Assembly (NCBI RefSeq): GCF_002945325.1
Contig: NZ_CP026606.1
Span: 1,620,001 to 1,652,000 of the forward strand
From: Methanococcus maripaludis
GTDB taxonomy: Archaea; AGJL01; Methanococci; Methanococcales; Methanococcaceae
Reading direction: 5' to 3'
DNA: 32,000 bases
The notes under the pieces are model-generated. The model had not been told where the DNA came from, ran no database searches, and saw only the letters and a list, made by a program, of their open reading frames with translations. The position numbers were made by a program, and so were the translations under genes. The stretch's first letter is position 1. Every line of letters starts with the position of its first letter. Of the stretch, positions 1 to 32,000 are shown piece after piece.

Positions 1-1181
1 TTAATGGGGGCTGTGACGTAACTACGATTGGCATGGTTCCAACTCCAGTTTTAGGTTATTCTGCAAAAGACTATGATTTGGGAATTATGATTACTGCATC
101 TCACAATCCACCTGAATACAACGGGATAAAGTTGTTTAATAAAAATGGAACTGCATTTGATCTTATGCAGGAAAAAAAACTTGAAGATATAATTAACAAT
201 GACGATTTTAATGAAGGTACCTGGGATAATATTGGCTGTATATTGGAAGACAAAACCGCAGTTAAAAAGTATTCTGAGTATATTTTACAAAGTTTGAATA
301 TAAATACGAATTTTAATGTTGTAGTTGATTGTGCAAACGCAGCAGGATGTGTGGTTTCTCCAACCATATTTACTGAAGCAGGTTGCAAAGTAATTTCTGT
401 AAATTCGCACTGTGATGGAAGATTTGTTGGAAGAATGCCTGAGCCAAATGAAACAAACTTGAAAGAAACCGTAGATATTATAAAAGGCTTAAATTCAAAC
501 GGTAGGAATTATATTGGGATTGCACATGATGGTGATGCTGACAGGATGATTGCAATTGATGAACTTGGAAGAGTTACCGATTTTGATAAACTTTTAGCGG
601 CATTTTGTAAATATCTGGTTCAAAAAACAGGTGCTGATAAAATTGTGACAACTGTTGATGCTTCAATGGCAATTGAGGAATATTTAAACGAATTTGGGGC
701 CAAAGTAATAAGGACAAAGATTGGAGATGTTGCAGTAGCTGAAGAACTTGAAAAAACAGGTGCTATTTTTGGAGGGGAACCTTCTGGAACGTGGATACAT
801 CGCGATATTCATTTAACGCCTGATGGAATTCTTTCGGGACTTAGGGTTTTAGAAATGATGGAATTTTACGGCAAAAAATTGCATGAAATTATTGATGAAG
901 TTCCGTCATACTATAATATGCGTGAAAAAATATCGTGCCAAGATAATTTAAAACAGGAAGTAATGGATTACATTTCAAAAGAAGGCGAAAAAATATTTGA
1001 AACGAAACCTGAAACTCTTGATGGGGTTAGATTTTCATTTGAAAAGGGCTGGATATTAATACGACCTTCAGGAACTGAAAGCTACGTTAGAGTTAGGGTT
1101 GAAGCAAAAGAAAAAGATTTTGCAGAAAAATTAATGAAAACAGGAATTTCAATGGTAAAAACAGGAATTTCTGGAAATTAG
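1..1181 (+). CDS. glmM: Phosphoglucosamine mutase / alpha-D-phosphohexomutase family, 5' end cut by window edge
   Basis: The frame is open from base 3 (NGGCDVTTIGMVPTPVL...), so ATG 33 is internal. The catalytic-serine loop ITASHNPPEYNGIK, Mg loop AHDGDADR, GGEPSG sugar loop and RPSGTE phosphate loop are all present. A GlmU-type gene follows 9 nt later, the GlmM-GlmU arrangement known for UDP-GlcNAc synthesis in Methanococcus. Confidence 0.9.
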   Translation, partial: NGGCDVTTIGMVPTPVLGYSAKDYDLGIMITASHNPPEYNGIKLFNKNGTAFDLMQEKKLEDIINNDDFNEGTWDNIGCILEDKTAVKKYSEYILQSLNINTNFNVVVDCANAAGCVVSPTIFTEAGCKVISVNSHCDGRFVGRMPEPNETNLKETVDIIKGLNSNGRNYIGIAHDGDADRMIAIDELGRVTDFDKLLAAFCKYLVQKTGADKIVTTVDASMAIEEYLNEFGAKVIRTKIGDVAVAEELEKTGAIFGGEPSGTWIHRDIHLTPDGILSGLRVLEMMEFYGKKLHEIIDEVPSYYNMREKISCQDNLKQEVMDYISKEGEKIFETKPETLDGVRFSFEKGWILIRPSGTESYVRVRVEAKEKDFAEKLMKTGISMVKTGISGN

Positions 1182-1190
1182 GGGGTTAAT

Positions 1191-2426
1191 ATGGATGCAA
1201 TAATATTATGTGCTGGAAAAGGAACTAGGTTACATCCAATAACGGAATCACGCCCAAAACCAATGATTCCAATTGCTGGAAAGCCTATATTGGAACACAT
1301 TATTGAAAAAATCGAAAACCACGTTGAAAAAATATATCTGATTGTAGGGTATCAAAAAGAAAAAATTATTGAATATTTCAAAGATAACCCAAAAATTGAA
1401 TATATTTTACAGGAAAAACAGCTTGGAACCGGGCACGCGGTTTTAACTGCTAAAAATTTCATAAAAAACGATTTTTTAGTTTTAAATGGGGATGTAATTT
1501 TCGAAGATTCAATCGATGAAATTTTAACTTATGAAAATGCAGTTAGCTTGTCAAAAGTAGACAATCCTGAAAATTTTGGTGTAATCGAACTTGGGTATGA
1601 TAACAAAGTAATAAATTTACTCGAAAAACCAAAAAAAGAAGAAATAACTTCAAATCTCATTAACGCAGGAATTTATAAACTTCAAAATAGCGTATTTGGA
1701 ATTTTAGAAAATCTTGTTCCCTCAGAACGTGGGGAAATCGAGCTGACTGACGCTTTGAAGACGTTGGTTGAAAACGGAAAACTTCACGGTGTTGAGTTAA
1801 AAGGTTACTGGAACGATATCGGTCATCCCTGGGATGTTTTAAGTGCAAACAATCACTTTTTAAATAAAATAATCTCAAAAGTTTCTGGAAAAATCGAAGA
1901 TAATGTATCGATTACAGGAAACGTTATGATTGAAGAAGGGGCAGTAATAAAATCAAATTCTGTAATTGAAGGGCCTGTAATTATAAAATCAGGTTCAATT
2001 GTTGGGCCTTTAGCATATATACGTCCAAATACTGTTTTGATGAATAATACGTTTGTTGGAAATTCTTCTGAAATTAAGGGAAGCATTATATTTGAAAACA
2101 CGAAAATCCCGCATCTTTCTTACGTTGGGGACAGTATAATTGGTGCAAACTGTAATTTCGGCTGCAACACGATAACCGCGAATTTGAGATTTGACGATAA
2201 ACCCGTAATTGTAAATATCAAAGGAAAACCCGTAAAAAGTGTCAGAAAACTTGGAGCAATAATTGGAGATTGCGTAAAAACCGGAATTCAGGTTTCGTTC
2301 ATGCCTGGTGTTAAAATTGGCAGCAACTCATTAATTGGCGCAAATTGTCTAATTGATCGAGATATTGATCAGGATAGTTTTGTTTATAAAAAGGACGAAC
2401 TTGTAATTACTAAAAAGAGGAATTAA
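1191..2426 (+). CDS. glmU: Bifunctional sugar-1-phosphate nucleotidylyltransferase / acetyltransferase (archaeal GlmU type)
   Basis: N-terminal nucleotidyltransferase signature ILCAGKGTRLHPIT. The C-terminal third is built from left-handed beta-helix hexapeptide repeats (ITGNVMIEEGAVIKSNSVIEGPVIIKSGSIVG...). A GGGGG Shine-Dalgarno lies just upstream of the ATG. Confidence 0.85.
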   Translation: MDAIILCAGKGTRLHPITESRPKPMIPIAGKPILEHIIEKIENHVEKIYLIVGYQKEKIIEYFKDNPKIEYILQEKQLGTGHAVLTAKNFIKNDFLVLNGDVIFEDSIDEILTYENAVSLSKVDNPENFGVIELGYDNKVINLLEKPKKEEITSNLINAGIYKLQNSVFGILENLVPSERGEIELTDALKTLVENGKLHGVELKGYWNDIGHPWDVLSANNHFLNKIISKVSGKIEDNVSITGNVMIEEGAVIKSNSVIEGPVIIKSGSIVGPLAYIRPNTVLMNNTFVGNSSEIKGSIIFENTKIPHLSYVGDSIIGANCNFGCNTITANLRFDDKPVIVNIKGKPVKSVRKLGAIIGDCVKTGIQVSFMPGVKIGSNSLIGANCLIDRDIDQDSFVYKKDELVITKKRN

Positions 2427-2427
2427 C

Positions 2428-2898
2428 ATGATAATTGGACCGAATATCACGAAAGATTTTTTATCTGATTTAAAAGAAGGTCAGCTTCAGCAGTGCGGGG
2501 TTGATTTAAAACTCGATAAAATTTATAAAATCGAAGGAAAAGGGGCGATTGATTTTTCAAATGAAAAACGGGTTCTTCCAGAACATGTTTTAATTTTTGA
2601 TTCAGAAAAGGATGAAAAAATTGACCTCGAATGCGGAATATATATTGTAAAAATTAAAGAAAAAATGAATATTCCTGAAAACATGGCCGGTTTTGCATAT
2701 CCTAGAAGTACGCTTCTTAGAATGGGTGTAACGCTTTATACTGCAGTGCACGATCCTGGATACGAAGGTTATGCAAGCTATTTAATGCATGTAATGAATC
2801 CTGTAACGATGTATAAATACGCTAAAATTGCACAGATTGTTTTTTCCGAAGTTAAAGATGGAAATGGAACTTACAACGGAATATATCACAAAAAATAA
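2428..2898 (+). CDS. dut: dUTP diphosphatase of the dCTP-deaminase/dUTPase fold (156 aa)
   Basis: PRSTLLRMG and VHDPGYEGY motifs of the archaeal dCTP deaminase/dUTPase superfamily. The size matches the short dUTPase form rather than the about 200-aa deaminase. The ATG lies 1 nt after the glmU-type stop (TAA C ATG). Confidence 0.8.
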   Translation: MIIGPNITKDFLSDLKEGQLQQCGVDLKLDKIYKIEGKGAIDFSNEKRVLPEHVLIFDSEKDEKIDLECGIYIVKIKEKMNIPENMAGFAYPRSTLLRMGVTLYTAVHDPGYEGYASYLMHVMNPVTMYKYAKIAQIVFSEVKDGNGTYNGIYHKK

Positions 2899-2910
2899 TA
2901 AAAATGGAAG

Positions 2911-2921
2911 TTTCTTTTTTT
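2911..2921 (+). terminator. Oligo-T tract (TTTCTTTTTTT) downstream of dut
   Basis: Archaeal intrinsic terminators are oligo-T runs. A T7 run lies 13 nt after the stop codon, at the end of a three-gene co-directional string. Confidence 0.4.
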
Positions 2922-2965
2922 CAAACTTTTTAAAAAAATTTTAAAAGGATTAATTATTTTTTAAA

Positions 2966-3214
2966 TTATTCATCAAGTCTTTGTGTTCTTCTAACTGTAA
3001 ATGCGAAAAATGCAGGTAAAACCGCTCCACCTAAAATTGCTTCTGTTAATGCAACATCTGGTGCAAGTAATGAGCTGAAAAGGAATGCAAGTCCAAGTCC
3101 GCCAAGTCCTGTTAAAACAACACACTTAATTAAGTCTTTTTGAATCAAAGCACCGATGTATGACATTAAAACGAGTGCCATTATCAAAAAATCAATATAA
3201 ATACTCATTTTCAC
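2966..3214 (-). CDS. ehbD: Small integral membrane protein, MbhD/DUF4040 (MnhB N-terminal)-like subunit of an Mrp-type/energy-converting hydrogenase membrane arm; candidate EhbD
   Basis: Three predicted TM helices. The LLAPDVALTEAILGGAVL...FTVRRTQ stretch matches the APDVALTEA core I remember for DUF4040/MbhD. It starts 3 nt after the preceding MnhG-like gene. Assignment to Ehb rests on remembered reports that M. maripaludis ehb genes are dispersed in small pairs. Confidence 0.6.
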   Translation of the reverse strand: MKMSIYIDFLIMALVLMSYIGALIQKDLIKCVVLTGLGGLGLAFLFSSLLAPDVALTEAILGGAVLPAFFAFTVRRTQRLDE

Positions 3215-3217
3215 ACC

Positions 3218-3472
3218 TTACTGCTTTTTTAATTCATCGAAGTAGTCTGCATTAGCTATTGCATGTGCTGAGAATGGAACTAACACGAGATATGTTAAAG
3301 CAAGCAAATACTGTCTGAATACAAGCAATATCACGATACATGCGATATCAATAACCCCCGTTATATGGAGCCTTGCATAAACCATTTTTTCACGGTCTTT
3401 TTCAACCCAGAGCCTAAATGATGCTAACAATATCCCAATAGACGCAATTATTAGTACAATATCGTCAAACAT
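3218..3472 (-). CDS. ehbC: Small integral membrane protein, MnhG/MbhC-like subunit; candidate EhbC
   Basis: 84 aa with 3 TM helices. It has the ARLHITGVID motif (compare MnhG RLHAxxKxxTLG) and C-terminal PFSAHAIANADY (compare MnhG PxxAHxIARAA). It is co-directional with and 3 nt upstream of the DUF4040-like gene. Confidence 0.6.
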   Translation of the reverse strand: MFDDIVLIIASIGILLASFRLWVEKDREKMVYARLHITGVIDIACIVILLVFRQYLLALTYLVLVPFSAHAIANADYFDELKKQ

Positions 3473-3671
3473 GAATTCACCAATTATATCAAAGATTTTT
3501 TAAAGATTAGGCAGATTTATTAATACAATTACCACTTAATCTGTATTCAACAATAATTTAAACGAGTAAACAGGATAGATTACATATATAATATCGACAA
3601 CAGAAATAATAACAATAATAATGATTAATCATTATAATTCTTGATTATATATAATTATCTAAGGTGATTTT

Positions 3672-4799
3672 GTGATTGCAGAAAGGTGTTTGAGAACTGA
3701 ACAGTCTGAAATTCGTAAGATATTTAACATGGCAACAGAAAACTCGATAAATTTAGGGATTGGAGAGCCTGATTTTGATACTCCAAAGCATATCGTAGAA
3801 GCTGCTAAATTAGCTCTTGATGCTGGAAAAACGCACTACGTTCCAAATGCAGGAATCCCAGAATTAACTTCTGCAATTTCTGAAAAGTTGAAAAAAGATA
3901 ATAACTTAGATGTTTCCCAAAAAAACATTGTTACAACATGCGGAGCTTCTGAAGCACTCATGCTTTCATTATTTACTCTTGTAAACCGCGGTGAAGAAGT
4001 TTTAATTCCTGATCCCGGTTTTGTGTCCTACAAAGGGCTGACTGAACTTTGTGAAGGGAAAATGGTTCCAATTGATCTGGACGATAAATTTAGGATTGAT
4101 TTGGAATCTGTAAAAAACAGTATTTCTGAAAAAACAAAATGCATTGTTTTAAATTCGCCGTCAAACCCGACCGGAAGTGTGATGACGAAAGAAGAGATTA
4201 AAGGAATCTGTGAAATTGCAGAAGAAAAAAATATCTGCGTAATTTCTGATGAAATATACGAAAAGATAATTTATGGAAAAAAACACTATTCTGCAATGGA
4301 ATTTACTGAAAACTGTATATTAATTAATGGTTTTTCAAAAGCTTACTCAATGACTGGCTGGAGAGTCGGATACTTGGCAGTAAATGAAAATTTTGATAAA
4401 AAATACCAGATACTCGAAAACATGATGAAAATCCACCAGTACGGTTTTGCATGTGCAACATCATTCGCACAGTTTGGTGCAGTTGAAGCACTTAATGGGG
4501 ACCAAGTTTGCGTTTCAGAAATGGTGGCAGAATTTGAAAGAAGAAGAGATTTAATTTATTCAGGAATGAAAGAGATATTTAGCGTTCAAAAGCCAGAAGG
4601 GGCATTTTATATATTCCCTGACGTTAGCGAATATGGTAACGGAATGGATGTAGCAAAAAAACTCATTCAAAACGGAATTTTATGCGTTCCAGGTTCAGCC
4701 TTTGGTAAAAATGGCGAAAACAGCGTAAGATTCTCATACGCTACAAAATATGAAGACATAAAACGAGCATTAGAAATTATGAAAAACGTTCTTCTTTAA
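3672..4799 (+). CDS. Class I/II PLP-dependent aminotransferase (aspartate aminotransferase-like)
   Basis: PLP-lysine motif NGFSKAYSMTGWRVGY, plus LNSPSNPTG and GEPDFDTP motifs. GTG start at 3672 with a perfect GGTGAT RBS at 3663-3668. Confidence 0.85.
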   Translation: MIAERCLRTEQSEIRKIFNMATENSINLGIGEPDFDTPKHIVEAAKLALDAGKTHYVPNAGIPELTSAISEKLKKDNNLDVSQKNIVTTCGASEALMLSLFTLVNRGEEVLIPDPGFVSYKGLTELCEGKMVPIDLDDKFRIDLESVKNSISEKTKCIVLNSPSNPTGSVMTKEEIKGICEIAEEKNICVISDEIYEKIIYGKKHYSAMEFTENCILINGFSKAYSMTGWRVGYLAVNENFDKKYQILENMMKIHQYGFACATSFAQFGAVEALNGDQVCVSEMVAEFERRRDLIYSGMKEIFSVQKPEGAFYIFPDVSEYGNGMDVAKKLIQNGILCVPGSAFGKNGENSVRFSYATKYEDIKRALEIMKNVLL

Positions 4800-4812
4800 T
4801 TGAGATGATACA

Positions 4813-5232
4813 ATGATAATCAAGATAAAAACAAAGGTAAAACCAACCGAAGATGAAAATAAGGTTTTAAAAGCAGTAACAAACATATTTGCTGACGCAG
4901 AAATGGAAATTTCTGAAAATATCTATACTGGGGTTTCAAAAGATATTTCAAGATTTAAGGAACTTCTTAGAAGTCAGGCAATTTTGGATGCTGCAAGAAA
5001 CGTTCTTGAAAGAAATATTGTTGGAAATGCAACGAAATTTCATATAAACAAACAGGCAGCGTATTCAGGAATTTTAAACTTTGATAAGGATGTTCACGGC
5101 GGAATAAAGCTTGAATTTGTTTCTGAAGAAGATGAAGATATAATGAAATTGATTAAAGACATTGCGCCAAGAACAAGGGATGGCATCATAATTAACGAAG
5201 ATGAAGAAGCAATAGAAAAGAAAAATGAATAA
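4813..5232 (+). CDS. Conserved archaeal small protein (UPF0201-like, predicted RNA-binding fold) with acidic tail
   Basis: 139-aa ORF, 13 nt after the aminotransferase stop. The sequence pattern resembles the UPF0201/COG1931 family as I remember it; function unknown. Confidence 0.65.
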   Translation: MIIKIKTKVKPTEDENKVLKAVTNIFADAEMEISENIYTGVSKDISRFKELLRSQAILDAARNVLERNIVGNATKFHINKQAAYSGILNFDKDVHGGIKLEFVSEEDEDIMKLIKDIAPRTRDGIIINEDEEAIEKKNE

Positions 5233-5328
5233 TCTTTAAATTTTTTAAATTAATTATTTTTTAGTTAAACTTATATTTTTTTAAATCATAAATTTATACT
5301 TACATTATTACATTTGGTGAGAATCGTG

Positions 5329-5946
5329 ATGAGATACGTAGCATACAAAATACACCCGCAGGAATTTGCAGAAAACGAAATTTTTGAAAAATCGCTTATT
5401 TTAGATGGAAAAAGAATCCACAGGGTCAGGTTACTTGGAAATGTCAGTAATGTCGACAAATCAAACATTGTTTCATTCGAACTTGATGGAATTTCCGTAA
5501 AAGATTTTGAAAATAAATCATTAGACGTCGAAGAAAACGATTTATTAGACGTTGTTGGAAGAATCGGAGAATACAACGGTGAAAGATACGTTGCACTCGA
5601 AGTTTACAGCAAAAAAAATGAAAATAAAGATAAATGGATCGAACTTAGAAATTTAGAAATTGAAAAAACTAGGAATTATATAAAAGACGAAGAAACAATC
5701 ACCTACAACCGTGAAGAAATGTCTGGTGAACTTTCAATTGAAAGTGAAGCTTTAGAGGATCTTTACGGCGATTTAGATGTTAAAGATAAAATTTTGGATA
5801 TTATACGGGAAAATGATGGGATTACATATGAAGATTTAATTGATAATTCTGGGCTTGAAGATGTTGAACTTGACAACGTTTTGTCAGAATTAAAAGAAGA
5901 TGGGGAAATTTACGAGCCAAATCCTGGAAGTTACAGGATATTGTAA
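5329..5946 (+). CDS. OB-fold plus C-terminal winged-helix protein (RPA32/Stn1-like architecture)
   Basis: N-terminal OB-like segment (RVRLLGNVSNV...DVVGRIGEYNGERYVALEVY), an acidic linker, and a C-terminal wH (ILDIIRENDGITYEDLIDNSGLEDVELDNVLSELKEDGEIYEP). GGTGAG RBS at 5316-5321. ATG 5329 (or GTG 5326) is preferred over the track start at 5314. Confidence 0.7.
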   Translation: MRYVAYKIHPQEFAENEIFEKSLILDGKRIHRVRLLGNVSNVDKSNIVSFELDGISVKDFENKSLDVEENDLLDVVGRIGEYNGERYVALEVYSKKNENKDKWIELRNLEIEKTRNYIKDEETITYNREEMSGELSIESEALEDLYGDLDVKDKILDIIRENDGITYEDLIDNSGLEDVELDNVLSELKEDGEIYEPNPGSYRIL

Positions 5947-5977
5947 TTTAATTTATTATTTTTTTGGAGGGGTACGT

Positions 5978-6904
5978 TTGAAAAAGATATATTACTATTC
6001 AATCGCAGTATTTTTGATAATTGCAATTTTAATGGTCGGACTCTTGGTTTTTGTATCTTCTGACGGAATATCGTCTAAAAATATTGCACTTATTAATATA
6101 GATGGAACAATAACACTTGAAAGTTCAGATTCTGGACTTTTTAGCTCAATTCAACCAGGGGTAAATGATTACGTGGAATGGTTAGATGACGCAGAGAATA
6201 ATGATAATATCAAAGCAGTAATTATAAAAATAAATTCACCGGGCGGAGGGGCTGTTGCAAGTGAAAAACTTTCCCGAAAAATAAAAGAAGTTTCCGAAAA
6301 AAAGCCGGTTGTTGCATACATCGAAAATATGGGTGCATCTGCAGCATACCAAGCTGCTTCATCAACTAATTATATCGTTGCAGAAAGACAGGCAGTTGTT
6401 GGAAGTATCGGTGTTAGGATGGAATTAATACACTACTACGGTTTAATGGAAAAACTTGGAATTAATACAACCAGCATAACTGGTGGAAAATATAAAGATA
6501 TCGGAACACCAACAAGGTCAATGACTGAAGAAGAGTATGCAATGCTTGAATCAATGGTCAATGAAAGTTACTACGAATTTGTGTCATGGGTTGCTGAAAA
6601 CAGGAACATGACGATAAATGAAACTTTAGAAGTTGCGGATGGTAAAATTTACAGCGGTACACAAGCTCAAAAAGTAGGGCTTGTTGATATGACTGGAACT
6701 GAAGATGATGCAGTTGATATGGCCGTAAAATTAGGAAATATTACGAATCCTGACATTTATGAATATGGTGAAACTTCAACTGTTAGTTTATTTGGAATGA
6801 CATTTAATGACTGCTTATACAGTTTTGGATATGGTCTTGGAATGGGCCTTTCTGAAAATTTAAATACAGAAGAAAGCTTTAAATCTTACCAGGTTTATTA
6901 TTGA
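5978..6904 (+). CDS. sppA: Signal peptide peptidase SppA (S49 family), membrane anchored
   Basis: S49 motifs INSPGGGAVAS and the catalytic-serine region NMGASAAYQAASS, with an N-terminal TM helix (IAVFLIIAILMVGLLVFV). TTG start at 5978 lies 5 nt after a GGAGGGG RBS. The track's 5900 start would overlap the upstream gene. Confidence 0.85.
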   Translation: MKKIYYYSIAVFLIIAILMVGLLVFVSSDGISSKNIALINIDGTITLESSDSGLFSSIQPGVNDYVEWLDDAENNDNIKAVIIKINSPGGGAVASEKLSRKIKEVSEKKPVVAYIENMGASAAYQAASSTNYIVAERQAVVGSIGVRMELIHYYGLMEKLGINTTSITGGKYKDIGTPTRSMTEEEYAMLESMVNESYYEFVSWVAENRNMTINETLEVADGKIYSGTQAQKVGLVDMTGTEDDAVDMAVKLGNITNPDIYEYGETSTVSLFGMTFNDCLYSFGYGLGMGLSENLNTEESFKSYQVYY

Positions 6905-6947
6905 TAAACTTAATAAAACACGCTTTTTCTTTTTTATGGTGAGAAAT

Positions 6948-7904
6948 ATGCTTATTGAATCGGTTCTTTTTTTAGCAGCAGGTTTATTCATGCTATCCTA
7001 TGGTAGTGATTGGTTTGTTTTAGGTGCTTCACGCGTTGCAAAACAGTTTAACATTTCGAGTTTTGTAATTGGGGCTACAATTGTTGCATTTGGAACGTCA
7101 CTTCCTGAAATTGTAACAAGTGCATACGCTGCATCCACAGGTTCCGTTGAACTGGCAGTTGGAAATGCCCTTGGAAGTTGTATTGCAAATATCGGGCTAG
7201 TACTTGGTCTAAGCTTGATAATTTCCACAGTATTTATTAAAAATAGGTCTGTTCTTAAAAACGGTTATTTATACATAATTTACACGATAATTTTTACTGC
7301 AATCGGATATAACGGGTTTTCATTCTTTGACGGTATATTTTTACTGTTTTTACTTTTAGTTTATATAATATATACTATAAAATCCGGTGAAATGGACGAC
7401 GAAGAGCATGAAAAAAGTATAACGTTTAAAAAAGCAATAATTTACCTTTTAATAGGCCTATTACTCGTAATATTGGGAAGTAGTTTCTTTGTCGACGGTG
7501 CAAAAGGTCTTGCAAGTGCTTTTGGAGTTTCTGAAAAAATTATTGGATTTACAATCGTTGCATTTGGAACGTCACTTCCTGAACTTTCGGTTTCATTTGC
7601 TGCAGCAAGGCAGAAACTTGGTGGAATTGTTATTGGAAATGTGATTGGAAGTAATATTGCAAACATGTTTGGGGCTCTTGCAATTGCATCAATTATCCAT
7701 GAAATTCCGGCAGTTAAATTTGAGCTTTCAGTTAATATTTTGATGGTACTTTTGCTGGTAGCAATGATGAGTAAGGAAAAACTAAAAACACTATTGAAAT
7801 TAAACTCTACAAAAGAGTATCTGTCAAAAATTACAAAAGCAGATGGTTTAATTTTGATATTAATCTATCTTTTATTCGTTTTAGGGCTTACAGGACTCTT
7901 TTAA
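6948..7904 (+). CDS. CaCA-family Na+/Ca2+ exchanger (YrbG / NCX_Mj type)
   Basis: Two alpha-repeat signatures, GTSLPEIVTS and GTSLPELSVS, lie in two 5-TM halves separated by an acidic loop (GEMDDEEHEK). ATG 6948 is preceded by GGTGAG. Confidence 0.85.
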   Translation: MLIESVLFLAAGLFMLSYGSDWFVLGASRVAKQFNISSFVIGATIVAFGTSLPEIVTSAYAASTGSVELAVGNALGSCIANIGLVLGLSLIISTVFIKNRSVLKNGYLYIIYTIIFTAIGYNGFSFFDGIFLLFLLLVYIIYTIKSGEMDDEEHEKSITFKKAIIYLLIGLLLVILGSSFFVDGAKGLASAFGVSEKIIGFTIVAFGTSLPELSVSFAAARQKLGGIVIGNVIGSNIANMFGALAIASIIHEIPAVKFELSVNILMVLLLVAMMSKEKLKTLLKLNSTKEYLSKITKADGLILILIYLLFVLGLTGLF

Positions 7905-7905
7905 A

Positions 7906-7927
7906 TTTTCTTTTTTTATTATTTTTT
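7906..7927 (+). terminator. Oligo-T tracts after the exchanger gene
   Basis: TTTTCTTTTTTTATTATTTTTT begins 2 nt after the stop codon. Confidence 0.4.
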
Positions 7928-8080
7928 CAATTTTAAAGCTGTATACCATACAACTTTTTTAAATCACCTTTTTTACCAATTATTTCTAAAAATCGTCGTT
8001 AAAAATATAAATTAGAAAAATCATAACTCTCGAGTATTCAATACATTTTAACACTAATCGAAAATGTTCGGGGTGAACAC

Positions 8081-8180
8081 TTGATAAAAAAAATGTCTAT
8101 TACTATGTTTACTGCTTTTTGCAGTAGGAAATGTTAATGCGGCAGAGATATCCGATTATTCAAATCAGACTGATGTTGAT
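8081..8180 (+). other. Frameshifted 5' end of the surface-protein gene: TTG start plus RBS, A8 tract, then an out-of-frame signal peptide
   Basis: GGGTGA RBS (8071-8076) and TTG (8081) open a frame that stops after 18 codons (TAA 8135-8137). The frame of the 1028-aa ORF is open from 8088 and encodes KKCLLLCLLLFAVGNVNAAEISDYSNQTDVD with no start codon of its own. Deleting one A from the A8 run at 8086-8093 joins the two. Confidence 0.75.
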
Positions 8181-11100
8181 ATGGGCGGATGGACAGCTCA
8201 CGCGTTTATAGTTATTGATAAACCGGGTGAATATACGGTAACAACAGGTTTTGCAAACAATTCATTGGATAGCAATAGTATTGTATTTTTAATTAACAAT
8301 ACTGAAAATGTTACACTCGATTGTAACGAAATGTCTTTTACAACCAACACAACAAACTCAAGTATTCTGGTTTACGCTTACAATTCAAGCAATATTGTAG
8401 TTAAAAACATGAATGCTAACTGGTCTAAAGATACAATTATTTTTGAAAATGTTAATGATTCAACAATTGAAAACTCAGAAATTATTACTGAAGGCTATTC
8501 AATCAAGTTAGAAGATTCTTACGGAGCTACGATTTCAGGAAATGACATTACCGTTGCAAATGGTGAATACTACGGTATTTATGTTGACGGAAATCTTGAA
8601 AACGGCACTATTTTTGGAAATACAATTAATGTTACAAATAACAACAATGTTTGTGGTATCTACACAGTATCAAATATTACAAACAGCGTAATTTCAGGAA
8701 ATACCATTACAGTAAATACAGACCGTAATGCTTACGCTATTTGCGCTGATGAATATATTGTGGACTCAACGATTGAAAATAACGTAATCGATTTAGTTGC
8801 TGGCGATGATGGATATACTGAAGCTTTAGGTATTAGTGCCTACGACGAAGATATTCTCAATACCACAATTTCAGGAAATAACATTACAGCAGAGGCATAC
8901 TGGTGGGCCTGCGGTATTGACGCATACTATGTTATGTACTCAGAAATTGAAAATAACGTAATCAATGTTACTGCAAGGGGCAATGATGAGGTATACGCTG
9001 ACGGTATCTATGCAGATTATAATATTACCAACAACGTAATTTCAGGAAATAATATTACGGCATACTCAAACGACTGGGCTTGTGGTATTGACGCATACTC
9101 CGGTGACATCGTAGACTCAACAATCGAAGATAACGTAATCGACGTTTATGTCTATGATTATTATAACTACGGTGAAGCATTTGGTATCTACGCATATTAT
9201 AATATCAACAACACCGAAATTTTAAGAAATACACTCACAGCAAACGCATCGTACGAAGCTTACGGTATTTGCACATCTGATAATGATATCGTAGACTCAA
9301 CAATCGAAGATAACGTAATCGACCTTATCGCTAATGGTGAGTATTTCTACGAAAATCTTTACGCCTATACTTACGCTATTTGCGCAGATGATTATATCAA
9401 CAACAGCGTAATTTCAAGAAATATTATCACAGCAGAATCATGCTACGAAACTGATGGTATCGAAGCATACGATGAGAGTATAATAGATTCAACAATCGAA
9501 GATAACGTAATCGACCTTATCGCTACTGGTGATTCTAATTATATTTACGCCATATATGCTGATGAATACACGATAAACTCAAGCATCTCTGGAAATACCA
9601 TTACAGCAAACGCATCCGACGAAGCTTTTGGTGTTTATTTATACTACTATGTTACAAATACCACAATTTCTGATAACCAAGTCACTATTATTTCAGAGAG
9701 TGACAGTGAAGATGAAGCTTACGGTATTTACCTTTACTATGGTGCAGAAACCAGCATTATATCAAGTAACTCGGTTATAACTTATGGAAATTACTCACAT
9801 GGTATAGAATTCGATGATTATGGCGATATAATCAATGTAACAATTTCCGACAACACCATTACAACGTACGGTGAAGATGCTTATGGTATAAGTATCGAGT
9901 ACGACATGTATGACAGCATAATTACAGGAAATACTGTGAATACATTTGGAAATGATTCTTACGGTATTTACACTTACTACGATATATATGACAGTAAAAT
10001 TTCCGACAACACCATTACAACGTACGGTGATTATGCCTATGGTATAGAATTGTATGATGATGATTACTACAATGTAACGTTGGCGCAAAATACGGTCACA
10101 ACGTACGGTGAAGATGCTTATGGTATAAGTATCGAGTACGACATGTATGACAGCATAATTACAGGAAATACTGTGAATACATTTGGAAATGATTCTTACG
10201 GTATTTACACGTACTACTCTGTTACAAATACGACAATTTCGAGTAACACAGTCACAACAGAAGGATCATGGGCTTACGGTATCTACATCTACGACGATCC
10301 ACTCATAGATTCGACAATTTCCGACAACGCAGTGACAACAGCCGGATACGAAGCTTACGGTATTTACATTGAATATGGGGCTGAAAACAGCAATATCTCA
10401 GGTAACACGGTTATAACAAATGGTGAAGATACTTACGCTCTTTATTTATATGATGTAACAACTTCGTCCATATTTGAAAACACATTCACCTCAGGTGATT
10501 ATGCAATATACATTAACAGCTCAGAAGAAAACAGATTCTACTTAAATAACATTGATGGATTATTAAACAATGGAACAGACAACTACTTTGTTTCAAGTGA
10601 AACAATAACTTACAGCTACAATGGAAAATCATACACCAGTATTCTTGGAAACTATTGGGTAGGTTATGATGAATCTGATACGAATGGTGACGGTATAATC
10701 GATACACCATACACACTAAACGGTACAAATGATACAAAACCACTCGCTGACATGTGGAATGACGGTGAAATTGGAAACTACGTTGCACCATCAAGATCAT
10801 CCGGCGGTAGTGGAAGAAGTTACGATTCAGACATTTCAGATGAAATCGAATCAAAAGTTATTAAAAACTTCGTTTCAAGTGCAACCGTGCTCTTTGGAAA
10901 CGGAATTGATGAACAATATGCAGTTCAATTACGAGAAAGAGTAACCGATGCAAACGGCTACACAATTTCTGGAAATGCAGTAATTGTTGGTGGGCCAAAC
11001 GCAAATGGCTTTGCAAAAGAATACAACGACCAGTTTGAAATGCCAATTTCAAACGACTATCCTGGTGAAAACAGGGGAATTATTCAGGTTATGGATATTC

Positions 11101-11267
11101 AAGACAACTCTGGAACAATCATTAGAAGTTATACAATTGTATATATTGCAGGAAGTGACAGATTAGGAACACAAGCTGCTTTAGAATACTTTAAAACTTT
11201 GGATGAGTTGCCAGAAGGCCCAATCATGATTGAATGGACTGCAAATGGACCTGTAGTTGTTGAATAA
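8181..11267 (+). CDS. Large secreted parallel beta-helix (PbH1/NosD-like) repeat protein with S-layer/cell-wall-binding-like C-terminal domain; adhesin-like surface protein, apparently frameshifted at its 5' end
   Basis: About 780 aa of 26-30-residue coils (I-S-G-N-x-I-T ... A-Y-G-I-Y) precede the GNYWVGYDESDTNGDGIIDTPY cap typical of NosD-type beta-helices. A Ser/Gly linker follows, then about 190 aa with VIVGGPNANGF and IAGSDRLGTQAALEY motifs. N-x-S/T sequons are very dense. Coordinates are the ORF as given; the true start is probably TTG 8081 after frame correction. Confidence 0.8.
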   Translation: MGGWTAHAFIVIDKPGEYTVTTGFANNSLDSNSIVFLINNTENVTLDCNEMSFTTNTTNSSILVYAYNSSNIVVKNMNANWSKDTIIFENVNDSTIENSEIITEGYSIKLEDSYGATISGNDITVANGEYYGIYVDGNLENGTIFGNTINVTNNNNVCGIYTVSNITNSVISGNTITVNTDRNAYAICADEYIVDSTIENNVIDLVAGDDGYTEALGISAYDEDILNTTISGNNITAEAYWWACGIDAYYVMYSEIENNVINVTARGNDEVYADGIYADYNITNNVISGNNITAYSNDWACGIDAYSGDIVDSTIEDNVIDVYVYDYYNYGEAFGIYAYYNINNTEILRNTLTANASYEAYGICTSDNDIVDSTIEDNVIDLIANGEYFYENLYAYTYAICADDYINNSVISRNIITAESCYETDGIEAYDESIIDSTIEDNVIDLIATGDSNYIYAIYADEYTINSSISGNTITANASDEAFGVYLYYYVTNTTISDNQVTIISESDSEDEAYGIYLYYGAETSIISSNSVITYGNYSHGIEFDDYGDIINVTISDNTITTYGEDAYGISIEYDMYDSIITGNTVNTFGNDSYGIYTYYDIYDSKISDNTITTYGDYAYGIELYDDDYYNVTLAQNTVTTYGEDAYGISIEYDMYDSIITGNTVNTFGNDSYGIYTYYSVTNTTISSNTVTTEGSWAYGIYIYDDPLIDSTISDNAVTTAGYEAYGIYIEYGAENSNISGNTVITNGEDTYALYLYDVTTSSIFENTFTSGDYAIYINSSEENRFYLNNIDGLLNNGTDNYFVSSETITYSYNGKSYTSILGNYWVGYDESDTNGDGIIDTPYTLNGTNDTKPLADMWNDGEIGNYVAPSRSSGGSGRSYDSDISDEIESKVIKNFVSSATVLFGNGIDEQYAVQLRERVTDANGYTISGNAVIVGGPNANGFAKEYNDQFEMPISNDYPGENRGIIQVMDIQDNSGTIIRSYTIVYIAGSDRLGTQAALEYFKTLDELPEGPIMIEWTANGPVVVE
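9842..10217 (+). repeat. Intragenic direct repeats: 113-nt perfect copy (9861-9973 = 10098-10210), extending to 120 nt with 1 mismatch, plus a 33-nt perfect copy (9842-9874 = 9998-10030)
   Basis: Read directly by aligning the text. The offsets of 237 nt (79 codons, three beta-helix coils) and 156 nt (52 codons, two coils) both preserve the reading frame. Confidence 0.95.
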
Positions 11268-11285
11268 CTTATTAAAAAAATAAAA

Positions 11286-11306
11286 TTTTCTTTTTTTCTG
11301 ATTTTT
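11286..11306 (+). terminator. Oligo-T tracts after the surface-protein gene
   Basis: TTTTCTTTTTTTCTGATTTTT begins 19 nt after the stop codon. Confidence 0.4.
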
Positions 11307-11407
11307 AAATTGAATTTAAAACGAACAATTTCTTTATATATCATTTTCATATAATTTTTAAATACGATTATTGATTTTTGATTTAATTTTTATTTTAAAA
11401 TTTATGC

Positions 11408-12901
11408 GTGATACTTGTGAAGACTTTTACAATTACTGTAAAAAAAACAGAAGGATTTAAAAAATTTGAAGTTCCGGTAGGACTCACAGTTTTAGATGCT
11501 CTTGAATATATCAATAAAACTTACGGCGAAAATATTCAATTCAGGTCGTCATGTAAGGCCGGGCAGTGTGGAAGCTGTGCAGTGATGATAAATAAAAAAT
11601 CAAAGCTTGCATGTAAAACCAAAGTCGAAGATAATATGATTATCGAGCCTCTTGAAGGTTTTGACGTAATTTCCGACCTCGTAGTTGACAGAGAACCATA
11701 TTATAAAAAAATTGGAACACTTAGAAATTACATTCAAAAAAAGAATGAGAAAATTACCGAAAAAGAATTGGACGGGTTAAAATTATATCCTGATGATTTA
11801 AAGGATGTAAAAAAAATCAGGGGATGTATTGATTGTTTAAGCTGCATTGCAATGTGTCCTGCAAGAAAATATTCTAATTATCCCGGACCCACATTAATGA
11901 GACAGCTTGCAAGATTTGCATTTGACCCAAAAGACGAAATTGATAGAGAAAAGGAAGCATTTGACGAAAATATTTACAACTGTACAACTTGTGGACGCTG
12001 TGTTGAAGTCTGTCCAAAAGAGATAGATATTGTCCACAATGCAGTTGAAAAATTGCGGGAAAAAACATTTAAAAAAGGATACAATTTAGACAGCCACCTT
12101 GAAGTTAGAAAAAACGTGCTGTCACAAAATAGGTCAGTTCCAAAAGAAAAAACTTCATTTTTAGAAGAAGTTTCAGATGAATACATCGTAGAAAATGAAA
12201 AAATGAGGGTTGCATTTTTTACAGGATGCCTTGTTGATTTCAGACTTCAAGAAATTGGAAAAAGTGCAATAAGGGTTTTAAATGCACACGGGGTTTCCGT
12301 AATTATTCCTAAAAATCAAGTATGCTGTGGATCGCCATTTATTCGTACAGGTCAGACTGATATTTCAGAAAGTCTAAAAAAACAAAATCTTGAAATTTTT
12401 AATGATCTAAATGTTGATTCTGTAGTTACATTGTGTGCTGGTTGCGGAAGCACTTTAAAGAACGATTACAAAGAAAAAGAATTCAAAGTAATGGATATTA
12501 CGGAAGTTTTAGTTAAAGTTGGTTTAATTGATTACAAACCACTGGATATTACGGTAACATATCACGACCCATGCCACCTTAGGCGCGGTCAAAAAGTATA
12601 CCTCGAACCTCGTAAAATATTGGAAAGCATTCCAAAGCTGAAATTCCTTGAAATGGAAATTCCGGACCAGTGTTGTGGAGCAGGTGGCGGAGTAAGGTCT
12701 GGAAAACCTGAAGTAGCTGACGCAATAGGTAAAAGAAAAGCAAATATGATTTATGCAACTGATGCAGATTATTTAATTACCGTATGTCCGTTTTGTGAAT
12801 ACCACATAAGAGATAGTTTAACAAAATATCTTAAAGAACACGGGTTAAAAAAAGATATTCCTGTAATGAATATAATTTCACTGCTTGATAAAGTGATTTA
12901 A
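11408..12901 (+). CDS. tfrB: Thiol:fumarate reductase subunit B type protein (FrdB-like Fe-S domain fused to HdrB-like CCG domains)
   Basis: The N-terminus has a 2Fe-2S ferredoxin motif (SSCKAGQCGSCAV) and two 4Fe-4S motifs (CIDCLSCIAMCP, CTTCGRCVEVCP) as in FrdB/SdhB. The C-terminal half has two CCG-type cysteine motifs (CCGSPF...CAGCG; CCGAGGG...CPFCEYH) as in HdrB. The start is GTG 11408, or GTG 11417 behind a GTGAT RBS-like sequence. Confidence 0.8.
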   Translation: MILVKTFTITVKKTEGFKKFEVPVGLTVLDALEYINKTYGENIQFRSSCKAGQCGSCAVMINKKSKLACKTKVEDNMIIEPLEGFDVISDLVVDREPYYKKIGTLRNYIQKKNEKITEKELDGLKLYPDDLKDVKKIRGCIDCLSCIAMCPARKYSNYPGPTLMRQLARFAFDPKDEIDREKEAFDENIYNCTTCGRCVEVCPKEIDIVHNAVEKLREKTFKKGYNLDSHLEVRKNVLSQNRSVPKEKTSFLEEVSDEYIVENEKMRVAFFTGCLVDFRLQEIGKSAIRVLNAHGVSVIIPKNQVCCGSPFIRTGQTDISESLKKQNLEIFNDLNVDSVVTLCAGCGSTLKNDYKEKEFKVMDITEVLVKVGLIDYKPLDITVTYHDPCHLRRGQKVYLEPRKILESIPKLKFLEMEIPDQCCGAGGGVRSGKPEVADAIGKRKANMIYATDADYLITVCPFCEYHIRDSLTKYLKEHGLKKDIPVMNIISLLDKVI

Positions 12902-12919
12902 AACAAAAAATCAAATAAT

Positions 12920-13381
12920 TTATTCTTTTTTTATTTTTTCAGTAACTTCTATTCCATAAATTTGGGTGTCCGGGTACTGTCCAAATTCATCTTTTTCAAT
13001 TGCTTTTACCATGTCCCAAATCGTTAAAAGTGCAACAGAAACCCCTGTTAAACTCTCCATCTCGATTCCAGTTTTGTAAGTTGCTTTTACTCTTGTTTCT
13101 GCTTTTATTCTGTCTTCAAAAATCTCAAAGTTAACTTTTATAGATTCAATTGGAAGCGGGTGGCACATTGGAATGATATTTGAGGTGTTTTTAACTGCCA
13201 TAACCCCTGCAACCTGAGCAGTGGTTAAAACATCGCCTTTTATAAGTTCTTTTTTCGTAATTTTTTCAATGGTTGATTTTTTAAGTTTTATAAAACCAAC
13301 TGCTGTACAAATTCGTTCGACATCCTTTTTATTGGAAACATCGACCATTTTTACGCCATTTTCATCAACATGTGTAAGCAC
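12920..13381 (-). CDS. moaC: Cyclic pyranopterin monophosphate synthase MoaC
   Basis: [18 protein letters not shown]-terminus, IPMCHPLP and [21 protein letters not shown] motifs. MoaC similarity begins at GTG 13381; the extra 68 codons of the 221-aa track ORF are rejected. Confidence 0.85.
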
Positions 13382-13490
13382 TATAATCGCCTTTTTTGAA
13401 TGAATAAAATAGATAACATTAAGAAAAAGAATATTCGTATATAGACATGTGATTTTATTTAAGTTATTTGATTTACACGTTGTGAAATTG

Positions 13491-13925
13491 ATGAAAATTG
13501 ATGGGCTTACTGAAAAAATACTTACACTGCTTAAAAAACACAGCACTACTCGAGAGATTGCAGCTGAACTTGAAACCCACCCCAAAAATATTGATAGATA
13601 TATCCGTGTATTAAGGGATCTCGGGTTTGTCGAAACTAAAAAAGGGAAAACCGGTGGAGTTTTTTTAACTAACGAAGGAAGGTACGTTTTAAAGAAAAAA
13701 AATATAAATTTAATTACAATTAAGGTTCAGGTAGTTGCAGAGGATAAAATAGGGCTTTTGGCAAGCATATCATCTAAAATTTCCGAGATAAATGGAAATA
13801 TTTTATCGACCACACTTGAAAAGGAAGGAAATAAAGTAAGGGTCTGGCTGGTTATAGAAAATCTTGAATTTAATGATTTAAAAGACAATTTAAAAGAAAT
13901 AACTGATAAAGTGGTGCTTTTATGA
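13491..13925 (+). CDS. Winged-helix DNA-binding domain fused to an ACT ligand-binding domain (putative small-molecule-responsive regulator)
   Basis: wHTH segment [36 protein letters not shown]-like beta-alpha-beta-beta-alpha-beta segment [33 protein letters not shown]...[11 protein letters not shown] 13491 behind GTGAA is preferred to the GTG at 13449. Confidence 0.7.
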
Positions 13926-14485
13926 TCGAAGTTGAAATAAAGGTTAGTTTAAAAGACGAAGATTCTAAAAAAATACTCGAAAAACTAAAAAGTTTAGGTT
14001 TTGAAAAAGAAGAAACAAAAGAACAGGTTGATACATATTTTAACGGGATAGATCGGGATTTTCAGGTAACTGACGAGGCATTGAGGATAAGAAAATCTTT
14101 AAATCTTGATTCAAACAAAGGAACAATATATGTTACATACAAAGGTAAAAAATTAGATTCAATTTCAAAAACAAGAGAAGAAATTGAAGTAGAAATTTTG
14201 GACATGGATTTAATGTACAATATTTTTGAAAAACTTGGATTTAAACCAGTTCACCCGATCAGGAAAATAAGAAAAATTTACAAAAAAGAGGATATTGAAG
14301 TTTCATTTGACACCGTGGATTGTGTTGGGGATTATCTTGAAATCGAAAAAGTTGTAGATGATGATTCAAAAAGGGAGCAGGCTCTTTTAGAACTTTTAGA
14401 TTTACTGAAAAGTTTAAATATTAGTAATGATAAATTGGAAAAGAGATCTTATTTAGAATTATGGAGAGGGAACTGTGGAAAATAG
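13922..14485 (+). CDS. CYTH-domain protein (triphosphate tunnel metalloenzyme; class IV adenylate cyclase CyaB-like)
   Basis: The N-terminal ExExK signature (MIEVEIKV) is followed by basic strands (EALRIRK, TYKGKK) and acidic strands (EEIEVEI, GDYLEIE) typical of the CYTH tunnel. The start overlaps the upstream stop in ATGA. Confidence 0.8.
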   Translation: MIEVEIKVSLKDEDSKKILEKLKSLGFEKEETKEQVDTYFNGIDRDFQVTDEALRIRKSLNLDSNKGTIYVTYKGKKLDSISKTREEIEVEILDMDLMYNIFEKLGFKPVHPIRKIRKIYKKEDIEVSFDTVDCVGDYLEIEKVVDDDSKREQALLELLDLLKSLNISNDKLEKRSYLELWRGNCGK

Positions 14486-14540
14486 GAAATTGGTTGCATT
14501 ATTTATCGGATTGGCAATGATATGTTCTACGATCCCGCTG

Positions 14541-14548
14541 TTTTTTTT
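14541..14548 (+). terminator. T8 run in the convergent intergenic region after the CYTH gene
   Basis: A T8 run lies 56 nt after the stop. Matching A7 runs at 14595-14612 would serve as oligo-T terminators for the convergent minus-strand leuA-type gene. Confidence 0.4.
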
Positions 14549-14616
14549 ACATTAATTTAATTTTTAAAACTTAACTTAATTTTTTTAACTAATTTAAAAA
14601 AAGTAAAAAAATGGAA

Positions 14617-16161
14617 TTAACCCATTAATTTGTTTATTCCATCGATAACTGCTTCTACTGATGCTTTAACAACGTCATCGCCAGTAGCTTTTGCTATAAC
14701 TTCTTTTTCTTGATTTTCAAGTCTAACTGTAACTTCTGCAATGGCGTCGGTTCCTCCAGAAATTGCGCTGATGTTGTATTCGTTTAATCGGATATTTTCA
14801 CCAACTGCTGCCTGAATTGCTTTTAGTGCAGCATCAACAGGTCCTACTCCAAGTTCAGATGTTTTATAAATCTTATCTTTTACTTTCAATGCAACGCTTG
14901 CAGTTGGAAGCACATTATTTCCAGTCATTACTGCAAACTGTTCTAAATCAACTATTCTTTCCGATTTGAGTGTTCTTTTCGTAATATCTTCTGCAATTGC
15001 CATTACATCTGCATCTGTTACGATTTTTCCTTTGTCGCCAATTGCTTTTACTCTTTCAACTATTTCATGAAACTGCTCTTCTGAAACAATTTCACCAACT
15101 TCAACACCGATTTCTGAGAGTTTTGATTTTATTGCATGAGCACCACTGTGTTTTCCAAGAACAATTCTACGTCTGTTTCCAACTATTTCTGGATCAATTG
15201 GTTCGTATGTTAAGGCATTTGCTAAAACACCGTGTGCGTGAATTCCACTTTCGTGTGCAAATGAATTTTCACCAACAATAGCTTTATTAGGTTGTGTTTT
15301 AATTCCGGTGTAGTGTGAAACCAGTTTTGAGAGTTTTGTTAACATTTTTGTATTTACATTAGTGTTAATTCCATAAACCATGTTTAATGTCATCACTGTT
15401 TCTTCTAATGATGCATTTCCTGCTCTTTCACCAAGGCCGTTTACAGTACAGTGCACCTGTTCGGCTCCAGCTTCAACTGCTGCAACAGAGTTTGATACCG
15501 CAATTCCAAAGTCGTTGTGGCAGTGTACAGATATTGGAACGTTTATATCGTTTTTTAATTCTTTTATTAAATAAGACATCGAATTTGGAACCATAACTCC
15601 AACGGTATCTGGAACATTTATCCTGTCAGCTCCAGCTTCAACTGCTTTTTTGTAAACTTCTTTTAAGTAATCAAGTTCCGTTCTTGTAGCATCTTCCGCG
15701 GAAAATTCTACAATTACACCGTGTTCTTTGATATATTCGATAGATTCAACTGCAATATCGATAATCTTTTCTTTACTCATTTTTAGTTTGTATTCCCTGT
15801 GCAGTGGAGAAGTAGCAATAAACGTGTGGATACTGTCAACTCCACAGTCAATTGCAATATCGATATCTTTTTTAACGGCTCTTGCAAGTCCGCAGATTTC
15901 TGCATCCAGCCCTAGAGACGTTATATTTTTAATAGATTCCTGTTCTCCTTCTGAAGAAACTGGAAAGCCTGCTTCTATTGCATCAACACCGATTTCACTT
16001 AGATTTTTTGCAATATCCATTTTTTGTTCAGGCATTAGGGAGACTCCTGGAGTTTGTTCTCCATCCCTTAGCGTAGTATCAAAAACACGTACTTTTTCTG
16101 GCAGTTTCATTGATTTTAGGGAGTTTTTGATAATTTCGTTGCTGTTTAAATAAGATTCCAT
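14617..16161 (-). CDS. leuA: 2-isopropylmalate synthase family (LeuA/CimA type with C-terminal regulatory domain)
   Basis: DTTLRDGEQ and [10 protein letters not shown] catalytic motifs of the DRE-TIM HMGL-like fold, plus a roughly 130-aa C-terminal LeuA-dimer/regulatory domain. ATG 16161 behind GGTGAT. LeuA and citramalate synthase cannot be separated by eye. Confidence 0.8.
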
Positions 16162-16244
16162 AAATATCACCATTACAATGGAGCAGAAATATTTGAATAA
16201 TATGATTTTAAAAAGAATTTAAAAATAATAGGGTAAAGAACTAT

Positions 16245-18089
16245 TTAATTATTTTTACGATACCACATACATATCAAAAAGCCTGAAACGAGTCCCGTGA
16301 TTAAATACGTGATATTTATAAAACAATTTTTGTAGTCAAACCCGAAGGTATTCGTGTTATCCGAATTTTTTGAAATTTCGCAAAATACAGATTCTTCCTT
16401 ATAATTAAAAGCAGAACTGTCAAATTCTTTTAAAACATCCATATTCATCTGTGCATAAGCTATCGAATACTTAAAGTAGAGAATTTTTGAATATTTATCG
16501 TCTAAGTTTTCCGCGTATTCAAAGTAGCTGAGTGCAGAAACAGGGATATATTCTGAATTATTTTCCGTGTTTAACATGCAGTTTTCGGCCTTATTTATCT
16601 TTTTTTGGGCTAAATTTGATAGGTAATCAACATCCGTAGTATATTCTAAAAACATTGTAGAATAAACATATGCATCGATACTTTTTGACATTGAAAGCAG
16701 GTATTCTTTTTTATTGTATAGATCAATTGAATCGTCAATCTGGGACATAGGGTAGGCAGCTAGTTCTTCTGAAAGAACTGTTGAAGTGTAGACTACAACG
16801 ATTTCTGAATTGTCAAGATATTCCCTTGCAAGGTATTTTAAATCTTTTTCATCAATCTTTTCAGGATTTTGTTCTTCAGGCGATAATTCAAGCCACCAAA
16901 TTCCGGTTTCAGCTCTTAATTTTGCATAAGCGGCATATTCAATCGCAGAACTTAAATTTCCTTCATCGTACTGGTAAAATGCTTCATCCATTAATTCCGA
17001 AGCTTCATATACCCTGCTTTTTGCTGAAAAGACGTATTCAATGTTGTGTTTTGTTAGCGTTACATTTGAAAGTTCGTCCTTTTTTTCAGAAATACTTTCA
17101 TTTACGTCTAAAAGATAATTTTTAATGGATTCATTGTCTTTGTAATTGTATTTTGACTGCAATGTTTCAAATATGATTAAAGAATTGAAACTTCTGGAGG
17201 TTGCAGTATAATATTTCTCATTTGAATGCAGTTCATTTCCAAGGTACACTAAATTTGATGCAGTTTTTAATTCTTCTTCAAATTCTTCCTTTTTTGAAGA
17301 ATTTAGTTCTGATAAATCTAATTTTTCAGTTTCTTCAAGACTTTTTTTGGCATTTTCAAGTGTAACTTCGGATAATTTTTCCATAATTTCATTATATTTG
17401 CCATCTATAATTGGATTTTTTTCGTAATCCGTGCTGATATCGTGATTTGTAAAGTAGTACACCACATCATAGATGTTACTTACTTCAACAACTTTAATTC
17501 CAAGATTTTGGCCGTATTCGATACAATCAACCGAATTATTGTTTTCATCGATTTGATACTGCTGTCCGTAAGGTATTAGGAAATAATCAACGTTTTGTTC
17601 GGCCCCTACATTAATTTTCTCAATTATTCCGCCAACAGGACCAATTGTTCCATCTGGGCCTATCATTCCAGTCATCATGACGTTTTTATTCAATGTCCAA
17701 TTATTTATTGCGGCAATCGTTGCAACGGTTAAAACTGCACCCGCAGAAGGGCCACCAACTGTTGGAACGTCTGATCTTATAATATAATAAACATCGTGAC
17801 TGTCTTGATCTATCCCGCAGATATCAAAAGCTACTTTTGAGGCAATACGAGCTGATCCTTGCATATCAATATCTGTAAGCGGTAGGGTGTCCATATATGC
17901 ATGACCTTCACCATTTGAAACCTTTACATCGATATCAACAGCTGCCCCAACGTATCCTTCATCAGTTACTGAAACTGCAGGGGCTGTAATGCTAACGCAG
18001 TTTTCAAATGCAGTATTATTTTCTAAATCAAATGCAAATGTCGGAACTATCGACATTAAAATTGTGAAAATTATAATAAGTTTTTTCAT
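16245..18089 (-). CDS. Secreted, C-terminally membrane-anchored Lon-type (S16) serine protease domain protein without an AAA+ module
   Basis: Signal-peptide-like N-terminus MKKLIIIFTILMSIVPTFA. Lon proteolytic-domain motifs VGGPSAGAVLTV (Ser) and PVGGIIEKINVGAE (Lys). A roughly 330-aa helical Tyr/Glu/Lys-rich region follows, then a C-terminal TM helix ITYLITGLVSGFLICMWY plus RKNN. ATG 18089 behind AGGGGAT. Confidence 0.8.
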   Translation of the reverse strand: MKKLIIIFTILMSIVPTFAFDLENNTAFENCVSITAPAVSVTDEGYVGAAVDIDVKVSNGEGHAYMDTLPLTDIDMQGSARIASKVAFDICGIDQDSHDVYYIIRSDVPTVGGPSAGAVLTVATIAAINNWTLNKNVMMTGMIGPDGTIGPVGGIIEKINVGAEQNVDYFLIPYGQQYQIDENNNSVDCIEYGQNLGIKVVEVSNIYDVVYYFTNHDISTDYEKNPIIDGKYNEIMEKLSEVTLENAKKSLEETEKLDLSELNSSKKEEFEEELKTASNLVYLGNELHSNEKYYTATSRSFNSLIIFETLQSKYNYKDNESIKNYLLDVNESISEKKDELSNVTLTKHNIEYVFSAKSRVYEASELMDEAFYQYDEGNLSSAIEYAAYAKLRAETGIWWLELSPEEQNPEKIDEKDLKYLAREYLDNSEIVVVYTSTVLSEELAAYPMSQIDDSIDLYNKKEYLLSMSKSIDAYVYSTMFLEYTTDVDYLSNLAQKKINKAENCMLNTENNSEYIPVSALSYFEYAENLDDKYSKILYFKYSIAYAQMNMDVLKEFDSSAFNYKEESVFCEISKNSDNTNTFGFDYKNCFINITYLITGLVSGFLICMWYRKNN

Positions 18090-18119
18090 AAAATCCCCTA
18101 AAAAATTATGTCGAATCAA

Positions 18120-18728
18120 TTATAAATTATGGATTTTTATTTTATTTTTTGTTAAATTAACCAGTTTTTTAGTAAATTCATCTTCAAGTCCTTTTTTAAT
18201 TTCTAATTTAAATCTTACAACGTCTGAATAGTTTTCATCAACGATTTTTCCAAAAATCTTTGATATATCTTTAATTTTTTGTATTTCTGAATAATCAAAC
18301 TCTAAAACTAGATAAGACTTTTCAAAAACTTCTAAAATTCCGCTTGAATTTATAACTTCAGTTGCAGTATCGCTGTATGCTTTTACAAGGCCCCCGTATC
18401 CTAATTTAACTCCGCCAAAATACCTTGTAACAACAATTACTGTATTTTGAAGATTTTTTAATTCAATAACCTTGTAGATCGGCTTACCTGAACTTCCCTG
18501 TAGTTCACCATCATCGTCGTATTTCATTGCAAAATTATTTTCAATATTTATCCGATATGCAGAAACATTGTGTGTTGCATCGGAGTGAATTTCTTTAATT
18601 CTGTCAATAAATTCTTTTGCTTCAACCTCGCTTTTTACGGGTTTTCCATAACCAAGGAATAGTGAACCTTTAAAGATAAGTTCCACTTTTGAAAAAGATT
18701 TAAGTGTTTTGTAGGAATTTTCGTCCAA
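18120..18728 (-). CDS. IMPACT / YigZ (UPF0029) family protein
   Basis: Typical YigZ N-terminal domain (KGSLFLGYGKPVKSEVEAKEFIDRIKEIHSDATHNVSAYR...DDDGE) and ferredoxin-like C-terminal domain. TTG start behind GAGTGGT. Confidence 0.75.
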   Translation of the reverse strand: MDENSYKTLKSFSKVELIFKGSLFLGYGKPVKSEVEAKEFIDRIKEIHSDATHNVSAYRINIENNFAMKYDDDGELQGSSGKPIYKVIELKNLQNTVIVVTRYFGGVKLGYGGLVKAYSDTATEVINSSGILEVFEKSYLVLEFDYSEIQKIKDISKIFGKIVDENYSDVVRFKLEIKKGLEDEFTKKLVNLTKNKIKIHNL

Positions 18729-18743
18729 AATACCACTCGAAAA

Positions 18744-20174
18744 TTAAATATTTATTTTTTTAAATACTGTTCCTTCTTTTGGGTTGTCCTCAATTTGATA
18801 TCCTAAATTTTTCAATCCATCCCTTATTTTATCAGACATTTCGTAATTTTTTTGAAGCCTTAAATCTGACCGCAGTTCAATTAAAAATTTGACAAATTCT
18901 TCTTCATTTGATTCTGATGATTCTTTAAAGTAGTTTTCAAACAATCCAAATATTTCCCCTATTATTTTGTAAAAATCAAGTGCTTTTAACAGTAAACCTT
19001 CACTAGGAGTTTCTGTTAAACTTAAATATTTATTAACACCATTAGAAACTTCAAATACTGATTTTAATGCTTCAACCGTGTTAAAATCTGAATTCATTGC
19101 ATTATAAAAATTATTTTTTGAATTTTTTAAAATATCGTAGAGTAAAAATTCATTTTCACCCCATATCCTCGATTTTTCCGATTTTTCAAGTGAAATTCTT
19201 ATATTTTCAATTACGTTGTATATTTTTTCAAGATTGTTTTTAACGTGATTCATTGATTCAGCCGTATAATCAATCGGGCTTCGGTAGTGTCTTTGAATAA
19301 AGAAAAACCTTAAAATTTCTGGACTGTATTCTTTTGAGATGTCCCCAATAGTTATAAAATTGCCCAAAGATTTACTCATTTTTTCTCCGTTAACCATTAC
19401 AAAACCCGTATGGATCCAGTAATTAACCCAATCTTTTCCAGAATATGCCGAACTTTGTGCAATCTCATTTTCATGGTGTGGAAACGATAAATCCCGCCCT
19501 CCTCCGTGTATATCAAATTGTTCTCCAAGATATTTTGAACTCATTGCAGAGCATTCGATATGCCATCCGGGCCTACCTTTCCCAAAAGGACTTTCCCATT
19601 TAGGTTCTCCTGGTTTTGCAGTTTTCCAGAGTGCAAAGTCTTTTTGGTTTTTCTTTTTTTCAGAAGTTTCAACTCTTGCTCCTGAAACCAAATCTTCTAA
19701 ATTGATGTTACTCAATTTTCCATAGTTTTTAAATTTTTTAACTTCGAAATAAACGCCGTCTTCAGTTTTGTATGCAAAACCCTTTTCAATTAACCTTTCA
19801 ATAAATGCAATAATTTCAGAAATATGTTCTGTAACTTTTGGATAAATATCTGCAGGTTTTACTTTTAATGTGGCCATATCGTCTAAAAATACCTTTATAA
19901 ATTGTTCTGAAATTTCTTTTGGATCTTTTCCTTTTTCGTATGCTCTTTTAATGATCTTATCATCAATATCTGTAAAATTTATAACGAGATTTACCGTATA
20001 ACCTATATGTTCGAGATATCTACGGATAATATCAAATGAAACGTAAGTCCTCCCGTGCCCTAAATGGGTGTTATCATAGACTGTTGGGCCACAAACGTAC
20101 ATTTTGACCTCATTTTTATTCAAAGTTTTAAATTCTTCTTCTTTTCTTGTGAGGGTATTGTAAACTTTTAACAT
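18744..20174 (-). CDS. cysS: Cysteine--tRNA ligase (class I)
   Basis: HIGH motif (HLGHGRTY), KMSKS motif present literally, and the CysRS zinc/cysteine-binding region WHIECSAM. GGGGAA RBS. Confidence 0.95.
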   Translation of the reverse strand: MLKVYNTLTRKEEEFKTLNKNEVKMYVCGPTVYDNTHLGHGRTYVSFDIIRRYLEHIGYTVNLVINFTDIDDKIIKRAYEKGKDPKEISEQFIKVFLDDMATLKVKPADIYPKVTEHISEIIAFIERLIEKGFAYKTEDGVYFEVKKFKNYGKLSNINLEDLVSGARVETSEKKKNQKDFALWKTAKPGEPKWESPFGKGRPGWHIECSAMSSKYLGEQFDIHGGGRDLSFPHHENEIAQSSAYSGKDWVNYWIHTGFVMVNGEKMSKSLGNFITIGDISKEYSPEILRFFFIQRHYRSPIDYTAESMNHVKNNLEKIYNVIENIRISLEKSEKSRIWGENEFLLYDILKNSKNNFYNAMNSDFNTVEALKSVFEVSNGVNKYLSLTETPSEGLLLKALDFYKIIGEIFGLFENYFKESSESNEEEFVKFLIELRSDLRLQKNYEMSDKIRDGLKNLGYQIEDNPKEGTVFKKINI

Positions 20175-20184
20175 AAATTCCCCT

Positions 20185-21636
20185 TTATTTCATGGTTTCT
20201 ATTTGTTCCTGCCAATTTGTATTTTCATCTTTAAAAATATCAGTAATTCCTTCTTTTTTAAGAATTCCGCGAGCAGCAAGTATGCCTGTTGCACAAGAAT
20301 TTGTGATATCTCTTGAAAGTCCGGCTCCATCTCCTGCGGCAAAAATGTTTGAAACACTTGTTTCTAAATCGTCATTTACTTTTGTTTTCATTGCATAATA
20401 CTTAATTTCTGGCGCATATAATAATGTATGGTCGTTAGAAACTCCTGGAATTACTTTATCCAATTTTTCAAGTCCTTCAATAATATTTGTGACAATCCTG
20501 TGTGGCAGTGCCATTGCAATGTCGCCAGGAGTTACCTGTTTTAGTGTTGGATCAAAACTGCTTTTTTTAAGTCTATCCCATGTACTCCTTCTTCCGCGTT
20601 TTAAATCACCTAGTCTCTGTAAAATTGGTTTTCCGCCCCCGAGTGTTGTTGTAAGTTTTGCAATACTTTTTCCGTAACTTGTAGTGTTTTCAACAGGCTC
20701 AGTAAGTTCGATTCTTGTTAAAAATGAAAAATTGGTATTTTCACTTTTTTTATCGACCATTGAGTGTCCGTTTACTCCAATAATGTCGCCGTAATTTTCT
20801 TCTACAACAAAGCCGTATGGGTTTGTACAAAACGTTCTGACAAAATCATCGTAGGTATCAGTATATATGTGAAATTTGGGGTCGTGATTTATTTCAGTAA
20901 TTGATTCCATGATTATCGAGGGAACTTCAACCCTTACTCCAACATCAATCGGGCCGTGATTGGATATTAAACCTATTTTTTCTGAAATTTTTAAAAACCA
21001 CTCGGCATTACCCCTTCCCGGTGCAACAATTATATATTTGGCATTAATTTTTTCTTCTTTTCCAGAAATATTTGCAAATACCTTATTTTTTTCAAATTTA
21101 AAAACTTCAGTATTTAATAAGAACTCAACACCTCTATTCTGAAGTGTAATTTTGATATTATTAATCAGCTGTTTTGTGTGGTCTGATCCGATATGTCTTT
21201 GAATAATTGGAATAAATCTAACTCCATTTTGCGCAGAACGTCTTTGAAGTCCTTTTATTTTTTCAAAGGATCCTTTAAAAAGTTTTTTTGGACCTGCATG
21301 TTCTAAAAAAATTTTATCAACTTCAAAAATGAGCTGCCAGGCGTAATTTTCATCATTGGTTATTTCAACTAAATTTCCACCAATGTCTGGCCGTAAATTT
21401 AGTGTTCCATCACTCAAACCCCCTGCACCACCTACTCCATACATAATCTGACATGGGTTGCACTTTATACATTTTTTAAGTTTTTCTGCGGCACACTGTC
21501 TTTCTAAAACATCTTTTCCCCGATCAATTACGAGTGTTTTTAAATTACCATATTTTGATAATTCATACGCTGCAAAAAGTCCTGCAGGCCCCGCTCCAAT
21601 AATAATAACATCAAAATAATTCTTTAAATTTTCCAT
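20185..21636 (-). CDS. FAD-dependent oxidoreductase (uncharacterised FAD-dependent dehydrogenase family)
   Basis: N-terminal dinucleotide fold VIIIGAGPAGLFAA, a cysteine cluster QCAAEKLKKCIKCNPCQ, and a C-terminal FAD motif FAAGDGAG. Confidence 0.75.
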   Translation of the reverse strand: MENLKNYFDVIIIGAGPAGLFAAYELSKYGNLKTLVIDRGKDVLERQCAAEKLKKCIKCNPCQIMYGVGGAGGLSDGTLNLRPDIGGNLVEITNDENYAWQLIFEVDKIFLEHAGPKKLFKGSFEKIKGLQRRSAQNGVRFIPIIQRHIGSDHTKQLINNIKITLQNRGVEFLLNTEVFKFEKNKVFANISGKEEKINAKYIIVAPGRGNAEWFLKISEKIGLISNHGPIDVGVRVEVPSIIMESITEINHDPKFHIYTDTYDDFVRTFCTNPYGFVVEENYGDIIGVNGHSMVDKKSENTNFSFLTRIELTEPVENTTSYGKSIAKLTTTLGGGKPILQRLGDLKRGRRSTWDRLKKSSFDPTLKQVTPGDIAMALPHRIVTNIIEGLEKLDKVIPGVSNDHTLLYAPEIKYYAMKTKVNDDLETSVSNIFAAGDGAGLSRDITNSCATGILAARGILKKEGITDIFKDENTNWQEQIETMK

Positions 21637-21730
21637 GAAACTCCCTTTGAATTATTTTTCAAAATAACGTATAAATTTATGATATTAAGCAGTTTTATAG
21701 CTTTTTAAAAGAATATTTTAAATGGAAATA

Positions 21731-21738
21731 TTTATATA
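21731..21738 (+). promoter_or_regulatory. Archaeal TATA box (TTTATATA) for the tRNA-Ala gene
   Basis: A consensus methanogen TATA box ends 27 nt upstream of the mature tRNA 5' end, giving a predicted start a few nt before the tRNA. Confidence 0.55.
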
Positions 21739-21765
21739 GAAAAACAATCAAATCTAAGCTAGATT

Positions 21766-21839
21766 GGGCTGATAGCTCAGACTGGGAGAGTGCCGCATTG
21801 GCTATGCGGATGCCGCGGGTTCAAATCCCGCTCAGTCCA
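21766..21839 (+). tRNA. tRNA-Ala (anticodon GGC)
   Basis: Manual cloverleaf. Acceptor stem is GGGCUGA/UCAGUCC with the alanine identity pair G3:U70. D arm is GCUC-AGACUGGGA-GAGU. Anticodon arm is CCGCA-UUGGCUA-UGCGG (anticodon GGC). Variable loop is 5 nt. T arm is GCGGG-UUCAAAU-CCCGC. Discriminator is A, followed by genomic CC (CCA not fully encoded). Confidence 0.9.
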
Positions 21840-21860
21840 CCTAATCTATTTTAAAATGGT

Positions 21861-22829
21861 TTAATCATTCCAGTAGTCTCTTTTAAACATTTCAGAATTA
21901 TCTGCAAGTTCTTGTGGAAAAGGTTCGAAATAAGTCTGTTTTTTTAAATAATCAACGTTAAATCTAATAACCCACGATTTTAAAAGAATTATCGGGACAC
22001 AGAGACAATCCAGTTCGTCATGGTATCTTTGAAGTGAATCGATAAATAATGATTTTTCATCTTTCGAAATTTTATTTGATATATATCCAAAAATATGCAT
22101 GAGAACATTAATATTCGACCCAATGGCTGAGGGACGTTTTAAAAGTAATTGAAGATGTTTTTCGTAAAGTTTTATAATTTTATCAAAATTTTTGTTATGG
22201 TTTCCAACGATATTTCCTAAGACGTCTTTTTGTTTTTGATTATATGCCATAAATAAGAATTTATTGTTTGTATGAAATTCAATCAGGTTTTTAATAGATT
22301 CTGACTCTTTAACTTCTTTAAAATCTTTTATTGTATATAATTTGGTTAAAAAATGATCTTTTATTCTTTTATTTCTAAGTCGCGATTCTTCTTCAATTGC
22401 AATATCGGAATATCGATATAACACTTCTTTCGCAAAAAAGCCTTCTGTTTTTTGATTTGTCGGGTTTCCTTTTGCAGTATAAACTTTAACGTTTTTTATT
22501 CCGCATGATGGAGATTTGTGTTTTAATACTGCACCATCAATATTTTCAATTGAATCTAAAAAATCAGATGAAAATTGTGTAATTTTTGAGGTGTAATTAT
22601 TATTTGTAATATTTTGAATAAATTCAAATTTTTCATTTTCAAAAACAATTTTTAAGGAATTTCTAGGAATTGAAAGCCCTATTTCAACTTCAGGACATAC
22701 TGGAACGTAGTTAAAATATTTTTTAGTATTTTTAACAAAATCACTTGAAATCATCTGTCCGTCGTATCTGCATCGCCCATGTTCGAGGCATTTACTGACT
22801 AAAACATCCGGTTTTTTGAAATTTCTCAT
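21861..22829 (-). CDS. DUF523 (YbbK/TudS-like [4Fe-4S] thiouracil desulfidase family) fused to DUF1722 (YbgA-like)
   Basis: The N-terminal half carries the three DUF523 cysteine motifs SKCLEHGRCRYDG, PVCPEVEIGL and KHKSPSCG. The C-terminal half has DUF1722-like EFHTNNKFLFMAY...NVLMHIFGY. GGTGGG RBS. Confidence 0.75.
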   Translation of the reverse strand: MRNFKKPDVLVSKCLEHGRCRYDGQMISSDFVKNTKKYFNYVPVCPEVEIGLSIPRNSLKIVFENEKFEFIQNITNNNYTSKITQFSSDFLDSIENIDGAVLKHKSPSCGIKNVKVYTAKGNPTNQKTEGFFAKEVLYRYSDIAIEEESRLRNKRIKDHFLTKLYTIKDFKEVKESESIKNLIEFHTNNKFLFMAYNQKQKDVLGNIVGNHNKNFDKIIKLYEKHLQLLLKRPSAIGSNINVLMHIFGYISNKISKDEKSLFIDSLQRYHDELDCLCVPIILLKSWVIRFNVDYLKKQTYFEPFPQELADNSEMFKRDYWND

Positions 22830-22888
22830 AATTGCCCACCAATTTCAAAAATTAGTTAAATTACTAAAAATAGTTAATAAAAAAGAAG

Positions 22889-24091
22889 TTAAATTAAATT
22901 TAAGTTACTTTCAAGGTTTCTTCGAATCCGATCTTTAATCCAGAGTGAAATTCTATCTCTATCAACACTGTACATTTCCATTTTAGGAATAATTACTCTT
23001 GAAACATCTATATCAGTTTTATTTAATTTAACAGTTATGATTTTATCAAAACCGTTCTGTTTTAATATATGTTTTACAGTTTCAATGTCTTTTTTAAGAT
23101 TTAATTTTGCATTATCTGGCATATCTTCAATATTTATTTCATTTTTGAATGTATACCACTTTTTATGTACTCTTTTCATCCTGTCGTAACTTATTCTTCG
23201 TACAACGTCTCCACGATTTGTATCTTCTCTTGCTCCATGAATTTGTGTTGCCCTACTTTGTGCAACTTCTGTCAATGCCCTTAAAACGGCAATTTCGGGG
23301 TGCAGGTGGCATCCAACGCCCATACATAAAAGTGCAGGGTCTTTTAAAACATCATCATCGGAAATTGCAGCAACCGTTGGAATCCCAACTTCGCTTGTTA
23401 AATCTTTTAGGATAATATTTATTTTTGCTTTTTCGAATTTTTTAAGGAGTTCAAAAATAAGCGGATTTTTCGCATTTTCAACATTTACTTTTCTGTAAGT
23501 GTTTTTTGAAAGTTCTGAAATGCTCCATGCATCTCTTTCGATTACCTCGAGCATCCCGTGAAAAATAGCTTCTTCTTCGGAATTTCCTGATGCAAGACCA
23601 TTAGTGTTGCTTCTAAATAGTTTTTTTCCATCATACGGGTGAACAGCACTGTTTATTGGAACGTCAAAGGTTTTACCACTGATAATATCTGTTCCGCTTA
23701 CCCATTCAATTCCATCAGTATCTGAATATTCTGCACGTTTTCCACCAGGTAATATCAAATCATCCAAGTTTATTGGGTTTTCAGGTTCTTTTATAAGTTC
23801 AAGTTTTGAATTTTCATCAAATTCTGCAGAATATCTTTCAATTGCTTCCATCGTGGATGAAACCTTTGCTTGAATTTCAGTGGCACCTTTTCCAGCATAC
23901 ACGCTGATTGCACCGTCTTTTGCTGATGGTCGAATCGATGAAAAAACAGGAATTCCAATTCGATCTAGTCCATCGATTCTCGCAGTTCTTGTGACACCAA
24001 TTTCTTTTATTATTGGCTCTATTTTTTCAAAAGTTTCCTCAGGGGTGCAGATTCTATACGCTGCAAGAGTGTAATTAATGTCGTCTTCCAT
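22889..24091 (-). CDS. ycaO: YcaO-family ATP-dependent amide-activating enzyme (methanogenesis marker protein 1 type; McrA thioglycine formation)
   Basis: 400 aa with YcaO hallmarks: AIERYSAEF, NTNGLASGNSEEEAIFHGMLEVIERDAW and TEVAQSRATQIHGARED. The size and lack of extra domains fit the methanogen 'marker 1' form. Confidence 0.85.
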   Translation of the reverse strand: MEDDINYTLAAYRICTPEETFEKIEPIIKEIGVTRTARIDGLDRIGIPVFSSIRPSAKDGAISVYAGKGATEIQAKVSSTMEAIERYSAEFDENSKLELIKEPENPINLDDLILPGGKRAEYSDTDGIEWVSGTDIISGKTFDVPINSAVHPYDGKKLFRSNTNGLASGNSEEEAIFHGMLEVIERDAWSISELSKNTYRKVNVENAKNPLIFELLKKFEKAKINIILKDLTSEVGIPTVAAISDDDVLKDPALLCMGVGCHLHPEIAVLRALTEVAQSRATQIHGAREDTNRGDVVRRISYDRMKRVHKKWYTFKNEINIEDMPDNAKLNLKKDIETVKHILKQNGFDKIITVKLNKTDIDVSRVIIPKMEMYSVDRDRISLWIKDRIRRNLESNLNLI

Positions 24092-24113
24092 GTTATCACT
24101 TTAATTGGTAAGA

Positions 24114-24419
24114 TTAAATTGATTTAATTTCCTTTTTTAAAATTTTTACAACATCATCTTTTGTTTTATCTGGTATAAGTACTGTTTTTTGTGATGAGGT
24201 TGTTCCTGAATTTATCAGTATTTCACTTTTAAAAATGCCCTTTAAAAATTTTATTATTGCTTTGTTTGCTTTTCCCTCAATTGGCTGTTCTTTAATTCTT
24301 ATTTCTATTCTTTTACGCCATTCATTAATTTTTCCAATTTCATTTTTTTTAGCGTTTGTAGTAACTTCGATATCAATTAAAATTCCTTTTTCTGATTCTT
24401 TGACCATTTTCTCAATCAA
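24114..24419 (-). CDS. DUF167 / YggU (UPF0235) family protein
   Basis: 101 aa with the pattern ILIDIEVTTNAKKNEI...IRIKEQPIEGKANKAIIKFLKGIF...SGTTSSQKTVLI, typical of DUF167. TTG start behind GGTGGT. It ends 22 nt upstream of ycaO. Confidence 0.7.
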   Translation of the reverse strand: MIEKMVKESEKGILIDIEVTTNAKKNEIGKINEWRKRIEIRIKEQPIEGKANKAIIKFLKGIFKSEILINSGTTSSQKTVLIPDKTKDDVVKILKKEIKSI

Positions 24420-24550
24420 AATACCACCGTCTTAAATAATATTTGAATTTCTATTAAAAATATTTTGGTATTATACAAGAGTATAATATATGATATCGAT
24501 TACCAATAAATATATTATATATAAACTAAAGTATCCTCGAGGTGTTAAGG

Positions 24551-25105
24551 ATGATGAAAGCTGAAGAGTTGAACAAAGGTTTTGTAAACGAAATCATTGA
24601 AGCTGGAACCCCCGTTCCAGGAGAAAAAGAAGTAGCTTCATTAAAATCATGCTACCAGTGTGGTACATGTACAGGAAGCTGCCCAAGCGGTAGAAGAACA
24701 GCATACAGGACAAGAAAAGTTATAAGACAGGCATTACTTGGTATAGACAGTGTTTTAGATAGTGACGACATTTGGAAATGTACAACCTGTTACACTTGCT
24801 ACGAAAGATGCCCTAGAGACGTTAAAGTAACTGAAATCATTAAAACAATCAGAAACTTAGCTGCTCAAAAAGGAAACATGGCAAAACCCCACAAAATGAC
24901 TGCAGTATATGTTTTAAAAGCTGGTCACGCAGTACCTGCAAACGACGATACAGCAAAATTAAGAAAATCAATTGGTCTTGCTGAAAAAGCACCAATTGCA
25001 CAGTTCAGTCAAAAAGACATGGACGAAATCAGAACTCTTGCTAAAAACTTAAAATTCGATGAATTAATCGGATTTGACTGGAAAACAATGGGTTTAAAAC
25101 AATAA
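24551..25105 (+). CDS. hdrC: Heterodisulfide reductase subunit C
   Basis: Two 4Fe-4S motifs, CYQCGTCTGSCP and CTTCYTCYERCP. It lies immediately upstream of an HdrB gene. ATG 24551 behind GAGGTG. Confidence 0.9.
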   Translation: MMKAEELNKGFVNEIIEAGTPVPGEKEVASLKSCYQCGTCTGSCPSGRRTAYRTRKVIRQALLGIDSVLDSDDIWKCTTCYTCYERCPRDVKVTEIIKTIRNLAAQKGNMAKPHKMTAVYVLKAGHAVPANDDTAKLRKSIGLAEKAPIAQFSQKDMDEIRTLAKNLKFDELIGFDWKTMGLKQ

Positions 25106-25139
25106 TTTACGAACTTCATAATTTAAGATGGTGATATTG

Positions 25140-26021
25140 ATGAAATACGCGTTTTTCCTTGGATGTATCATGCCAAATAGGTATGCCGGTGTTGAATCAG
25201 CTACAAGAACAGTAATGGAAAAATTAGGTGTGGAATTAGTAGACATGCCTGGTGCATCCTGCTGTCCTGCTCCAGGGGTATTTGGTTCATTCGACCAAAA
25301 AACCTGGTTAACATTAGCTGCAAGAAACTTAGTAATCGCAGAAGAAATGGGAACAGATATTGTTACAGTATGTAACGGATGCTACGGTTCATTATACGAA
25401 GCTGCACACATGTTACATGAAAACAAAGAAGCTTTAGCAATGGTAAACGAACAGCTCAAAGAAATTGGAAAAGAATACAAAGGAACTGTTCACGTAAGAC
25501 ACTTTGCTGAATTAATCTACAAAGAAATTGGTGTAGACAAAATCAGAGAAAATGTTGTAAAACCATTAAATGTTAATATTGGAGTTCACTACGGATGCCA
25601 CTTCTTAAAACCAACTGCAGCAAAAGGTCTTGGAAATGCGGAACACCCAACAATGCTCGACGAACTCGTTGAAGCAACAGGTGCTAAATCAGTAGACTAC
25701 AAAGATAAAATGATGTGCTGTGGCGCTGGTGGTGGTGTAAGGGCTAAAGAATTAGACCTTGCATTAAGCATGACACAAGAAAAAATTGAAAACATGTTAG
25801 CAGTAGGCGCTGATGCTACCGTTAACGTATGTCCATTCTGCCAGTTACAATTTGACAGGGGACAAGTTGAAATTAAAGAAAAATTAGGCAATGAATACAA
25901 TTTCCCAGTTGTACACTTATCACAACTTTTAGGTCTTGCAATGGGAATGCAACCAAACGAAGTGGCTTTGGATGTAAACTTTATTTCCCCAGAACCATTA
26001 CTTCAAAAATTAGGATACTAA
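25140..26021 (+). CDS. hdrB: Heterodisulfide reductase subunit B
   Basis: Two CCG domains (GASCCPAPG...CNGCYGS; MCCGAGGG...CPFCQLQ). [10 protein letters not shown]-terminus behind GGTGAT. Confidence 0.9.
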
Positions 26022-26038
26022 TTCCTTTTTTCTTTTTT
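26022..26038 (+). terminator. Oligo-T tracts after hdrB
   Basis: TTCCTTTTTTCTTTTTT starts directly after the stop codon. Confidence 0.45.
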
Positions 26039-26067
26039 AATAATAATTAAAAATTTAAAAATAATAT

Positions 26068-26862
26068 TTATTCGATTGAATCGGTCGTTTTTGACGCATT
26101 TAGTAATGTGTAGCTTATTTTGTTTTTGTCAACTGTTTTTATTATTTTTTCAGCCATTTTTCCAGTGATCATTGCAATAACATCGCAACCCCTGTTGCAC
26201 GCAGAAACAATTCCTTCAGAGACTGCAAATCTAATATCTGGATGAATTTCAAGTTTATTTGCAATCACTGTTCCAACAGTTCCTGCAGTTGCAATTACTG
26301 CATCAGGGTATTCTTCAAGAGTTTTTTGTACAATATCATAGTCAACGTTTCGGGATCCACCCATAACTTCAGAAGGAATTTTTAAAACGATAACTTTTCC
26401 GTTTTGAACTTCAATATGTCCATGAATTTCATGTATTGCAACATCTTCTCCAGACTCTCCACCGTAAAATACTTTTGCAGTTGCATCGGATTCGATGTTT
26501 TTTGAAACGTATATGATTCCCTTTTTCATGTATACTCCAACATTTTCCCCTGGCACTATATCTTCAGTAGCAATTGCTGGCCATACATCTTTGTATCGGT
26601 ACAAATTCTGATTTACATCGTTTAAATAATTTTTAAAGTTCGAAATCCAGTTTTTTAATGAAGCCATACCTTTTTCGGTTATTATGTACTCCCCTCTTCC
26701 TTTATTTTTAATCTGTTCGTCTTTTATCAGATTTCGCATATGTTCTGAAACGCCCTGAACAGTTATGCCCAATATGTCAGCAATTTCTTTCTGCTTAATA
26801 TGTGGCTGTTTTCTAACAACTTCTGAAAGTATTTGAAATTCTGTAATATTTCTTTTTTTCAT
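26068..26862 (-). CDS. Archaeal transcriptional regulator: N-terminal wHTH plus an uncharacterised roughly 170-aa C-terminal domain
   Basis: HTH segment QKEIADILGITVQGVSEHMRNLIKDEQIKNKGRGEYIITEKG. The C-terminal domain has a Rossmann-like ATAGTVGTVIA stretch and a SACNRGCD cysteine pair. GGTGGA RBS. Confidence 0.7.
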   Translation of the reverse strand: MKKRNITEFQILSEVVRKQPHIKQKEIADILGITVQGVSEHMRNLIKDEQIKNKGRGEYIITEKGMASLKNWISNFKNYLNDVNQNLYRYKDVWPAIATEDIVPGENVGVYMKKGIIYVSKNIESDATAKVFYGGESGEDVAIHEIHGHIEVQNGKVIVLKIPSEVMGGSRNVDYDIVQKTLEEYPDAVIATAGTVGTVIANKLEIHPDIRFAVSEGIVSACNRGCDVIAMITGKMAEKIIKTVDKNKISYTLLNASKTTDSIE

Positions 26863-27195
26863 AAATCCACCAAAAATCCATTATCAAAATAACTTTAATA
26901 AATATATAAAATCGGCTAGTATATATACTTTTGAAACCAATCCTAAAAGATTAACTTTAATTTTAATTTTCAGATGGAATTTTAAAAATGGTATAATTTA
27001 ATACATAACTAAAATTTTAGTTTTAACTTATATATTTAAGATTTGAAGCGTGAATAATAATATACAGGTTTTAAGGTATTTTTTGCCAAAACGTAAAATA
27101 CACATTTTAATTTTGATTAATAGGTTATTTATGAATTAATATGTATTGTATAAATATTTGCGAGACGATAAATAGTAACTGAATGGTGATTTGTT

Positions 27196-27990
27196 ATGAC
27201 TATGGAAATCTTACTTGTAAATGATGATGGGATTTATTCAAATGGTCTTTTAGCACTTAAAAATGTAATATGTGAAGAATTTGATGCAAATGTTACGGTT
27301 GTTGCACCCACTAATCAACAGAGTGGTATTGGAAGAGCAATAAGTTTATTTGAGCCTCTTAGAATTACTAAAACAAAACTTGCTGATTGTTCTGAAGGCT
27401 ATGCAGTATCTGGAACTCCTACTGACTGTGTTGTTTTAGGGGTACACCAGGTTTTAAAAAAAGTTCCGGATTACATAATTTCTGGAATAAATATCGGCGA
27501 AAATCTTGGAACTGAAATTACAACTTCCGGAACACTCGGAGCTGCATTTGAAGGTGCACACCACGGTGCAAAATCATTCGCATGTTCCTTACAGGTTACA
27601 ACTGACCATTTAAAATTTAAAGAAGGCGAAAGTCCAATTGAATTTATGACTGCCGCTAGAATTGTTAAAAACGTATTTAAAAAGTTTTTAGACGATGAAT
27701 TCCCGTGTGATGTAGTAAATATAAATGTTCCAGATAATGCTACAGAAAATACGCCTGTAGAAATTACAAAACTTGCTAAACGTATGTATTCAATGCACGT
27801 TGAGGAAAGAATTGATCCTAGAAGTAGGAGCTACTACTGGCTCGATGGATATCCTGTTATGGATGAAGAAGATGGAACTGATGTATATGCTGTTAGAAAT
27901 AAACGAAATGTGTCAGTAACGCCCCTTACATTGGACAATACTGCTAAAAATATTGATGAATTTAAGGAAAAATATGGAAAAAAGTTTTAG
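27196..27990 (+). CDS. surE: 5'/3'-nucleotidase SurE
   Basis: The N-terminal ILLVNDDGIYSNGL signature, the SGINIGENLG motif and the GTLGAA motif are all present. GGTGAT RBS. Confidence 0.9.
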   Translation: MTMEILLVNDDGIYSNGLLALKNVICEEFDANVTVVAPTNQQSGIGRAISLFEPLRITKTKLADCSEGYAVSGTPTDCVVLGVHQVLKKVPDYIISGINIGENLGTEITTSGTLGAAFEGAHHGAKSFACSLQVTTDHLKFKEGESPIEFMTAARIVKNVFKKFLDDEFPCDVVNINVPDNATENTPVEITKLAKRMYSMHVEERIDPRSRSYYWLDGYPVMDEEDGTDVYAVRNKRNVSVTPLTLDNTAKNIDEFKEKYGKKF

Positions 27991-28066
27991 TTTTAAATAG
28001 TTTAAATACAAATAGATTATTTACTTAATTATTTTTTAATTTTGTTAATATTTGGTCGTGAGATAG

Positions 28067-28714
28067 ATGTGGAAAAAACTGGGCAACTTAGAGAAATTTT
28101 ATGTAAAAACTGGCAAAAAAGGGGCAAATAAGATGGCCTTACTTATTGATGGACCAAACATGTTAAGAAAAGAATTTAATGTTGATCTTGATAAAGTAAG
28201 GGATGCATTAGAACAGTTTGGGGATATTGTTGTTGGCCGGGTTTATTTAAACCAGTATGCGTCAGATAAATTAATCGAAGCCATTGCAAATCAGGGTTTT
28301 GAACCAAGGATTTCTGCAGGAGACGTTGATGTTGAAATGGCAGTCGAAGGAACTGAATTGATATTTAATAAAAATATTGATACAATTGTCTACATGACAA
28401 GAGATGCAGACTTTTTACCTGCAATCAGAAAAGCCAAAGAACGCGGAAAACAAATTATTGTCGTTGGTGCTGAACCTGGATTTAGTACTGCAATTCAAAA
28501 TATTGCAGACCACGTAATACGGGTAGAAGAAGATTTTGAGCTTGATAAAGAAAAATTAGAGCAGAAAAAAATAGATAGGGAACACAGTATTGCAGTTTCA
28601 GAAAAAGAAGCTGAAGTGCCAGAAGTTCAGAAAAACAGTCAGGAACATAAAAAAAGCAGTACTGATTCATTTAAAGATGGAATAAGCAACGGTATAAACT
28701 GGCTTAAAAAATAA
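28067..28714 (+). CDS. NYN/LabA-like (PIN-related) domain protein with Lys/Glu-rich C-terminal tail
   Basis: [18 protein letters not shown] and [24 protein letters not shown] match the NYN/LabA acidic-residue pattern. The domain begins at the alternative start ATG 28133 (MALLIDG...), so the first 22 codons are uncertain. Confidence 0.7.
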
Positions 28715-28749
28715 AATTAAATTCTTTTTTGTTAAGTATCTTAAATAAT

Positions 28750-29019
28750 TTATACTTCTGCAGGATTTCCTTTTTTCATGAATTTTGAAAATGCAATTGT
28801 TCCAATCGGGCCGCATACCAAGAGTAACAGTGCTACGGTTTCTACATATGCAATTGAGTATATTTCTGCTAAAATTACTAAAAATGTAGCAATTATTACA
28901 GCCATTAGGCCTTCTCCGATAAGTACGTTTGAAGTTTCTTTTCTAAATGCTAATTTTAACGCAGAAAACGCACCAAACACTAATGAAATCATGGTGAAGT
29001 ATAATACATATTCATTCAT
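28750..29019 (-). CDS. ehbB: Small 3-TM membrane protein, MnhF/MbhB-like; candidate EhbB
   Basis: 89 aa. The layout (TM1, a short charged loop RKETSN, then two closely packed TMs) resembles Mrp subunit F. ATG 29019 lies 3 nt after a GGTGGT RBS. The antisense ORF 28778-29041 is not protein-like. Confidence 0.55.
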   Translation of the reverse strand: MNEYVLYFTMISLVFGAFSALKLAFRKETSNVLIGEGLMAVIIATFLVILAEIYSIAYVETVALLLLVCGPIGTIAFSKFMKKGNPAEV

Positions 29020-29032
29020 CAAACCACCTAAA

Positions 29033-29209
29033 TTATGCTGATAGGAATTTGTAGGCCCATATCACAAAGATAACTGCACCAATAAACATTGAGAACCAAA
29101 CCCATATATTTACTAGGAATAGTATCTTATAAATTTTTTCGCTTTTTTCAGGGTCATTCATAAGCTTCTTTAATGGATCTCTTCCATAATATTTTTTCTT
29201 TTTTAGCAT
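29033..29209 (-). CDS. 58-aa single-TM protein not in the supplied ORF track; candidate EhbA-type small subunit
   Basis: Manual translation of the minus strand gives MLKKKKYYGRDPLKKLMNDPEKSEKIYKILFLVNIWVWFSMFIGAVIFVIWAYKFLSA followed by TAA. An AGTGAT RBS-like sequence overlaps the upstream stop. It is wedged 7 nt after the previous gene and 13 nt before the MnhF-like gene's ATG at 29019 (10 nt before the track start at 29022). Confidence 0.55.
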   Translation of the reverse strand: MLKKKKYYGRDPLKKLMNDPEKSEKIYKILFLVNIWVWFSMFIGAVIFVIWAYKFLSA

Positions 29210-29216
29210 TTTATCA

Positions 29217-29606
29217 CTAATTAAGGCCTACTCTAAATAAATACTGTGTTGTAGTTGGTAATTTTCGCCTAACTTCTCTTAATTCAGGTTTGTAAATATA
29301 AAGGATACTTTCTTCACTAAAAAGGCTGACTTTTTTTCCTAAAATTTTTGATATTAATTTTACTTCTTCGATTCCTTCTATTTTTACAGTTCCCGAGTCA
29401 TAACTTGAATCAACTTCTAGTACTATTGGAAGTCGTATATCCCCAGATATATTTTCTTTTATAAATTCGAGTTCCTTTTTCTTAATCCTGTGTCTCTGTC
29501 CGTTTACTAGTAAATGCGGTTTATCTTCTTTTAAAAGTTCGTTTAATGTTTTTCTTTTAAAATTGGATTTTAAATTATGCAGAAACTTATAAATTTCTTT
29601 ATCCAT
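29217..29606 (-). CDS. Conserved archaeal hypothetical protein (possibly DUF61/UPF0216-like), basic
   Basis: 129-aa ORF in a tight co-directional string, with GTGAAA upstream of the ATG. I could not assign a catalytic motif, and the family call is from memory only. Confidence 0.6.
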   Translation of the reverse strand: MDKEIYKFLHNLKSNFKRKTLNELLKEDKPHLLVNGQRHRIKKKELEFIKENISGDIRLPIVLEVDSSYDSGTVKIEGIEEVKLISKILGKKVSLFSEESILYIYKPELREVRRKLPTTTQYLFRVGLN

Positions 29607-29661
29607 TGTTTCACGTAAATTTTATTGAAAAGTAAAAAAAGTTAGTATTGATGGTATTTAA

Positions 29662-30027
29662 TTATTCAGCATGGAGTACTACTATGGTTCCAACAAGTTC
29701 TCCTTCTTTAATAGTTCCTTCTTTTACTGCAACAAATATTGCGTATTCGAGACATCTTTCATGTTCGAAAGGAACTGGAGTTTCTTCCCCTAAGGATACC
29801 ATGTTTCCTAATTTGTGCTGAATGTATGCAGAAGGCATCAAAACTGTTTTTTTAGGCAAGCAAATTTTCGAAATGTTTATCGGTTTAATTTCGCCTGCTT
29901 TAATTTCAACAGTTTCTGCTGCAAAAACTGGAACTTTTTGGCCAACTATTTCTAGTTTAGCCCCTTCCTGTTTTTTGCCTTCAATTTTATCTTCAATTTC
30001 CTTAATTTTTCCAGTAATTCTGAACAT
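29662..30027 (-). CDS. Hypothetical small beta-rich protein, unknown function
   Basis: 121-aa ORF, 21 nt downstream of atpD, with a GGTGGT RBS 2 nt before the ATG. No recognisable motif. Confidence 0.6.
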   Translation of the reverse strand: MFRITGKIKEIEDKIEGKKQEGAKLEIVGQKVPVFAAETVEIKAGEIKPINISKICLPKKTVLMPSAYIQHKLGNMVSLGEETPVPFEHERCLEYAIFVAVKEGTIKEGELVGTIVVLHAE

Positions 30028-30048
30028 AAAACCACCAACGATGTTGAA

Positions 30049-30708
<660 letters not shown>

Positions 30709-30739
30709 TTAATAAAATGGGAATAATTCAGCTTCTGAA

Positions 30740-32000
<1,261 letters not shown>

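Follow-up and report, generated by a model that had tools for sequence, protein, structure and literature searches.

A probable loss-of-function allele of a secreted beta-helix protein in Methanococcus maripaludis, with one additional A in a 5′ homopolymer

We analysed a 32-kb stretch of Methanococcus maripaludis DNA (hereafter the window; coordinates refer to it, and all features described lie on its forward strand), in which the gene for a large surface protein contains a run of eight adenines (A8) near its 5′ end. The window probably carries a natural loss-of-function allele, distinguished by one inserted A, of a secreted, variable and dispensable beta-helix protein with a domain like those that anchor the S-layer. 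As the insertion is real and inherited and an intact version is present in another strain, the locus is most likely an ordinary gene that has been switched off.

Reading frames, signal peptide and protein body

The ORF that was called in the window, and that is publicly annotated, encodes 1028 aa with an MGGW start and without a signal peptide (8181..11267). A sequence-only reading of this DNA had proposed that A8 displaces this ORF from its upstream start, and direct reading together with ORF calling confirmed the proposal in every detail, including the Shine-Dalgarno (SD) motif, the TTG, the stop codons and the lack of other starts. An SD-like GGGGTGA (8070..8076) precedes a TTG start codon (8081..8083), with four nucleotides, ACAC, between them; ATA (8084-8086) and the A8 run (8086-8093) come next. 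The GGGTGA of the SD (8071-8076) showed no variation across five aligned orthologous sequences and the paralogue. The run offsets the SD-led TTG by one base from the signal peptide and the 1028-codon ORF. In particular, the frame of TTG 8081 reads M/L-IKKMSITMFTAFCSRKC and terminates at TAA 8135-8137, and translation from this TTG in the A8 allele would follow an 18-codon dead-end ORF (MIKKMSITMFTAFCSRKC and the stop, 8081..8137), with MIKKMSITMFTAFCSR as its peptide. The long frame extends from TAA 8085-8087 through KKCLLLCLLLFAVGNVNAAEISDYSNQTDVD to ATG 8181 (MGGWTAH...), and no ATG, GTG or TTG was found by direct reading between these two points. Further upstream, an A/T-rich BRE/TATA-like block, TTAAAAATATAAATTA (7999..8014), is the putative archaeal promoter of the gene, as judged from its position and composition; the block is unchanged between this locus and the paralogous cassette L005, and the adjacent positions differ.

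Removal of one A from A8 yields MIKKCLLLCLLLFAVGNVNAAEIS..., in which the signal peptide is fused to the ORF, as had been predicted; this is the annotated N-terminus of P0008, the product of an orthologue with a run of seven adenines (A7). The 33 residues of the upstream frame are identical to the annotated N-terminus of P0008, and 17 of the first 20 are matched by the paralogue P0004. Both proteins are encoded by A7 alleles and begin with MIKKC from their annotated TTG, equivalent to 8081. Judged by these matches, the resemblance of the upstream frame to a signal peptide is not fortuitous. The stranded segment, KKCLLLCLLLFAVGNVNA (8088..8141), corresponds to residues 3-20 of P0008. Upon restoration of the frame, the signal peptide consists of a basic n-region (MIKK), an h-region (CLLLCLLLFAV) and a small-x-small motif (VNA, followed by A). 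The restored N-terminus has a net charge of +2 over residues 1-5 and a hydrophobic core of 10 residues with a mean Kyte-Doolittle value of 3.4, compared with 1.4 for the annotated MGGW start. Cleavage is predicted by the small-x-small rule after VNA, between 8141 and 8142, and AEISDYSNQTDVDMGGWTAHAFIVIDK would be the mature N-terminal tryptic peptide of the frame-restored, signal-cleaved protein. The earlier claim that a signal peptide lies upstream of ATG 8181 was thus borne out by the P0008 and P0004 N-termini, the charge and the Kyte-Doolittle values.

The mature protein would begin with a beta-helix passenger of degenerate ~28-residue repeats (8142..10826; Pfam NosD 2.1e-26, Beta_helix 2.7e-25), the frame of which is uninterrupted in the window allele. 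The copy number of these repeats differs between alleles; Tandem Repeats Finder detected no repeats in the gene, where divergence at the DNA level is too great. The passenger is followed by a C-terminal domain of ~146 residues (10827..11264), for which Pfam S_layer_C scored 23.6 bits, just below the cut-off of 23.9. In the AlphaFold model, this domain had a pLDDT of 82-92 over residues 100-245, and the top Foldseek match in the PDB was 9fsa, the S-layer anchoring domain of M. voltae (E 1e-4, TMt 0.53). When the sequence of the intact orthologue was searched against the PDB, no match was obtained. From the model, the domain is similar to the one that anchors the S-layer in M. voltae and would have its fold in common with the M. 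voltae S-layer protein (9fsa; S_layer_C). In contrast to an S-layer lattice protein, the surface protein described here is a long NosD-type beta-helix fused to an anchoring-like domain. The same C-terminal domain is also present in many ~410-aa M. maripaludis paralogues.

An alternative is that the internal ATG 8181 is a real start, reached for example when ribosomes re-initiate past the 18-codon ORF, and that a signal-less 1028-aa protein with MGGWTAHAFIVIDK as its N-terminus is functional. Public annotations begin at this codon, which is located 44 nt past the stop of the short ORF. However, direct reading revealed no SD-like GGTG upstream of it, a beta-helix passenger with an S-layer-anchoring-like domain is sensible only outside the cell, and the intact orthologue and paralogue both start at the upstream TTG with a signal peptide. 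We consider a functional start at ATG 8181 very improbable.

A7 and A8 alleles at the orthologous locus

At the orthologous locus L007 (assembly JACHIQ01) the run is A7, and synteny is kept; as in the window, Na_Ca_ex lies upstream and an Fer2_3/CCG protein lies downstream. The RefSeq product of this locus, P0008, is an intact protein of 1002 aa whose N-terminus, MIKKCLLLCLLLFAVGNVNAAEISDYSNQTDVDMGGW, is the same as the predicted corrected N-terminus. The paralogue L005 (P0004) has the promoter block, the SD, ACAATTGAT, the TTG and the signal-peptide cassette in common with this locus, and its run is likewise A7. Since the orthologue and the paralogue both have A7 within the same cassette, the ancestral state is A7 with A at 8080, from which A8 with C at 8080 is derived. 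A8 was present in seven contigs, each from a different isolate or metagenome sample (the window, L002, L003, L004, L006, L013 and L014). Comparison of the A-run length at the orthologous locus, which had been suggested as a check, therefore revealed both states among strains, A7 in L007 and A8 in the seven others, and the length of the tract sets the frame, with A7 in frame and A8 out of frame.

The sequence-only reading had listed three explanations without a preference among them; the first was a homopolymer sequencing or assembly error, with a true A7 and an ordinary intact secreted protein behind it. Homopolymer indels are a common class of error, and one JJ assembly used Nanopore reads; however, that assembly is an Illumina-based hybrid (Illumina + Nanopore), and A8 was present in the contigs of all seven samples. 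The identical MGGW-start product of 1028 aa is on record for three separately deposited M. maripaludis assemblies (three GenBank accessions, longest contig 1,714,918 bp). Additionally, no other gene in the window appeared broken, and the other ORFs all match full-length Pfam domains, which argues that the assembly is not prone to frameshifts. The probability of an assembly error is, in our judgement, close to nil.

The A7 of L007 lies on a separate 5′UTR haplotype with 13 linked differences at 8050-8080. In contrast, the two A8 lineages showed no differences over 217 nt around the tract, compared with 5% in the flanks. This zero-difference segment indicates identity by descent of the A8 shared by the two lineages, and an independent recurrence as evidence of hypermutability was rejected on this ground; the near-identity of the 5′ segment next to ~5% divergence in the flanks points to a spread of A8 between the lineages by recombination.

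A synteny scan of genome contigs for the Na_Ca_ex neighbour gave 219 pattern matches, none of which was confirmed. Cassette DNA patterns (degenerate and exact), which match the window, gave no hit in the genome and metagenome contig collections, which apparently lack these loci. P0054 (CP002913), a 68% identical protein from a C-terminal-domain search, was rejected as an orthologue, as it is encoded at a different locus. A second beta-helix locus (L008-L010) was considered as a similar frameshift case and was also rejected, since its MELDP... and MVT... N-termini are choices of start-site annotation.

Decay, reversibility and slippage

In AP011528-type alleles, A8 is accompanied by an out-of-frame deletion between repeats. 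The junction reads ...TTIE/IMMQ and a stop, YDAINTTVEYNVIDVY goes on in a different frame, and the gene is broken into pieces of 433-573 aa and 435 aa. The shortened products in AP011528-type contigs (433, 461, 489, 517 and 573 aa) reflect repeated changes in the copy number of a 28-aa unit. Because the deletion comes on top of A8, the gene in the AP011528-type lineage is, as judged from its sequence, a pseudogene. The window allele showed no further lesion beyond A8, and ~1,040 downstream codons are open; this sole lesion counts against a null allele, as it would be expected also for a reversible off state or a rescue by slippage. Values of pN/pS between alleles were 0.1-0.5, with recent changes too few to judge relaxed constraint; this range suggests that the protein was once under constraint and that the lesions would be recent.

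The tract itself is of ordinary length for the genome, which has 33% GC. Nine A/T runs of 8, ~45 of 7 and none of at least 9 are present in the window, and most of the runs of 8 sit in intact housekeeping ORFs. Other A8 tracts of the window lie at 5611-5618, 11440-11447 and 11809-11816. Classical contingency tracts exceed the run lengths usual in their genomes, differ in length within single cultures and are mostly poly-G/C. As in the poly-G/C contingency loci of Campylobacter, Neisseria, Haemophilus and Bordetella, the length of a 5′ homopolymer frames a surface product here, but this tract is an ordinary-length poly-A that is constant among close relatives.

These observations bear on phase variation, in which slipped-strand mispairing between A7 and A8 would reversibly switch export of the surface protein and the sequenced genomes would be in the off phase. 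Both tract lengths exist at the orthologous locus, the tract is located at the extreme 5′ end, where the n-region of the signal peptide is encoded, the surface protein is hypervariable, and the window allele is intact apart from A8. Two points count against a null allele: the tract occupies codons 3-4 in the gene of a variable surface protein, where contingency tracts are classically located, and the A8 haplotype is present in two lineages, as could also result if the off state were selected or cycled. However, A8 was constant in every AP011528-type and JJ-type contig examined, even though the repeat number had changed several times in the AP011528-type contigs, and the A8 of the two lineages is apparently identical by descent. 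The restriction of A7 to a distinct haplotype suggests an allele or gene-conversion difference and not a simple flip. Furthermore, A/T runs of 8 are common within essential genes of this genome, an irreversible second lesion has become fixed in one lineage, and the up to ~55 genome copies in each M. maripaludis cell (PMC9430280) would buffer new indels. Taken together, these data fit a stable inactivating allele better than a fast reversible switch, and we regard phase variation at this locus as unlikely. The earlier suggestion of an indel that switches or inactivates a surface-protein gene therefore holds for inactivation, given the in-frame A7 of L007 and the S-layer-like domain, and is disfavoured for the fast reversible switch.

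A close parallel to such a tract is inlA of Listeria monocytogenes (Orsi, Bowen and Wiedmann 2010, PMC2831843), a gene for a surface protein with a signal peptide, whose first codons include an A7 tract that is recurrently frameshifted in nature. In both systems, a single-base indel leads to a peptide of ~8-18 residues and no exported protein, and intact and frameshifted strains coexist. The inlA change is from A7 to A6 in a bacterium, and its recurrence was demonstrated by population genetics (PMC2831843), whereas the change here is from A7 to A8 in a polyploid archaeon, and the frameshifted allele is apparently identical by descent across lineages. A broader proposal is a working switch in a polyploid methanogen, in which export would be toggled by slippage or by exchange of on and off 5′ cassettes through natural transformation and gene conversion with paralogues; the off allele might then have spread because cells at times benefit from the loss of the protein, as they would if it were a virus receptor or an adhesin. 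We consider this proposal, including the advantage of loss, to be rather improbable. If true, it would have no documented precedent as a homopolymer-based phase variation of an archaeal surface protein, as far as the literature searched shows; our search gave no example in methanogens among the papers listed, in agreement with the earlier remark that homopolymer-switched surface proteins are essentially undescribed there.

The third explanation in the earlier reading was slippage, in which export would be partly restored because tRNA-Lys shifts by +1 on A-AAA-AAA-A, or because RNA polymerase slips on A8 (-1A/+2A). The geometry is possible; a +1 shift on the second AAA gives MIKKCLLL..., the same product as that encoded by A7, and the window has no break in the frame downstream. 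Additionally, slippage on A runs is known from bacteria, and the 'pseudo-pseudogenes' described by Baranov et al. 2005 (PMC1088944) likewise have an extra A in an A-run of an otherwise intact ORF, with intact alleles elsewhere. However, the runs in pseudo-pseudogenes are of ~9 or more, with evidence of expression in some, and selection against slippage typically appears at 9 nt; the run here has 8 nt, and its length is not conserved (A7 in L007 and L005), contrary to the criterion for purposeful slippage (PMC1088944). We found no frameshift stimulators at the site: the next zero-frame codon is ATG and not a stop or rare codon, the shift codon comes ~14 nt after the end of the SD, which is thus not adjacent to it, and the fold of 8066-8185 was no better than that of shuffled sequence (z = -0.46). 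An Rfam scan of the window returned one tRNA only and no RNA element near the A8 site. Demonstrated archaeal recoding is confined to -1 frameshifting (fucA and some viruses) and Sec/Pyl read-through (PMC8211752). In fucA1 of Sulfolobus solfataricus, another archaeal gene whose reading frame is divided at an A-rich slippery site, a conserved A-AAA-AAT heptamer, a -1 shift, a putative downstream stem-loop and a demonstrated product have been described (PMC1616953, PMC8211752); restoration here would instead take a +1 shift, at a site that is not conserved and has no stimulator. As the A8 allele has also decayed further in the AP011528 lineage, a rescue by slippage appears very improbable.

Proposed origin and meaning of the A8 allele

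For the preferred reading, a null allele, we propose the following course. The ancestral 5′ end would have consisted of the promoter, the GGGGTGA SD, the TTG, ATA, an A7 tract encoding the two lysines (Lys-Lys) of the n-region, and the signal peptide, and an additional A would have entered the A7 tract, most likely via replication slippage. Initiation at the SD-led TTG would then end in an 18-residue peptide. Neither the signal peptide nor the 3.1-kb body has its own start codon, so that no exported protein would be expected, and ATG 8181 could yield at most traces of a signal-less cytoplasmic product. The A8 allele, probably heritable and stable, would have moved between two lineages by recombination, and one of these has since gained the second, irreversible lesion. 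Such a history suggests that the gene is dispensable. In the text of the supplements to the JJ proteome/transcriptome and Tn-seq papers, we found no entry for the gene under the names looked up.

The finding is most likely a well-documented yet ordinary strain-specific null allele. The MGGW start of the public 1028-aa "NosD domain-containing protein" of the M. maripaludis type-strain genotype would accordingly be a frameshift artefact, and the locus merits a flag as a frameshifted allele whose true secreted N-terminus is MIKKCLLL.... Model strains would differ in their capacity to display a large surface protein, which could affect adhesion, aggregation, virus sensitivity and corrosion-related surface phenotypes. 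M. maripaludis is naturally competent (PMC10133366), and genome-editing tools exist for it; together with its polyploidy, the pair of A7 (on) and A8 (off) alleles would provide a convenient natural test of simple-repeat switching in a polyploid archaeon.

Layout of the 5' end and the encoded protein

Re-reading of the sequence bore out exactly the arrangement of Shine-Dalgarno sequence, TTG, A8 run and two frames proposed in the sequence-only reading. The Shine-Dalgarno sequence GGGGTGA (8070-8076) is followed by the spacer ACAC, the TTG start codon (8081-8083), ATA and the A8 run (8086-8093). Translation from TTG 8081 gave MIKKMSITMFTAFCSRKC and was ended by TAA at 8135-8137. In the long frame, a TAA stop at 8085-8087 precedes KKCLLLCLLLFAVGNVNAAEISDYSNQTDVD, which runs up to ATG 8181, the earliest possible start, from which the ORF (8181-11267) spans 1028 codons. 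Deletion of one A in silico brought TTG-ATA-AAA-AAA into frame with the signal peptide and the entire body. The restored N-terminus was charged +2 over residues 1-5 and had a hydrophobic core of 10 residues (mean Kyte-Doolittle 3.4) and a VNA|A site; the MGGW start annotated at ATG 8181 lacked all three. The surface-protein gene is an independent unit: an oligo-T tract lies between it and the Na/Ca-exchanger gene, and it has its own A/T-rich promoter-like block (7999-8014).

Pfam searches revealed NosD (E 2e-26) and Beta_helix (E 3e-25) repeats in the product and a near-threshold S_layer_C match. In a structure model of the last 245 residues, the final ~146 were confident (pLDDT 82-92), and the best PDB match of the modelled region was 9fsa (E 1e-4), the domain that anchors the M. 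voltae S-layer protein to the cell wall. This C-terminal domain is common to about thirty M. maripaludis proteins, the alignment consensus of which opens with an ordinary signal peptide. The beta-helix, the anchoring-like domain and the relatives' signal peptides together indicate a protein built for export and retention at the S-layer. A signal-less form would presumably be unable to do the protein's job, and a functional product made from ATG 8181 appears highly improbable.

Nothing further about the site came from a PDB sequence search, Tandem Repeats Finder or Rfam; the sole Rfam match in the window was its only tRNA gene (21766-21839, plus strand). The one window stretch where no ORF reaches 100 aa (2966-3472, minus strand) contained two small hydrophobic, membrane-protein-like ORFs (82 and 84 aa).

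Intact and broken alleles

The A8 run with an identical 5' region was found in six further samples, namely AP011528.1 (which we take to be strain OS7), JACCQJ01 and four JGI metagenome contigs. The 1028-aa product was present in a genome annotated as Methanococcus maripaludis, GCA_013761225.1 (JACDUO010000001.1), and the identical sequence is deposited from three contigs as AVB77153.1, MBA2863664.1 and MBB6496330.1. Their identical MGGW start implies A8 in all three assemblies, one of which was read at the DNA level. The closed genome of the type strain JJ was assembled with Unicycler from Illumina and Nanopore reads (PMC5887029). All remaining window ORFs matched Pfam families at full length. 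Because A8 recurs across separate assemblies and samples and the rest of the window is unbroken, the homopolymer miscount suggested earlier is excluded for practical purposes, its probability being negligible.

Comparison of run lengths at the orthologous locus, as the sequence-only reading had proposed, gave A8 in the window and the six further samples and A7 in L007 (GCA_014203295.1), which has the same neighbours and an ORF open along its whole length. Its product, P0008 (WP_183545865.1, 1002 aa; member of a 90%-identity cluster), starts MIKKCLLLCLLLFAVGNVNAAEISDYSNQTDVDMGGW; the orthologues thus do not all begin at the internal ATG without a signal peptide. This intact allele is annotated in two ways, by RefSeq as 1002 aa from the TTG led by the Shine-Dalgarno sequence and by GenBank as a 274-aa C-terminal fragment (HNP97_000307, P0052).

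The paralogue P0004, from another locus (L005) in a further strain, has the promoter block, GGGTGA, ACAATTGAT and A7 in common, and 17 of its first 20 residues match the restored N-terminus. Rooting on this paralogue makes A7 with A at 8080 the ancestral state and A8 with C at 8080 the derived one. At L005 2900-3120 (GCA_013761085.1), where PadR/ABC genes adjoin, the promoter block, Shine-Dalgarno sequence, TTG-ATA-A7 and signal peptide were near base-for-base those of the window, and divergence began right after the cleavage site. The common 5' end is a duplicated or exchanged expression and export cassette.

In the AP011528-type alleles, A8 is accompanied by a deletion that lies between beta-helix repeats and shifts the frame (AP011528.1 locus L002, 4270-4330; also L003, L004, L006, L013 and L014). 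Here ...TTIE is followed by IMMQ and a stop, YDAINTTVEYNVIDVY goes on in another frame, and in L007 the reading frame holds 60 further residues. Annotation treats the gene as a pair of 'NosD domain' proteins rather than one pseudogene. The first pieces are 433, 461, 489, 517 and 573 aa long (P0003, P0012, P0002, P0010 and P0001, near-identical alleles from L002, L013, L004 and L006). Their 28-residue steps indicate active one-repeat copy-number change, even among very close relatives and enrichment metagenomes. The pN/pS between alleles was 0.1-0.5, which indicates that constraint acted on the protein and that the lesions arose recently.

Across 2.8 kb of upstream flank, the AP011528 group differed by ~5% (141/2800) from the window and by ~2% from L007. 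Between the window and this group, however, there were no differences at 7977-8193 and only seven up to 8704, near-identity that set in immediately after about 5% divergence at 6869-7976. The A8 segment is therefore identical by descent and was moved between lineages by recombination; M. maripaludis is described as naturally transformable (PMC10133366). L007 had window alleles at 8552-8588 and AP011528-group alleles upstream, and the promoter and N-terminal domain are a recombination mosaic. The differences of L007 cluster tightly at 8050-8061, 8080 and the run, pointing to a separate cassette haplotype or to gene conversion over a short stretch. This 5'UTR patch (L007 2950-3000, window 8050-8086) is unique, consists of 13 linked differences, among them a 5-nt insertion, ends at the A-run and creates an in-frame upstream TTG at L007 2965.

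Origin and expression of the A8 allele

The most probable explanation is a natural +1A in an ordinary A7 tract, giving an inherited, strain-exchanged null allele of a dispensable surface protein. The added A would strand signal peptide and body behind an 18-codon dead-end ORF, and the allele would then be passed on by inheritance and by exchange among strains. Of the on/off or inactivating indel raised by the first reading, the inactivating allele is supported, given the intact A7 at the orthologous locus, and the switch is less favoured. True phase variation would fit a tract at codons 3-4 of a variable surface-protein gene that sets the reading frame, occurs as both A7 and A8 at the orthologous locus and is the only lesion of the window allele. 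We nevertheless consider it unlikely, since A/T 8-runs are commonplace (there are nine in the 32 kb, mostly within intact housekeeping ORFs, and no run exceeds 8) and every AP011528-type and JJ-type contig examined had A8 despite several repeat-number changes among them. Moreover, A7 is linked to a separate haplotype, an irreversible second lesion is fixed in one lineage, and new indels are buffered by a genome copy number that can reach about 55 per M. maripaludis cell (PMC9430280). Of the features that define a contingency locus, only the structural ones are seen here.

Rescue by slippage, the remaining earlier proposal, was not borne out and is very unlikely. Although a +1 slip of tRNA-Lys at the second AAA would yield exactly the A7 product, ATG is the next zero-frame codon, the shift codon lies 14 nt downstream of the Shine-Dalgarno end, and the predicted fold of 8066-8185 was no stronger than that of shuffled sequence (z = -0.46). 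Neither site nor run length is conserved among homologues, and for transcriptional slippage A8 falls short of the run length (~9 nt) that typically comes under selection against slippage (PMC1088944). Recoding demonstrated in archaea comprises only -1 frameshifting (fucA, some viruses) and Sec/Pyl read-through (PMC8211752). Programmed frameshifting and slippage recoding were both rejected as classes for this locus; low-level adventitious rescue may occur.

Related loci and described cases

No frameshift was found at a second beta-helix/S_layer_C locus (L008-L010). In the window's genome (L009 1455-1503), it has a strong Shine-Dalgarno sequence, GGAGGGGAT, ~29 nt upstream of the annotated ATG, and an ATA 4 nt downstream of this Shine-Dalgarno sequence. 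The intervening in-frame stretch INISTLKKLV holds an A7 run and no ATG, GTG or TTG, a short ORF from ATG 1455 (MAKRRGSTYQP, then stop) overlaps, and the annotated start varies by strain (MVT... or MELDP...). P0054 was rejected as an orthologue since it comes from a different locus. Scans of contig collections, which apparently lack these loci, gave no match, and supplements of the JJ proteome/transcriptome and Tn-seq papers had no entry for the gene under the names searched.

Among described cases, the 5' A7 tract of Listeria inlA comes closest; it is alike in tract kind, position, gene class and the coexistence of intact and frameshifted alleles (PMC2831843). A literature search on phase variation in methanogens gave no example among its top matches, in agreement with the earlier statement that such switching is essentially undescribed there; a switch, if demonstrated, would thus be new for Archaea. 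The evidence at hand points to an ordinary strain-specific null allele, and the A8 allele has a clear annotation consequence.
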